Notes under the pieces: generated by a model
Databases searched by the model: none
The model's input: only the letters and a program-made list of their open reading frames with translations
What the model was told of the DNA's origin: nothing
Assembly: GCA_963769935.1 (NCBI GenBank)
Contig: CAVYNY010000010.1
Span: 352,001-416,000, forward strand
Direction: 5' to 3'
DNA length: 64,000 nt
Source of the DNA: an uncultured delta proteobacterium
GTDB lineage: Bacteria; Desulfobacterota; Desulfobacteria; Desulfobacterales; JAFDCJ01
Translations under genes and position numbers: made by a program
Part shown: piece after piece, positions 1 to 64,000 of the stretch
Layout of the letters: every line of letters begins with the position of its first letter
Position numbering within the stretch: the stretch's first letter is position 1

Positions 1-816
1 CACTGCAACACCCAGGTCTGACAGCACGTTGGCGCCGGTCAAAGCCAGGTCATACTGCCGTGAGGACGCGGCAACAAACAATGCCAGGCTTACGGGGCTG
101 AGCCCGTGAAAACGTCCGTGAAATGATTCCTCGGTATCAAAGGCCGCCGCGGCCACACCGCTCATCTCCGAAATTTTCAAAGACCCTTCCAGCGCAGTGC
201 CCAAGTGCCGCTCCTGCCCCAGCACCATGATGAAATCGGTCCGGGCGCAGGCTTCCGCCAGATCGCAGATCACGGGATCGCACTGCTCAATCAAATGCGC
301 GAGTTCGCTCGGAAACTGCGGGGCCTGCAATTTGCGCCCGGCCATTGCCAGCACCAAAAGCAACAGGCACAAGACGCTGGCCGTATATCCCTTTGTTTTG
401 GGGCCGACGTCTTCGGGGCCCACCGGCAGCAACAGTATATTATCGGATACCGCTGTAATTGGGCTGTCTTTTTCAGCGGTGAGGGTCAGAGTCCGCATGC
501 CACACCTTCGGGCATGTTCAAGCGCCGCGATGGTCGTCTTGCTGGCACCGGACTGCGAGAGAATGACCGCCAGGCAATTCCCGTCGGGCTTTTCGACCGT
601 CCCGCTCATAAAGGCAAGCGGCCCGTTGATCCGAATCCGTGCTGCCAGCAGCATTTGTATAAGGGGTTTCGCCGCGGTCAGCGCATTCAGCGAAGTACCC
701 GACCCAACCAGATAGATGGTGTCGGCGGGTGCGATCTCAGGCAGGACCTCCGGTATCGTCTGCAAAACGGTGTCGACAACCTGCGGTTGCTCATAAATAA
801 AGGTCTTGATGTTCAT
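1..816 (-). CDS. SIS-domain sugar-phosphate isomerase/deglycase (GlmS C-terminal/FrlB-like), runs off the window edge
   Basis: Not in the ORF track. Hand translation from ATG at 816: MNIKTFIYEQPQ...TIYLVGSGTSLNA...AVILSQSGAS...VGPEDVGPKTKGYTAS. GSGTS, SQSG and TKGY are SIS motifs. Confidence 0.85.
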   Translation of the reverse strand, partial: MNIKTFIYEQPQVVDTVLQTIPEVLPEIAPADTIYLVGSGTSLNALTAAKPLIQMLLAARIRINGPLAFMSGTVEKPDGNCLAVILSQSGASKTTIAALEHARRCGMRTLTLTAEKDSPITAVSDNILLLPVGPEDVGPKTKGYTASVLCLLLLVLAMAGRKLQAPQFPSELAHLIEQCDPVICDLAEACARTDFIMVLGQERHLGTALEGSLKISEMSGVAAAAFDTEESFHGRFHGLSPVSLALFVAASSRQYDLALTGANVLSDLGVAV

Positions 817-821
817 CCCGC

Positions 822-1676
822 TTATCCTTTGATGCCGCCTTCACCCCGTCCCTGCCTGAAATACCTCTGCATAACGGCGAAGGGAACAATGATCGGCAGG
901 CTCAGCAAAATTGCCGCCGCCATCAGGCGTCCGTAATCAATCTGGTGCTGACCCAGGAAGAAAAACAGAATCACCGGGGCGGTCTGGGCCGCCGGCGTCG
1001 TGGTGTACAACAGCGCAAAAATATATTCCTGCCAGGCAAGTACGAATGCGAAAAGTCCTGCGGTAATAATACCCGGAATTGACATCCGCAACACGACTTC
1101 AAATATTGTCCGGATGTCACCGCAGCCGTCCACTTTGGCGGCCTCCTCGAGTTCACGCGGGATATTGCGGAAGGTGGTGGAAATCATCCAGGTACAGATC
1201 GGCAGGGTTACCGACAGATAGGCAAAGACCAGGCCCGATATCGTATTCAAGAGCTTTAATTTTGACAGGATAATGTAGAAAGGAACGAAAAAAATCATCG
1301 GGGGGAAAAACTGGGAACTCAAAATACCGACCAGGATGCCTTTTCCCCCAGGGGCCCGCAAGCGTGTCAAGCCATAGGCCGCCGGGATCGAAAGCAACAG
1401 ACTGATAAATGTCACCAGGCCGGAAACCAGCAGGCTGTTTTCCAATGACGCCAGAAACCTGGGATCTTCCAAAACGCCCGCATACTGTTTCAGCGTCCAG
1501 TTGTGGGTGAACCACTTCAGCGGATACGTGAAAAACTCTTCGATGGGCTTAAAGCTGGTCAGGCCCATCCATAGATAAGGAAAAATAACGACCATCGCCG
1601 CACAGACAAGAAAAAAATAGGTCAGGCCCAATGTCAGGTTTTTTCTCTGGTGATGAGATGCAATCAGGCGCGCCAT
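822..1676 (-). CDS. Carbohydrate ABC transporter permease (MalG-like)
   Basis: EAA loop (ELEEAAKVDGC) and about 6 TM segments; likely start MARLIASH at 1676. Confidence 0.92.
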   Translation of the reverse strand: MARLIASHHQRKNLTLGLTYFFLVCAAMVVIFPYLWMGLTSFKPIEEFFTYPLKWFTHNWTLKQYAGVLEDPRFLASLENSLLVSGLVTFISLLLSIPAAYGLTRLRAPGGKGILVGILSSQFFPPMIFFVPFYIILSKLKLLNTISGLVFAYLSVTLPICTWMISTTFRNIPRELEEAAKVDGCGDIRTIFEVVLRMSIPGIITAGLFAFVLAWQEYIFALLYTTTPAAQTAPVILFFFLGQHQIDYGRLMAAAILLSLPIIVPFAVMQRYFRQGRGEGGIKG

Positions 1677-1677
1677 C

Positions 1678-2549
1678 TCAATCTCTCTCCACAACGCGCA
1701 GATACAGGACGATGACCAGAAGTATCTGGGCAAATAAAATAAGCGACGCGGCTGCCGCGGCACCGAAATCAAATGCATCGAATGCCTGTTTGAATATAAA
1801 CAGTCCTAATATCTCGGTCGCCCGCAGCGGTCCGCCCCGGTCATGATAATGGGCAGGGTAAAGGAGTTGTAGGCCCAGATTGTCGACAGGAGCACCGCGG
1901 TCGACATGGCCGGCAATATGGTCGGAAAAACCACCATCTTGAAAATTTGCCGGCGGTTGGCGCCATCGACCCTGGCGGCCGCGACCAACTCGGTTGAGAC
2001 ATCCTGCAGGCCGGCAAACAGGGTAATCATCACGAGCGGAAAAAACTTCCACGTGTTGGCAAGAATCAAAGACATCTGGGCGAGTTTGGGAGACGCCGAC
2101 CAGGCAATGGGGTTCTCGATCAATCCCAGCCGCAGCAGGATGTCATTGAGCACACCCAGCTGGGGATGATAGATCCATAAAAACAGGATCGCCACAACCA
2201 CGAAGGAAGAAATCCAGGGAATCAGCAAAATTCCGGTAAACAAACCCCGGAAATGAATGATCGAATTGAGCGCCAGCGCAATTGCGAGTCCAATCACCAG
2301 CTGAAGGGAGACATTGCCGATGACCCAGAACAGCGTCACTTTAAGGGAGTTCCAGAAATAGGCCGATCCCAAAAGCTTGGCAAAATTTTGCAGCCCTACG
2401 AACTCCCAGGAGTTGCGCATAAAGTTATGTTTGAAAAAGGCGATCCCCAGGTTGTGGACCACCGGAAAAAGCACGGCCAGGGCCAGGACCACCAACAGGG
2501 GGGCGGCAAATAGATAACCCTTGATATACTTGGTACGACCCTTTAACAT
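1678..2549 (-). CDS. Carbohydrate ABC transporter permease (MalF-like), frameshifted near 1837
   Basis: ORF 1806..2549 has the EAA loop (AAARVDGA). The C-terminus GGPLRATEILGLFIFKQAF... continues in another frame (1678..2052); one base is missing in a G run. Confidence 0.88.
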
Positions 2550-2621
2550 AAGTTACATACTGCCGCGACCATAGCCGAAGCCTTAGAAGTGATTGAAAAA
2601 TAGATTGTCGAAAGGCTCGAT

Positions 2622-2778
2622 AACTCCGAAACTCGAAGCACGAATTCTGAAACAAATAAGAATTCTTAATGACCGAATTTTCAAAACTGAAATAAGGGAT
2701 GGGATTCTTGATGTTTTGAGATTTTGAATTTTTGCCATTTGAGATTGTTTCGGATTTCGATATTCGGATTTCGAATTT
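2622..2778. repeat. Intergenic imperfect inverted repeat built from 7-bp units (TCGAAAT-like)
   Basis: Left arm aactccgaaactcgaagcacgaattctgaaacaaat; right arm attgtttcggatttcgatattcggatttcgaattt. Confidence 0.7.
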
Positions 2779-2845
2779 GGTGTTGACCTTTAAAAAAACA
2801 ACGGTTCACCAGTCTCTCACCCTCGAAGGTAGATACCGTCTTTCA

Positions 2846-3880
2846 TCAATCAAGGCGTTCCCATTTTCCCGACCGACTCGACGCGTAAGCTTTGTCAATG
2901 ATGCGGTTGACCTCGAGGCCATCTTCAAAGGTCAGCATGGGAGTCGACTGATTGCGGATACAGTCCACAAAATGTTCGATTTCACCGAAATATCCATAAC
3001 GCCGATATTCCTCCACGGTCGGAAACAGCCATCCCTGATCGTGTTCGGCCTTCTCGGTAAAGTATTTATCGGTTTTTTGTTTTGAAAAAACCTTGATGGG
3101 TTGCGACAGACCGGAGCGATCGTAAGCGATCATGCCTTCGTCACCCCAAACCTCAAAATCGACCGCCATTCCGCCGCGCTGGGTCCAGCTGGCCTCAACC
3201 TGCCCCACCAGCCGGTCGCCGTATCGAATCAATGCCAGCGCGTTGTCGTCGCAGTCCGTGTCATGGTAAAGCGTGGGGGTGTGGGCAAAAACTGCTTCGG
3301 CTTTCTGTCGGCTGATATAGTTAAATGCGCCGATCAAGTGACACCCCATGTCCAGCAGAGCTCCCCCACCGGAATACTTGTGCTGATAAAACCAGGCAGA
3401 ATGGGGACCGAAGTGCCCTTCCCGCCCCCGCATCCAAAGCGGGGTGCCGATGATCCCCCGATCAATGACCGACAAGATTTCCTGCATGTCGATTGTGAAC
3501 AACAGGTTTTCACCATAACAGTGCGTGATATTGGCGGATTCGGCCGCAGCAAGCATGGCCCGGGCTTCATCGGCCGTGCGACCGAGGGGTTTCTCACAGA
3601 TGATATGTTTGCCAGCCTCGGCCGCCTGAATCGCCGATTCCAGGTGCAGATGATTGGGCAGACACAGGTCCACGGCTTCGAACTCTGCACCGCCCAGCAG
3701 CTCTTCGAAAGAGGTGGCAGCAAATCCGATGCGGTTGGCAGCGGCGAATTTCCGGGTTTTTTCCGAATCCCGCCCCAAAACCGCGACAACATCCGCCCCT
3801 TTTAACTGCGCATACACCTGGGTGCGAAATTCAGCGATAAATCCGGTACCTAACATTGCAATTTGAATGTTACGACTCAT
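2846..3880 (-). CDS. Gfo/Idh/MocA family oxidoreductase
   Basis: GTGFIA Rossmann motif, CEKP, GGGALLDMGCH. Confidence 0.93.
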   Translation of the reverse strand: MSRNIQIAMLGTGFIAEFRTQVYAQLKGADVVAVLGRDSEKTRKFAAANRIGFAATSFEELLGGAEFEAVDLCLPNHLHLESAIQAAEAGKHIICEKPLGRTADEARAMLAAAESANITHCYGENLLFTIDMQEILSVIDRGIIGTPLWMRGREGHFGPHSAWFYQHKYSGGGALLDMGCHLIGAFNYISRQKAEAVFAHTPTLYHDTDCDDNALALIRYGDRLVGQVEASWTQRGGMAVDFEVWGDEGMIAYDRSGLSQPIKVFSKQKTDKYFTEKAEHDQGWLFPTVEEYRRYGYFGEIEHFVDCIRNQSTPMLTFEDGLEVNRIIDKAYASSRSGKWERLD

Positions 3881-4129
3881 TTGAAAACTCCGATGATTCA
3901 AACAGTCCCGGCTTTCGACCCCCTGCCTACTGCAGGCTGTCCGGGGTCGGTGGTCAGGTATTGAAAAATCGTGGTCGGAAATTTGGTTTGCAATAAATTA
4001 GACCTGTCAACGGACCACAGTCGACGGACAACTTTATTCCAACATTCCATTTTATTCCATTGGTTATTATGGAACAACCTCCACCCATCTGGAGTGCAAT
4101 CAAAGCCTGGCCCCCTATACCATGGTTCT

Positions 4130-5359
4130 TTACTTTAATAGCTTATTGATCTGCACGGCAGCGTCGTCGGCCGCTTCCTGGCCGCTTTTTTGCCGGGAAA
4201 GCACCTCTTGCACCGCAACCCCGACGATGTCCGCAATCTCACTGAATTTGTCGGTAATCGGCAGCGGTGCGCCGTATGGAGCGGCTGCCACCCAGGGCTT
4301 CCAACCCTCGGTCTGGAAACGCGGCATGGCGGCCGCCGACTTGCGCCCTGGTATCGTGACCACGCTGCGGGCCATGTTTTCGGGTTTCAAACAGAATTCA
4401 GCAAATTTTTGAGCCTCATCTTTGACTTTGCTGGGAGAAAAAATGACGTAGTACCAGGAGCTCATGACAAAACGCGGTTCTTTGCCCTCCACCTGCGGAA
4501 TCTGCCCGACCGACCAGTGCAAATTGGGGTTCATCTGGCTCAGGGTTCCCCGCGCCCAGGGACCGTCCATCATCATAGCCACCTGGTTGGTCAATAGCAG
4601 CTGCCGCACATCTTTATTGCTGTTTCCCATGGCGGAAGGCTGCGCCACTTTCCATTTGTTTAAAAGATCGCCATAAAACTGCAGGGCGGCAACACCGCCG
4701 GCTTGATTAATGGCGGCCTGCCAGCCATCGGACGTCAAAAAATCACCGTGGAATGCATACAGAATGTTGAGAAAACGGCCGATCAGGGTGGCGTCGTTGG
4801 CGCCAACCATACCAAAGCCGTACTGGCCGGGCTTGGTCAGTTTCTGGGTAGATTCCACGAGCTCTTTCATGGTCTTGGGAAACTCAGCAATGCCCGCCTG
4901 CTTGAACATGTCGACATTGTAGAAAAACATCCAGGGATCGACCCGGTCCGGAATGCCGTAAATTTTGTTGTCAACCGTTGCCGCTATCCAGGGTTTCGCA
5001 TAAAAGTCATTCTTGTCGAGGCTGGCGGCGAAATCCGTCAGATCCGCGAGAAATCCGGCCGCCTGCATTTCCTGCAGCCACCGTCCGCCGACATAGCCTA
5101 TATCCGGTGCATCGCCGGACCGCAGGGATACGATCAGCTTTTGCTTCATCACGGGAAACGGGATGCTGATGAGTTCAATTTTTACACTGGGATTCTGCTT
5201 TTCGTATTCGGCGAATATGCTGGTTACCTCTTTTTCCTGTTCCTTGCTGTCCCAGCCGGGATAGGCGATTTTGATGGTCGTCGCGCCGAAAGCCGCCGGT
5301 GCCGCAATCAAAGATACAAGTACGAAAACAAAGATCATTGCTTTGAATTTACCCCACAT
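4130..5359 (-). CDS. Sugar ABC transporter substrate-binding protein
   Basis: Signal peptide, GDAPDI, IYGIP, FYNVDMFKQAG; RBS aaggaggt before ATG 5359. Confidence 0.93.
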   Translation of the reverse strand: MWGKFKAMIFVFVLVSLIAAPAAFGATTIKIAYPGWDSKEQEKEVTSIFAEYEKQNPSVKIELISIPFPVMKQKLIVSLRSGDAPDIGYVGGRWLQEMQAAGFLADLTDFAASLDKNDFYAKPWIAATVDNKIYGIPDRVDPWMFFYNVDMFKQAGIAEFPKTMKELVESTQKLTKPGQYGFGMVGANDATLIGRFLNILYAFHGDFLTSDGWQAAINQAGGVAALQFYGDLLNKWKVAQPSAMGNSNKDVRQLLLTNQVAMMMDGPWARGTLSQMNPNLHWSVGQIPQVEGKEPRFVMSSWYYVIFSPSKVKDEAQKFAEFCLKPENMARSVVTIPGRKSAAAMPRFQTEGWKPWVAAAPYGAPLPITDKFSEIADIVGVAVQEVLSRQKSGQEAADDAAVQINKLLK

Positions 5360-5438
5360 GGTACCACCTCCTTGTTTTGTCAAAGGGTTAAGATTATACA
5401 GCCGACCGCATCGTTGCGGCTTTTCAGATCACCTCCGG

Positions 5439-6686
5439 CTAAGGGTTGCGTGCAACCACCGGCACATAATTTTCCAGTTCAGCCTGGGGGAATTTGACAA
5501 CTTTTCCCTTTTCCGCTGAATAGTAAAGCGCCATCAGAAGTTCCACCACGGCCAAACCATCATCTAACGTCTCCATGGGGGTCTGCCCTTTGCGGAATGC
5601 ATTCACCATGTGCCGATTTTCGTTGGTATAACCGTAAATGCCCGGTTCATCTTCCAGCACCGGCATCAGACCCTGTTCGGCGTTTTGCTTTTCAACCAGG
5701 TCTTCCCCCTGTTCGCCCTTTACCTCGCGCGAAATAAAAATCTTAAGCCCGGTGTTCAGAGAACTAAACTCCATCGAGTATTCGGGGCCCAGAAGCTCGA
5801 GCTGAATGCGCAGTCCGGCGCCCACATATGCCCAGGATGTGGTTGTTTCAATCATCACCTGCTGGCCTTCGGGATCTTCCAGAACCAGTGTTCCGCGGGC
5901 AAAGTCCTCGGCCGGGCGCTTGCTGTAATCGACTTGCGGGCCCATCATAGCTTTGAGCTTTTCAACATAATGCGGACGGGTCCATTTTAAATTTCCGGTC
6001 GTGGCGTTCACATTGATCACCTTCAACGACGTGCGGGGTTGCCCGGGCTCGGTCAGCAAAAAACGCGCCACTTCAATGCTGTGACACATCATGTCGGAGA
6101 GCACACCGCCGCCCTGACGGCTGCCCATCCAAAACCACGGCTCGTGCGGACCGCTGTGTTCTTCCGCGGCCCGGGCCAGATAGGGGCGGCCGCTGTTCGG
6201 CACGGCCCGGCGCCAGATGATCTCCTTGCCGCGCTGAACGGCCGTTGAAAACAGCTGATTTTCCAGATAGCCGTGATTAAGATTGGCGTCTTTTACCAAC
6301 CGCAGGATTTCGCGCGCCTCCGCAATGGTTCGGGCCATTGGCTTTTCACAGGCCACCCCTAAAAGTGATGCCTTACCCCCGGTCACCAATTCGTGGATCC
6401 GGCGAAAGTGTTCAAGCCGCATATTGTTTGGCCCCGCCACCCAGATCGCATCGATTTCCGGGGACATCACCATGTCATCCAGCGAAGCGAACGCCGTACA
6501 CGGTCCGAGTTCGTTCTTGTCCGCCAGATCCGCGAAGGACTGTCGGTGCGACGCCGTCGGGCTGTATACGCCGGCTATCCGAGCATGCCGGACGCCATGC
6601 ATGGACTGCAAGTGGAATTTGGCAATAAAGCCGCTTCCAATAAAACCAACTCGAAGTGTATCAACCGGAAGGGATTTTGTTGTCAT
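5439..6686 (-). CDS. Gfo/Idh/MocA family oxidoreductase
   Basis: [21 protein letters not shown]. Confidence 0.92.
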
Positions 6687-7788
6687 GTTTTACCACCTTG
6701 TCTGTTTTTGGATCAATGAAATGCATCCGGTTCATGTCCATCATGAGCTGGATGGTTTCGCCGACATAACTGACGGCATGGGGGTTTACCCGAGAACAGA
6801 TCTGTTTTCCGGCGAACTCGTAATGAATCATGGTATCCATTCCCAGAGGCTCTATCACGTCGACTCTCACCGCAAGGTCGGCCATGCCGGAGGCTTCGCT
6901 GTGAGGGCGATATTCGACGCAGTGTTCGGGGCGAATTCCCAAGATCATTTCCCGTCCGACATAGGGGCGATAGGATTGCGTTCTTGCGGCCGGAACGGGC
7001 AGGGTCAGCCCGTCGCCGACCTGCACCGTCAGGCGATGGTTCGCATCGATCAGGCGGCAGGCAATAAAATTCATGGAAGGTGAACCGATAAAACCGGCGA
7101 CAAACCTGCTTTGCGGCCGCTCGTACATGTCCTGCGGTGAGCCGATTTGTTCGATTTTGCCGGCATTCATCACCACGATGCGTTTGGCCAGGGTCATGGC
7201 TTCCACCTGATCATGCGTCACATAGATGATCGTCGTACCGACTTTCTGATGGATCCTTTTGATCTCGGTTCGCATTTGAACACGCAGTTTGGCGTCCAGA
7301 TTACTGAGCGGTTCGTCAAACAAAAAAACCTTGGGGTCACGCACAATTGCCCGGCCGATGGCAACCCGCTGCCGCTGCCCGCCGGACAAATGTTTGGGAC
7401 GCCGGTCGAACAGCTCGCGAACACCCAAAATGTCGGCGGCCGCTTCGACCCGGCGCCGAATCTCGTCCTTCGGATATCTCCGGACGCGCAGCCCAAAGGC
7501 CATATTTTCGTAAACAGTGGCATAGGGATAAAGGGCGTAATTCTGAAAGACCATGGCAATGTCGCGATCCTTCGGCGCCATATCGTTGACCCGCCGGCTG
7601 CCGATATAGATCTCTCCGCTGTCAGCGTCTTCCAGCCCGGCGATCATTCGCAGGGTTGTACTTTTGCCGCAGCCGGATGGCCCCACCAGGACCAAAAACT
7701 CCTGATGCACGACATCCAGATCAATATCGCTGACGGCCACTGACTTGCCGAAGTTTTTGCGGACTTTTTTAAGCACGACATCGGCCAT
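6661..7788 (-). CDS. Sugar ABC transporter ATP-binding protein (MalK/UgpC family)
   Basis: [30 protein letters not shown]-terminal TOBE-type region. Confidence 0.96.
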
Positions 7789-7950
7789 TGCACGCACCGG
7801 TCCCTTCTGAGTTCATTCAGAGAGTTCACGAAGTAGAAGTAGAATTGCAACGCCTGTAGGTTTGTGACCAGGGATACTACTTAAAGCACATGGGTGTGTC
7901 AAGTTTCAAATCCGGCTGCAGCATTAATACGGATCGGGCTTTGATTATGA

Positions 7951-8817
7951 TCACGGATGCAAATTAACCCGGGCCGCCTCCCACCCCAATATGGCCTTCT
8001 TGCGCGCCGGTCCGCCGCCGTAGTTGCCGAACTCGGCTGTTTTGCGAATCACCCGGTGACAGGGAATGATATACGATATCGGATTATGGCCGACGGCCGT
8101 TCCAACCGCCCGGGTGGCTTTGGGAAGCCCGACTTGTATCGCGACATCTTCATAGGTGACTACAGTGCCGAATGGGATTCTGGTCAGCGCCTCCCAGACC
8201 TTAATCTGAAAGTTGGTGCCTTTAAGAATCAGATGCAGCGGTTCTTTTTTTTTCGCCGCGGCGGGATTGAATATCTGTGAGATAAGGGGAGCGGTCACCG
8301 CCGGATTTTCGCTCAGCGTGGCATTTTGCCAGTGCTGCTTGAATTCAGCTAAAACGTCTCTTGCATCTCCATTCTTGATGAAGTAAAAACCGCAAACGCC
8401 GCGCTCTGTATTGGCCAGCAGACACTCGCCAAAAGGACTGGGATGGAATCCGTAGGCGATATTAACGCCAGCGCCTTTGTTTTTGTACTCTCCGGGCGTC
8501 ACTGCTTCGCAGGTAACGAACAGATCATGCAATCGGCTGGGGCTTGTCAGACCGGCCCCATAGGTTACATCCAGAAGATTGGTGGAGTTCTCCAATAACT
8601 TTTTGGCATATTCCTTGGTTAAAAATTGCAGAAATCGCTTCGGGCTGATGCCGACCCACCGGCTGAAAATACGTTGAAAATGGTACTCGCTCAGACCGAT
8701 ATGAGCGGCGACCTCTTTTAGACCCGGTTGTGAGGGAAAGTTCGCTTCAAGAAATTTGATGGCCTTTTCAATGCGCGTGTAATCCTCGTTTGCCTGCAAC
8801 AAAGCGTCCGATTTCAT
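7951..8817 (-). CDS. Bifunctional AraC-HTH / methylated-DNA-protein-cysteine methyltransferase (Ada/Ogt-like)
   Basis: LSEYHFQRIFSRWVGISP HTH, GTNFQIKVW, active site PCHRV. Confidence 0.93.
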   Translation of the reverse strand: MKSDALLQANEDYTRIEKAIKFLEANFPSQPGLKEVAAHIGLSEYHFQRIFSRWVGISPKRFLQFLTKEYAKKLLENSTNLLDVTYGAGLTSPSRLHDLFVTCEAVTPGEYKNKGAGVNIAYGFHPSPFGECLLANTERGVCGFYFIKNGDARDVLAEFKQHWQNATLSENPAVTAPLISQIFNPAAAKKKEPLHLILKGTNFQIKVWEALTRIPFGTVVTYEDVAIQVGLPKATRAVGTAVGHNPISYIIPCHRVIRKTAEFGNYGGGPARKKAILGWEAARVNLHP

Positions 8818-8919
8818 CGCATTTTACCTTTCTTTGAGTTTATTTTGAATATAGGCTATTTTATTTACCGGCGCCACCCGATTCTTGCTGTTTTTAGTGC
8901 TAAATATTATGGTAACTTC

Positions 8920-10347
8920 ATGCTGTCCAAAAAAAATAAACCGAGCGGCAGTTCCCGCATCGATCTCACCGAAGGTCCGATACTAAAAACCCTGATTAAA
9001 CTTGCCGTCCCGGTTACCATCGGCATGGTGATGTTTACCGTTTATCTGATTGTGGATCTGTTCTTTGTGGGACGCCTGGGACCGGAGGCCGTGGCGGCGC
9101 TTTCAATCTCAAGCAATGCCTTTTTCATCCATCTGGGATTCTCCACGGTTCTGGGCACGGGCGGTATGGTGTTAATTGCCCAGGCTTTCGGAAGAAGGGA
9201 TTATGATCAGGCGGCGAACGTTTTCAGGCAAAGCATCCTTTTGGCCCTGATTATCGGCGTTATGGAGGCTGCCGCCGGACTGCTGATTGCACCGGCCTAT
9301 ATTAAATTTTTTGGCGGCACCGGCAAATCGCTGCTGTGGGGCATCCAATACTTTCAAATTTTTGCCATTTCATTTTTTTTCATGATTATCCTGTATACGG
9401 TCGGCAACTGTTTCCGGGGCATGGGGAACACCAAAACGCCCATGATCATCATGTTGCAGGCCAATGTGCTGAACATTTTGCTGGATCCCCTTCTCATTTT
9501 CGGCCGGCTGGGCCTGCCGGCCATGGGCGTGCGCGGAGCCGCCCTGGCTTCTTTGATTTCTCAAATATATGCCCTGGGAGTCTACACTTATCTTATTTTT
9601 ATCAAAGGCTCTCACATTGATATAAAGGGAAAATGGCAGCTGAGAGCCGGCATCATTCGAAAGAGCCTCTCTATTGGAATACCGTCGGGTATGAATCATT
9701 TTATGCTGGCGGCCAATTTGCTCATCACCTATCGGGTCATCGGCAAATACGGCACGGCGGCAATCGCTTCGATCGGAATAGGGTTTCGCATACTGCAGGC
9801 CATTTACATACCGGTCATCGCGCTGGCATCGGCCATGGCCGCGATTGTCGGCCAGAATTACGGTGCCGGCAACTCTGAGCGAATCACCGACGCCTTCAAA
9901 CGGGCCTGGATAATTTCCATGGCGTTTATGATTTTATGTACATTTATTTGTCGACTGTTTCCCGAAGCCATAATCGGCACATTCAGCAGCGATTCCGAAG
10001 TTATCCGCTTCGGTATAATTTATTTAATGATATTTTCGCTGGGAAATGTCATGGTGGGTACAATCATGGTTGCCGGAGCGGCCTTTCAGGGTTTAGGCAA
10101 AACGTATCCCAGCCTGGCGGGCGCTGTGCTGGACAACGCCCTGTTCGCCGGCCTGGTGTTTACCTTGCCTGCCTATTTCAACTGGGGAATTCAATCGATC
10201 TGGTGGATTAAAGTTACAACCGCTGCCATTGAGTCGCTGGTGGTGGCGGTATGGCTGAAGGGACAGTTGCAGCGGATTCGTCCGCGCATGTCACTGAAAA
10301 AGAACGGCGCAGGGCTTAAGGCGCAAGGCGCAGGGCAAAAAATATAA
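8920..10347 (+). CDS. MATE family efflux transporter
   Basis: DLTEGPILK, VDLFFVGRLG, NILLDPLLIFG, MGVRGAALA, VGQNYGAG; likely start at 8920. Confidence 0.93.
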   Translation: MLSKKNKPSGSSRIDLTEGPILKTLIKLAVPVTIGMVMFTVYLIVDLFFVGRLGPEAVAALSISSNAFFIHLGFSTVLGTGGMVLIAQAFGRRDYDQAANVFRQSILLALIIGVMEAAAGLLIAPAYIKFFGGTGKSLLWGIQYFQIFAISFFFMIILYTVGNCFRGMGNTKTPMIIMLQANVLNILLDPLLIFGRLGLPAMGVRGAALASLISQIYALGVYTYLIFIKGSHIDIKGKWQLRAGIIRKSLSIGIPSGMNHFMLAANLLITYRVIGKYGTAAIASIGIGFRILQAIYIPVIALASAMAAIVGQNYGAGNSERITDAFKRAWIISMAFMILCTFICRLFPEAIIGTFSSDSEVIRFGIIYLMIFSLGNVMVGTIMVAGAAFQGLGKTYPSLAGAVLDNALFAGLVFTLPAYFNWGIQSIWWIKVTTAAIESLVVAVWLKGQLQRIRPRMSLKKNGAGLKAQGAGQKI

Positions 10348-10511
10348 TAGTCCTTTCTTTCCTCAAACCTCAAGCGCAGCACTCCTTGAGTGAAACGCTC
10401 CTCAAGCGCAGCGCTCATCGACCGGTAAGCGTGGAAAGATAGACCTACGAGAAGCGCAAAAATTTATTATTATTTAAAAAATGGCTGAAATACTGGCCGG
10501 GAGATCTTCTT

Positions 10512-11231
10512 ATGCATCTTAAAAAAGTAATCTTAAACCCTGAAAAATACCCGACCCGGCAACACTATCCATTTAATCTGGACCTGTTCCAAAAAGATCA
10601 GAGCATCACCTTCAACTCGCCGGTGACATTTTTTATCGGGGAGAACGGCTCCGGAAAATCAACCCTGCTGGAGGCCATTACCCGCAAATGCGGCATTTAC
10701 ATCTGGCAGGGTATGCTGCGGCCGCGCTTCAACGCCAGCCCCTACGAGAAAGATCTCTACAAAACCATCGGTATCGAATGGACCGACGGCCAAAAAGTAC
10801 CGGGGTCATTTTTCGGCTCTCAAATTTTCAGCAATTTTGCCAGAATTTTAGACGAATGGCTGACCATGGATCCCGGACTGCTCGAATATTTTGGCGGTAA
10901 ATCCTTAATGGCCCAATCCCACGGACAATCTTTGATGGCCTTTTTCAAATCGAGATTTAAATTAAAAGGCCTGTATTTGCTGGATGAACCGGAAACCGCG
11001 CTTTCACCGAGGAGCCAGCTGACGCTGCTGAACCTGCTGAAGGAGGGCTGCCGGTCAGGCAATGCCCAATTTATCATTGCGACCCACTCGCCGATCCTGC
11101 TGGCATGCCCGGAAGCCCACATCCTGACGTTTGATGAAATCCCCGTAAGACAAATAGCCTACGAAAACACCGATCACTATCGAATTTATAAGGACTTTAT
11201 GGCCGACCCCAAGAGCTTCGTCGTGTCGTGA
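10512..11231 (+). CDS. ABC/SMC-like AAA ATPase (COG3910-like)
   Basis: GENGSGKS, SHGQS, LLDEPETALSP, IIATHSPILL. Confidence 0.9.
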   Translation: MHLKKVILNPEKYPTRQHYPFNLDLFQKDQSITFNSPVTFFIGENGSGKSTLLEAITRKCGIYIWQGMLRPRFNASPYEKDLYKTIGIEWTDGQKVPGSFFGSQIFSNFARILDEWLTMDPGLLEYFGGKSLMAQSHGQSLMAFFKSRFKLKGLYLLDEPETALSPRSQLTLLNLLKEGCRSGNAQFIIATHSPILLACPEAHILTFDEIPVRQIAYENTDHYRIYKDFMADPKSFVVS

Positions 11232-11323
11232 GCTGGTTGTTGTCGGTATAAACGACAGGCACGGTGATTGAACTCCTCCAGGTTCGATTTGGAATTTATC
11301 CTGCGGATTATCGGGAGCAACGG

Positions 11324-13054
11324 ATGCAAGTTCTAAAAAGACTGTTTCTGCTTTTGACGCCTTATTTGAAAACCATCATCATCAGCGCGCTTTTGCTCAT
11401 TGGGCGTGCTGGCCTGGAACTGGTGCCGCCGCTTTTCCAGAGAGAAATTATCGATGAGATCATTACGGCCCGCAATCTGACTTATCTTGGAGTCGTAATC
11501 GCGGCTTTAATCGGCACCTACGCGCTGAATCAGCTGGTTCAAATCGGCGACAATTACGTCCGCCATGCGCTGGGCGAAAAATTTATCTTCGATCTGCGGG
11601 TTCGCCTGTATGCCTACCTTCAAAAGATGTCCCTGTCTTTTTTTGAACGCACATCGACCGGCGAGCTGATGTCCCGCGTCACCAATGACCTCAGCGCTCT
11701 GGAAAACTTTGTCACCCACGGCTCGGCTTTGACGGCGGTCGACTTTTTGCGCCTGGTGGGCGGCTCCCTGATTCTCTTTGTGCTGGATTGGCGGCTGGCC
11801 GCCCTGGTTATGATCCCGGTGCCGATTCTGGCACTGGCATTTCGCCATTATAACACCAAAATACGGCCGGTTTATCGACGGGTGCGCGCGCGCCTGGGAG
11901 ACATCAATGCCAAACTGCAGGACAACCTGTCGGGTATTCGGGTCATTCAGGCCTTTGCCCGTGAAGACGTAGAGTATGAGCGCTTTTCCAAAGAAAGTGA
12001 ACGCTACTATCGGGCGCGGGTAAAAGGCATCCGGTATTGGTCCATATTTTTCCCCGCCATCCGGTTTTTTGCTGCAATGGGAACCGTCGTTGTACTGGGG
12101 GCTGGATCGGTGATGGTGGTAAAGGGTCAACTCACGCTGGGTACGCTGGTGGCTTTTATTGCGTATATCACTTCAATTTATGATCCCATCAATCGTCTGA
12201 CGGAAGTGGACAATATTTTTCAGGAAGCCATCGCCGCCGGTGAACGCATCTTCGAGCTGCTGGATGAAACCATGGAGGTCAAGGACGCATCGGATGCGAT
12301 CGAATTGCCCGTTATCCAGGGTGAGCTGATTTTCGACCAGGTACATTTTCGATACGGCAGCGGCAACCAGGTCCTGCATGCGATCAGCTTTAAAATGGCG
12401 CCGGGAGAAGTGGTGGCACTTGTGGGACCCAGCGGGGCCGGCAAAACCAGTATTGCCAATTTAATCTGCCGATTTTATGATCCCGTCAAAGGTCGTGTCA
12501 CTATCGACGGTTACGATCTTCGCAATATTAAGTTGAGTTCATTACGACGCCAGGTGGCGGTGGTGCTGCAGGACTCGTTCCTGTTTAACAATACCGTGGC
12601 CGAAAACCTGTATTACGGCAAACCGGATGCCACCGCAGATGAGTTGATGGCAGCCGCCCGGGCCGCCAATGCCCATGACTTCATCATGCAACTGCCGGAG
12701 GGGTATGAAACCGAAATCGGGGAGCGGGGCGTCAAATTAAGCGGCGGGCAAAAACAGCGCCTGGCCCTGGCCCGGGCGATTCTGGCCGATCCGCGCATCC
12801 TGATTTTAGACGAGGCCACCTCCTCCGTGGATGCCGAAGCCGAGTTCCTGATACAGCAGGCCCTGGAAAGAGTGCTCAAGGACCGTACCGCTCTGGTCAT
12901 CGCGCACCGCCTGAGCACGATTCGCAATGCGGATAAAATCATTGTCCTCGATCGCGGCCGGATCGCCGAAATCGGCAGTCACGAGGCATTGATGCAGCGC
13001 GGCGGACTCTACAGCCAGCTGTATCACCGGCAGATGGAGATGGCGACGGTTTAA
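11324..13054 (+). CDS. ABC exporter, fused permease/ATPase (MsbA/MdlB-like)
   Basis: TM domain followed by GPSGAGKT, LSGGQKQR, LDEATS, IAHRLST. Confidence 0.94.
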   Translation: MQVLKRLFLLLTPYLKTIIISALLLIGRAGLELVPPLFQREIIDEIITARNLTYLGVVIAALIGTYALNQLVQIGDNYVRHALGEKFIFDLRVRLYAYLQKMSLSFFERTSTGELMSRVTNDLSALENFVTHGSALTAVDFLRLVGGSLILFVLDWRLAALVMIPVPILALAFRHYNTKIRPVYRRVRARLGDINAKLQDNLSGIRVIQAFAREDVEYERFSKESERYYRARVKGIRYWSIFFPAIRFFAAMGTVVVLGAGSVMVVKGQLTLGTLVAFIAYITSIYDPINRLTEVDNIFQEAIAAGERIFELLDETMEVKDASDAIELPVIQGELIFDQVHFRYGSGNQVLHAISFKMAPGEVVALVGPSGAGKTSIANLICRFYDPVKGRVTIDGYDLRNIKLSSLRRQVAVVLQDSFLFNNTVAENLYYGKPDATADELMAAARAANAHDFIMQLPEGYETEIGERGVKLSGGQKQRLALARAILADPRILILDEATSSVDAEAEFLIQQALERVLKDRTALVIAHRLSTIRNADKIIVLDRGRIAEIGSHEALMQRGGLYSQLYHRQMEMATV

Positions 13055-13079
13055 TTAATCCCGTCAACTATTCGACCAA

Positions 13080-13877
13080 TCAACTCTGCATCGCCACCGG
13101 ATTTTTAAAACTGCAGGGTACGAGCGCCGCACACTTGCCGCAAACATGGGTGCTTTCCGGCAGATCGTAAAAGTAATCCAGCGTTTTCCGATTCTCCATC
13201 AGGCGATTCCAGCAGCTTCGCCGGTCAAAACCGTTTTCACTGAGGGCGTCCACCGGACAGGCCTGTATGCACTTACCGCATTTCTTGCCGGCTTTGAGCA
13301 GACAGGCTTCATCGGTTTGGATCAGCGGATGATCTCCCAGCTCAATTTCACTCACGAAACTTCCCAGCCTACCCGTGCAACCAACGGGGGTAATCAACAG
13401 ATGATTCACCCCAAACCGGCCCAGGTTCACCAGATGAGCTAAATGTTTATGGGACCAGCGCGCCATCAGCTTAACCTCATCAAAGTTGTGGGTGGCCGGA
13501 GTCAGCCCGGATTTGTAGCCTCGCTCTGCCAGAAAATCACTCAGGGCCTGGCTCAGTCGCCCGATCAGATCATTGGTCTGAACATAAGCGACGCCCCATT
13601 CGCGGCAGGGGCGGCCGCCTTTTTTGTTGGCTTTGACCAGCTCTTTTTTAAACGGCAGATAAAATACAATGACCGAGTTCGCCGTCGGCAGAAGATCCCG
13701 CGGCAGCAGATGATCACCCGCCGCAATCCGAGGCAATTGATCAAATCTTGCATCAACCGGCGCCGCCGCTAACAACGGCGTCTGCCACCAACCGTCCGTA
13801 CCCAAACGCTCGGATTCTTCCTGGACATATTTTTCGGCAAATTTTCTAAGATCGCCAACGGTAATCGTACTTTGCAT
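13080..13877 (-). CDS. Epoxyqueuosine reductase (QueG)-like 4Fe-4S protein
   Basis: WSHKHLAHLVNLGRFG, CGKCIQACP, CWNRL, VCGKC. Confidence 0.8.
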   Translation of the reverse strand: MQSTITVGDLRKFAEKYVQEESERLGTDGWWQTPLLAAAPVDARFDQLPRIAAGDHLLPRDLLPTANSVIVFYLPFKKELVKANKKGGRPCREWGVAYVQTNDLIGRLSQALSDFLAERGYKSGLTPATHNFDEVKLMARWSHKHLAHLVNLGRFGVNHLLITPVGCTGRLGSFVSEIELGDHPLIQTDEACLLKAGKKCGKCIQACPVDALSENGFDRRSCWNRLMENRKTLDYFYDLPESTHVCGKCAALVPCSFKNPVAMQS

Positions 13878-14353
13878 AATTGAGTATTTCTCCCTTGTAG
13901 AATGATACTGACCAAGATGCTTATCTCATGAATGATTATATTTTTCAATTGTTGGAAATAAGAACCCCATATTCCATTATTTCACTTTTCCAGCATGGCG
14001 GTTTTATTTTGGTGCGAAAATCAAAGAAGATTCCATTTGTTGACTTTGGTCGATACGCTTCTTAAATTAAACTATTAATTGCAGCGATTTATCAAAGCAT
14101 ACCTGGCTGTGATCGAAGCTATCGAGGGCGGGCACGGTTTACAAATCAATCGCAATGCTCGCACATTCTGACTTTTATATGATTAGCCAAATTGCATTTA
14201 GGCCGAAATTTGCAATTCATTTCCTAAATCTTGCAGCGCCTCAGATCTGAAAAATTATTTCACGCGAATACCCACACCGGAAGCCAAGCCCCTATAAGGA
14301 TGATTTCCCATCTGCTCTTCTTGCTACATTTTTGAGGCCTAAAGGAAACTCCT

Positions 14354-16117
14354 ATGGAACCAATTATCACTGGAAGCGTTAAACGGAAACTTACTGCTAT
14401 CCTCAGTGCGGATGCTGTTGGCTACAGCCGTCTGATGAATGATGACGAAGAGGCGACACTCAAAACCCTGAATACCCACCGAGCTTTGATGACCAAACAT
14501 ATCGAGCAGCATAGAGGACGGGTTGTGGATACGACGGGTGACAATCTGTTGGCTGAGTTTACCAGTGCCGTGGATGCCGTGACCGGTGCCGTGGAGATTC
14601 AGCGGGAGCTTGCCGCGCATAATGCCGAATTGTCCGCCGAACGCAGAATGTTGTTTCGCATCGGAATTAATGTCGGCGATGTGATTGAGGAGAAGGATCG
14701 AATTTACGGTGATGGCGTCAACATTGCAGCTCGAGTAGAAGGGCTTGCAAAAGAAGGCGGCATCTGCATTTCGGGAAGGGTCTATGACCAAGTCGAAAAC
14801 AAATTGGATTTGGCGTATGAATTTTTGGGGGACCAAAAGGTCAAAAACATAACGAGACCGGTAAAAGTTTATCGGGTGCAGTTGGAAACCGAAACTGCCG
14901 TTTCGGATATGAGCGAAAGAATCGAGCTGCCCGACAAGCCCTCCGTCGCAGTTTTGCCCTTCAATAATATGAGCGGAGATCCGGAACAGAATTATTTCGC
15001 CGATGGCATCAGTGAAGACATCACCACCGAACTTTCGCGCTTTCATTCCATTTTTGTGATTTCGCGCAACTCAGCCTTCACCTATCGGGGTGAGGCGGTT
15101 GATGTACGACAGGCCGGACAAGAACTGGGAGTCGAGTATATTGTCGAGGGCAGCGTTCGCAAGGCCGGCAGGAAGATTCGCATAACGGCTCAACTCATTG
15201 CCGTCGCCACAGGCCATCATGTTTGGGCGGACCGTTACGACCGGGAAATGGAGGATCTATTTGCCGTCCAGGACGAAATAACGGAAACCATTGTCTCCAC
15301 CCTCGTGGGACGAATCGAAGCCGCCGACATTGACCGGGCCAAGCGCAAAACTACCGAAAATATGGTTGCGTATGACTATCTTCTGCGGGGTCTGGATTTT
15401 CACAAAAGCGGCCGAATTTCAATGGATGATTCGACTAAGGCGGTCGAGATGTTCACGAAGGCCGTTGAACTCGATCCCGGTTTTGCCCGCGCCCACGCCT
15501 GGCTGGCATGCGCCACTGCCAATCTTTGGCCGAAGAATCCCAGCCGGGAGCAATATGATGTGCTGTTGGATAACGCCATGACAGAAGTACAAAAAGCGCT
15601 TTCGCTCGATGAGAATGAATGTGAAGCCCATCGGATTATGGGTGCCATTTATCTGCAAAGAAGGCAATTCGACCGGGCGGAATATCACTACTCGAAGGCG
15701 GTTGCGCTCAACCCCAACTACGCCTATATTGCGGCCAAGGTTGCCGATTTCCTCAGCTACACCGGCCGGCCACAGGAGGCGGAGGCATCGGTGAAACGGG
15801 CGATGCGCCTCAATCCCCACCATCCGGACTGGTATTGGCAGGAGTTGGGCCTGGCGTATTATGTCGGTGGTCAATATGAGGAGGCCATACGCACTTTCAA
15901 CCGTATCACCAACCTGGTGGAATTTGATTATACTTATCTGGCGGCTTGCTGTGCCGAGCTGGGCGAAATCGAAAAAGCGAAATCTTATATAGAGGCCCTG
16001 CTCCGATTGATGCCCGGCGCATCCGTCAAATATTTTGAAGAAACACAGCCATTTAAAAACAATTCTGATCTGAAGCGCCTGCTCGATGCGCTGCGCAAGG
16101 CGGGACTGCCGGATTAA
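14354..16117 (+). CDS. Class III adenylate/guanylate cyclase with TolB-like and TPR domains
   Basis: RKLTAILSADAVGYS, GDGVNIAAR, KPSVAVLPFNNMSGDPEQNYFADG, TPRs, ending LRKAGLP. Confidence 0.92.
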   Translation: MEPIITGSVKRKLTAILSADAVGYSRLMNDDEEATLKTLNTHRALMTKHIEQHRGRVVDTTGDNLLAEFTSAVDAVTGAVEIQRELAAHNAELSAERRMLFRIGINVGDVIEEKDRIYGDGVNIAARVEGLAKEGGICISGRVYDQVENKLDLAYEFLGDQKVKNITRPVKVYRVQLETETAVSDMSERIELPDKPSVAVLPFNNMSGDPEQNYFADGISEDITTELSRFHSIFVISRNSAFTYRGEAVDVRQAGQELGVEYIVEGSVRKAGRKIRITAQLIAVATGHHVWADRYDREMEDLFAVQDEITETIVSTLVGRIEAADIDRAKRKTTENMVAYDYLLRGLDFHKSGRISMDDSTKAVEMFTKAVELDPGFARAHAWLACATANLWPKNPSREQYDVLLDNAMTEVQKALSLDENECEAHRIMGAIYLQRRQFDRAEYHYSKAVALNPNYAYIAAKVADFLSYTGRPQEAEASVKRAMRLNPHHPDWYWQELGLAYYVGGQYEEAIRTFNRITNLVEFDYTYLAACCAELGEIEKAKSYIEALLRLMPGASVKYFEETQPFKNNSDLKRLLDALRKAGLPD

Positions 16118-16304
16118 GAGAGAATGATATTTGGCAGATTACGAATTGATCTTGCATCGCCTCTGTCTCACTTCTTAAGCATATCAAGTAAATGGTAGGT
16201 AGAGATAAAAAGTTTGCCTCGTAACCCGCTGCCAGCTCAGGTTTCAGTTGAAATGTCGCACCCGAATCTCATGGCTCGCCTCTTAGTCACTAAGGGATAG
16301 CCGT

Positions 16305-19300
16305 ATGAAATGCCCTCAATGCAGCCTCGATAATAAACTCAACAAGAAATTCTGTACGAATTGTGGGTCAAAACTAATCTTAAAATGTCCGAATTGTGAT
16401 ACGGAGATTGAGGCCGGAGATATTTTTTGCGGCGAGTGCGGCCATGACTTGCGGATGTCGAATGAAGCCTTGTCTATCGACCGCAGTCAACCTCACTCTT
16501 ATACGCCAAAATTTCTGGCAGATAAGATTCTCACCTCCCGCAATTCTCTGCAGGGCGAACGCAAGCAGATCACCGTCCTGCTCGCCGACATCAAGGACTC
16601 TACCGAGTTGATCAAAGACCTCGATCCGGAGGCTGCACAGCAGATTCTGGACCCCGCGATCCAAATCATGATGAACAGTGTCCACCGTTTCGAGGGCACG
16701 GTAAACCAGGTGCTGGGAGACGGTATTATGGCGCTGTTCGGGGCGCCCATCGCCCATGAAGATCATGCCCTGAGGGCCTGTTATGCCGCTCTGGCAATGC
16801 AAAAGGCGATGAATGAATATGCCAACGAGATGCGCCAGTCCCATGGAGCCGAGTTGCGTATCAGGGTGGGCCTGAATTCCGGCGAAGTCGTGGTTCGGAC
16901 CATTGGCAATGATTTGCATATGGACTACTCGGCCGTAGGCTCGACGACCCATCTGGCAGCCCGTATGGAACAAATTGCTATACCCGGCACGAGTCGAATG
17001 ACGGAGGAAACCCTCAGATTGGTGGAGGGCTTTGTCAAGGTTAATCCTTTAGGACCTGTACCTGTCAAAGGGATGACAGAACCGGCTGAAGTGTTTGAGC
17101 TGGTCGGCGCCAGTACGGTTCGCAGACGCCTGCAGGCCGCAGTCTCTCGAGGACTGACCCGGTTTGTGGGGCGGGACAAAGAGATCAATGAGCTGAACCG
17201 GAATCTGGAACTGGTAGAAGCGGGCCATGGCCAGGTTGTCGCGGCGGTGGGTGAGGCCGGTGTCGGCAAGTCCCGTCTGGTATACGAGTTTGTCCAGTCT
17301 CACCGCACACAGGGATGGCTGGTACTTGAAAGCGCTTCGGCCTCCTACGGCAAAGCGACGCCTTATTTTCCGGTGATCGATCTGCTCAAACATTATGTTC
17401 ATGTGGAGGACGGCGACGACGCCCGCTCTATTCGGGCCAAGGTTACCGGACAGATCCTTACCTTGGACGAGACGCTTCAGGAGACCATTCCGGCGCTGCT
17501 ATCACTCCTGGATACCCTGCCGGAAGACAGCCCCTTTCTGAGGCTCGACCCGATGCAAAGACGCCAGAACATTCTCGATGCTATCAAACGGATTCTGTTG
17601 CGCGAGAGCCGGGCGCAACCGCTTTTGGTTGTCTTCGAAGATTTACACTGGATTGACTCAGAAACCCAGGCCCTGCTCGACATCCTGATCGCAAGCCTGC
17701 CAACGGCCCGCCTGTTGCTTTTGGTAAACTATCGGCCGGAGTATCGGCATCACTGGGGAAGTAAAACCTATTATACCCAGGTAAGGCTTGACCCGCTTCC
17801 ACCCGCAAGTGCGGGGGTTTTTCTGCAGAACCTGCTCGGCAGGGACGCAAGCCTGCAACGCCTCAAACATCTCCTCGTTGAACGGACGGAGGGCAATCCT
17901 TTTTTCCTGGAAGAGTGTGTGCGGACGCTGGTCGAAACACAGGCACTGGCCGGCGAACCCGGCGCGTTTCGCCTGATCCAGGAACTCCCTGATATTCACG
18001 TGCCGGCCACAGTCCAGGTGCTGTTGGCCGCCCGCATGGATCGGCTGCCACAGGCAGAGAAGCGTCTATTGCAAACCGCGGCCGTGATCGGCAACGAGGT
18101 GCCCTCACCCTTGCTTCAAACCATTGCTGAAATGCCGCAGGAGGGACTGCAGCGCGGGCTTGCCTACCTCCAGACTGCCGAATTTCTCTATGAAACCAGC
18201 CTTTTCCCGGAGCGGATTTACAGCTTTAAACACGCCCTCACCCAGAACGTTGCCTACCAGTCGCTGCTGGTCAGCATGCGGCAAAAAATTCATCAGCGCA
18301 TTGGCCGGGTGCTGGAAAAGCAGTTTGCGGTGACTGCCGAAACGCAGCCTGAACTGCTGGCCCATCACTACGCCGAAGCCGGCTGCCATAGGGAAGCGGC
18401 CGTTTACTGGCGACGAGCAGGTGTGCGTGCCAGTGCCCGCTCTGCCTATGTGGAATCTATTGCACACCTCAACAAGGGGCTTGCGGAACTTCAAACGCTG
18501 CCTGAAACCACCGCACATGCCGAACTCGAACTGGCGCTGCAGTTTGATCTCGCCTCAGCACTGATCGTCTCCAAAGGTTGGATCGCTCCCGAGGTGGAAC
18601 AGGCCTACACCCGGGCATTGGATCTATGCCGGCAGGTGGGAGAGACACCTACGCTGATTCCCGTGCTGCAAGGGCTGCGCCGACTCTATGCGTTGCGAGG
18701 TGCTCCAGGTGACGCACAAAGGGCACAAGAACTGGGAGGGCAGATTCTCACTGAAGCTCAGCGTCAAAATGATACCGCGTTATTGCAGGAGGCCTATTGG
18801 GCTATTGGGCAAACTTACTGTGTTCTGGGAGAACTTGAGCCCGCACGCAGGCATATGGAGCAGAGCAGCGCAACATATACACCCAAACCTCTTAACTCCC
18901 AGGACGCCCGTGATGCAGCGGGCACCGAGATTGCCTGCCTGATGCACTATGCTTACGTCCTGTGGTCCCTCGGCTATCCGGATAAGGCACTCGAAACCGG
19001 CCAGCAGGGCTTAACCTTAGCCCACGAACTTTCGCACCCGTTTACCCTGGCATTTGCCTTTTCCGGCATGGCGCAGCTTAATCAATTCAGGCGGGACGTA
19101 CAAGCAACACTTAAGCAGGCAGATGCCATGATTGCCCTCTCCAACGAGCAGGGATTTTCACTATGGATGAACTTGGGAACGCTGTTTCGTGCTTGGTGCC
19201 TGGCCATGCAGGGGCAACCAGAGGATGGGATAGTCCAGATGGAGCGGTCTATGGCAAGCAATCTGGTCGGCTCATTTCATGCCTTACGACCCTGGCATGA

Positions 19301-19697
19301 TGCCTTATTGGTCGAAGCATACGGGGCAGCAGGACAGACCGCAGCGGGTTTAAACAAGGCAGCCAAGGCACTGGCTGTTGTGGAGAAAACCGGTTTTCGC
19401 TTCTATGAAGCGGAGTTGGGCCGGCTTTATGGGGAGCTGCTGTTGATGCGGCCGGTCCCCGATGTCTCTGAGGCCGAAGCCTGTATCCAGCGAGCCCTTG
19501 ACCTTGCTGACAGCCAGCAATCAAAATCACTGGAACTCCGAGCCGCTATCAGTCTGAGTCGGCTTTGGAATCAGCAGAACAAAAGACTAGAAGCCCGAAA
19601 ACTGCTGACGAAAATTTACGGCTGGTTCACCGAGGGATTTGGCACTGCCGACTTAAAGGAAGCCAAAGCGCTTATTGATGATCTGTCGGATAAATAG
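16305..19697 (+). CDS. Double zinc ribbon + class III cyclase + STAND/AAA ATPase + TPR protein
   Basis: Four CxxC pairs, ERKQITVLLADI, GDGIMALFGAP, FVGRDKE, GEAGVGKSRL, EDLHW, GNPFFLEE, WFTEGFGTADL. Confidence 0.93.
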   Translation: MKCPQCSLDNKLNKKFCTNCGSKLILKCPNCDTEIEAGDIFCGECGHDLRMSNEALSIDRSQPHSYTPKFLADKILTSRNSLQGERKQITVLLADIKDSTELIKDLDPEAAQQILDPAIQIMMNSVHRFEGTVNQVLGDGIMALFGAPIAHEDHALRACYAALAMQKAMNEYANEMRQSHGAELRIRVGLNSGEVVVRTIGNDLHMDYSAVGSTTHLAARMEQIAIPGTSRMTEETLRLVEGFVKVNPLGPVPVKGMTEPAEVFELVGASTVRRRLQAAVSRGLTRFVGRDKEINELNRNLELVEAGHGQVVAAVGEAGVGKSRLVYEFVQSHRTQGWLVLESASASYGKATPYFPVIDLLKHYVHVEDGDDARSIRAKVTGQILTLDETLQETIPALLSLLDTLPEDSPFLRLDPMQRRQNILDAIKRILLRESRAQPLLVVFEDLHWIDSETQALLDILIASLPTARLLLLVNYRPEYRHHWGSKTYYTQVRLDPLPPASAGVFLQNLLGRDASLQRLKHLLVERTEGNPFFLEECVRTLVETQALAGEPGAFRLIQELPDIHVPATVQVLLAARMDRLPQAEKRLLQTAAVIGNEVPSPLLQTIAEMPQEGLQRGLAYLQTAEFLYETSLFPERIYSFKHALTQNVAYQSLLVSMRQKIHQRIGRVLEKQFAVTAETQPELLAHHYAEAGCHREAAVYWRRAGVRASARSAYVESIAHLNKGLAELQTLPETTAHAELELALQFDLASALIVSKGWIAPEVEQAYTRALDLCRQVGETPTLIPVLQGLRRLYALRGAPGDAQRAQELGGQILTEAQRQNDTALLQEAYWAIGQTYCVLGELEPARRHMEQSSATYTPKPLNSQDARDAAGTEIACLMHYAYVLWSLGYPDKALETGQQGLTLAHELSHPFTLAFAFSGMAQLNQFRRDVQATLKQADAMIALSNEQGFSLWMNLGTLFRAWCLAMQGQPEDGIVQMERSMASNLVGSFHALRPWHDALLVEAYGAAGQTAAGLNKAAKALAVVEKTGFRFYEAELGRLYGELLLMRPVPDVSEAEACIQRALDLADSQQSKSLELRAAISLSRLWNQQNKRLEARKLLTKIYGWFTEGFGTADLKEAKALIDDLSDK

Positions 19698-19955
19698 ATT
19701 TCAATTTAAAAATGATACTGATTTTCGCGTCGAGATCTGGGGACCGTTCCCTGGGCTGCCCGAGCCGGTGCGTCCGGGTAGATAATTTGCTGAATCTTGA
19801 CATCTTCTAATTCGACTCCCATTGTTCTTTTTGTGGTGCCCTATATCACAAGGTTTGCTATATTTCCCTATGCTTAACTTGCGCATCTGCAGCCATCCAC
19901 TGAGGCGCATTATAATTCGACGATCGATTAATTTAGGCACCAACAAGGTGAATAC

Positions 19956-20216
19956 ATGCCGCCACGCACCCGATATGCGAAAAGCGATGATGTCAATATC
20001 GCCTACCAGGTCACTGGGGAAGGGACCTTCGACCTTGTCCTGGTGCCGGGCTGGGTCTCGCATTTGGAAAATGCCTGGGAGGAACCCCCGATCGCGCGGT
20101 TTCTCAACCGAATAGCTTCATTTTGCCGTCTAATTCTAATCGACCGCCGAGGAACCGGACTCTCGGACCCCGTCACAACGCTTCCCACCATAGAGCAGCG
20201 CATGTTGTTCGAATAA
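19956..20216 (+). pseudogene. Truncated alpha/beta-hydrolase gene (N-terminal fragment)
   Basis: TRYAKSDDVNIAYQVTGEG...VPGWVSHLE...DRRGTGLSDP...IEQRM, then a stop abutting the fpg 3' end, before the nucleophile region. Confidence 0.8.
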
Positions 20217-20217
20217 C

Positions 20218-21123
20218 TCAGGAAAATTGCTGCTTCCTTGCTTCAAGCTCCTCAAGCGTGCGGGGCCAATCTTTTTTCAGCAAGCGGGATAAAGCCCGAT
20301 CCGCCAGCAACTTGCCTGCGGTTTGACACCTTGGACAGTAATTGGTTTCATTGGCGGCATAGCGAATCCGCTGAACCGGGGTTCCGCACTCCGGGCACGG
20401 TTCCCGGTAGCGTCCGTGCACCGCCATGCCGCTGCGAAATGCGGTGACCTTCTCTGGAAAACCATTGCCCACCTCTTCCCGTAGGCGCTGGGTCCATTCA
20501 TTCAATGTGGCGCGGGTTGCATGGAACAGCCGTTCAATCTGATCCTCCGCTAGTTTCTCAGTGAGCAAGATGGGGGACAACCGGGACCGGTGAAGAATTT
20601 CATCTGAATAGGTGTTGCCGATGCCACTGAATAGGCGGGGATCCGTCAAAGATCGCTTTAGGGTGTGATTCTCACTCAGAAGGGCATTTCGAAATTCTTC
20701 CAGGGAGGCTTCAAAAACTTCGAGACCGCCGGGATCAAGGCCGGCAAGTTCAGAGCGACCAGCTATGAAATGAAGCGAGGCACGCTTTTGGGTGCCCGCC
20801 TCCGTTATAAGCAGGGAACCGTTGGGGAAGTCAAAAACGGCCAGTCCGACTTTGCCGGGCGGTTTACATGCTTTTTTACGCCAATGTAATCGCCCCGCTA
20901 TCATCAGATGAATCACAAGAAACCGTTCCTTGTCAAATACAAATACAATCCGCTTGCCCATGCGCTCAACACCGCGAACCTTGGCACCGTGGACAGTTTT
21001 AATCGACGGTTCGGCAGTGCGCAGAAAAAACGAGCTGGCAAAACGTATTTGCTCGAGGGGTTGTCCGCGGACAAGAGCTTCGAGACGCTCGATGTAAATG
21101 GTTATGTCGGGATATTCCGGCAT
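20218..21123 (-). CDS. Fpg/Nei family DNA glycosylase
   Basis: N-terminal PE, HLMIAG, H2[14 protein letters not shown], zinc finger CPEC...CPRCQ. Confidence 0.93.
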
Positions 21124-21213
21124 TCGGTTTTTTGTAACAATTTAGCTGTTTAAAAAAATGATTTCTTCGGTGGGATAGTTTAAAAGTTTGATTATAGGTC
21201 ATATATTTAAGTT

Positions 21214-21720
21214 ATGAAAAAATTATTTATCCTGAAACTTATTGTATGCATGGCCTGCGCAATTACGTTAGGCCCGTTTGACATAATCGGAACGAAAACA
21301 CATCTAATGGCGGCCAACGCCGATAATCCTGGAACCAAATGTCAACCGACGCCATCGGATTATCTGGGTCCTTTTTATAAGGCCGAAGCACCGGTCCGCT
21401 CAAGTGTCGGCAAGGGATACGAGTTGATGGGGCGGGTCATGTCTTCGGCGACCTGCGCTCCCGTCCCGCATGTCCGCCTCGAGCTTTGGCTGGCCAATCC
21501 GGACGGGTCATATGACGACGATCATCGTGCAACAATAATGACCGATGAAACAGGCGTGTACAAATTTGAAAGCAATTTTCCGCCCGGCTATTTCGGCCGG
21601 CCGCCTCATATCCACATTCGCATCAGCGCCGAAGGTTTCAAAACCCTGGTAACCCAACACTATCCCGCTCACGGCCAAACCACCGGAGATTTTGATATCG
21701 TTCTTGTCCCGGTCAAATAA
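21214..21720 (+). CDS. Secreted intradiol ring-cleavage dioxygenase-like protein
   Basis: Signal peptide, GPFY, LWLANPDGSY, PPGYFGRPPHIH. Confidence 0.85.
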   Translation: MKKLFILKLIVCMACAITLGPFDIIGTKTHLMAANADNPGTKCQPTPSDYLGPFYKAEAPVRSSVGKGYELMGRVMSSATCAPVPHVRLELWLANPDGSYDDDHRATIMTDETGVYKFESNFPPGYFGRPPHIHIRISAEGFKTLVTQHYPAHGQTTGDFDIVLVPVK

Positions 21721-21843
21721 AATTTCTTGGCACCTTCGACATCAGTCGTCATCAGTTCAGACCAGCTGAACGCGCCTTGTCGTTTAAATATGTCTTTCAT
21801 ATTATCCTCCAATGCCCAAATGTATGAAAGATTAGGAGGCAAA

Positions 21844-23094
21844 TTAATTTAGGGTTGTAAAGTTGCATTGGAATTGTCCAATCGGCTTTTGCATAAATTC
21901 TGCAATTTCCAATTCGGATTCCAACTCAACATGCGGATTTCCTTTTGCCAGGCCGGCGAGAATAGAAAATTCAAAACATTCTGCCTTTGGATTGGCAGCC
22001 CTGGCAGCATCCACGATTTCTTTTACTCCCTGCTTTTGGAAATCCCGGGCGAAATTTGCCAGTATCTGCTCGGCTTCCTCCATATTTGTTAAGGGGAGCA
22101 CGGTCTCAAATTGATTAATGCTGCGCCGGGCGGAAAATCCACCGACCGCACCGAAATGCTTGCTGATGTATCGGCCCATGGTTCTGATTCCTTCCTGCAG
22201 CGCCGTATGGCCTAATTTTTCGATAATGGACTCAGGATCTGCCAGTGTAAAAAGAAGGACGGTATAGCTCTCATTTATATTTTTATGCTTCAAGTCAGAC
22301 TGATACCGAACTTTGAACTGGCGTTTGGAATACAGGCCGGTTAGTTCATCCTCTAAGCGTTCAATACTGTTAATGATTTCCTCATAAAAGGCGAGGTTGC
22401 TACTCTCAAATTCCTGCGGGTTTCCCTGAAAAACAATCTGTTTGTCGGAAAGAACAAGGATACGGTTGGAGATGAAAAGAACATCCGGAATATCGTGGCT
22501 CACCAGAATTGCGGTGAATCCGTATTTCTTTTTGTACTCGGCGATCATTCCGAGGATGGCATTGCGCCTGACAGGGTCCTGGCCGGTGGTCAGCTCATCA
22601 AACAGGACAATTTTGGGATCGGTCACGAGGGCGCGTGCCAGTGCCACGCGCTTCTGCATGCCGCCGGAAAGCTCTGAGGGGTGCCTGTAGATCACATCCG
22701 CAAGCTCGGTTTGCTCTATTTTGGCCATCACCTTGTCTGTGATCGCCTGCTTGCTCAGCCGGGTATTTTCCTGCAGCGGCAAAGCAATATTTTCAAACAC
22801 CGTCAGAGAATCGAAAAGCGCGTTGCCTTGAAACATGTAGCTGATCCGGCCGAGGTATTCATTCCACTCGGACCTTTTCATCTTTTCAAGGGGTTGGCCG
22901 CAAAAAAGCACGCTGCCCATATCCGGTCGAAGCAAACCGATGATATGCTTGAGAACTACGCTTTTGCCGGCACCGCTCTTGCCGATAATGGTGGTGACTT
23001 CATCTTCAAATATTTGAAGATTAACCCGGTCGAGTATTATGCGGCCGCCAAAACTCTTGGTAACATTTTTAAATTCGACTATCGGCAAGGTCAT
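21844..23094 (-). CDS. MlaF/Mkl-type ABC ATPase fused to a degenerate GGDEF domain
   Basis: GKSGAGKS, FQGNALFDSLTV, LSGGMQKRVALARA; C-terminal DELTGLYSKR...LGH...SARRSINQF. Confidence 0.82.
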   Translation of the reverse strand: MTLPIVEFKNVTKSFGGRIILDRVNLQIFEDEVTTIIGKSGAGKSVVLKHIIGLLRPDMGSVLFCGQPLEKMKRSEWNEYLGRISYMFQGNALFDSLTVFENIALPLQENTRLSKQAITDKVMAKIEQTELADVIYRHPSELSGGMQKRVALARALVTDPKIVLFDELTTGQDPVRRNAILGMIAEYKKKYGFTAILVSHDIPDVLFISNRILVLSDKQIVFQGNPQEFESSNLAFYEEIINSIERLEDELTGLYSKRQFKVRYQSDLKHKNINESYTVLLFTLADPESIIEKLGHTALQEGIRTMGRYISKHFGAVGGFSARRSINQFETVLPLTNMEEAEQILANFARDFQKQGVKEIVDAARAANPKAECFEFSILAGLAKGNPHVELESELEIAEFMQKPIGQFQCNFTTLN

Positions 23095-23455
23095 TGCGGC
23101 ACCCCTCTTCCATGGCAAGGTTCAGGCGATCTAATCTCTCTCCGAAACCGCTGACACCGCTTCCAATGCCATCAACGGTTTGGCTTATGCAGGGCCGTTG
23201 ACCAAGAGGCTGGCCATCTACTTTCTCCAAACCAACCTGTTTTAAAATTAATCATCAAATTAGATCGATCAAGAGAGTTTGAGATGGCTGAAAGCAGCAT
23301 CCGCAAAGTAACGAGCACCTTTAGCTGACACATTTGAAATGAAGACGTTTAAATTTTTGATTGACATTGCGTTAAAATCTATCCGATATGATATTTAGTC
23401 TTCAGAACCCGGTGGTTGGCAAATTGGGAGATTTTAGGCTTAAACAACCAAAAAG

Positions 23456-23614
23456 CTGAATTTGTATATCGTTAAAAATATCGCACCCGATGTTCCCATG
23501 TCCCATGTCCTGCTGGGCGTCATCCCATTTGTGATTATAGATGGCATCGTCATTGTCTGCATCTGCATCTGGCCGGCACTGACGCTATGGCTTCCGAACA
23601 AGATGATCGGATAG
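23456..23614 (+). pseudogene. 3' remnant of a TRAP transporter large permease (DctM)
   Basis: Hand translation: LNLYIVKNIAPDVPMSHVLLGVIPFVIIDGIVIVCICIWPALTLWLPNKMIG*. This is a typical DctM C-terminus, with no start or upstream body. Confidence 0.8.
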
Positions 23615-23655
23615 TGCTGCGTTCCATAAATACATCAAAAAAGTCATTCTAACGG

Positions 23656-23744
23656 CTGGATACCCGCCTTCGCGGGTATGACGGCTGTTGTAATTAACCG
23701 ATATTAATATAATAATTGTCATTCTCGCGCAGGCGGGAATCCAG
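23656..23744. repeat. Inverted pair of REP-like palindromes (GTCATTCCCGCG-type)
   Basis: ctggatacccgccttcgcgggtatgac (23656-23682) and gtcattctcgcgcaggcgggaatccag (23718-23744) are near reverse complements. Confidence 0.8.
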
Positions 23745-23813
23745 AAAACCCGGAAAACTCTACTTTTTACGATTTCATCAAATTTGGGATTTGAAAATTT
23801 TTGGGAGGGCAGT

Positions 23814-25335
23814 ATGAGGAAAATATCCCTTGGGGAATGTTTTACGGATACCTTTTTAGCCCGCGGTGATAAGCCGGCGATTTCTTTCCTGCGGGGCGGT
23901 AAACTCGAAACCCGGATTTCCTATAGCGAATTAGATCGGCACGCCAACCGCATGGCCTGTGTTTTCCAAAACCTGAGGGTGAATAAAGGCGACCGGGTCA
24001 TACTTTTTATCCCGAAATCCCTAATCTTTGTGGTGGCGCATCTGGCGTTGCAAAAAATTGGTGCCATTGCCGTGCCTTTAAATCCGGGTTTTAAGAAATC
24101 CGAAATGGCCTATTTGCTTCAGGATGCGGATGCAAAAGTAATCATTGCGGAATCTGCTGCTGAAACCCTCATCCAAGAAATAGATCCCGATCTGAACCGG
24201 CTGGTCATTGACACCCGCCAACCTTATCAGAATATCGACCTGGTGCAAAAGGCTTCCGAACATTTCACGCCGGTCGAAATACACGCTGATGATCCGGGTC
24301 TTATCATTTACACTTCGGGCACCACCGGTAAACCCAAAGGGGCGGTTCTGACCCAGATGAACCTGATCCATGACGCCCGCAATATCATTAAAATTTGGGA
24401 AATAAGCCAGGCGGATACCCTCTGCCATGCGCTGCCGCTTTTTCATGTCCACGGACTTTGTTTTGCCCTGCACACGTCGCTGTTGGCCGGCGGTCATGTG
24501 GTCATGCTCGATCAGTTTTCTCCCCCCGGTTATTGATACCTTGCGCCGACAGGATGGACCCCGGGTGTGTACGATCTTTATGGCGGTGCCTGCCATGTAC
24601 GGAAAATTGATGCAATATCTCGGTGATGAAAGACCTCATTTTGGACACATGCGCTTGTGGACTTCGGGGTCCGCTCCGCTTCTGCCGGCCGACTTTGAGC
24701 GCATCCACCAAATATTCGGCAAAGAACCGGTGGAAAGGGAGGGAATGTCTGAAACCGGAATGAATTTTTCAAATCCGCTGCACGGCAAAAGAAAGCCGGG
24801 ATCCATCGGCCTGCCTTTGCCGGAACTGGAAGTCAGGATCGTTGACCCGGTTGCCGGAGAGGATGTAATGCCCGGTCAAACCGGTGAATTCCGGTTGAAA
24901 GGGCCCGCGATAACTGCGGGGTACTGGCGCACACCGGAAGAAACCGAACATGCTTTCGAAGGCGACTGGTTTAAAAGCGGTGATCTGGGACACATTGATG
25001 ATGACGGCTATTACTATCTCACCGATCGGATTAAACATATTATCATCTCCGGCGGCGAAAATATTTCTCCCAAAGAAGTGGAGATCGTCATCAACCGGAT
25101 CGAGGGCGTGGCGGAATCATCGGTGGTGGGAATTGCCGATGAAAAGTGGGGCGAAAAGGTCGTGGCGGCCGTTGTAAAAATGCCCGGTGCCGATGTCGGC
25201 GAAAATGAAATTCAAGCGTATTGCAAACAACACCTGCACGACTGGAAGTGCCCCAAAGTAATTTTCTTTGTAAAAGAGCTGCCCCGCAACACCATGGGCA
25301 AAGTGTTAAAAGAAGAAGTGAAAAAACTGTTCTAA
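23814..25335 (+). CDS. Acyl-CoA synthetase (malonyl-CoA synthetase MatB-like), frameshifted near 24525
   Basis: IIYTSGTTGKPKGA and HALPLFHVHGL in ORF 23784..24536; SGSAPL, GMSET, SGDLG, GGENISPKE, PRNTMGKV in ORF 24427..25335. The frame changes at a C6 run. Confidence 0.88.
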
Positions 25336-25375
25336 TCTGAATTGAAAATTTTTGGCTTTAATGATCCGGGGATTT

Positions 25376-25456
25376 CACCACGAAAACACGAAATTTAAAA
25401 AGCACGAAATTTTATTATTTCCTTTTCGTGTTTTCGTCCTTTCGTGGTTTCGTGAT
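25376..25456. repeat. Inverted array of CACGAAA / TTTCGTG units between convergent genes
   Basis: Three cacgaaa units followed by four tttcgtg-like units. Confidence 0.72.
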
Positions 25457-25510
25457 TAAATTATTCTATTTGGTTCCAGCTCGGCCGTACAAAAGTCCTA
25501 AAAATCAAAT

Positions 25511-26674
25511 TTAAGTAGAGCGCAGGCGCGGCGGCATGATAAAGACCCGCCGCAATCCCTCTTTGAGCGAAATGGCCTCCTCCGGGCAAAACCGGGAGCA
25601 AACACCGCATCCCAGACAAGCGTTCTCATCCCGCTGGGCCAGCCCCTCATCGTTGAGGGCAATGGCGTCGGTGGGACACCACGCCACGCAGGTGCCGCAG
25701 CCGCTGCACGCCTGCTGGTCGATCACCGATAGATAGTAAGTGGAATTGATCAGCGGCAGGGTGCCGCTGCGCCAGAGCCCCAGGGTATCACAACAATCCT
25801 TGCAGCAGTTGCAGATGCTCGTTTCCGGGCTGGTTTCCCGGGAGCCCGGGTGAAAGGCCTTGTGAATCAACCCGGCCTGGGCGGCCTCCCGCATGATTTT
25901 AAGGGCTTCTTCCTTGGTGACCTTTTGGGCAAACCCCTGGGCGGTCGTATGCCGGGCGGATTTGCCGAAGGTAAAACAGTTTAATACCGGCGCATCGGTG
26001 CTGCAGGGCTCGCCGAGCAGACTTCGGCGCTGGCGGCAAAAACAATGTCCGACGGCAATGTCGTCAAACTTGTTGATAATCTCCTCGACCGTCTGACTGG
26101 GAAGAATGAATTCATCGCCGATATCCAGGGTCTTATCCACCGGTATGATCTTGATCGACTTTCCGTCTTCGGCTATCCTGGCGGGCACGGTCCGGTCGAC
26201 CGCGGGGGCACTGCCGAACAAGGGTGCCAGCGCATCATAATTTTGCTGAGTCTGATCGCGGAGTTCTCCCAGCAGCTTTTCGAATAGGCTGGCAAGCTTT
26301 TTTTCCGCCTCGCTTCCGGTGGCTTTCACCATAAATTTGTATTCCATCAATCCCACCAACATGAGCGGCAGAAGCCTGTAAACCATGACGCCGGCCGAAT
26401 TGGGTTGATTGAACACAAGCCCTTTCTGTGCCAGACTTGCTGCCAGATGGTCGACTTTCTCGGCCGAGAACCCGCTCGATTCCACGAGCTGGTCCAATGT
26501 TTGAGACGGCTGCCGGCGGAAGGCATATATCAGGTCGAGTTCTTCTTCATTTTCCCCGACAGCTGCGACGACAATGGCGACGGCCGTATCGTTTACCGGA
26601 AATTGAACCATGCCCTGTTTGCAGATCACACCGGCTGCTTTTTTGAATTTTTCCTCTAAGGCAATTTGCGTCAT
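25511..26674 (-). CDS. 4Fe-4S dicluster (ferredoxin-domain) protein
   Basis: CFCR, ICNCCKDCC, CSGCGTCVAWCP, CLGCGVCSRFCP. Confidence 0.88.
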   Translation of the reverse strand: MTQIALEEKFKKAAGVICKQGMVQFPVNDTAVAIVVAAVGENEEELDLIYAFRRQPSQTLDQLVESSGFSAEKVDHLAASLAQKGLVFNQPNSAGVMVYRLLPLMLVGLMEYKFMVKATGSEAEKKLASLFEKLLGELRDQTQQNYDALAPLFGSAPAVDRTVPARIAEDGKSIKIIPVDKTLDIGDEFILPSQTVEEIINKFDDIAVGHCFCRQRRSLLGEPCSTDAPVLNCFTFGKSARHTTAQGFAQKVTKEEALKIMREAAQAGLIHKAFHPGSRETSPETSICNCCKDCCDTLGLWRSGTLPLINSTYYLSVIDQQACSGCGTCVAWCPTDAIALNDEGLAQRDENACLGCGVCSRFCPEEAISLKEGLRRVFIMPPRLRST

Positions 26675-26897
26675 AAGTATTTTTTCCTCCCCAAATTGAG
26701 CGATTTGAATATGTGTATCAACAATGATCATACAGGTCAAGTATGCATAGGCCTGATCAGGCTTCCGTCATTTAAGGAGATAAATGACTAATTTTGCAAA
26801 AATTGCCCGCTTAACAAAAATCATGACGTTTATTATATTGTAAACTGGATTTTGCACCCAAGCATATAAAGGACAATATTTCCAGACGTGATGGGGC

Positions 26898-28208
26898 TTA
26901 AATCGTAACCACTTCCGGCAGGGGTTTTATAAAATTTTGGCGAAGACTGTAGGTATAGGCGCCCTGGTTTGGAATCATCAGAATATCACCGGGTTCAATA
27001 CCCGCCCCCCAATACGCATAGCCCCAGACATCATGCGGGGTGCACAGGGAGCCCAGGACATGGCAGGGCTTTTCATTCATGGCCGGCCGCGTCAGGTTCA
27101 GAATTGGAAAATAGTCGGTCTCGAAGCGTTCCCAGCCGACGGCATTGGTCCCGGCATCGGTTATCACCAGATCCGGGGCCTTTTTATCGACCACTGAAAA
27201 CAGCAGTTGGACGGCATCGTTGCAGACCCAGCGGCCGGGTTCCAGGCATATCCGGCAGGGTGCGACGGCCAACAGATGCCGGTGAATGGCGGTGCTGAGC
27301 CGCTCGGCGAATTCTTCAATGCCGGTCGCCGGCAGGCGATGGTGCGCCGCAACCGGTTCCGTCTGCTGCCCCAAAGCCTCCAGCAGTTTGCCCTCCGGAG
27401 TTCCGGCCGGCTGCAGCCATTCGCCCTGAGACGGCCAGTACCCGCCTCCGATATCGATAAACTCCAGCTGGGAAAGAAACGACGCGGGCATTTCAGCCAG
27501 CACCTTGCCAAGGATGCGGATAAATTCGATCTGGGGAGCGGGTGAAAGGTTCCAGCTGGTGTGAAACTGCAGTCCCAGCAGCCGGACATGCCGGCAGCGG
27601 CTCACCTCATCCCAGAAGGATGACAGCGCTTGGGGGACAATGCCGAATTTGCGCCAGAGGCCGTTCGGATTGACGGTTAAGCGCACCCCGCAGCGGACGC
27701 ACGTGTCGGATTTAGCCGCAAGCGCTTCCAACCGGTGCAGCTCGCCCGGACTGTCCATAAGGACAATGACCCGGTCGGTGTGCGCCAATGCCAGCTGCAG
27801 CTCGGCAGCCGTTTTCCCAGGGCCGCTGAAGACAATGTCCCGGGCACCGATGCCCAACGCCATCTCCAGCTCCAGTCCGCTGGAAACATCCAGCCCAAAG
27901 CCCGCCGCCAGCATTATGCGGGCCACTTCGGGGTGGTTGTTGCTTTTCACGGCATAATAGAATGCAGCCGCAGGCAACAAATTTTCAAAGGCTTTTTTCA
28001 GCTGAGCGGCCCTGCTTTTTAAAATTGCCGATTCCTGAAGATATAAGGGCGCCGGATGATCTTCAATAATATGTAGATAATGATCCCGGCGGTTGAAATG
28101 ATGCTGCACAAACGACCGCAGCTCATCCCAGGGGAACAGGGGGGTCGGATGTTCCGGCATCAGATTCAGCCTGCGAAGCAAATCATATTGATTTTCCGGC
28201 TTTGACAT
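26898..28208 (-). CDS. PLP-dependent decarboxylase, alanine-racemase fold (LysA/ornithine decarboxylase family)
   Basis: YAVKSN (PLP lysine), DVSSGLE, FSGPGKT, KFG, DIGGG, EPGR, GSLCTPHD, GAYT; start MSKPEN at 28208. Confidence 0.9.
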   Translation of the reverse strand: MSKPENQYDLLRRLNLMPEHPTPLFPWDELRSFVQHHFNRRDHYLHIIEDHPAPLYLQESAILKSRAAQLKKAFENLLPAAAFYYAVKSNNHPEVARIMLAAGFGLDVSSGLELEMALGIGARDIVFSGPGKTAAELQLALAHTDRVIVLMDSPGELHRLEALAAKSDTCVRCGVRLTVNPNGLWRKFGIVPQALSSFWDEVSRCRHVRLLGLQFHTSWNLSPAPQIEFIRILGKVLAEMPASFLSQLEFIDIGGGYWPSQGEWLQPAGTPEGKLLEALGQQTEPVAAHHRLPATGIEEFAERLSTAIHRHLLAVAPCRICLEPGRWVCNDAVQLLFSVVDKKAPDLVITDAGTNAVGWERFETDYFPILNLTRPAMNEKPCHVLGSLCTPHDVWGYAYWGAGIEPGDILMIPNQGAYTYSLRQNFIKPLPEVVTI

Positions 28209-28212
28209 TAGT

Positions 28213-29478
28213 TCAATCGATCTCCAGGGCGAGCTTTTCGAGAAGCTCCCGGCATTGCGTAGCCGCCTCGCCGACCGCATCCGGCTCAAAGATAATGTGT
28301 CCCAACAGCCACGAATCGTAATCGTCGGGCGGTAGTTTAATTGAATGCCCCGCTTTGCGGATGAGATGGATTTCATGCACCCGGCCATCCTGCCGCAGTC
28401 GATGGGCATCGATTTTTTTTAAAATTCCGCCTTGGCGGGCATGCAGGCGCAAGCCTATAAAAGCATGCAAATCAGATGAATGATTCAAGCGCAGGGGTCG
28501 CCTCTGGGAAAAATCCAGAAAAAGCTTTAATATATCCAGGCCCCGCGACCGGCGTAATAGAAATGGAAGGCAGTCGCCGCCCGGCCGGGGTGCCAGCTCC
28601 AGCAAAACGATCCGGCCCTCGCAGACCATAAAGTCCAGCATGCACAAGGCCCGTTCGAGTCCCAGAGCAGCCGCACTCCGGGAAAGGGTTTGAAGCAAAT
28701 TACGTTCATCAATTTCAGCGGGCAGCGCCGCCGGTAGATAATAGCCCAACGCAGTACCGAACGGTTTCCAGGGAGCGAGGATTTTGCGGGTTAGCCGGAT
28801 AACCTCCACCCGACCGTCTTCTATAATAAAATCACAGCTGTATTCCGAGCCCCCAACACACTCCTCAGCCAGGATGGCAGCATGATCCGCTCGGCAGGAC
28901 TGGTAGAGGCGCTGGACCCGTCGCTGCTCCAAACCGCTTTGAATCTTAAAAAAGCTTTGCTCACATTCGTCAGCACTGTTGCAGCGGAAGATCAATTCAC
29001 TGCCGCTGCCGCTCAACGGTTTTAAAACACAGGCAACGCCCAGTTCCCGGAAATAATTCGCGGCCTCGTTCGCCGATCTGACAAGCCGATTCCTGGGGGT
29101 ATAAAGCCCCTGCTTCTGCCAAAGGGTTTTTGAAAGAAATTTATCCCGGCAGTTTTGGACGGCCCGGACGGATGGGTAGGGCAGCCCGTACTGCTGGGCC
29201 AGAACAGAGGCCAGCTCCATGGATTCACAATCGAAGCTGACGATGCCGCCCAATCGCATATTTTCTTTCAGCAGGTGCCGCTCCAGCAGCTGCCGCGCCC
29301 GGTCGTAGTCGGATAAATCGCACAGGATTTCTTCCGCCGGCATAGGACATGGTTCTTGAGCCTGCCGGCGGACCGCGGGTTCGGTGAGAAACAGGGCCCG
29401 TTCGGGACAACTGCGACGGATCCAGTCGATATAGTCCGGGGTTGTGCCGACAACCAGTACTTTGGTGTTAACCTGCAA
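28213..29478 (-). CDS. ATP-grasp domain protein (amino-acid ligase-like)
   Basis: CRDKFLSK, VLKPLSGSGSELI, AEECVGGSEYSCD, LLELAPRPGGD; TTG start with GGAGAG RBS overlapping the GNAT stop. Confidence 0.88.
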   Translation of the reverse strand: MQVNTKVLVVGTTPDYIDWIRRSCPERALFLTEPAVRRQAQEPCPMPAEEILCDLSDYDRARQLLERHLLKENMRLGGIVSFDCESMELASVLAQQYGLPYPSVRAVQNCRDKFLSKTLWQKQGLYTPRNRLVRSANEAANYFRELGVACVLKPLSGSGSELIFRCNSADECEQSFFKIQSGLEQRRVQRLYQSCRADHAAILAEECVGGSEYSCDFIIEDGRVEVIRLTRKILAPWKPFGTALGYYLPAALPAEIDERNLLQTLSRSAAALGLERALCMLDFMVCEGRIVLLELAPRPGGDCLPFLLRRSRGLDILKLFLDFSQRRPLRLNHSSDLHAFIGLRLHARQGGILKKIDAHRLRQDGRVHEIHLIRKAGHSIKLPPDDYDSWLLGHIIFEPDAVGEAATQCRELLEKLALEID

Positions 29479-30436
29479 CAGCCGCTCTCCGGTCGATGAC
29501 AACATCCTGCCAGATCTCCTGGGCCGGCAGGTTTCCAATCTTGTATAAAGGCCGCGGCGTTAGATGAAATCTCGTTTTCCAGTTAAAATCTCCGCAAAGG
29601 AAATCGACCTCTTCCAATCTTTGCTGGCAGGCCCATTCGAGATGATGAAAATTGATCAATTTGGCAATGCCGGGAAAATCGGGGTCCGTGCCGCCGGCCA
29701 AAACCGTATAGGTTGAGTTCCAGACGGCCCCGATATCCACGGCGGCCATCCGGCTGCCGATAAGCACCGTGGTGATCCGCAGCAGGTTGTTGGCCTGCAG
29801 CCATGCGGCAAGTTTTTCAAATGCTTTAAAAAAACGCCGATCATTGAAGTAGGAATACTCTTTGAAGCTATCCAGGTTCATGCGAAACATGTGTTCAATG
29901 TCCGCATAGCAATTATACCGATAGGAAAGGCCGCCGGCGGCAAGCCGATTAATTTCATGTTTAATTTTTTTAAGTGATTTGCCCGAAAAGGTCTTTAGGT
30001 ATTGCTGGAAGGAATAATCATATTGTTGCGGAAAAAAAAGATATCCAACTTCATCTAAATCCACCATGGAATCACGCTGAAAAAAAGGAGATCCGGTTAG
30101 ATATCTGATCTTGGCGGTGTCCGGAATGTGGTTTAATAATGCAGATGCCGTCGCAGCATCCTCCGCCAGGATTTTATTTTGTTCCAGCCATGTTTTGCCC
30201 TGCCAGACTTCACCGGGAAAATGACCGAAGCACTGCTCCTCATCAATCCAGCTCAGGGCCAGCATTCCGCAAAATCTGCCATTTTGCCGGGCTACCAGAA
30301 AATAGGGGCTATAATTAAATTGTGATTGAAAACAGGCTCTGACCGGCCAAAGATCAAAGAGGCGCTCTTTGGGCCAATGCCGCTGCCACAGGCTTTTGGC
30401 CTCTTCGAGGTCATTGCAGACACTAATTTTGAACAT
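29468..30436 (-). CDS. GNAT-superfamily protein (Acetyltransf_6 / FemAB-like fold)
   Basis: FQQYLKTFSGKSLKKIKHE, LAGGTDPDFPGIAKLI, VDFLCGDFNWKTRF. Confidence 0.8.
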   Translation of the reverse strand: MFKISVCNDLEEAKSLWQRHWPKERLFDLWPVRACFQSQFNYSPYFLVARQNGRFCGMLALSWIDEEQCFGHFPGEVWQGKTWLEQNKILAEDAATASALLNHIPDTAKIRYLTGSPFFQRDSMVDLDEVGYLFFPQQYDYSFQQYLKTFSGKSLKKIKHEINRLAAGGLSYRYNCYADIEHMFRMNLDSFKEYSYFNDRRFFKAFEKLAAWLQANNLLRITTVLIGSRMAAVDIGAVWNSTYTVLAGGTDPDFPGIAKLINFHHLEWACQQRLEEVDFLCGDFNWKTRFHLTPRPLYKIGNLPAQEIWQDVVIDRRAAVAG

Positions 30437-30446
30437 AATATGCCTC

Positions 30447-30872
30447 CTACTGCCGCAATGTGACGTTCAAAACACTATGGCTTCCACCGAAATAAAGTTG
30501 GGAAAAACTTTTTGCGATTTCCGGATCGTACGGTTTGCAGCTGAAAACATCCAGGTAAACCGTGTTGGTCTGGTTTGCAAAATGGGCGGATATCAGGGAA
30601 GTTTCGATGAGCTGAACCATGGAGTAGCCGGCCACGCGTTCGTCTTCACCGAAATGCACCACCTGGGTATCGCCGAAACGCTTCATTTCAATTAAATCAC
30701 AAAGCTCAATAACGAACCGCCGAATGGTTTCAGCGCAACGGATTTTATCCGGGTCACAGTCATAGATATCGATGGCGGAGGCTATTCCCCAGACATTTTT
30801 GGCGATGGCTGCCTCCAATATTCCATGGCCAACTGCGCAGGGCGGATTTTCAACCTGTTGTGAAATTTGCAT
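30447..30872 (-). CDS. Pyruvoyl-dependent S-adenosylmethionine decarboxylase-family proenzyme (SpeD/SpeH-like)
   Basis: IDIYDCD, GYSMVQLIETSLISAH (processing-site region), YLDVFSC. Confidence 0.87.
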   Translation of the reverse strand: MQISQQVENPPCAVGHGILEAAIAKNVWGIASAIDIYDCDPDKIRCAETIRRFVIELCDLIEMKRFGDTQVVHFGEDERVAGYSMVQLIETSLISAHFANQTNTVYLDVFSCKPYDPEIAKSFSQLYFGGSHSVLNVTLRQ

Positions 30873-30991
30873 TATTTATCATTCCTCCTATAATCGGTGT
30901 TGCTGCTTTTTCAGTCATCTGCTAGATTGTTTGAGAATAAGATGTATGGAACCGGGTGCTTTAATTTTTCCGGATAGACTTTGCACCCTGC

Positions 30992-31007
30992 AGCATATTT
31001 CATGCCA
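30992..31007 (-). promoter_or_regulatory. Sigma-54 (-24/-12) promoter of the AdoMetDC-GNAT-ATP-grasp-decarboxylase operon
   Basis: Minus strand TGGCATGAAATATGCT = GG-N10-GC, about 120 bp upstream of ATG 30872 and next to a sigma-54 activator gene. Confidence 0.75.
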
Positions 31008-31362
31008 TATTGTTGGTAGTTTCATAACCTCCTTATATATTGGATTATTTCCGGTTTGGGGAAATATATCCAGTTTGGAAGTTGCCACTATTTTAGTATT
31101 ATAATACCGTTTTTAGTTGAAATATGAAAAATAATACCATAAAAAGCGTTTGTGAATTTTTGGGGCTGGAGAACTTGCCCGCAATCCTGGTTGACAAATG
31201 CTTTTTTAAATTAATTATAAATGATTACTGTAAGTTATCATGACAGCCGGTTAATTTGCGAATCGTCGGTAAAACGGTATTTAATTACCGTTCTTAGTGC
31301 CCGCTCAAGTTGGCTTCAACGGCTGCCAAAGGGAATATTTTTCCGCTCCCAAGGAGGTTGTG

Positions 31363-32775
31363 ATGCTCATTCGTTTAGGTTTGGCAATTAAGGACAAGAG
31401 CCTGCGGCGGGAACTGTTGCACAAGTTGTCCGAATCCGATGTCCGGGTTGAAACCTTCGGCCCTTTGCGGTCGGTATGGCAACAAGTGGTGCGCAGCGGA
31501 TGCGATGTAATCGTTATCAGCGAATCGCTTATCATTCGGCCGATCGATACCGGTATTGAAATACTCAATGAATTGCCTGAAAACCCCACGATCGTCATTA
31601 TTCATGACAGTGATTCGTCCGAAGAACATGCCCTGCTGGCCGCCGCCGGCGCCGACGTCGTTCTTTATGCCGGCATTTCAAAAAAAAGCATGATCGAGGC
31701 CGTTGAAACAGCGTTGGAATCCCGCCGCCAATTTATTCAAAGGAGACGGTACGATCGCCGGGGGCAGACGGATCCTAAAATCTCCGATTTCGTTTCAGAA
31801 AGCCAGGCCATGCAGGTTTTCATGGAAGATGTCCATCAGGTGATTCGCAGCGACTCGCCCATACTGCTGGTGGGGGAAACCGGCGTTGGCAAGGAACATC
31901 TGGCCAAAGCCATTCATGCCGGGAGTCCGCGCTCAACCGGACCCTTTGTCTCGATCAATACGGCGGCCATGCCCGAACAACTGCTCGAAAGCGAGTTATT
32001 TGGTCACGAGCAGGGCGCTTTTACCGGTGCCATTCGATATCGTCGCGGCGCCTTTGAAATGGCCCACGGCGGAACCATATTTTTGGATGAAATCGGGGAG
32101 ATGCCGCTGCATTTGCAGGCCACGCTGCTTCGGGTTCTGCAGGACTATGAAGTCAAACCGGTGGGCGGGGAAAACGCCATTGAATTGGATGTGCGGGTCA
32201 TTGCAGCTACAAACCGGAACCTGGAAGAACTTGTCGAACTGGGTAATTTCCGGCAGGACCTTTACTACCGTCTAAGCGTCATGAAGCTCACGATTCCGCC
32301 TTTGCGGTATCGCAAGGAAGACATTCCTACGATGGTCAGGCGCTTTATGGCATATTTCCGCTACAAAATCGGTCGGGAAGTCAACGGCCTGGCCGATGAA
32401 GCGCTGCACGCGCTTTGCAGCTATGACTGGCCCGGAAATGTGCGCGAGCTGATGAATGTCATTGAGCGCGGCATATTGCTTTGCAAAACTGATAAAATTA
32501 CCATGGCTGAACTACCGGATGTGTTTCAGGGAAATGTTCGGAATCCGGGCGGTGATATGCCCGGCGTGAATTGGGGCGCTAATAATTGGCTCGACAAAAC
32601 GCTGCCGGAACTGCAAAAAGAAATCATGGATCAGGTTGAGCGGGTCTATCTCGAAATGGCCTTAAAGAAAACACGGGGGCGTGTCGACCAAACGGCCAGG
32701 ATCGCAGGCATCCATCCCAGGGGCTTGTACAACAAGATGAAACAGTTTGACCTCCGCAAAGAAGATTTCAAATAA
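31363..32775 (+). CDS. Sigma-54-dependent transcriptional activator (NtrC/Fis family) with atypical receiver-like N-terminus
   Basis: [38 protein letters not shown]-terminal HTH. Confidence 0.93.
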
Positions 32776-32798
32776 GAGTGAAATTGTGCCCCTCTTAT

Positions 32799-33905
32799 CT
32801 AATCCCCAATAAATCTTTCCAGCTGTAAAAGGGCTTCAGGCAGATTTTTGCGCCCGAAACCGATACGAAAATGATTGCCGCCGTCATCGTACAAAGCCCC
32901 CGGCAAAAGAAGCACACCGGCTGATTCTATGAGCCTCTGAGAGAAATGCACCACATCTTCACCCATCAGTCGTGGAAACCCGATAGCGCCGGCCTTTGGC
33001 CGCTGCCATGTAAACCGATCCCTATGTCGGGCAAAAAAAGCGTCCAGCACTGCCAGATTGTCGGCTATAATTCCCATGTTGCGCTCTACCAGTTTTTGCC
33101 GGTGGTGCAATGCCAGCTCGGCCAGAAACTCACTCGGCGCGCTGTTGCAAATTGTCGTGTAATCCTTCAGGGCAGCCATTTTCTTATAGACATCTTTATT
33201 GCGGGTTGCGATCCAGCCGATCCGCAGCCCGGCAAGTCCGTAGGTCTTTGACATTACACCAAGCGACACGCTGTGTTCTCCCAGGTCACAAGCAGCCGGC
33301 AGCCGGTCCTCCTGGCGGTGCTCTGATTCGCGATAGACTTCATCGGAAAAAAGAATAATCCCCCTCTCCCGGCAAATATGAGCTACTTCTAAAAACATGT
33401 CCGCGGCCATTAGATGTCCGGTCGGATTATGCGGGGTATTGATGATGACGGTTTTCGTATTGGGACGAATATGCTGCTGCAGTTCAGCCAAATCAGGCGA
33501 CCAGCCATTTTCTTCACGCGCATTCCAAAGGGTCACCTGACAGCCGATGCTGCGGGCGACTTCGCAAAGCGATTGATAGCAGGGCCAGTGAACAATGACA
33601 TGATCTCCGGCATCAAGCACCGCGTGCATGAAAAGGAAAATCGCCTCCTCGGCACCGGTATGAACCAGCACCTGGTGCGGCTCGATATTTTTGTATAAAG
33701 CACAGATTGCACGCTGCAGGGTGGGGCTGCCCTGGGATTCGGTATAACCGAGCCGGTGTTGAAGAAACTGATCGAGCGCCCCCGGCTCCAACGCCAGTAT
33801 ATCTTGAATTGAAAATGACTCACAATCGGAGGCGCACAATACATATTTCACATTGAATTCATGCCGGGCAAAATACCGTTCAAGTTTAAAATCAGCAATG
33901 TGCAT
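32799..33905 (-). CDS. Class I/II PLP-dependent aminotransferase
   Basis: INTPHNPTG, FSDEVY, MSKTYGLAGLRIGW. Confidence 0.92.
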   Translation of the reverse strand: MHIADFKLERYFARHEFNVKYVLCASDCESFSIQDILALEPGALDQFLQHRLGYTESQGSPTLQRAICALYKNIEPHQVLVHTGAEEAIFLFMHAVLDAGDHVIVHWPCYQSLCEVARSIGCQVTLWNAREENGWSPDLAELQQHIRPNTKTVIINTPHNPTGHLMAADMFLEVAHICRERGIILFSDEVYRESEHRQEDRLPAACDLGEHSVSLGVMSKTYGLAGLRIGWIATRNKDVYKKMAALKDYTTICNSAPSEFLAELALHHRQKLVERNMGIIADNLAVLDAFFARHRDRFTWQRPKAGAIGFPRLMGEDVVHFSQRLIESAGVLLLPGALYDDGGNHFRIGFGRKNLPEALLQLERFIGD

Positions 33906-33998
33906 GATAATCAAGCTCCCGCCGAAAATTGAATGATGGAGCAAAGCGAATTCCGCTAAAAAATCTCTGCGTTCTCAGCGGTTGGCTGTATTTTTGAA

Positions 33999-34613
33999 TT
34001 AACACCGCAGCGCCAGGCACAGGGCATCCTTTTCAGGGGAGTGAAAGGGCAAAAAAGAAAACAGGGATACAGATCTCCAGGCATTGTGGCCGGATATGGT
34101 GCGATTAAATGCATCGGCATCCTTGAACCCGACGTTATCAGCCACCAAAAGCCCCCCTTTTACGAGCAGCCTCCGGCATTCGGGCAGGACCTTGATATAA
34201 TCCTTTTTTTCGATATCCAGAAAAACAAAGTCGAAATCGCCCTGCAGTCGCGGCAGCATTTCCACGGCGTTTGCCTGGTGGATTTCGATGCGATTCGAGA
34301 CGCCGGCTTTGCGGAAATTCTCTTGTGCGCTGGCGGCCATATCAGCATTATTTTCGAAAGTCAGCACGAGCCCATTGACCGGCTCGCAGGCCCTGGCCAG
34401 ATAAATCGCCGAGTAGCCGGTGGCGGTGCCCAGTTCCAGAATGCTTTTAGCCTTGGTCGCAGCCGCCAATACAAAAAGCAGTTCCCCGGCCACCGGACCG
34501 ACGATTGGAATGTTTTCCTTTTCGGCCTGAGCTTCCAGTTCCATCATTAAAGCGTCCCGCGGCGGGATAAGTGTTCTGAAATAATTTTCAGGGTCATTTA
34601 CGATTTCGGACAT
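33999..34613 (-). CDS. SAM-dependent O-methyltransferase
   Basis: ILELGTATGYSAI, FDFVFLDIEK, GGLLVADNV. Confidence 0.92.
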   Translation of the reverse strand: MSEIVNDPENYFRTLIPPRDALMMELEAQAEKENIPIVGPVAGELLFVLAAATKAKSILELGTATGYSAIYLARACEPVNGLVLTFENNADMAASAQENFRKAGVSNRIEIHQANAVEMLPRLQGDFDFVFLDIEKKDYIKVLPECRRLLVKGGLLVADNVGFKDADAFNRTISGHNAWRSVSLFSFLPFHSPEKDALCLALRC

Positions 34614-34691
34614 TTCTACCTCCGACGCCATATATTTCTGAAAGCGGATTAGTCATTTTGATCCTGCTGAAAGCGAGATTAGTTCCTTTTT

Positions 34692-35423
34692 TTAACCCCG
34701 GCCGACAAAAGGCATGCTTACCGGCAGCACGATCGTTTCCAGCATGTTCACCTCGGGCGGCAGCGCGGCAATCGTCACTGCGACCCGCGCCAGATCATCG
34801 GGAGACATGACCCCTTCCCGGCGGGCAATTTCCTCACGTCCCTGCCAGATGGGTGTCGCGGTATTGCCGGGGTGGATAATACTGACGGCAATTCCGTACT
34901 CACGGGCGTCGAGAGCAAGGGATCGCGTCAGGCCTTCCAGGCCGAACTTTGACGTTGTGTAGGGCGCAGAATTGATACGCGGAACTTTGGCCGAAATGCT
35001 GCCGATGTTGATAATGCGCCCGGAGCGCTGGGTCTTCATTATTTTGAACGCTTCGCGGCTACAGAGAAATGCGCCGGTCAGATTGACGCCGAGCACCCGC
35101 TGCCAGACTTCCAGACTCACCTCCTCGGTCGGGCCCCCCTGCGAGACACCGGCATTGTTAACCAGAATATCAACCCGGCCATATGTATCCACCGTCTGCC
35201 GGAAAAGGTCTTTCACCTCATCTTCGGCGGTCACGTCCGTCTGAATAACGTAAACCTGACCGCCGGCGCTCCGAATTTCATCAGCGGCCACCTCGAGCTT
35301 TTCCCGACTGCGGGAAGCCAGCACCGTCTTGGCCCCCTCGGCTGCAAAGGCCGCCGCGATGCTTTGACCGATGCCGGTGCTCGCTCCTGTAATAACCGCA
35401 ATACGATCCTGCAATTGTCCCAT
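34692..35423 (-). CDS. Short-chain dehydrogenase/reductase
   Basis: TGASTGIG, NNAG, YTTSK. Confidence 0.94.
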   Translation of the reverse strand: MGQLQDRIAVITGASTGIGQSIAAAFAAEGAKTVLASRSREKLEVAADEIRSAGGQVYVIQTDVTAEDEVKDLFRQTVDTYGRVDILVNNAGVSQGGPTEEVSLEVWQRVLGVNLTGAFLCSREAFKIMKTQRSGRIINIGSISAKVPRINSAPYTTSKFGLEGLTRSLALDAREYGIAVSIIHPGNTATPIWQGREEIARREGVMSPDDLARVAVTIAALPPEVNMLETIVLPVSMPFVGRG

Positions 35424-35445
35424 CTATGCATCCTCCAAATTGATG

Positions 35446-35739
35446 TCATTCCTGTTTTAGCATCTCTTCGGCAAGCCGCTTCCACTCTTCCTCGAGTGGT
35501 ATGTCAGGTCTCTTCCTGCCTGCACGTGAGTACCAATAATCGGCATTCCACAATACCCCCTCCTCCCGGTGCAAATAACCGTGGACGGCGCTGCCCTGAA
35601 CTGTTGGTATCTCCTGCGCAATGGAGTGGGCCGTATCCCATTCCCCTTTTTTATCCCACCAGAGCGAAGTCAACGTCTCGGAAAGTTCAGCAGGAGATTC
35701 TTCGTCATCGATACTCTTGATAAACTCATCGAAGGTCAT
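35446..35739 (-). CDS. Conserved hypothetical small protein
   Basis: WDTAHSIAQ...VHGYLHREEG...NADYWYSRAG; co-oriented with the SDR gene. Confidence 0.8.
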   Translation of the reverse strand: MTFDEFIKSIDDEESPAELSETLTSLWWDKKGEWDTAHSIAQEIPTVQGSAVHGYLHREEGVLWNADYWYSRAGRKRPDIPLEEEWKRLAEEMLKQE

Positions 35740-35865
35740 TGCAGCTCCCGGCAAACCAAATGATAAACCATGTGGAAGGTGTTATAAAACATTAAAATCC
35801 CAAATCTCAAGCACCAAATAACAAATATATTTTCTTTTTAACACGATTTTCGTAAAATAGCCGAC

Positions 35866-38010
35866 ATGATCAGAAATGCCGAATCCGGAAAGCCGGAAAA
35901 AATAATCACCACCGCCTGCTCCTACGACTGCGGTGGCCGGTGCCTTTTAAAAGTGCATGTGTCCGGCGGCAGAATCACCCGGATCGCCACCGACGACAGT
36001 CCCGGCCCCGGTCTGAAGGCCTGTATCCGGGGACTGTCTCAAAAAGAAGTTGTGTATTCACCGCAACGGTTGAACCGGCCGCTGAAAAGAATCGGCGTGC
36101 GGGGCAGCGGGCAATTTGAACCGATTGGATGGGATGAGGCTCTTGAAATAGTATGCGCCGAATTAACTCGGGTCAAAGAAAAAAATGGACCCAATTCCAT
36201 TTTCCTCATTGACTATTCGGGTAATGAAGGTGCCCTGCACTGTTCCCGCGGCCTGGCGACCCTCCGATTTTTTAATCTGTTCGGCGGATGCAGCGTCATC
36301 AGCGGCAACACCTCGATGGAGGCGGCCGTTTTTGCATCGCAAACCACTTTGGGTACCACATTTACCGGCAACAGCCGCGGCAACCTGTTTTACTCCCGAT
36401 TGATTATCCTGTGGGGCTGGAATCCGATGATCTCCCGTTTCGGGCCGGATACGGTCTCCCACCTGGCCGCGGCCAAAAAGAGGGGCGCCAAAATCATCTG
36501 CGTGGACCCGCGCTTTAGTCCCTCGGCCAAATCGCTGGCGGATAAATGGCTTGCCGTCAGGCCGGGCACCGATACCGCCATGCTGCTTGCCATGGCCCAC
36601 GTTATGATTGCCGAAGATCTGTATGATCGTAAATTTGTAAAAACCTATACCGAGGGCTTCGAAAAATTCAAAGCGTATGTAACGGGAGAAGAAGACGGTG
36701 TGCCCAAAACACCCCGCTGGGCCGCCGGCATCACGGGGGTACCGGATGATGAAATCACTGCCCTTGCACAGCAATATGCTTTAATGAAGCCGGCAGCCCT
36801 TTATGCGGGATGGGCACCCGGCCGCACCGCCTACGGCGAGCAATTCCACCGGGCGGCGATTACCCTGGCGGCCATGACCGCCAACATTGGCAACAGGGGC
36901 GGCCATGTGGCCGGTGGAACCGGTTATATGGGGCTGGGAGCCGTGGCCCAGCCGTTTTCCGTACCGCGACGGCCCAATCCATCAATCCATATGACCAAGA
37001 TTTACGATGCCCTTCTGGAAGGTAAAGACGGCGGATTTCCGGCTGATATCAAGCTGGTTTATATTGTTGGATGCAATCTTTTAAACCAGTTTCTGAATGT
37101 CAACAAAGGTGTAAAAGCATTGAGGCGCCCGGACTTTATTGTAGTCCACGATCTTTTTATGACGCCCACCGCCCGCTTCGCAGATATTGTTTTGCCGGTT
37201 GCCCATTTTTTTGAAAAAGAAGATATCGGAAAACCATGGCTCGGCGGCCCCTATAACATCTACATGAATCGGATCATAGACCCTTTGCCCGAAACCCGCT
37301 CGGATCTGGCAATATTTTCACAGCTGGCTGAACGTCTGGGGCTAAAAGATTTTAATTTAAAAACAGACGAAGAATATTTAAAGGAAATGACGGCTAACAC
37401 ACCGGAGCTTCCCGCATACAACACATTCAAACAGCAAGGAGTCCACCGAATCGAATTAAAGCACCCCCGGTTTGCCTTCCGCAGACAGATCGAAGATCCG
37501 CAAAATTATCCCTTCCCGACCCCATCGGGGAAAATCGAAATTTACAGCCGCAAGATTGCGGAAATGAACCATGATCGGATTCCTCCTATACCGAAATATT
37601 TTGAGCCATGGGAAGATCCGGGGGATGACAGGCTGGGAAAATATCCGATCCAGCTCGTCAGTCCCCATGCCAAGGGCCGGGTAAACTCCCAGTTTGACAA
37701 CATCCCCCGTTTGAAAGCAAAATGTGACGATGCCGTCTGGATAAATTCCGAAGATGCCCGTCGGCGCGGTATCTCCGACGGCAACCGGGTGATCGTCTTC
37801 AATGACTGCGGCGGCTTGCGCGCGACGGCCAAAGTCACCGACCGGATTATGCCCGGTGTGGCCGGCCTGGAGGCGGGAGCCTGGTACCGGCCGGATGCCG
37901 CGGGAATTGATAACGGTGGCTGCGTCAATGTGCTTACCCAAGATGAAATGTCGCCGGCAGGAGCATTTGCCTGTAACAGCTGTCTGGTGGAGATCGCACC
38001 GGATAAATAA
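35866..38010 (+). CDS. Molybdopterin-dependent oxidoreductase (DmsA/BisC-like catalytic subunit)
   Basis: CSYDCGGRC...C Fe-S motif, [37 protein letters not shown]. Confidence 0.92.
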
Positions 38011-38167
38011 CTACAGGATTCTGACATTGCAAATCCGGTTCATATGTCGACAGTCGATTACGCCGCTTTTCAGGACGCGACCGGAGATTTATTGCAGCAG
38101 GTTTTACAAAAAAAAGTTGAACCGGGTGCCCAGAATCCTTTTTTAAGAATCTTTTCAAAAAAAACGA

Positions 38168-38656
38168 TTAGGGAGCCCAATCACTGCCCGCGTCCGGTCC
38201 CCATAGAAATGGACTATTGGGCATGACCGCGATTTGATTATCACCCAAAAATTTCACGGTGGTTTGACTGATGGCCGAATAGAGAATTCCGACTTTTTTG
38301 CCATTTGGATCCAAAATGTCGGCGCCGAACTTTTGATATCCGTAATCCTCCCAAACCCACCTGACCATTTCTTTGAATTCTTTAGTATCCGGCGCCGCCT
38401 CATGCCACATTTTAGAATGCAATTCATATTTGGGTTCTATACCGAATATGACATACGGCTCCGTATCGTATCCGTAATAATAATACTTGTATTCCATCGG
38501 CAGGCGGTCGGATTCAAATGCCTCCTGGGTCTGCTGGTCTACCTGGAGACTCCCGTATCTTCCGCCGCAGCTGATCAGCAACGCCACAATGACCGTTGCC
38601 AGACTGATCAGCAATGATTTCTCAATCAGATTATTTTTATTAATTGCAATTGCCAT
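38168..38656 (-). CDS. Hypothetical lipoprotein
   Basis: Hydrophobic leader ending in lipobox LISC. Confidence 0.75.
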   Translation of the reverse strand: MAIAINKNNLIEKSLLISLATVIVALLISCGGRYGSLQVDQQTQEAFESDRLPMEYKYYYYGYDTEPYVIFGIEPKYELHSKMWHEAAPDTKEFKEMVRWVWEDYGYQKFGADILDPNGKKVGILYSAISQTTVKFLGDNQIAVMPNSPFLWGPDAGSDWAP

Positions 38657-38763
38657 AATCCCTCCCTGTAGGCAATATGAAACAAACTACTTAAAATTGG
38701 TGAACCTTTTTTCACATTAATCATTGCAAGCCGTTAGCTGCAAGTGTATGAAATAAACAGTTG

Positions 38764-39267
38764 CTAATATTTTTTCATAAGTTCCAAAATAACCTGATTC
38801 GAAAATCCTCTTGAATAAAGAAATCGGTAAATTTTGTCGTTCCTTTTTAGGCGGTCATTTTCCCGACCAAATCTCTTGATATTTTTAATCAGAACCCGCT
38901 CGGCATTTTCCCGTTCAACGACATCAGTGACCTTTTCCAGAAAAATATCTGCAATGCGCTTGCCTGTTAATCCTTTCCTGTTCAATTCATGCTGAATGCG
39001 CTTTGCACCGCAACCTTTTCTGAGCAGCTGACCAATGAACACCTGCGCCGTACGCTCATCATTAAGATAATCCAAACGCTCAAACTCCAGGAAAACTTTT
39101 TCAATAATATCGTCTTCAAAATCCCGCTGTTTTAATTTTTGGCCAAGCTCATATTTTGAATGGTCCCTTCTCGTCAATAACCGCAGGGCTGTATTAAAAG
39201 CCTTCTTGTAGTTGCCCTTTGAAATTCGGGACGTATCGTTGGTTTCCGATTGGTGGTCGCGGATCAA
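38764..39267 (-). CDS. recX: Regulatory protein RecX
   Basis: ALRLLTRRDHSKYEL, YLNDER, GAKRIQHELNRKG, RFLYSRGF; probable TTG start at 39267. Confidence 0.88.
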   Translation of the reverse strand: MIRDHQSETNDTSRISKGNYKKAFNTALRLLTRRDHSKYELGQKLKQRDFEDDIIEKVFLEFERLDYLNDERTAQVFIGQLLRKGCGAKRIQHELNRKGLTGKRIADIFLEKVTDVVERENAERVLIKNIKRFGRENDRLKRNDKIYRFLYSRGFSNQVILELMKKY

Positions 39268-39278
39268 TGGATTTCCTT

Positions 39279-39470
39279 CTAATTGCGTTGGGGGTCGTAG
39301 CCGCAATTTACAACTCTGGTCATATTATCCTGATCCAGCGGATCTTCAAACAGGACGGTACGTGTGATTTGCAGGCAACGCTGAAGTGATGCCTTAAAGC
39401 AATACGGAGAGAAGTGAGCGGTACCCACCAGATAGGATCTTTTGCGGTTTTTTTCCACCTGCCAGATCAT
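39279..39470 (-). pseudogene. N-terminal remnant of a TraB/GumN-family protein
   Basis: MIWQVEKNRKRSYLVGTAHF...VLFEDPLD resembles the GumN N-terminus (GTxH, xFE); it stops after about 63 aa. Confidence 0.6.
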
Positions 39471-39667
39471 TAACTGAGCGTTTCCAGGTTCAGGGTTCGG
39501 CGTTGCCGCCGGCCTGCGGAGCGGCCGGTTTGGCCAAAAAGTAACAGAAAAAAGCACGGCGGTAAAGAGATAAACGCAGATAGAGACGAGACCGGCCTGA
39601 TCAATTTATCTTCTTTGAGCAGGTACGGTGCTGATAAGATAGGAGGATGGATGTCCGCAATCAAATT

Positions 39668-40147
39668 TCAAAACGTCGGTCGATGAAGTCCCTGCCAAAT
39701 GCCGGTATTGCAGCTATGCCCTGCATACTTAGGCGCCCTGTGCGGGTGAAGTAGTTTGTTAAGCCCCTGGAGTAGCTTAAACCTCCCGCGGCCTTCAGTG
39801 TAATTTCGAATGAAATATTTTAATTGTGACTTTTGCCGGGGCATCAGCTTACCGAATTTCAGGCTGAAGCGCCGGCCATCGAGAAGATTAACGGGGCGTG
39901 TGGGAAATGCTTTAAAGTTTGAGATCAATTCAAAGGGAAGATTTTCCATATAAAAGCTGCAATCAGCCACCATGATTTCCAGCCTGGATGATTCGTTCAT
40001 CCGCAGGGCATCCTCATCGACATATACGCCGAGCCCACCCATAGCGATATCTAAAATCGGAACCAGTTTAACCGGTTGGTCATTTATCACTGCAAATGCA
40101 TTGTCTTTGACTCTGTAACGCGGCTGTTTTCTCCGTTCAACTGGCAT
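39668..40147 (-). CDS. PilZ domain protein
   Basis: ERRKQPR (RxxxR) and DIAMGG (DxSxxG-like). Confidence 0.85.
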   Translation of the reverse strand: MPVERRKQPRYRVKDNAFAVINDQPVKLVPILDIAMGGLGVYVDEDALRMNESSRLEIMVADCSFYMENLPFELISNFKAFPTRPVNLLDGRRFSLKFGKLMPRQKSQLKYFIRNYTEGRGRFKLLQGLNKLLHPHRAPKYAGHSCNTGIWQGLHRPTF

Positions 40148-40371
40148 ATGATCGTCGCCTCCCACATTAAACCGCTTGCATCCGGCGATAATGCGAAAAT
40201 GAGCCAGAAGTTTCGGTTTCCGCTGCCCGCACCGTCCGAGAGTAGATTATAGATTGCGACCTGGAATCAACCGGTGATTGAAAATTAACCTTGGTTTGCC
40301 GGACATCTTTTATAGTCTGATAATTAATACCACAATGTATATTGTCAATAAGGCGGATGCTAAAAAAATGC

Positions 40372-40398
40372 TAAAGTTTAGAGGCAATTGACCGATAA
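40372..40398 (+). promoter_or_regulatory. Sigma-28 (FliA) promoter of flgM
   Basis: TAAAGTTT-N11-ACCGATAA versus consensus TAAAGTTT-N11-GCCGATAA. Confidence 0.85.
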
Positions 40399-40478
40399 TA
40401 ATGTTGCAACCCAATTTGACACGGATTTGATACTGAGTTAAGCTTATTAACAGAGTTACGGACGAAGGAGAAGTGACA

Positions 40479-40787
40479 ATGGAAATAGAAAAAAGCCAGG
40501 GCATTCAAATCGATGCTTATGTGAACCAGGTTCATGATAAAAATAAAGTCGACCCCTCCCCTAGCAAACTTGACAAAGCGCCGGCAAAAACCGATACGGT
40601 GGTAATTTCCGATGCCGCCAAACGAATCCAGGAAATCAGGAATCAACTGGACGAGATTCCCGACGTGCGCGAGGAGAAAGTCGCCCAGCTCAAGAATCAA
40701 ATCGAGAACGGAACGTACCAGATAAACCCGGATAAAATTGCGGAAAAGATTATCAAGGAGGGCCTTATCAACGAGGGGATAAAGTAA
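40479..40787 (+). CDS. flgM: Anti-sigma-28 factor FlgM
   Basis: DTVVIS, PDVREEKVAQLKNQIENGTYQINPDKIAEKI. Confidence 0.93.
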   Translation: MEIEKSQGIQIDAYVNQVHDKNKVDPSPSKLDKAPAKTDTVVISDAAKRIQEIRNQLDEIPDVREEKVAQLKNQIENGTYQINPDKIAEKIIKEGLINEGIK

Positions 40788-40866
40788 CCCGCTCGTTGCG
40801 CCTGTCTATCCCATTGGAACGGATTCAATCCAAAGTAACATCACATCGTACTCTGCCTGAAACGCA

Positions 40867-40895
40867 AAATCCCGGGATTTTCCCGGGATTTTTTT
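40867..40895. terminator. Bidirectional intrinsic terminator between flgM and sppA
   Basis: aaaatcccggga-tttt-cccgggattttttt. Confidence 0.7.
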
Positions 40896-40901
40896 GTTTT
40901 G

Positions 40902-42746
40902 TCAACGCAAATCACAGATCGGGCAGTAAGCATAAACGCCCTTCGGATCGCTTAATTCCGTAAGTTGTTTCAACTCGGTGGTGAAATTTTCATAATAGCC
41001 GATCAGCGGGTGCACTGCCGGCAACCAGCGGAGATTAAAAACTCCCGTCAGAAATTGATTCAACCGGTTGATCATTTTTTCCCTGGCGCTCAACGGCTGT
41101 TCGACATAGACGACATCGTAATCCGTCAACCCGGCCTTGTTCGCTGCCGACCGGACAGCATCCTGCAGGTTGCCGATAGCATCCACCAGTCCCAACTTCA
41201 TGGCCGTTTTTCCGGCCCATACACGACCCTCGGCAACTTTTTCGACTTCCAGCTGCGTCAATCTTCGCCCGTCCGATACCAACTCGATAAACCGTTGGTA
41301 ACTGTATTGAATGCTTTGCTCCATCGAATTCGCCAGGATCGGGTTCATCGGGCGAGCGGCATCAAAAGCATCGGCCAGACGGGTGGTCCCCACGCCGTCG
41401 TTATGAATGCCTAACGAATCCAGACTTTTTTCGAATGTTGGAAATGCGCTGTATATCCCAATGGATCCTGTAATTGTCGTCGCCGTCGCCCAAATTTCAT
41501 CAGCCGCCGAGGCAATCCAGTATCCGCCCGAGGCAGCTACCGAGCCCATGGAAACGATCACCGGTTTGCCTTTTTGCCGGGTGCGCTCCAATTCCCGGCG
41601 AATAATATCCGAGGCTAGGGCGCTGCCCCCCGGGCTGTCGATTCGAAGCACCACAGCTTTGATATCTTCATCTTCCAGGGCCTGCCGAATCAGCTCCGTC
41701 AGAGTGTCACTGCCGATTCTGCCCGTCGGCTGGGTGCCGTCTAAGATAATTCCCTCGGCCACGATAACCCCGACCTGTGATTTATTTTTCCGGACAGGTG
41801 AAAGTTTGGGCTGAATAGCGGCCAGGTAGTCATCAAACTGAATCTGGTTAAAGCTTTTACCCTTTTCGTTTTCACCAACTAATTGGATCAGATCATCCCG
41901 AAACTCATCTCTGGTTTTCAGGGAATCCACTAAACCGAAATCCAGCGCAAGTCGCGCCGTATCCCCGCCGGCGCGGGTCAGAAGTTCCGATCTATTGTTG
42001 GCATATTCGTCGATACTTTCCGGCGTTAAACCTCGCAACTGCGCAACATTTATTTTATAGGCGTCCCACAAAACATTCAACCACGCCGAATTCGCCTCTT
42101 TAGCCGGCCCGGACATGTTGTCGCGTAAAAACGGCTCCAAGGCCGTCTTGTAGGTGCCGACTTTGAACACGTGAAACTGAATCAGCAATTTTTCAAGCGC
42201 GCTTTTGAAATAATTGCGATACACGCCAAATCCGGTAATCAATACATCGCCCATGGGATCCAAATTGATCTCATCGGCACAGGCGGCCAGATAATACCGG
42301 TACTGATCGTAAAAATCACCGGAAGTATATATTTTTTTACCGCCGGCCTGAAACCGTTGCAACGCTTCACCGATGTCGTGCAGCTTGCTGATTCCGGCCC
42401 GGCCCAAATCGTTCAAATCCAGCACCAGCGCTTGAATGCGTTGGTCGGCTGCGGCATAATCAATGACATCGATAACATCTTTAAGGCGAGTTTCCTCTCG
42501 GGCCGCTTCGCCGAACAGCCGGTTGGAAAGCACGGTTTCGGTTTTTTGTTCAACGATATCACCCCGCAACGCTAAAATCAGAGCGGCCCGGTCCGGAAAA
42601 CCCTTTTCCGCACTGTAAAAAAAGATCGAAATCAGAAAGATGATCAGGGCCAGGAATATTAAATTTCCTGCAACTACACGACAGACGGAAAGTCCGCGCC
42701 AAAAACCGCTGATCAGATAGCGGATAGCCTTAAATATTGTTTTCAT
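40902..42746 (-). CDS. sppA: Signal peptide peptidase SppA, 67K type
   Basis: Tandem S49 domains, VGTYKTALEPF, LRIDSPGGS, AASGGYWIA, TGSIG. Confidence 0.95.
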   Translation of the reverse strand: MKTIFKAIRYLISGFWRGLSVCRVVAGNLIFLALIIFLISIFFYSAEKGFPDRAALILALRGDIVEQKTETVLSNRLFGEAAREETRLKDVIDVIDYAAADQRIQALVLDLNDLGRAGISKLHDIGEALQRFQAGGKKIYTSGDFYDQYRYYLAACADEINLDPMGDVLITGFGVYRNYFKSALEKLLIQFHVFKVGTYKTALEPFLRDNMSGPAKEANSAWLNVLWDAYKINVAQLRGLTPESIDEYANNRSELLTRAGGDTARLALDFGLVDSLKTRDEFRDDLIQLVGENEKGKSFNQIQFDDYLAAIQPKLSPVRKNKSQVGVIVAEGIILDGTQPTGRIGSDTLTELIRQALEDEDIKAVVLRIDSPGGSALASDIIRRELERTRQKGKPVIVSMGSVAASGGYWIASAADEIWATATTITGSIGIYSAFPTFEKSLDSLGIHNDGVGTTRLADAFDAARPMNPILANSMEQSIQYSYQRFIELVSDGRRLTQLEVEKVAEGRVWAGKTAMKLGLVDAIGNLQDAVRSAANKAGLTDYDVVYVEQPLSAREKMINRLNQFLTGVFNLRWLPAVHPLIGYYENFTTELKQLTELSDPKGVYAYCPICDLR

Positions 42747-42800
42747 ACCCCAGCACCCTGGAAACTAAATTTAAGGCTAAATATATATCGTAATGAAACA

Positions 42801-42833
42801 AAAAAAAGGGGTGACATCAATAAATGTCACCCC
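42801..42833 (-). terminator. Intrinsic terminator after hsp20
   Basis: ggggtgacat-loop-atgtcacccc followed by a U tract on the minus strand. Confidence 0.75.
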
Positions 42834-42869
42834 GGATACTACAGTTTTTTTTCAGAGCGGTCTTATTCG

Positions 42870-43316
42870 TCAGTGGACTGTTACTCGCTTGGCCTTTTTG
42901 TCCTCGGGTTTCGGGACCTCTATCTGCAGCACACCGTCCTTGAACTCGGCCTTTATTTTTTCCGAATCCACCTCGGCCGGCAAAGTAAATGCCCGTTGAA
43001 ACTTGCCGTAAGACCTTTCTCTGCGGTAGTAATTCTCTTCTTTGACCTCATTGTCGTAAGTGCGTTCACCGGATAAGGTCAAAACCCGATCCTTCAAATC
43101 AACTTTGATGTCATCTTTGTCAATTCCGGGAAGCTCGGCTTTAATTATGAAGTGGTCGTCTTTTTCATAGAGATCAACGGCCGGATTCCACATCCCCATA
43201 CTGTCTTCATCAGCCATGCGGCCAATACTGAAAAACGGGTCGTCGAACATACGATTGATCCGATTGGGCAACATCGGCATCTCTCTCCATGGATTCCATT
43301 TTACTAAGTTCATCAT
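42870..43316 (-). CDS. Small heat shock protein (Hsp20/alpha-crystallin)
   Basis: PAVDLYE, AELPGI, ERSYGKFQRAFTLP, FKDGVL; RBS ggaggt. Confidence 0.95.
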   Translation of the reverse strand: MMNLVKWNPWREMPMLPNRINRMFDDPFFSIGRMADEDSMGMWNPAVDLYEKDDHFIIKAELPGIDKDDIKVDLKDRVLTLSGERTYDNEVKEENYYRRERSYGKFQRAFTLPAEVDSEKIKAEFKDGVLQIEVPKPEDKKAKRVTVH

Positions 43317-43525
43317 TTTATTTACCTCCTTTGATAAGTTAGGTTTTTTTCTTGAAGTAAGCTCATTGGCTATTGATATTACCAATCAATCTTTTACGAT
43401 CCTAAATTTAATTAATTTTTACCCGTTGTCAATATTATTTTAAATATTATTCGCTTGCATTACTAAATTAATGTATTAGATTTCAGTAATGATAATTGAG
43501 CGTTTAATTTAAAGGAGGAAAAAGT

Positions 43526-45442
43526 ATGAGTAAAATTATCGGAATAGATCTCGGAACGACCAATTCATGTGTGGCAATCATGGAAAGTGGAGATGCCAAG
43601 GTGATCACCAATTCCGAGGGCGGACGCACGACGCCTTCCATGGTAGCCCTAACGGACAGCGGCGAGCGATTGGTGGGCCAAATCGCCAAAAGACAGGCCG
43701 TTACCAATCCTGAAAATACGGTATTCGGAGTCAAACGCCTTATCGGCCGCAAGTGGGACTCGCCGGAAGTTCAAAACGACATCAAGGTCCTGCCGTATAA
43801 AATTGAAAAAGCGTCCAACGGCGACGTTCGCATCAGCCTGCGCTCTAAACAGTATAGTCCGGCGGAAATTTCATCGTTTATATTGGCCAGCATTAAAAAA
43901 TCAGCTGAAGAGTACCTGGGTGAAAAAATTACGGATGCCGTGATTACCGTGCCGGCCTATTTTAGCGACAGCCAGCGCCAGGCTACCAAGGATGCCGGAA
44001 AAATTGCCGGTCTGAATGTCTTGCGCATCATCAACGAACCGACGGCCGCTTCACTGGCTTATGGTCTCGACAAAAAAAAGGATGAAAAAATTGTGGTGTT
44101 CGATCTGGGCGGCGGGACCTTTGATGTCTCCATCCTTGAAATCGGCGATGGTGTTTTTGAAGTTAAATCGACCAACGGGGATACCCATTTAGGCGGTGAG
44201 GATTTCGATTTGATTCTGGTCGATTACCTGGCGGATGAATTTAAAAAGGATCAGGGAATTGATTTGAGAAAAGATAAAATGGCGTTGCAGCGCTTGAAAG
44301 AAGCCGCTGAAAAAGCGAAAATCGAATTATCCGCTTCCATGCAGACCGATGTCAATTTGCCGTTTATCACCGCCGATGCCGGCGGCCCCAAGCATCTGGC
44401 CATTAAAATTACCAGGGCCAAGCTGGAAAACCTGGTGGGCGGCTTGCTCGATAAATTGGAAGCTCCCTGCCGAACCGCCTTAAAAGACGCCGGCCTTTCA
44501 GCCGGCGACATCAACGAAGTCATTCTGGTCGGCGGCATGACCCGCATGCCGGCGGTACAGGAGCGGGTGAAAAAATTTTTCGGCAAAGAGCCCAACAAGA
44601 GCGTCAACCCGGATGAAGTCGTGGCCATGGGAGCTGCGATCCAGGGTGCGGTTTTAAAAGGTGATGTGCAGGATGTTCTGCTGCTGGATGTAACCCCCCT
44701 GTCGCTGGGAATCGAGACGCTGGGCGGCGTGATGACCAAACTGATTGAGAAAAACACTACTATCCCGGCGAAAAAAAGCCAGATATTCACCACCGCCGAT
44801 GACAACCAGCCGGCGGTATCGGTGCATGTCCTCCAGGGAGAGCGTGAAATGGCCGGCGACAACAAAACGCTGGGCCGTTTCGAACTGACCGGAATATCTC
44901 CGGCTCCCCGGGGCGTGCCTCAGATCGAGGTTGCCTTTGACATCGATGCCAACGGCATCGTGGAAGTATCGGCCAAAGATCAGGCTACCGGCAAAAAGCA
45001 GTCGATCCGGATTACCCATTCATCGGGTCTGACCCAGGCAGAAATCGATCGCCTGGTCAAAGATGCCGAGCTTCATTCGGCTGATGATCGCAAAAAAAAG
45101 GAACTGATCGATGCCCGCAATGCAGCGGACGGATTGATTTATTCCACCGAAAAAACACTGGCCGAAGCCGGTGATAAGATTGACCCCAATACCAGAGCCC
45201 AGGTCGAGCGGGCCGCCGAAGACCTGAAGCGGGCGGTGCAGGGTGACAATGCCGATGAAATCAAGCGTCTGACCGAAAACTTGAGCCACGCCACGCATGC
45301 GATGGCGCAGGCCATGTATCAGCAGCAGTCCGGTGCCTCGGCCGGCCGGCAATCGGGCAACAGTGCCGGCAACGCTTACGGGCCGGCCTCATCCGGCAGT
45401 GAAGATGAAGTGGTTGACGCCGAGTACGAGGAGGTCAACTAA
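43526..45442 (+). CDS. dnaK: Molecular chaperone DnaK
   Basis: [42 protein letters not shown]-terminal VVDAEYEEV. Confidence 0.98.
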
Positions 45443-45459
45443 GCCTCAGGTATGATAAT

Positions 45460-45503
45460 AAAAAGGCGGCGGGTTCAACTCCCGCCGCCTCCACCATTTT
45501 TTA
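45460..45503 (+). terminator. Hairpin terminator after dnaK
   Basis: aggcggcggg-ttcaact-cccgccgcct with flanking A and T runs. Confidence 0.7.
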
Positions 45504-45826
45504 TTAATTATTTCAAATAATTATATTTTTTTTCGCTCGGTAAACATTCGGCAATGTCAATGTTTGCCGCAACACTCATCTTTAATACTTAGAAACGTTG
45601 TTGGATTGTTCTTTTAGACGTTTCGACGTCTGGCTTCGACTTACGAAACCATGCCACTTCCGCACCTTGGGTCTCTTGCACAATTCTCGGTACGAGGAAG
45701 ACCGTTGAGGCCAAAAAAGGGCAAACCAAACGAAACCGAAAATAGAATTTTTAATGATAAACGCTTCGAACTTCGGCTCGGCACGCCGGTATAATTTTTG
45801 AAAGGTGCGAAGCGATTTCTCCACTT

Positions 45827-47722
45827 CTAACCGGTTATAATATTGAGAATTTTCCGAAAACTTTGACGCAGCCGGGGTGCGGTGTTAAAGACTGAGTTTA
45901 TTTGCCCGAGCGTTAAACCGTCCAGGGTCATGTTGTTCGCGTCGATCTTTTCTTTGGCTTCCCGGCGGATCCGGCCGGCGGATTGCAGCAGCTCGGCCCG
46001 GGTGGCATCCTGCTCACGATGCAATATGATGGCCGCCAGCATCTGGTGTATATTCCGGCTGGCCTGGCATTTCGGATTTTCCACCACAATCGGGGTGAAC
46101 CCCCGGGCTGCCTGGCGCACCGCCTTGTCAAAGGGAATCGTTCCCAGAATCCCGATATCCACAAAGCACTTGTCTTTTACCAGTTTCTGCATGGTCTCGG
46201 CAATCCGCACATCCTGGTTGTTTTCAGTCATATTCAAAACAATGGACAGGCGAAACTGGTCAAATTGCTTTTTCAGTTCATAAAAAGCCTGCTGGTCCCG
46301 GGAACGAACTTCCTGATAGATAAAATCAAGGGAATAGTTTTTGGATGCTTCTAATGAGCCGTCTTTGATTTTGTCAGCCAGCTCCTTGAGTGTTTTGCGC
46401 TCTGAAAAAAATCGCTCCAGAAACCGGTTGAAAACAACCTTTACAAAGGCGTAGCTGTCCAAAACCGATGCCGGTTCCGTGCCGGAGACGACAATCTTTT
46501 GATCTGCCAGCAAAAAGAAATCCAGTCCGTTAAAGGTGGTGTCCCCACCCAGATCAACGATCAGGAAATCGGTCTCCAGCTCTTCTTTCAGGTGGCGCAT
46601 GATTTTAAGCTTCTGCGAATAGGGCAGATTCGCACTGCCCAGCCTCGAAGAATCTCCCCCGATCAAAGACAAGCCCTTGAATGCGGTGGGCGTGAGGATG
46701 TCCTGGATCGAATCTACTTTTTTATCCAGGAAATCGTTCCAGGTTTTGGCAAGGCTTTTGACGCCGGTATAAAGATGGACGTCGGCGCCGCCCAGATCAA
46801 GATCCGCCAGCACCACTTTCTCGCCTAAAAGGGCCAGACCCACCGCCAGATTCGCCGAAAGCATGGATTTTCCGACCCCCCCTTTAGCGCCTCCCACCGC
46901 AATTATCTTTTTACTGCTTTTCTTGACCGCTGAAGCATCCGGTATGGATTCAAATTCTCCGGCCGGCAGTATCTTTTTGATTAAGGAAGCTGTAGAAGAA
47001 GCACCTGCCGGCACAGGCTTGGCCTGCTCGATGGGCGTCTTCGAGCCGACCGCCGGGGCCGGGGCCGGTTTTTCGGCAGCCTTCAGCGGAGACCCGCCGG
47101 CGGCGGTTTGAGTCGGTCCAGCCGGCGGGATTGCAGCCGCGATCGGCTTGGACGGCAAAGGCTTGCCCTGCTCAAGGGGTGCCTTCGGGCCGGCCGCCGG
47201 GTCCGGGGCCGGTTTTTCGGCAGCCTTCAGCGGAGACCCGCCGGCGGCGGTTTGAGTCGGTCCAGCCGGCGGGATTGCAGCCGCGATCGGCTTGGACGGC
47301 AAAGGCTTGCCCTGCTCAAGGGGTGCCTTCGGGCCGGCCGCCGGTGCGGAGACCGGTTGTTCGGCTGCCTTCTGCAGAGACCCGCCGGCGGCGGTTTGGG
47401 TCGCTCCAGTCGCCGGGATTGCAGCCGCGGCCGGTTTAGAAATCACAGGCTTGGCCTGCTCAAGGGGCATCTTCGGGCCGACCGCCGGTGCTGGGACAGC
47501 TCGTTCGGCTGCCTTCAGCGGGAACCCGCCGGCGGCGGTTTGAGTCGGTCCAGCCGGCGGGATTGCAGCCGCGGCCGGCTGGGGAGGCAAAGGTTTCGGG
47601 AGCTTTTTGTCAGGTCCTTCAGGATCGCTGGACGATGCTTCCGGCAGAATCTTTGCTTTTTCCTGTGATTCGTCTGAAGATACAGCCATTTGCAATTTTT
47701 CTTTATTTTGATCGAAGATCAA
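45827..47722 (-). CDS. FlhG/MinD-family P-loop ATPase with N-terminal Pro/Ala-rich tandem repeats
   Basis: Deviant Walker A KGGVGKS, DLDLGGADVH, VDLGG, EPASVLDSY, GTIPFD. Start is TTG 47722 (RBS ggaggagg) or ATG 47689. Confidence 0.87.
   Translation of the reverse strand: MIFDQNKEKLQMAVSSDESQEKAKILPEASSSDPEGPDKKLPKPLPPQPAAAAIPPAGPTQTAAGGFPLKAAERAVPAPAVGPKMPLEQAKPVISKPAAAAIPATGATQTAAGGSLQKAAEQPVSAPAAGPKAPLEQGKPLPSKPIAAAIPPAGPTQTAAGGSPLKAAEKPAPDPAAGPKAPLEQGKPLPSKPIAAAIPPAGPTQTAAGGSPLKAAEKPAPAPAVGSKTPIEQAKPVPAGASSTASLIKKILPAGEFESIPDASAVKKSSKKIIAVGGAKGGVGKSMLSANLAVGLALLGEKVVLADLDLGGADVHLYTGVKSLAKTWNDFLDKKVDSIQDILTPTAFKGLSLIGGDSSRLGSANLPYSQKLKIMRHLKEELETDFLIVDLGGDTTFNGLDFFLLADQKIVVSGTEPASVLDSYAFVKVVFNRFLERFFSERKTLKELADKIKDGSLEASKNYSLDFIYQEVRSRDQQAFYELKKQFDQFRLSIVLNMTENNQDVRIAETMQKLVKDKCFVDIGILGTIPFDKAVRQAARGFTPIVVENPKCQASRNIHQMLAAIILHREQDATRAELLQSAGRIRREAKEKIDANNMTLDGLTLGQINSVFNTAPRLRQSFRKILNIITG
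47018..47593 (-). repeat. Four tandem 144-bp (48-aa) coding repeats
   Basis: Unit PLPSKPIAAAIPPAGPTQTAAGGSPLKAAEKPAPDPAAGPKAPLEQGK; identical DNA motifs at 47111 and 47255. Confidence 0.93.
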
Positions 47723-47954
47723 TGCAGAACCTCCTCCACTCAGCTTGATAGATCCGGTGTGTTTTTTAACGTCAATTTCTTTACAAATGGATCGGACTCT
47801 TTGGAAGTAAAGAATCCTGGCCCAGAGGGCCACGCTTTGAGTTCACCCCAGCTTCCGGCTCGTAGAGCCTACAGCTCGCAGAGAGGGGTGGTGTTTGCCG
47901 CCAGATAACCCATGGAATAACGGAATGTTGGAAAAACCTAAACCACGTATGCGC

Positions 47955-47971
47955 AGCAAAGTTTATGCCAA
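47955..47971 (-). promoter_or_regulatory. Sigma-54 promoter upstream of the FlhG/MinD-like gene
   Basis: Minus strand TTGGCATAAACTTTGCT, close to consensus YTGGCACG-N3-TTGCW. Confidence 0.78.
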
Positions 47972-48112
47972 CTCTATAAATTGGGGCGTGTCAATTTTAT
48001 ATAATAACTATTTAGGGTTACGAAGGCGCCGGACTAAAAATTGGTAGAATTGAAAGTCAATAGTTTGACGCGGGCGAATAATTGGCGGCAAGCTGAAAGG
48101 AGCTGAAACTGA

Positions 48113-48346
48113 TCATACGGCCGATAATACGACTGGTTTTTCACGAAGTTCACCGCCTTTCGCTTTAAGCCGGTATTTTCCATAAGGTGTCTCTACCTCC
48201 TTGCCCAGTATCATTTCCTTGATTGCCGGGGTTACCTTTTTGTAGATCCTGTAAAGGTCGTCCATTAACTCAAGTTCGGAAATCTCCTGCCAAACGTCCT
48301 CTTCGTGATGTTGAACCTCGTACAGCGGCATTGAAAACAGCAACAT
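48113..48346 (-). CDS. Small hypothetical protein downstream of the c-di-GMP riboswitch
   Basis: 72-77 aa ORF with upstream agagagga, directly after the riboswitch terminator. Confidence 0.75.
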   Translation of the reverse strand: MLLFSMPLYEVQHHEEDVWQEISELELMDDLYRIYKKVTPAIKEMILGKEVETPYGKYRLKAKGGELREKPVVLSAV

Positions 48347-48392
48347 TTCCCAATATCCTCTCTAAACTGATTTCAGAACTCAGGCGATCAAC

Positions 48393-48429
48393 AAAAAGCC
48401 GGGAACCCAACCTAAAGGTTACCCGGCTT
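48393..48429 (-). terminator. Riboswitch expression-platform terminator
   Basis: Minus strand aagccgggtaacctttaggttgggttcccggctttttg. Confidence 0.8.
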
Positions 48430-48438
48430 AATCTGCTT

Positions 48439-48522
48439 AATCCTTTGGCAACCTCGGCTACCTTTTATAGGTCCGTTGGTTTTCCGTCCCTGCCTCCCGG
48501 CAGGTTTGGCTTTTCATGGATT
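48439..48522 (-). ncRNA. Cyclic di-GMP-I (GEMM) riboswitch
   Basis: Minus strand AAUCC...AAAGCCAAACCUGCC-GGGA-GGCAGGGACGGAAAACCAACGGACCU-AUAAA-AGGUAGCCGAGGUUGCCAAA-GGAUU. Shows P1, P2 with a GNRA loop, the GAC-G-AAA junction and P3 with a receptor. Confidence 0.88.
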
Positions 48523-48627
48523 CTATTACACCCAATAATTATTAAAATAGTTTATCAGCGCTTTGCGCATTCGTCAATTATCATTTATTGCTTTTCTATT
48601 GAAACCGATTGGGCTAAATTACCGGGC

Positions 48628-49374
48628 ATGCGGTCTCAATTGAAAAAAGTGATGCCTGCGCTGGCGGCCGTCAGTTTGGTTTTTGCTATCGGCTACTGTG
48701 CTTATGTCTATCTCAGCCTGCCCGATGTGACCGTTTTGCGAACCCAAAATCCCAAAACGACCGCCCTGATGCTGCAGCGGTACCGGCAAGCGCAAAATGA
48801 AGGCAAGGATCTGATTATCCGGCAGGAATGGGTTTCATTCGAACGAATTCCCAAGCTTTTGAAGGACACCATCAGAGTTTCTGAAGATGCCGGGTTTTAC
48901 CAGCACCAGGCATTGGATTTCACTGAATTGAAGGCCGCCATTAGGAAAAACTGGCAAAAAGGCAGATACGTCCGGGGTGCCAGCACCATCACCCAGCAGC
49001 TGGCCAAAAATCTTTACCTTTCCACCGAAAAAACCATCATTCGAAAGATAAAGGAGCTGCTTATCGCCCGCAGACTGGAAAAATATCTAAATAAAAACCG
49101 AATCTTCCAGCTGTATTTGAATGTTATCGAATTTGGTCCGGGTATATTTGGCGTGCAGGCTGCTTCACAATATTTTTTCCACAAAGAGGTCGGCCGGTTA
49201 AACCTTGAAGAAATAGTCAGATTAACTGCCGTGATTCCCAAGCCGCTTCAAGTAAATGCAGCCGGAAACGGCCGCTGGCTCAGATGGAAATCCCGCTGGA
49301 TTCTGAATACGCTCCGAAGATACGAATACATTGATCAAAGCCAGTATCGAACGGCGATCGAATTATTTCAATAG
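48628..49374 (+). CDS. mtgA: Monofunctional peptidoglycan transglycosylase
   Basis: SEDAGFYQH, RGASTITQQLAKNLYL, RKIKE, YLNVIEFG; true start likely at 48628. Confidence 0.92.
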   Translation: MRSQLKKVMPALAAVSLVFAIGYCAYVYLSLPDVTVLRTQNPKTTALMLQRYRQAQNEGKDLIIRQEWVSFERIPKLLKDTIRVSEDAGFYQHQALDFTELKAAIRKNWQKGRYVRGASTITQQLAKNLYLSTEKTIIRKIKELLIARRLEKYLNKNRIFQLYLNVIEFGPGIFGVQAASQYFFHKEVGRLNLEEIVRLTAVIPKPLQVNAAGNGRWLRWKSRWILNTLRRYEYIDQSQYRTAIELFQ

Positions 49375-49396
49375 GAGTCAATATTGGTTTCGAACT

Positions 49397-51316
49397 TCAG
49401 CGGGGTTCGAGCAGCAGGACCCCCTCGTCCGTATTCATATCCACTCGAAATCGATGCAGGTAATTGAGTCCCAGCAGCCCCCAGTCGGGTTGATTCGGAA
49501 TATCTAAAACCAGCGCCTTGATGTCATTGACCTCCCAGCCTTCAATGGTAATCGAGGATAGACTCACTTCCGGCGCATATTGCACGCCGCCGGCGGTAAT
49601 AATTTTTCGCATGGGATTGCGCCCATCGATGGACAGGCCCAGTTCTTGAGCGGTTGTGCTGGGTATGGTCACCATTGATGCGCCGGTGTCCACAATAAAG
49701 TTTTGATACGTATTCCCATTGAGGACGGCGTTGACGGGGATTTGGTGGGAGCCGGGAGCAAATTCGATGACGATTTTTCCTTCCTGCGCCTTTAATTCTG
49801 ATATTTGATTCTGCAGATTCTGAATTTTGTCTTTTAAAGAGGCCGGATATTCTTTCGCCGCCAGAATTTCTTCGGCTTCAGCCCAGTTGTTTTCGGCCAG
49901 CGCCAGCTGCACCCCCATTAAATGGACGTTCAGATCATCGGGCAATCGGCGTCCCGCGAGTCGATAGGCTCTCCAGGCGGCCTGCAAATTGTCCTGGTTA
50001 AATAGGGCTGTAATCCAGTTTAAATAAAGATCCGCAAAGGTCTTGGTCAGCAGCGCCGAATCCCGCTCGCTGACCGCCGACAGGCCATCCGCCACATTCT
50101 GGGCCAGTTCAATCGCCCCTTCATAGCCATAGCTTTGCGCAGTTGCCCGAGCCACGGTCATCAGCAATTCAGCATCGGCGGCTTCGATTAAAATCTGAGT
50201 ATCAAAAATATCGGCCAGTTCCCTGCTGTTGCCGGCTTTTAGGGCGTTTCCAGCCAGCTTTTTCATATTCTCAACGGCAAATGCCCTCTGCAGATGAGCT
50301 GGTGTTATTTTGTCCGCAAGCTTCGGAGCGATTCTAAAGGCGTTGGCCAGGGCTTCCAGCCGCTCCAGATCCGAGTAGTCCGGCCCCATCGCGTAGGCGC
50401 GCACCAATTCTTCTTCTCTGCTGTTCGCAAATGTAATTCGGTAAAAATCATCGACCCGAATCTCGGGGCTCAGATACCGGCCCTCATCACCGTTCCAGAT
50501 AAAAGCACCTTCAATATTATTGCCAAAGGTCCATCCCACAACTCGATCCTGCTGAATCAGAATGCCATTTTCAGTGAAATTCCCGGCCAGGGTACCTTCA
50601 ATAAAATGCCCCTGTTCGTTCGGATTTTCAAATTCCACGGGTTCCGGAGAACTCAACGCCGCCAAAGGCAACCAGGTTAATTGCCCGTCGGCCGACCATG
50701 GAGCAAGCTCCGGCCCCTCAATTCTAAAATCTTCCATAATTCGCCACAGCCCGATGCGGTCGTAGTCACTGTAAATTCCACCGACAATACCAACCTCAAG
50801 ATCCGGTCCTATTTTGAGCGTCCATTCGGCGCCGCCCAGACACACCTGCTTCGGCAAAGCCACCCAGCCTCCGCCAACCACCGCCACGGGGACCTCTTTT
50901 ATAATTTTCCCGGTAATATCTTTAATGACAACCGTTCCAACCGGAATTTTTATTTTGGACGGTGAGCTGTGCGCGCTGGTATCATCGTTTTGCTTTTGGG
51001 GTACGACACCCTTGGTGGGCGCTTCAGCGATATCCTTGGGGAGAAGCGGCGTCTCGGCGGACGGAATTTCAGCAGGTAATTTTTGCGGCTTACGTTCGGC
51101 AATTCGCTGATGGCCAAAGTAGTACAACGCAGCGGCCATACAAACGAGCACGATGACAACCCATGCCCACCGGGAATTGCGGCCGGAGGGTATATGCAGC
51201 CGCGTCCCGCAGTTCAGGCAGAAATTGGACTCGAGGAAATTTGCCGTCTTACACTTCGGGCATGTTAAGACATCGTCGCTCTCAGGTAAGATGATTTTTA
51301 GATCATTATCCGCCAT
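49397..51316 (-). CDS. Membrane-anchored protein with N-terminal zinc ribbon and C-terminal clan AA (retropepsin-like) aspartyl protease
   Basis: CPKC...FCLNCG, one TM helix, FIVDTGAS, GLLGLNYL. Confidence 0.85.
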   Translation of the reverse strand: MADNDLKIILPESDDVLTCPKCKTANFLESNFCLNCGTRLHIPSGRNSRWAWVVIVLVCMAAALYYFGHQRIAERKPQKLPAEIPSAETPLLPKDIAEAPTKGVVPQKQNDDTSAHSSPSKIKIPVGTVVIKDITGKIIKEVPVAVVGGGWVALPKQVCLGGAEWTLKIGPDLEVGIVGGIYSDYDRIGLWRIMEDFRIEGPELAPWSADGQLTWLPLAALSSPEPVEFENPNEQGHFIEGTLAGNFTENGILIQQDRVVGWTFGNNIEGAFIWNGDEGRYLSPEIRVDDFYRITFANSREEELVRAYAMGPDYSDLERLEALANAFRIAPKLADKITPAHLQRAFAVENMKKLAGNALKAGNSRELADIFDTQILIEAADAELLMTVARATAQSYGYEGAIELAQNVADGLSAVSERDSALLTKTFADLYLNWITALFNQDNLQAAWRAYRLAGRRLPDDLNVHLMGVQLALAENNWAEAEEILAAKEYPASLKDKIQNLQNQISELKAQEGKIVIEFAPGSHQIPVNAVLNGNTYQNFIVDTGASMVTIPSTTAQELGLSIDGRNPMRKIITAGGVQYAPEVSLSSITIEGWEVNDIKALVLDIPNQPDWGLLGLNYLHRFRVDMNTDEGVLLLEPR

Positions 51317-51387
51317 ATGCCTGCTAGTTTTCGTCAAATAAGATCATTTGAAAATCAGCTAAAGCCAGGCATCAACTGAATTTAATT

Positions 51388-52185
51388 TCACGTGTTCGGA
51401 CGTAAACATTCTCGGACCTGCATAAAAGTATCAGGAGACGCCACCAGCAAATGCTCATCGATTCTCTGTCCGTCCAGGTATTCATTCAGATGAAAATCAC
51501 ATCCGTCAAATTTGCAGATTTTCCCCCCGGCCGCCTCGATTATCACCCGGGCCGCCGCCAACCCCTGGAAGGATTCATTGGCTACAACCGCCGCATCCGC
51601 CCGTCCCATGGCCACATAACATATATGAGCGGATGAACACCCCAAATTCCGAATTTTACCGGGAAAGGTCGAGTAATAATGCTGATGAAATCGCGAAAAA
51701 GTAAACAACAAACTTTCATCGTTGATGGTGTGCCCATCGTCTATTTTTATCTTCTGCTTCCCCCAATAAGCGTTCTGTCCGGCCCTGGCATGAAATAGAT
51801 CACCGGTGGCGGGCATATAAAAAACGCCGAAAATGGGCCAAAAATTATCAATCAGAGCCAGAGACATGCCCCAGATCGGAATGCCGGCCTGAAAATTGGC
51901 CACGCCCTCTATGGCATCGAAAATCCACAGATATCGTTTTCCTTCATGGGAGTAGTTTTCGTTTAATTGGTCGAACTTGAACACCTGGTGTTCGGGATAC
52001 AGTTCGGCCAGTTTTGCTTGAAAGTGATCCGTTAATCGCAGCTCCGCTTCGATGACCATCCCCTGGTCGAATTTCACCTGGGGTTGGCCTTTGCCATAAA
52101 ACGCCAAGGCTTTTTTGCCTGCTTCTTTGATAAATTCAGTCGCAAATGTGCTTAATTCTTCGATCCCATGACCTTTGGCACCCAT
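51388..52185 (-). CDS. Inositol monophosphatase (SuhB)-family protein with degenerate motifs
   Basis: WIFDAIEGVANF, RNLGCSSAHICYVAMGRAD, IIEAAGG. Confidence 0.85.
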   Translation of the reverse strand: MGAKGHGIEELSTFATEFIKEAGKKALAFYGKGQPQVKFDQGMVIEAELRLTDHFQAKLAELYPEHQVFKFDQLNENYSHEGKRYLWIFDAIEGVANFQAGIPIWGMSLALIDNFWPIFGVFYMPATGDLFHARAGQNAYWGKQKIKIDDGHTINDESLLFTFSRFHQHYYSTFPGKIRNLGCSSAHICYVAMGRADAAVVANESFQGLAAARVIIEAAGGKICKFDGCDFHLNEYLDGQRIDEHLLVASPDTFMQVRECLRPNT

Positions 52186-52280
52186 TGGCCCTCCTTCTGC
52201 GTTTAGTTGGAATTTTTATTGGTAGTCTAACAAAACTGTGTTCTGCGCCAAAATACCTGAAATTTAGTTTCATGAATAAA

Positions 52281-53960
52281 TTAATCATCAACCAATTTAA
52301 TTACAATCATGGTCACATCATCTTCCGGTTTCCGGTCTTCTGAAAACCGGTGGAGCCGTCCAAGACTGGCAGCTATAATTTCTTTGGCGCTGGCCGTGGG
52401 ATTTTGCCGAATAACCTGATAGAGCGGCTCTTTGCCGAACATTTCCCCTCGCGGATTGCGTGCCTCCCAGATACCGTCGGTCCCGAGAAAGATTATCTGG
52501 TTGCGAACAAGATTCTTTTTCTCGTTTTCTTCGAACTGCGCATCTGAGCGCACGCCCAGAGCCATGCCGGGACCTCGCAATTCTTCAAATGAATCCGCGG
52601 CCGGATCATAAAAGATTCCCGGATCATGTCCGGCACGAACCCAGCTCAAGTTTCTATTTTTAGCATCAATGGCCAAATAAAACAACGTCATGAATCCGCC
52701 GGATTCTTCGACATCGCTGGCAAGCTGCCGGTTGACGTCGGCAACCGTGTGGGCAATACTTCCGGGCAGGTCGGATCGTTGACGCAAAAACGCCCGGGCG
52801 GTGGCCATAAGCAGGGCTGAGGAGACACCGTGTCCGGATACATCTCCTAAGACCACCCTGATTTTGCCCGCATCGCCCGCATCATATCCAAGAAAATCAT
52901 AGTAATCCCCTCCGGTCTCATCACAATAGACGCTGGTCGCGGCAATATCCAAGCCTTTTACCTGAGGCGCTTGGCGGGGCAACAGGGCCTGCTGAACTTC
53001 TTTGGCCAGACATAAGGATCGGCGCATGCGGTCGCGTTCTATCAGGCCCTCGGTCATTTCGTTCATCCCGTCACCCAGCAAACCAAGCTCATCATTGGAT
53101 ACGACCTGGACTTTGTGATGGAAATTTCCGTCACGCACATTATATACCAATTGGATCATCTCTTTAATCGGTTTCAATATGGAATTTCCAACCAGGATAT
53201 TCAAACTGAACGCAATGACAATAAAAAGAACACTCAACACAACGGTAAAGACCAGAATCTGTTGGCCGAATTGACCGGCGGTAACTGCGCTATCCTTAAC
53301 TTCCCAGACCGCGAAGGCCAGCGTACCCACCAGAAGAATCATGGGGGCATTGGTTCCGACACCCAGCAAAACTCGGATTCTTCTTAGAATGGAAATTTTT
53401 ATGGCCCCCGTCACTGCGGCCAATTTGCCTGCGGGGAAAAAAACCGGAACCAGATTCGTGCGGGAATAATCATCAATCAGGAAAAATGAAATAAAGGAAG
53501 CGATCAGGCCGATCATGACGAGCCTGAAAAACCCATAAAAAAAACTGCTGATTGACATATTTATCAGAAAAGACATAATCGGCAGCAATACGGCAGACAA
53601 AACTATCCACATGGCAACATTCACCAGAGCGAGAGTAATCGGCAAATTCAAGAGCCTGCGCTCTGCCAGGGCTTGAAGCCCTGCTTCCGGTTTCTCGTCG
53701 GATTGAAGCTTTTTCAGCGCGGCGGCGATGGGACGCTGGACAAGATATTGCAGGAACACGGCAATTAGAGAAATAAAAGCGAGAATGACAGGTATCGCTG
53801 CCCAGTTGCCTTTGGATAGAAATCCCCGCCATTCTTCAAAAATCGCCAGGGGTGTAAAAATATTCAGCACGGCGATGATGAAGTTGCCCGAGATATTGGC
53901 TGCAAAATTTCGCAGATAAAGAGCGGTTAACCCGGATTTGACTGGTTTCGGTGCTTTCAT
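52281..53960 (-). CDS. Membrane HAMP + SpoIIE (PP2C) phosphatase
   Basis: TM region, HAMP (NDELGLL), GGDYYDF, GDVSGHG, GTDGIWE, EDDVT. Confidence 0.92.
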   Translation of the reverse strand: MKAPKPVKSGLTALYLRNFAANISGNFIIAVLNIFTPLAIFEEWRGFLSKGNWAAIPVILAFISLIAVFLQYLVQRPIAAALKKLQSDEKPEAGLQALAERRLLNLPITLALVNVAMWIVLSAVLLPIMSFLINMSISSFFYGFFRLVMIGLIASFISFFLIDDYSRTNLVPVFFPAGKLAAVTGAIKISILRRIRVLLGVGTNAPMILLVGTLAFAVWEVKDSAVTAGQFGQQILVFTVVLSVLFIVIAFSLNILVGNSILKPIKEMIQLVYNVRDGNFHHKVQVVSNDELGLLGDGMNEMTEGLIERDRMRRSLCLAKEVQQALLPRQAPQVKGLDIAATSVYCDETGGDYYDFLGYDAGDAGKIRVVLGDVSGHGVSSALLMATARAFLRQRSDLPGSIAHTVADVNRQLASDVEESGGFMTLFYLAIDAKNRNLSWVRAGHDPGIFYDPAADSFEELRGPGMALGVRSDAQFEENEKKNLVRNQIIFLGTDGIWEARNPRGEMFGKEPLYQVIRQNPTASAKEIIAASLGRLHRFSEDRKPEDDVTMIVIKLVDD

Positions 53961-54071
53961 TGCGTTTAATCTAGTTGCCAAAGTGCAGACCCTTGAAGAC
54001 AAAAAAATACAGACCTATATATAATATTAAGGTGATTGAAACATCTTATAAGGTCTTGAAAGTCTCGATCC

Positions 54072-54154
54072 TGGAGTACTGGAGTCATGGAGTATTGAAA
54101 AAAAGATATCACACCTATAGCCATCAGTCCAACACTGCAGTACTCCAACACTCC
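54072..54154. repeat. Inverted array of 8-bp TGGAGTA-type units
   Basis: tggagtactggagtcatggagtattg ... ccaacactgcagtactccaacactcc. Confidence 0.7.
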
Positions 54155-54365
54155 GAAGCATAATCCTCCAACAAAGATTACCTTGTTTTGGTTCATAGTT
54201 CCGTAAAATTAGTTGAATGACCATAGCCGCCGGAACCGATTGGATCAAGAAAAAACCGCATGTATTCACCGGATCTTTTGTTGACAAGACCCTGTCGATG
54301 CCGTAGTATTCACCCCGATTTTATACTGTTTACGGTAAGTTAGACGAAAAACCGGAGGTGGCCAA

Positions 54366-54947
54366 ATGAGTCGGGATGTACCAACGCGCGAAGAGGCCCT
54401 CGTGCTTCTGAAACACTACAATCAAAATGAAAGCTTGATAAAACATGCCCTGGCAGTGGAAGCCGTCATGCGTTATTTTGCCCGCAAACGTGGCGAAGAC
54501 GAAGAGAAATGGGGCAAGATCGGCCTGATCCACGACCTTGATTATGAACAATTTCCCGATCAGCATTGTAAAAAGACCGAAGAAATACTGCGGGAAAACA
54601 ACTGGCCGGAAGAATACATCCGGGCCGTGGTCAGTCATGGCTGGGGAATCTGCACCGATGTAGCGCCGGAGTCGGAACTGGAAAAGGTGCTTTTTACCAT
54701 CGATGAACTCACCGGACTGGTGGTGACAACCGCCCTCGTGCGTCCTTCAAAAAGCGTGCTGGATGTTGAAACCAAGTCGGTTAAAAAGAAATGGAAGGAC
54801 AAACGATTTGCTGCCGGCGTAAATCGATCCATTATCGAAAAGGGCGCCGGGATGCTGGGAATGGATCTTACGGACGTGATTAACGATACCATCATGGGCA
54901 TGCGTGAGGTGGCTGATGAAATCGGGTTGAAGGGCAACGTGGAGTGA
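54366..54947 (+). CDS. HD-domain hydrolase
   Basis: KHALAVEAVM, GLIHDLDYE, DELTGL, FAAGVNR. Confidence 0.9.
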   Translation: MSRDVPTREEALVLLKHYNQNESLIKHALAVEAVMRYFARKRGEDEEKWGKIGLIHDLDYEQFPDQHCKKTEEILRENNWPEEYIRAVVSHGWGICTDVAPESELEKVLFTIDELTGLVVTTALVRPSKSVLDVETKSVKKKWKDKRFAAGVNRSIIEKGAGMLGMDLTDVINDTIMGMREVADEIGLKGNVE

Positions 54948-55077
54948 TTTCGGAAGGCGGAGTAAATTCGCAGACCGGTCGAAGTTCACAGCCCCATAGA
55001 GATTGGTATTATTGAATTCAGAGTTGATCGTTTAAACTATCAGCCATGAACTGTGAACTAATTTCGCCGGCAATCCG

Positions 55078-55374
55078 TCACTTCTTACGAAATCCAATAT
55101 ATACCCAATAAATTATCCAGATAACCGCTACCGGGCCGACGCCGAGATATAAATACAGGATCAGGTCTTCATTCCAGGGCTGGATAAACGCTGCAATGAC
55201 CGCCGGCCAAAGCACAGTAGCCGCAATAGCTGATCTCATCTTACCGGATAATACGGCCACCGGTTTGGTTTTGGCGGCCGGTTTTTCATTTCCGCGGCTC
55301 AAAATTCTGGGCAAAAAAAAGATTGCCAGAATAATGATTACGAGTACCAGTATTTCTTGAATACCTGAAAACAT
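55078..55374 (-). CDS. Small membrane protein (TatA-like N-terminal helix, 3 TM)
   Basis: MFSGIQEILVLVIIILAIFFLP; RBS ggag. Confidence 0.7.
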   Translation of the reverse strand: MFSGIQEILVLVIIILAIFFLPRILSRGNEKPAAKTKPVAVLSGKMRSAIAATVLWPAVIAAFIQPWNEDLILYLYLGVGPVAVIWIIYWVYIGFRKK

Positions 55375-55642
55375 CTATTCTCCATTGTTGCGGCACTCTG
55401 GTTATCACAAAAATACTTGAGTGACAAGTTGCCTGCCGTCGTATTGAACCGGAATGGCATATAACAACATTCCCCATCAACTCAATTATTCAATCCACTC
55501 AATAAACTAAGACAACCGATCCAACTCCATCAATTTTCCATTTTTTTCTCTTACCTGTTTTTCACAAATTTTCTCACCCTGTTTACCCAACCTGAATCAC
55601 ATTTCTTAAACAGCGACATCGCCGATAGCTTCGGTTCCGTTT

Positions 55643-55699
55643 TAACTATTTGATATCTATATAATTTTAAAATTTCTAGTGTTTGGTATGTTTTTTGCC
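55643..55699 (+). promoter_or_regulatory. IHF site plus sigma-54 promoter upstream of the minor-pilin cluster
   Basis: taactatttgata (reverse complement TATCAAATAGTTA matches WATCAANNNNTTR) at 55643-55655; TTGGTATGTTTTTTGC (GG-N10-GC) at 55683-55698. Confidence 0.65.
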
Positions 55700-55914
55700 T
55701 GAAGAACGGCAGCCTGACATTGCATTCCGCTTAAAGTCAAGCAAAAAGCGTTTCAATCAGTTATTTGCTTCAATCTATAAAGATTATTCAAGATTTTATA
55801 TTGACACACAAAGTGAATTACCTTAAACAACAGAGTTGTTGGATTGACGTTTATCTCTCAGGCCCTGTCATCTAGCAATTCCACAAGGAAAAAGATATTG
55901 ACAACCTTGAAATG

Positions 55915-55956
55915 AAGCCTCCAAGGGGACATTGGTGTTCTTAAGGAGGCTTTTTT
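55915..55956 (+). terminator. Intrinsic terminator in the leader upstream of fimT
   Basis: aagcctcc...ggaggctttttt. Confidence 0.72.
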
Positions 55957-56043
55957 CATTTTTCATATAGCCGACACCGCGTATTTGGATGGCGCAAGGA
56001 TACGGGTCCGTTTTCGTGATTTCAAGGACGAGAGATTTCAATT

Positions 56044-56514
56044 ATGCACCGAGACTCAGGTTTCACGCTGATTGAGTTGATGACGACACTGGGGATAATT
56101 GCAGTTCTTGCCAGTATTGCAATACCGAACTATATTGGTTGGCTTCCCCAATACAGGCTGGGCAGCGCTGCCAGGGATTTGCTGTCCGCAATGCAGTATG
56201 GTCGGTTGACAGCCGTCAAAAACAATGCCGATGTGCAGGTGAAATTTTACCCGGATCAGGATAATTACCGGTTCTTTGCTGATTATGACGGTGATCATGA
56301 TCAGGACGCAGATGAACCCACCATAAAAAGCGGTAAAATGCCCCAAGGCGTACACCTGAAGGAAACAAATTTTCATGGCAATACTTTCTATTTTGACGGC
56401 AGAGGGCTTGCATCCGGTTCAGGCGGCACGATATCCCTCGAGAATATTTCGATGAATCAAACTCAAATTCGAGTGAATCGAACCGGCAACTCCAGAATTC
56501 TGGTGGCAGAGTAG
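56044..56514 (+). CDS. fimT: Type IV minor pilin FimT/FimU (GspH-like)
   Basis: Prepilin motif G|FTLIELM. Confidence 0.88.
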   Translation: MHRDSGFTLIELMTTLGIIAVLASIAIPNYIGWLPQYRLGSAARDLLSAMQYGRLTAVKNNADVQVKFYPDQDNYRFFADYDGDHDQDADEPTIKSGKMPQGVHLKETNFHGNTFYFDGRGLASGSGGTISLENISMNQTQIRVNRTGNSRILVAE

Positions 56515-56630
56515 AACACTCCGACAAAAAGCGACCGGTGGCGTAAGATCAGAAGGATCCTTAGAATTTCGAATATTTCTAATGTCTCGCACGTCGGCAG
56601 GTTTATCGCCATCGTGCAGGTACACTAACC

Positions 56631-57452
56631 ATGAGAAATGATTCCGGCGGCTACACCCTGGTCGAGCTCTTAATTGCGATGTCCATCGCGGCCATTTTAA
56701 TAACGGCCATCTATCAGGTCTACCAGATGCGTCAAAGTTCCGATCTCAAACAACAGCTGATGGTTGAAATGCAGGAAAACATCCGGGCAGCTGCTTCTCT
56801 GATAAAAAGAGAAATCAGAATGACCGGCTATGATCCCGCTGCAAACGATGGCGAAGATAGCGATGGCGATTCGGCCGTTGATAATGAAGACGAATCTGCG
56901 GATACGGGAATCGAAAAGGCCGGCCGCGATATGATAAGGTTTACTTTCGACTATGATGCCGACATGACGACCGACCCCGATGAAAGGATTACTTACGGCT
57001 TTGCAAATTCATATGATGCCGACAGCGACGGAATCGCCGATTCAGGGGCCGGCCGGCTTTACAGACAAACCGGCGATGGAATACTGATCGGCATAGCTGA
57101 AAATATCCAGGCCATCGGGTTTGCCTATGCATTTGACCATAATCATGACGGCATCCTGGATACCGACGACGGCACCGCCGATGGCCAGATCGTGTGGGCT
57201 TACGATGCCGACCTTGCCGATGGAGATGATGCGCTTACCACGAATCTGGATGGCAATTTGTTGGCCGCCCCGGTGCCGCTATCCGATATCCGGGCAATCA
57301 GGGTTTGGATTCTGGCCCGAACCAGAGCACCGATCAGGGGGCATGTTGAAGACCGGACCTATGCGGTGGGTGACCGAAATATTTCATGCGCCGACAATTA
57401 CCCGCGCCGTTTGCTCACGGCCACGGTGTATTGCAGAAATATGGGACTCTGA
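56631..57452 (+). CDS. pilW: Type IV minor pilin PilW
   Basis: G|YTLVELL, EMQENIRAA...IRMTGYDP, C-terminal RNMGL. Confidence 0.87.
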   Translation: MRNDSGGYTLVELLIAMSIAAILITAIYQVYQMRQSSDLKQQLMVEMQENIRAAASLIKREIRMTGYDPAANDGEDSDGDSAVDNEDESADTGIEKAGRDMIRFTFDYDADMTTDPDERITYGFANSYDADSDGIADSGAGRLYRQTGDGILIGIAENIQAIGFAYAFDHNHDGILDTDDGTADGQIVWAYDADLADGDDALTTNLDGNLLAAPVPLSDIRAIRVWILARTRAPIRGHVEDRTYAVGDRNISCADNYPRRLLTATVYCRNMGL

Positions 57453-57506
57453 GTTTAGCCTGTGTCCATCGGATCCGGCAAAAATGGTCCGCCTGGTTTT
57501 AAATAA

Positions 57507-57905
57507 ATGAAAAAACGAATACCCAATCGGGGTTACACCCTTATCGAAGTGCTAATCGCCATGAGCATTTTTGCCGTGGGCTTTCTAGCCGTGGCGAGTA
57601 TGGAGATCATGGCCATTAGCCAGAATGCCAGTGCCAGAATGCAGACTGAAGCAACCGCCAAGGCCGTAGACCGGCTGGAAAGGCTGCTGGCCCTGCCTTA
57701 TGATCATATAGATTTAAATGAGCAGAACAACCCCCACCGGGTGATGTCCGAAGGCTATACGGTCGAATGGATGGTTGAGGATGATGTGCCGATCAATGCC
57801 ACCAAATCCATTAAAATCACCGTGTCCGCTGCGAACCGGAATGCCAAGCCGATCTCTATAAGTTTCACAAGAGCCGCTGGTCTTGATTCCGGATCCGGTT
57901 CTTAG
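57507..57905 (+). CDS. pilV: Type IV minor pilin PilV
   Basis: G|YTLIEVLIAMSIFAVGFLAVASM. Confidence 0.87.
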   Translation: MKKRIPNRGYTLIEVLIAMSIFAVGFLAVASMEIMAISQNASARMQTEATAKAVDRLERLLALPYDHIDLNEQNNPHRVMSEGYTVEWMVEDDVPINATKSIKITVSAANRNAKPISISFTRAAGLDSGSGS

Positions 57906-57933
57906 TAGGCGGTAGACTGAAGGGATGTAATCC

Positions 57934-58554
57934 ATGCCGCAATCAACTTTTTACAAAAAAAATCAGGAAGGTTTTATTATCATCGCGGCCGTGATGATGC
58001 TCGCTCTGCTTACAATAATCGCTGTCTCCGCCTTAAACACGAGTACCACGGAAGTTAAGATAGCAACCAATGAGCTTCTCTATGAAAAAACATTTTATGC
58101 CGCCGAATCCGGATTACAGCATTTGAAACAACTTCTTAGAAGCCAAGTGGTTAAGTACCAGGCCGTCAATCCGGCGTCGGGCACGGTTCCGAGCTGGAGT
58201 TTTGCCTTAAAGGGCGCCCAGGATACAACCGGCGACGACAACGGTGACTTTGAGGGCGCCGTCGAATGGATCAATAGAGAAATTGACGGAATCACCGTTA
58301 AGGTGAGCGTCTGGAATAATGCGGACAGCGGCAATTATGAAACCGATACCGATGGGCTGATCTACGCCCGGTCCGCAGCCAAAGGACCGCGGGGATCTGC
58401 GTGCAGCATCGAAATACTGTTGCGGAGCACGATGAACGGTATGGCGATTAGTGATTACAGCGCCCAGCAGGGTGCGGGACCGGACAAGAATTACGTTTCT
58501 GATGATGTGAAAGCGATGACAAGTTTTGAAAATCAAATAACTTTGGTCCACTAA
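57934..58554 (+). CDS. pilX: Type IV minor pilin PilX
   Basis: EG|FIIIA (no Glu5), FYAAESG. Confidence 0.87.
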   Translation: MPQSTFYKKNQEGFIIIAAVMMLALLTIIAVSALNTSTTEVKIATNELLYEKTFYAAESGLQHLKQLLRSQVVKYQAVNPASGTVPSWSFALKGAQDTTGDDNGDFEGAVEWINREIDGITVKVSVWNNADSGNYETDTDGLIYARSAAKGPRGSACSIEILLRSTMNGMAISDYSAQQGAGPDKNYVSDDVKAMTSFENQITLVH

Positions 58555-58566
58555 AAGGCAAGCCCT

Positions 58567-61500
58567 ATGAAAATACAAAACATGATCCGATTGTTTGTTT
58601 TTGGATTGATGCTTTTTATTTTCGGCAGCGCGACCGGCGCGGAGGCCGACCTGAGATTTAATCCGTTCAACGGGCACTACTACCTGATCCATAACGAAAC
58701 GATGACCTGGAGTGCTGCCAGAGATTATTGCGAATCCCTGGTGGAAGGCGACGTCAGTGGAACCGGTTATTTGGTAACGATAACTACCGATCAGGAAAAT
58801 CAGTTTGTCCACGAATTATTAAGCAACGAGCGCGGTTGGCTGGGCGCAAGTGACGGCGACGGCGAAGACACCTGGAAATGGGTCACGGGTCCCGAAGGCC
58901 AGGACAGCGGTACGGTCTTCTGGAATGGCCCAGGCAGTTCGGCGGGTGGGGTGCCGGTCGAGGGGCGGTACACAAACTGGACCGATGGAAATCAGCCCAA
59001 TGACAGAAACGGCCAGGACTATCTTGAAATGCTGGCCGACGGGGGCTGGAATGACACCGATGGCGATGAGGAATTCCAGTTCGTGTGTGAATTTAATCCG
59101 ACAACCTATTACACCATAACAGCTGCTGCGGGAGCCAACGGAACGATCGAACCCTTCGGCGATCCACCGGGACAGGTAAAAGTGGAAGAAGGTTCCGATC
59201 AGACCTTTACCATTGTTCCGGATCCCGGATACAAGGTGGCTGCCGTTCAGGTGGATGATTCGCCGGCAGGGCTGGATAATAATCAGTATACCTTTAATAA
59301 TGTCGGCAAAGACCACAAAATCGAAGCAACGTTCGTGGAGAACATCCATACCATCACCGCCAGTTTCGGTGCCAACGGCAGCATTTCTCCTGCCGGCAGT
59401 GTGCCGGTGGCGCATGACGCCGAAAAAACATTTACCATATCGGCAGTCCCCGGTTTTCAAATTGGGGCGGTCCTGGTCGATGATATTCCGGCGGCCTTGA
59501 ACGGAGGCCAGTACACCTTTACCAACGTCGATCGCGACCATACCATATCCGTTTCTTTCATCGATGCCAATTCCGAACCTGGGGAGGAGACCGGCGGAAA
59601 CGTGGCCGGCTGTTCCGCCAGCGCTACGGCCGATTATAGCAGCGGTTTTGATCCGCAAGACTTTCTGCTTTTCAATACCAGTGTCGACAACCAAAAACAC
59701 CTGGTGTTGGATACCGGTCATGCGGCCATAGATCCCGCCAAGATTATTATCCCGTTTACCCAGAGCGTTTCAGCCACATTTCTCTACGAGGCTGCCGGAT
59801 TCAAATTTTCAGACTTCGGCTGGCTGCTCGCCGCCGACGGGCCGGGCGGGACGAAACATGAGATATACCAGGATGTGAACGACAACGACCAAAACGGTGT
59901 CTTGGATGTCGGCCCGAACAACACCGCCGATCGTTTCGGCGATACCAACGGCGACGATAAGATTGATGCGTTGGATAATATCAAAGTTTTGGGAACGTTT
60001 AAAGGTGGAACGGAAATTGTATTTTATCTCAAGGTCGATAATGAAAACCAAGCCTATTACACCAAAACCGACTGGAATACGGACACGTATGCTTCAACCA
60101 GCGGCGCATGCACGGGCGATACGATTGAAAAAACTTTCAATCTGGGAATGCCCCTATTGAGTGCCGGTCCTTGCAGTCTGGAAAGCAACTGGATGGAGCA
60201 GACGGCCTTAAATCGCGTCAACGACCTATTCGGGCTGTACTTTGCGGCCGATGATACCGCGACCCTGGAAATCGAAAGGAATAAACCCTTTTCCCATGTC
60301 ATCGTCGGGGCGCCGGGAAACAAGCCGAACGAATGGATTTTAGGTTGGGAGGATCTCAGAGAGGGCGGTGATACCGACCACAACGATCTGGTTTTTCAAA
60401 TCGAACGTAAAACAGGTGGAATGGCGCAGCTCCTATCGACCAGTGCCATCACGCCTCGAACAGGAGGACGCTTATTTCACGGGGGTTACCGTGCGGTTAT
60501 ATGATCGCATGCCCTGTTCGGGTGATTCTAAAATCACCTATTTTCTGTCTATTGACAATGGCCAAAACTGGGTGGAAATCAGGTCCTGGGACGAAGTTTA
60601 CAGCTATGAAGTGGTTGACGGGAGAACGGTTCTCGGTGACAAGATAACCAGTTGGACACCGGGATAATCCGGAATATACCTACCGCTCGCGCAGAATCGA
60701 TTTTGCGGGCCAGGGCCTCTCCGGAAAAAGTCTCATTTGGAAGGCTGAATTTGTCAGCCAGGACGAGCCCTGTAAGCCGGAACTCATTGATCTGGCATTG
60801 GATGCCAGTGTGGCGACCCATGGCTACTTCGCCCGCAGTTCACCGGTTGTCCAGGCCAATGCGCTCTATTCAGGCTATTATGAAACGCCTGAAATGAGCT
60901 GGACGGACAAGAATTTGCGGGGCCATTTGACCGCCACTCGCCTGTATGATCCTGACAACCCGGATGAGACCAGTGAAATTAAGCTCTGGGATGCCGGTGA
61001 AAGATTGAGTATGACGCCTCCTGCGGATAGAATGATATATTTTCCCAACATTGAGGTGGTGACAATCTCAAATGAGGAAATTGCCAGGGGCGACAGCACA
61101 ACCCAAACATTCTCAGGGCAGCTGCATCATCCGGTTTTAGCAACGACGCTGGCAATTACCGACACGCGGGAGACTTTCTACGATAAGCACATCGACGTGC
61201 TGGAAGGTAATAAAGGCGGCGTCGGAACCATCGACCGCTTTAACGGAAAATTCACGGTCTCCTTTAATACGCCACCTCGGGAAGGCCAACCCATAACGGT
61301 TAATTATCGTTACTACTACGCCCATCCGGCACTGCCAGCAGTTTAAAAACGACAATGTTTCCAACGAGATGCTTGGGATTGATGATACGTTTATTTTCCC
61401 GGATGGTTATGTCTATGACTTCAATGAAGACGGCAATGTTGATCAGGCGGATGGCAAGTGGCTGGTCAATTGGGTTCGCGGGTATAATGACGGCGACCAT

Positions 61501-63074
61501 ATTGCCAAGGAATGGCTGCTGGGACCCATCGATCATTCTGTTCCGGCCGTCGCCACTCCGCCGGGAATACCGTTATGGTTTTTCGGAACGGATATAACCG
61601 AAGCAGAGCGATGCAAGCTATAGAGATTTTATCAAAGACGAGAAAATATCAACCCGTCCGACCGTTGTATATGTGGGCGCCCGGGATGGGATGCTCCATG
61701 CCTTTGATGCCGGCAACTTTCGCGACGACGACAACCCAGTGTCCGCTCCGGTCGAGAACCGAGGGTATTTCTTGTGGCAAAATCGGTCAGCGGAGGACTG
61801 CCCCGCTTACTGCAGCGATAATTGCAGCAACTGCCCTGACTACGGCACCGGAAATGAGCTGTGGGCATTTATTCCGGCGAACCTCATGCCGCGCCTGAAA
61901 AACAATCGGCTCAGAAGCGAGGACCAGGCTTATGTCGATGCGTCACCGGCCCTGGCAGATGTATTTATCAACGGCCGCTGGAGAACCGTTTTGCTGGCCG
62001 CCGAGGGCAATGGCGGGGATACGGTGTTTTGCCTGGATGTCACCGATCCTTTAAAGCCTTCTTTTTTGTGGGAGTTTGCTCATCCGGAATTATTCCGCAG
62101 CCGCTCATCTCCATCAGTCAGCTCAAATAGGGAGAATTCTGGACAACGGCACTGCCAAATGGGTGGCATTTTTTGTATCCGGCAAGACCGAAGACCCAAG
62201 CCTGTACCCGTCCATTTATGTGATCAATATTGCAGACGGCAGCAAGGAAGAAAAAATTTCTTTGACTGCTGATGCCGGCGGAATCGGCGGCGTCCCCAGC
62301 GGACAGCCGTCCATCATCGATTCGGACGGCAACGGATACATCGACCGGATTTACATCGGCACGGATAAAGGGCGTATGTATAAGGTCAACATCCCGGATG
62401 ACCCCGATACTCAGAAGTATAATATCAGCCATTGCGTCATCAACACGGATTTCACAGACGACGACTTAGACCCTGAGGTGAACTCAATCCCTGAAGGCCA
62501 GCGATACCATCCCATTTATGGCTCACCGGTCGTCGTTGTCGACAATGGATTGACCGCCGAGGGGAAAATTCATTACAATCTCAGGATATTCTTCGGCACC
62601 GGCGACAGTCCCTACTATGATGAAAATATCAACACAGCTGAAACCAAGTATCACTTTTTTGCTTACCGCGATGAAAGCGGGAAGGGACAGTGTAATGCAG
62701 ATTCCGTCAATTTGGACTGGTTTTTACAGCTTCCCGCAGGCCATCGAATTTTTGCTTCGGCTTTTGCGGCGGCCGGCAATATTTATTTCGGAACTTCAAC
62801 CAGTGAGACCGAGGATCCCTGCGCACCGGGCTCGGGCAATGCCCAGAATACAAACGGGGGAACGCTTTTCGCCTTAACCATGGGCGGCTCCGTCGTTGCA
62901 CAAATAGCGGATGTCGGCAGCATTGTCACGTCGCCTTTGGTTTCAGATGAACACCTCTACCTGCGCTCACAAACCCTTGGCCTAAAATCGTTTGGCGGCA
63001 GCAAGTATAACAATCCAAGCCTGGCCGGAGGCATCGCAGAGTTGCAAATCAAGGCTTGGCGGGAATTGTTCTAA
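58567..63074 (+). CDS. pilY1: PilY1/PilC-like pilus tip adhesin (about 1500 aa), broken by about 5 frameshifts
   Basis: Signal peptide, C-type lectin, two B-repeat-like Ig units, GWEDL..DHNDLVF; C-terminal VGARDGMLHAFDA, GNELWAFIP, YVDASP, DSDGNGYIDRIYIG, FFGTG. Frame changes near 60457, 60662, 61330, 61612 and 62120. Confidence 0.85.
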
Positions 63075-63199
63075 CTTAGGGCTCATTTAACGATTGTTCG
63101 CGAACTGCTATCCCTACCACAACCGTTTTCGAACCTGTAACCATTTTATCCTTGACTGTAAATTTTCATTCATTAAATTTCAGGTGGAACATACCCAAA

Positions 63200-64000
63200 A
63201 TGATTGTATCATTTCATTCAATAATTGAAGCCGACAAAAATATTATCTGCGCCGGGCGTGAGCCCAATGCAGCGGATCTTGCGGCTATCAAGGCCGCCCA
63301 AGCGGTAATCTTGAACCAGGGATGCGGCCGATCATTGTATGAAGCGGCCCGGGCCAACTGTCCGAATGTATTTCCGAATTATGATGCCAAGTTTAAATAC
63401 CCGGGAAAAATCGGTCAGATAAAGCTTTTCCGGAAAATCAATATTTGCCATCCATCAACCAAAATTTATCCGGATATCGCTTCGTTTCAGACACAATATG
63501 ATCAGAAACCCCATCCCTTGCCCTGGTCGTATCCGATTGTTTTTAAATTGGACTGGGGCGGTGAGGGGGAAACAGTATACCTGGTAAACTCAACCGAAAA
63601 CCTGCAAAAAAGACTGAAGCAAACCGCTGAGTATGAAAAATCGGGACAAACCGGATTTTTACTGCAGGAATATGTTCCATCCAACAACAAGTCCCTGCGG
63701 GTTGTGGCCATCGGACAGCGTCTAATTTCCTACTGGCGCATTCAGCAAAACATCGATGTTTTCCATGCCAGCTTGAGCAAAGGGGCTGTAATAGTTTCAA
63801 AGGCGCATCCTGAACTTCAGCATAAAGCAAGGGCAGTTGTCAGGCAAATTTGCCAAAAAACGGGCATTAATTTGGCCGGCTTCGATGTTATCTTTTCATC
63901 AGAAATTGAAGATCCCGAACCCATGCTGCTTGAAATAAACTACTTTTTTGGCAGAAAAGGCCTTGGCGGCTCGGAACCATACTATAAGATATTGCAGGAG
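63200..64000 (+). CDS. RimK-like ATP-grasp protein, runs off the window edge
   Basis: Hand translation from ATG 63200: MIVSFHSIIEADKNIICAGREP...PIVFKLDWGGEGETV...LLQEYVP...LAGFDVI...LLEINYFFGRKGLGG. Confidence 0.82.
   Translation, partial: MIVSFHSIIEADKNIICAGREPNAADLAAIKAAQAVILNQGCGRSLYEAARANCPNVFPNYDAKFKYPGKIGQIKLFRKINICHPSTKIYPDIASFQTQYDQKPHPLPWSYPIVFKLDWGGEGETVYLVNSTENLQKRLKQTAEYEKSGQTGFLLQEYVPSNNKSLRVVAIGQRLISYWRIQQNIDVFHASLSKGAVIVSKAHPELQHKARAVVRQICQKTGINLAGFDVIFSSEIEDPEPMLLEINYFFGRKGLGGSEPYYKILQE

Follow-up and report, generated by a model that had tools for sequence, protein, structure and literature searches.

What does a four-gene operon of an uncultured delta proteobacterium make? 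The operon lies in a window of 64,000 nucleotides, the whole stretch of contig CAVYNY010000010.1 that was analysed. The first-pass annotation described sigma-54-controlled genes for an AdoMetDC-like enzyme, a GNAT enzyme, an ATP-grasp ligase and a PLP decarboxylase. Co-occurrence of the genes, sigma-54 control and a decarboxylase that is not the sole lysA are upheld here; the AdoMetDC identity of the first gene is not. Bacterial polyamine chemistry is in flux, with SpeDC dating from 2023 and agmatine-first routes from 2023-2026.

Organisation and conservation of the operon

The operon and its regulator comprise the following features.

26898..28208, minus strand: gene 4, putative alanine-racemase-fold PLP decarboxylase with a C-T-P-H-D loop (436 aa open reading frame)
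about 28213..29478, minus strand: gene 3, putative ATP-grasp ligase of the L-amino acid ligase type (PF13535; start codon inferred)
29468..30436, minus strand: gene 2, predicted tandem-GNAT, FemX/Sbb17-like transferase (PF13480; 322 aa open reading frame)
30447..30872, minus strand: gene 1, probable SpeDC (above the PF02675 threshold; 141 aa open reading frame)
30992..31007, minus strand: sigma-54 -24/-12 promoter, TGGCA-N7-TGC, about 120 nt before gene 1
31363..32775, plus strand: divergent sigma-54 enhancer-binding protein (GAFTGA motif; above the Sigma54_activat threshold)

The four genes are as tightly coupled as first described; on the open reading frames their spacings are 10 nt, an overlap and 4 nt. 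The start of gene 3 is placed, from the sequence, at a TTG codon behind GGAG, where it overlaps the stop codon of gene 2. A search downstream of gene 4 gave no terminator-like site.

GNAT, ATP-grasp and decarboxylase genes occur together in 59/59 orthologous loci with at least 4.5 kb of upstream sequence, and in 20/20 related loci retrieved with the ligase as bait, at identities as low as 32%. Gene order is constant in both sets while regulators and flanking genes vary. The GNAT and ligase genes are fused in L067 and P0249; ligase and decarboxylase are fused in L061. Since SpeDC is missing or a remnant in 16 of the 59 loci, the core of the cassette is the three genes GNAT, ATP-grasp and decarboxylase.

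The cassette is present in 22 of 401 sampled genomes of its phylum (~5%) and in several other anaerobic phyla; cultured carriers are Desulfogranum marinum DSM 2058 and Desulfamplus magnetovallimortis. Its recurring neighbours include no NRPS or carrier protein, NIS synthetase, receptor, exporter or mur gene. GNAT homologues were not found in plasmids or viral contigs, and the best phage matches to gene 1 are just 31% identical.

Promoter and activator

Both the promoter and the divergent GAFTGA activator reported earlier are present and conserved. Of the 65 activator-linked copies, 58 carry a relaxed -24/-12 pattern upstream on the strand of the operon (56/63 when two pairs of identical duplicate loci are each counted once), where base shuffles lead one to expect 3.3; on the opposite strand it is found in 2 of the 65. 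In copies without the activator the pattern occurs in 4/19, against 1.6 expected. An orthologue of the activator adjoins 52/59 loci. It has the GAFTGA AAA+ domain and the -24/-12 target of NtrC-type activators, and the operon is likely switched on via sigma-54.

The N-terminus of the activator is receiver-like. At the phospho-Asp position, which we place from the general receiver pattern, 51 of 53 sequences have Ser53. No receiver domain of Pfam is matched at E 0.01, and no cognate kinase is found among the recurring neighbours. In this the activator differs from phosphorylated NtrC-type activators, which have a phospho-acceptor Asp and a cognate kinase.

Gene 1 and the probable supply of putrescine

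Gene 1 is very probably a pyruvoyl-dependent L-ornithine decarboxylase (SpeDC) of the AdoMetDC fold, which would convert ornithine to putrescine; this step is graded high because of close homology to an assayed enzyme. By an eye count, 76 of 114 residues (~67%) are identical to the assayed Desulfotignum phosphitoxidans ornithine decarboxylase domain (PMC10407285, Fig. S5), and S92 aligns with the mutated S229 of that enzyme. Q87, T91, S92, H97, F98, Y106 and C112 are present in 47/47 sequences. These include the processing residues (pyruvoyl S92, His at +5 and Cys at +20) and the diagnostic Gln, Thr, Phe and Tyr (Q87, T91, F98 and Y106), the latter mapped by order and identity with the assayed domain rather than from Fig. 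8 of the paper. After the catalytic His, gene 1 reads H-F-A-N whereas true SpeD copies read H-x-W-P. A direct sequence search of solved structures with gene 1 gave no match.

As an AdoMetDC, gene 1 scores only 28.5 with TIGR03330 (cut-off 75.65), and that earlier assignment is replaced by an ornithine decarboxylase of the SpeD fold. Spermidine synthase was first noted as absent from the window; in the whole genome, too, no canonical one was found, three weak matches in long frames all falling below the TIGR00417 cut-off. This is expected if gene 1 decarboxylates ornithine and not SAM. SAM decarboxylation with aminopropyl transfer is rejected on the TIGR03330 score, the SpeDC signature and the lack of a SpeE over cut-off. 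With gene 1 as SpeDC, the amine of the operon is likely to be putrescine.

This genome has no recognised way other than SpeDC to make putrescine from an amino acid. Where the cassette occurs without intact SpeDC, 9/18 genomes have a strong agmatine deiminase and 7/18 an ODC-type decarboxylase with G-P-T-C-D; one or the other is found in 16/18 SpeDC-less but 2/29 SpeDC-bearing genomes. The contrast is weaker when any putrescine route is counted (16/18 against 16/29, p 0.02, or 20/29, p 0.16), and with kinship counted the sign test is not significant, with just four well-supported independent pairs. Loss of SpeDC is not tracked by agmatinase (31/47 genomes) or by AAT-fold (2/47) and pyruvoyl (3/47) arginine decarboxylases. 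In two SpeDC-less genomes, G401 and G415, neither marker was found, though MAGs are incomplete; in G402 a potABCD-like transporter, aguA and aguB directly adjoin the SpeDC-less cassette. The present genome also holds four saccharopine-dehydrogenase-family genes, among which there may be a homospermidine synthase.

Genes 2 to 4

A fold search with the structure model of gene 2 (pLDDT 89) places FemX (Z 17.5, rmsd 4.3, 275 aligned) and Sbb17/Sba18 (Z 17.2) on top, with FemA among the top matches; CoA-type tandem GNATs reach Z 13.8 at most. The basic helix of the FemX fold is conserved in the family, with K153 in 63/67 and K156 in 66/67 sequences; in FemX-like transferases this helix contacts tRNA. 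Gene 2 is predicted to be an aminoacyl-tRNA-dependent transferase. It has no match in a direct sequence search of solved structures, and an Atlas search returned unnamed clusters only. Exosortase/PEP-CTERM-associated FemAB and decarboxylase proteins were rejected as candidates (TIGR03019, 18.5 against 260; TIGR03099, 98.7 against 478), and no polysaccharide or exosortase genes are found among recurring neighbours of the cassette. Sister GNATs stand alone in 80/80 metagenome loci, so the GNAT family can act without the cassette partners.

Gene 3 is, by its profile matches, L-amino-acid-ligase-like. The best matches are 4dim, BL00235, BacD and RizA, far ahead of D-Ala-D-Ala ligases, and it has the ATP-grasp fold with the acidic-x3-Arg segment of L-amino acid ligases; E296-x3-R300-x-G-G is invariant in 28 sequences. 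The LAL_C2 domain scores 19.1 bits in gene 3 and 28.9 in the P0249 fusion, against a cut-off of 29.4. The first-pass annotation's view of two amide-forming enzymes working without NRPS or carrier protein agrees with this profile, with the gene 2 fold matches and with the neighbour surveys.

Gene 4 is named diaminopimelate decarboxylase by automatic annotation. The decarboxylase profile ranks FigC, BtrK and SbnH first (127.5, 126 and 123.9 bits), with a true LysA in a near tie (122.5); a fold search, which does not separate the subfamilies, has a LysA on top. As a LysA, gene 4 is rejected (TIGR01048, 147.8 against 297.9). Nor is it the sole lysA of the genome, since a separate housekeeping LysA with a C-E-S loop passes the same cut-off at 329.5. 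Gene 4 has the PLP Lys, His, Gly loop, Glu, Arg and Cys of the FigC/SbnH/BtrK type, with the altered Cys loop and specificity helix. K88, H216, E323 and R326 occur in 71/71 sequences and C389 in 70/71. The C-T-P loop is found in 70/71, and unlike in LysA no Glu follows the catalytic Cys. Gene 4 scores 67 with FslC (cut-off 500) and does not qualify as an orthologous member of the FigC, SbnH and BtrK group.

Proposed pathway and alternatives

We infer, as the first-pass annotation did, that the product belongs to the acylated or aminoacylated amines. In the preferred pathway SpeDC would decarboxylate ornithine to putrescine. The ATP-grasp ligase would next couple putrescine to an amino diacid by activating one of the diacid's carboxyls, in the simplest case that on the side chain of Glu or Asp. 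The PLP enzyme would then strip the alpha-carboxyl left over, a reaction that BtrK carries out on gamma-glutamyl-BtrI (excerpts of PMC7857480). This would give 4-aminobutyryl- or beta-alanyl-putrescine, which mimic homospermidine and spermidine as amides. Finally, the FemX-like enzyme would draw an amino acid from aminoacyl-tRNA to cap a free amine. Since the conserved neighbours include no exporter, the product probably remains inside the cell; it could be an inducible stand-in for polyamines or a stress solute.

The chance that the product is a soluble, amide-linked, aminoacyl-capped putrescine conjugate seems about even; the exact structure proposed is tentative and may well prove wrong. 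This reading is favoured by the constant gene order and the fusions, by the identity of gene 1, by the other putrescine routes in SpeDC-less genomes and by the profile ranking and pocket residues of gene 4. Against it stand the near tie of gene 4 with a LysA and the sister GNATs outside the cassette; moreover, characterised L-amino acid ligases use the alpha-carboxyl, for example LdmS (in the available part of PMC9486568), which would leave nothing for the decarboxylase. Literature searches found no matching characterised pathway, and no description of the cassette in open-licence PMC and bioRxiv texts.

The cassette gives SpeDC a new partner set and predicts either a class of amide-linked polyamines or a modification that is so far unreported. 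Two useful enzymes might come from it, a ligase that accepts diamines and a new tRNA-dependent transferase, and it is small, self-contained, free of NRPS and carrier, and present in cultured strains. Less probably, the cassette would be inducible machinery for writing putrescine onto a macromolecule, placing a mark based on putrescine and amino acids on a dedicated 60-residue basic protein or on peptidoglycan stems. If so, an ATP-grasp ligase, a tRNA-dependent transferase and a trimming decarboxylase would together carry out a type of polyamine modification new to bacteria.

If the enzymes acted on peptidoglycan precursors to remodel the cell wall, the ligase would link putrescine as an amide to a stem carboxyl, gene 4 would decarboxylate stem-bound meso-DAP and the GNAT would add a side-chain amino acid. 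The FemX and FemA matches, the sister GNATs outside the cassette and the lack of a conserved exporter agree with this. Diamine-linked peptidoglycan occurs in Selenomonas, and there are ATP-grasp side-chain ligases; neither was found in the open-licence PMC and bioRxiv literature. However, the small-molecule enzymes Sbb17/Sba18 score equally with FemX, gene 3 groups with small-molecule ligases far above D-Ala-D-Ala ligases, and no mur genes cluster by the operon, which makes the cell wall an unlikely target.

A protein target is rather improbable. Here the enzymes would write a putrescine- or amino-acid-based mark on a basic protein encoded at the operon head, or on some host protein that contains a segment like it, or would use the small protein as a BtrI-like carrier. 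A profile detects a charged ORF of 45-70 aa in the interval from promoter to gene 1 at 16 distinct loci, and inspection by eye adds ~10. This small Lys/Arg-rich protein (~60 residues) has 137 homologues and was found only beside the cassette (2/401 phylum genomes, both beside it; 8/47, all in cis). BtrK and MccE, according to source excerpts, act on protein or peptide substrates. The peptide is nevertheless missing from most cassettes, and in this genome no copy was found in the cassette or elsewhere; the peptide also lacks the conserved Ser or invariant terminal residue that a carrier would need. The window has a 22-codon ORF across the gene 1 start, but this does not resemble the peptide family, and an Atlas search with the peptide gave leads below 0.9.

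FigC, BtrK and SbnH all act on side-chain-ligated amino acids (excerpts of PMC7857480), and the FigC/SbnH likeness of gene 4 fits acyl-ornithine decarboxylation bypassing putrescine as well as it fits the BtrK route. The ligase would acylate ornithine, or a different diamino acid, on its side-chain amine, gene 4 would form the acyl-diamine and SpeDC would feed a second diamine arm, so that the product would be a diamide of symmetrical or chelator-like form. FigC is the top profile match, and H392 aligns with FigC H357 and W359 with SbnH W309. The citrate-carboxylate binders are not kept, however: SbnH R304 lies in an insertion absent from gene 4, SbnH K347 is His, and FigC R387 aligns with L422, with R423 adjacent. 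The cassette also has no conserved NIS synthetase, receptor or exporter, and SpeDC would be left largely redundant; this route is distinctly improbable. A siderophore or antibiotic cluster is rejected, as no NIS, carrier, exporter or receptor is conserved.

That ordinary genes are mis-read, as a spare LysA or acid-stress decarboxylase pair with loosely linked ligases, would suit the automatic name of gene 4 but is very improbable given the TIGR01048 scores of gene 4 and the separate LysA, the invariant gene order, the fusions and the lack of an antiporter.

Comparison with known systems

Gene 1 shares with the SpeDC enzymes of PMC10407285 the self-processing Ser/His/Cys and the Gln/Thr/Phe/Tyr signature. 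In the portions of that paper available, SpeDC is partnered by SpeD/SpeE, CASDH/CASDC or HSS, whereas gene 1 heads a GNAT, ATP-grasp and decarboxylase cassette; the term ATP-grasp has no occurrence in the paper. Gene 3 has in common with the L-amino acid ligases BL00235, BacD, RizA and LdmS (PMC9486568, in part) the ATP-grasp fold and acidic-x3-Arg segment; it differs in having a predicted diamine as amine partner and other partner genes.

Amide formation followed by PLP decarboxylation to an acylated diamine is known from rhizoferrin (FigA/FigC, or FslA/FslC) and from staphyloferrin B (SbnH), as described in excerpts of PMC7857480, and the pocket His and Trp are common to gene 4 and FigC/SbnH. 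The operon differs in using an ATP-grasp ligase instead of an NIS enzyme, in losing the citrate-binding basic residues and in having no transport genes. With FemX and the streptothricin-type aminoacyl-tRNA-dependent synthases Sbb17/Sba18, gene 2 shares the whole-length tandem-GNAT fold and basic helix, but identity is just 10-15%.

BtrJ is an ATP-grasp enzyme. The butirosin BtrJ/BtrK/BtrI module, for which excerpts of PMC7857480 describe BtrK and BtrI, pairs an ATP-grasp ligase with an alanine-racemase-fold decarboxylase bearing a C-T-P-x-D loop, as does the operon. In contrast to that module, the operon has no conserved acyl carrier protein or aminoglycoside genes, and adds a putrescine source and a FemX-like enzyme.

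Operon organisation and setting

The first-pass annotation described four ORFs under a sigma-54 promoter with a divergent GAFTGA activator; all three elements are confirmed, with junctions of 10 nt, an overlap and 4 nt between the four genes:

26898-30872, minus strand: gene 1 (SpeDC), gene 2 (GNAT), gene 3 (ATP-grasp ligase) and gene 4 (PLP decarboxylase)
31007-30992: sigma-54 promoter
31363-32775, plus strand: activator (sigma-54 enhancer-binding protein)

The contig (C10) belongs to an 8.0 Mb genome, G000, which is 96.7% complete. GC content of the window is unremarkable, and its closest loci bear Desulfobacterales titles. Elsewhere in the window, an AMP-binding (acyl-CoA synthetase) gene is broken into two overlapping frames (23784-25335); RNA contigs from relatives carry small indels near 24521-24559 at this split gene. 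Two proteins with adenylate/guanylate-cyclase domains lie side by side at 14354-19697; one has TPRs, and the other combines an AAA domain with zinc ribbons. An ABC ATPase (21844-23118) has a C-terminal extension of ~200 aa with no Pfam match at 1e-8.

Conservation of the cassette

The cassette is real and conserved. A scan with gene 4 returned 74 loci, of which 73 are orthologues (48-76%; L074, at 23%, was left out). Neighbours were counted at the 59 orthologous loci with at least 4.5 kb upstream. The co-occurrence expected from the first-pass annotation is found: GNAT and ATP-grasp genes are present in order at 59/59, and the divergent activator at 52. A SpeD-family match is present at 45, two being remnants, which leaves 43 intact. 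When the ligase was used as bait, 22 of 401 genomes of the phylum gave matches; 20 were fetched (G000 and one split assembly were excluded). All 20 loci contain the three core genes (2, 3 and 4), and gene 1 is present in 18 of the 19 evaluable. Cassette locus titles include Nitrospirae, Zixiibacteriota, Ignavibacteriaceae, Hydrogenedentota, Verrucomicrobiota and Victivallales.

Some cassettes carry TetR-family regulators in place of the activator. GNAT-ligase fusions (L067 and protein P0249) and a ligase-decarboxylase fusion (L061) are also found. There is no conservation of the flanks; the most frequent other neighbours occur at 8/73 loci. The SpeDC remnants, in L002 and L028, are recent losses (one a C-terminal stub, one an in-frame internal deletion). 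A C39-like peptidase gene lies near the cassette at eight loci (L001, L002, L031, L035, L038, L039, L045 and L064). L116, L118 and L119 contain a different ATP-grasp and FslC-like decarboxylase pair, a second ligase-decarboxylase module, within what appear to be sugar or polysaccharide gene clusters.

Predicted functions of the four genes

Gene 1 was originally read as AdoMetDC-like; it passes PF02675 and fails the AdoMetDC model. SpeDC is a clade of SpeD homologues which decarboxylate ornithine only, according to PMC10407285. Gene 1 is identical at 76/114 positions (counted by eye) to the sequence in Fig. S5 of that paper, and its S92 aligns with S229 there. SpeDC processing and diagnostic residues are kept in 47/47 copies. 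Given this conservation and identity, gene 1 very likely makes putrescine. Searches of G000 found no further SpeD, no arginine decarboxylase (SpeA-length, AAT-fold or pyruvoyl type) and no AguA, NspC, DHS or canonical SpeE. There is one agmatinase gene, and four saccharopine-dehydrogenase-family genes have no functional assignment. Elsewhere in three cassette-bearing genomes (L224 in G425, L225 in G444, L223 in G445), SpeD and SpeDC are fused or stand in tandem, with 52-57% identity to gene 1.

The profile of gene 3 is nearest to 4dim, a protein from structural genomics, and to BL00235, BacD and RizA, which are L-amino acid ligases. It shares the catalytic acidic-x3-Arg segment of LdmS, as given in PMC9486568. 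The predicted model of gene 2 (pLDDT 89) resembles FemX and Sbb17/Sba18 from end to end; since these rank above CoA-dependent tandem GNATs, aminoacyl-tRNA would be the likelier donor. A sister GNAT family (~300-370 aa) had no cassette gene alongside and no conserved neighbour at 80/80 metagenome loci (L139-L218), many of them short.

Gene 4 retains the PLP machinery. Its loop reads C-T-P-H-D, with C-T-P in 70/71 copies. A housekeeping LysA role is rejected: gene 4 falls under the LysA cut-off, whereas a separate gene on contig C15 passes it, so gene 4 is not the only lysA. The family profile ranks FigC, BtrK and SbnH top with a narrow lead over LysA; fold search did not separate the subfamilies. 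Enzymes of the FigC/BtrK/SbnH type strip the alpha-carboxyl from side-chain-ligated amino acids (PMC7857480). The pocket has the His of FigC and the Trp of SbnH but not the citrate-binding Arg and Lys of SbnH; its conserved E360 and E363 would suit a distal amine.

Regulation and the operon head

The -24/-12 motif tracks the activator: it is present at 58/65 activator-linked copies, against 3.3 expected, and at 4/19 copies without activator. The activator signal is probably not phosphorylation, because its N-terminus gave no receiver domain match, the inferred phospho-site is Ser, and no kinase gene travelling with it was found among neighbours.

Near relatives occur in four sediment RNA runs, all from one study. 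Contigs span all four genes; summed depth is 9-1004 in operon bins versus 0-7 in activator bins, falling in the promoter bin. Contigs reveal neither level nor strand, the runs may include DNA, and this very stretch was used to retrieve them, so the data only hint at transcription in nature.

An ORF of 45-70 aa, acidic then basic, lies between promoter and gene 1 at 16 distinct loci by profile and ~10 further ones by eye, of ~82; it has a conserved K-x-x-x-K-R-x-H-R-K-x-T-x-K segment.

Loci with the small charged ORF
L009 (6973-7152), L026, L031, L035, L036, L042, L043, L047
L049-L051, L061, L062, L072, L089, L006

In the searched genomes it is confined to the operon head, and no copy was found in G000. 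Being dedicated yet dispensable, it is treated as accessory; a role as substrate of the cassette enzymes is a less likely alternative. Small proteins with signal-peptide-like starts lie upstream of speDC in L097, L100, L101 and L104, in three cases between promoter and gene.

Possible putrescine demand of the core

Eighteen genomes without intact cassette SpeDC were compared with 29 that have it (G000 and 28 chosen from SpeDC-bearing loci). Of the former, 9/18 carry a strong agmatine deiminase, versus 2/29 of the latter. An ODC-type decarboxylase, with the G-P-T-C-D signature loop, occurs in 7/18, twice within speD-speE clusters; none was seen in the 29, where score and length, more than the motif, mostly served as the criteria. 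Combined, either gene is present in 16/18 versus 2/29. In G402, whose cassette has lost SpeDC, potABCD-like transporter genes, aguA and aguB adjoin the activator (L128:3777-13112); L004 and L005 show the same arrangement.

The difference narrows to 16/18 versus 16/29 when arginine decarboxylase plus ureohydrolase is counted, and to 16/18 versus 20/29 with second SpeD-family copies too. SpeDC state requires 8 changes on the tree (a quick tree, without G253); independent pairs, tested with 15/18 in place of 16/18, are too few to reach significance. NspC is present in 13/13 SpeA-bearing SpeDC genomes. SpeA and NspC-type pathways can bypass putrescine, according to PMC13625781 and PMC13683441; such a bypass would explain the SpeDC-bearing exceptions. 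The pattern of SpeDC loss backs a putrescine demand of the core, as a lead and not as proof.

Proposed chemistry and comparison with known systems

The simplest chemistry employing every part would have four steps: putrescine would be made, it would be ligated to the side chain of Glu or Asp, the alpha-carboxyl would be lost from the product, and an aminoacyl cap would be added. No description of the cassette was found in the literature searched; within it, the earlier statement that no characterised pathway matches holds, and the cassette is uncharacterised as far as searched. It is open to direct testing. The proposed route follows the same logic as BtrJ/BtrK and FigA/FigC, but the cassette is a member of neither system.
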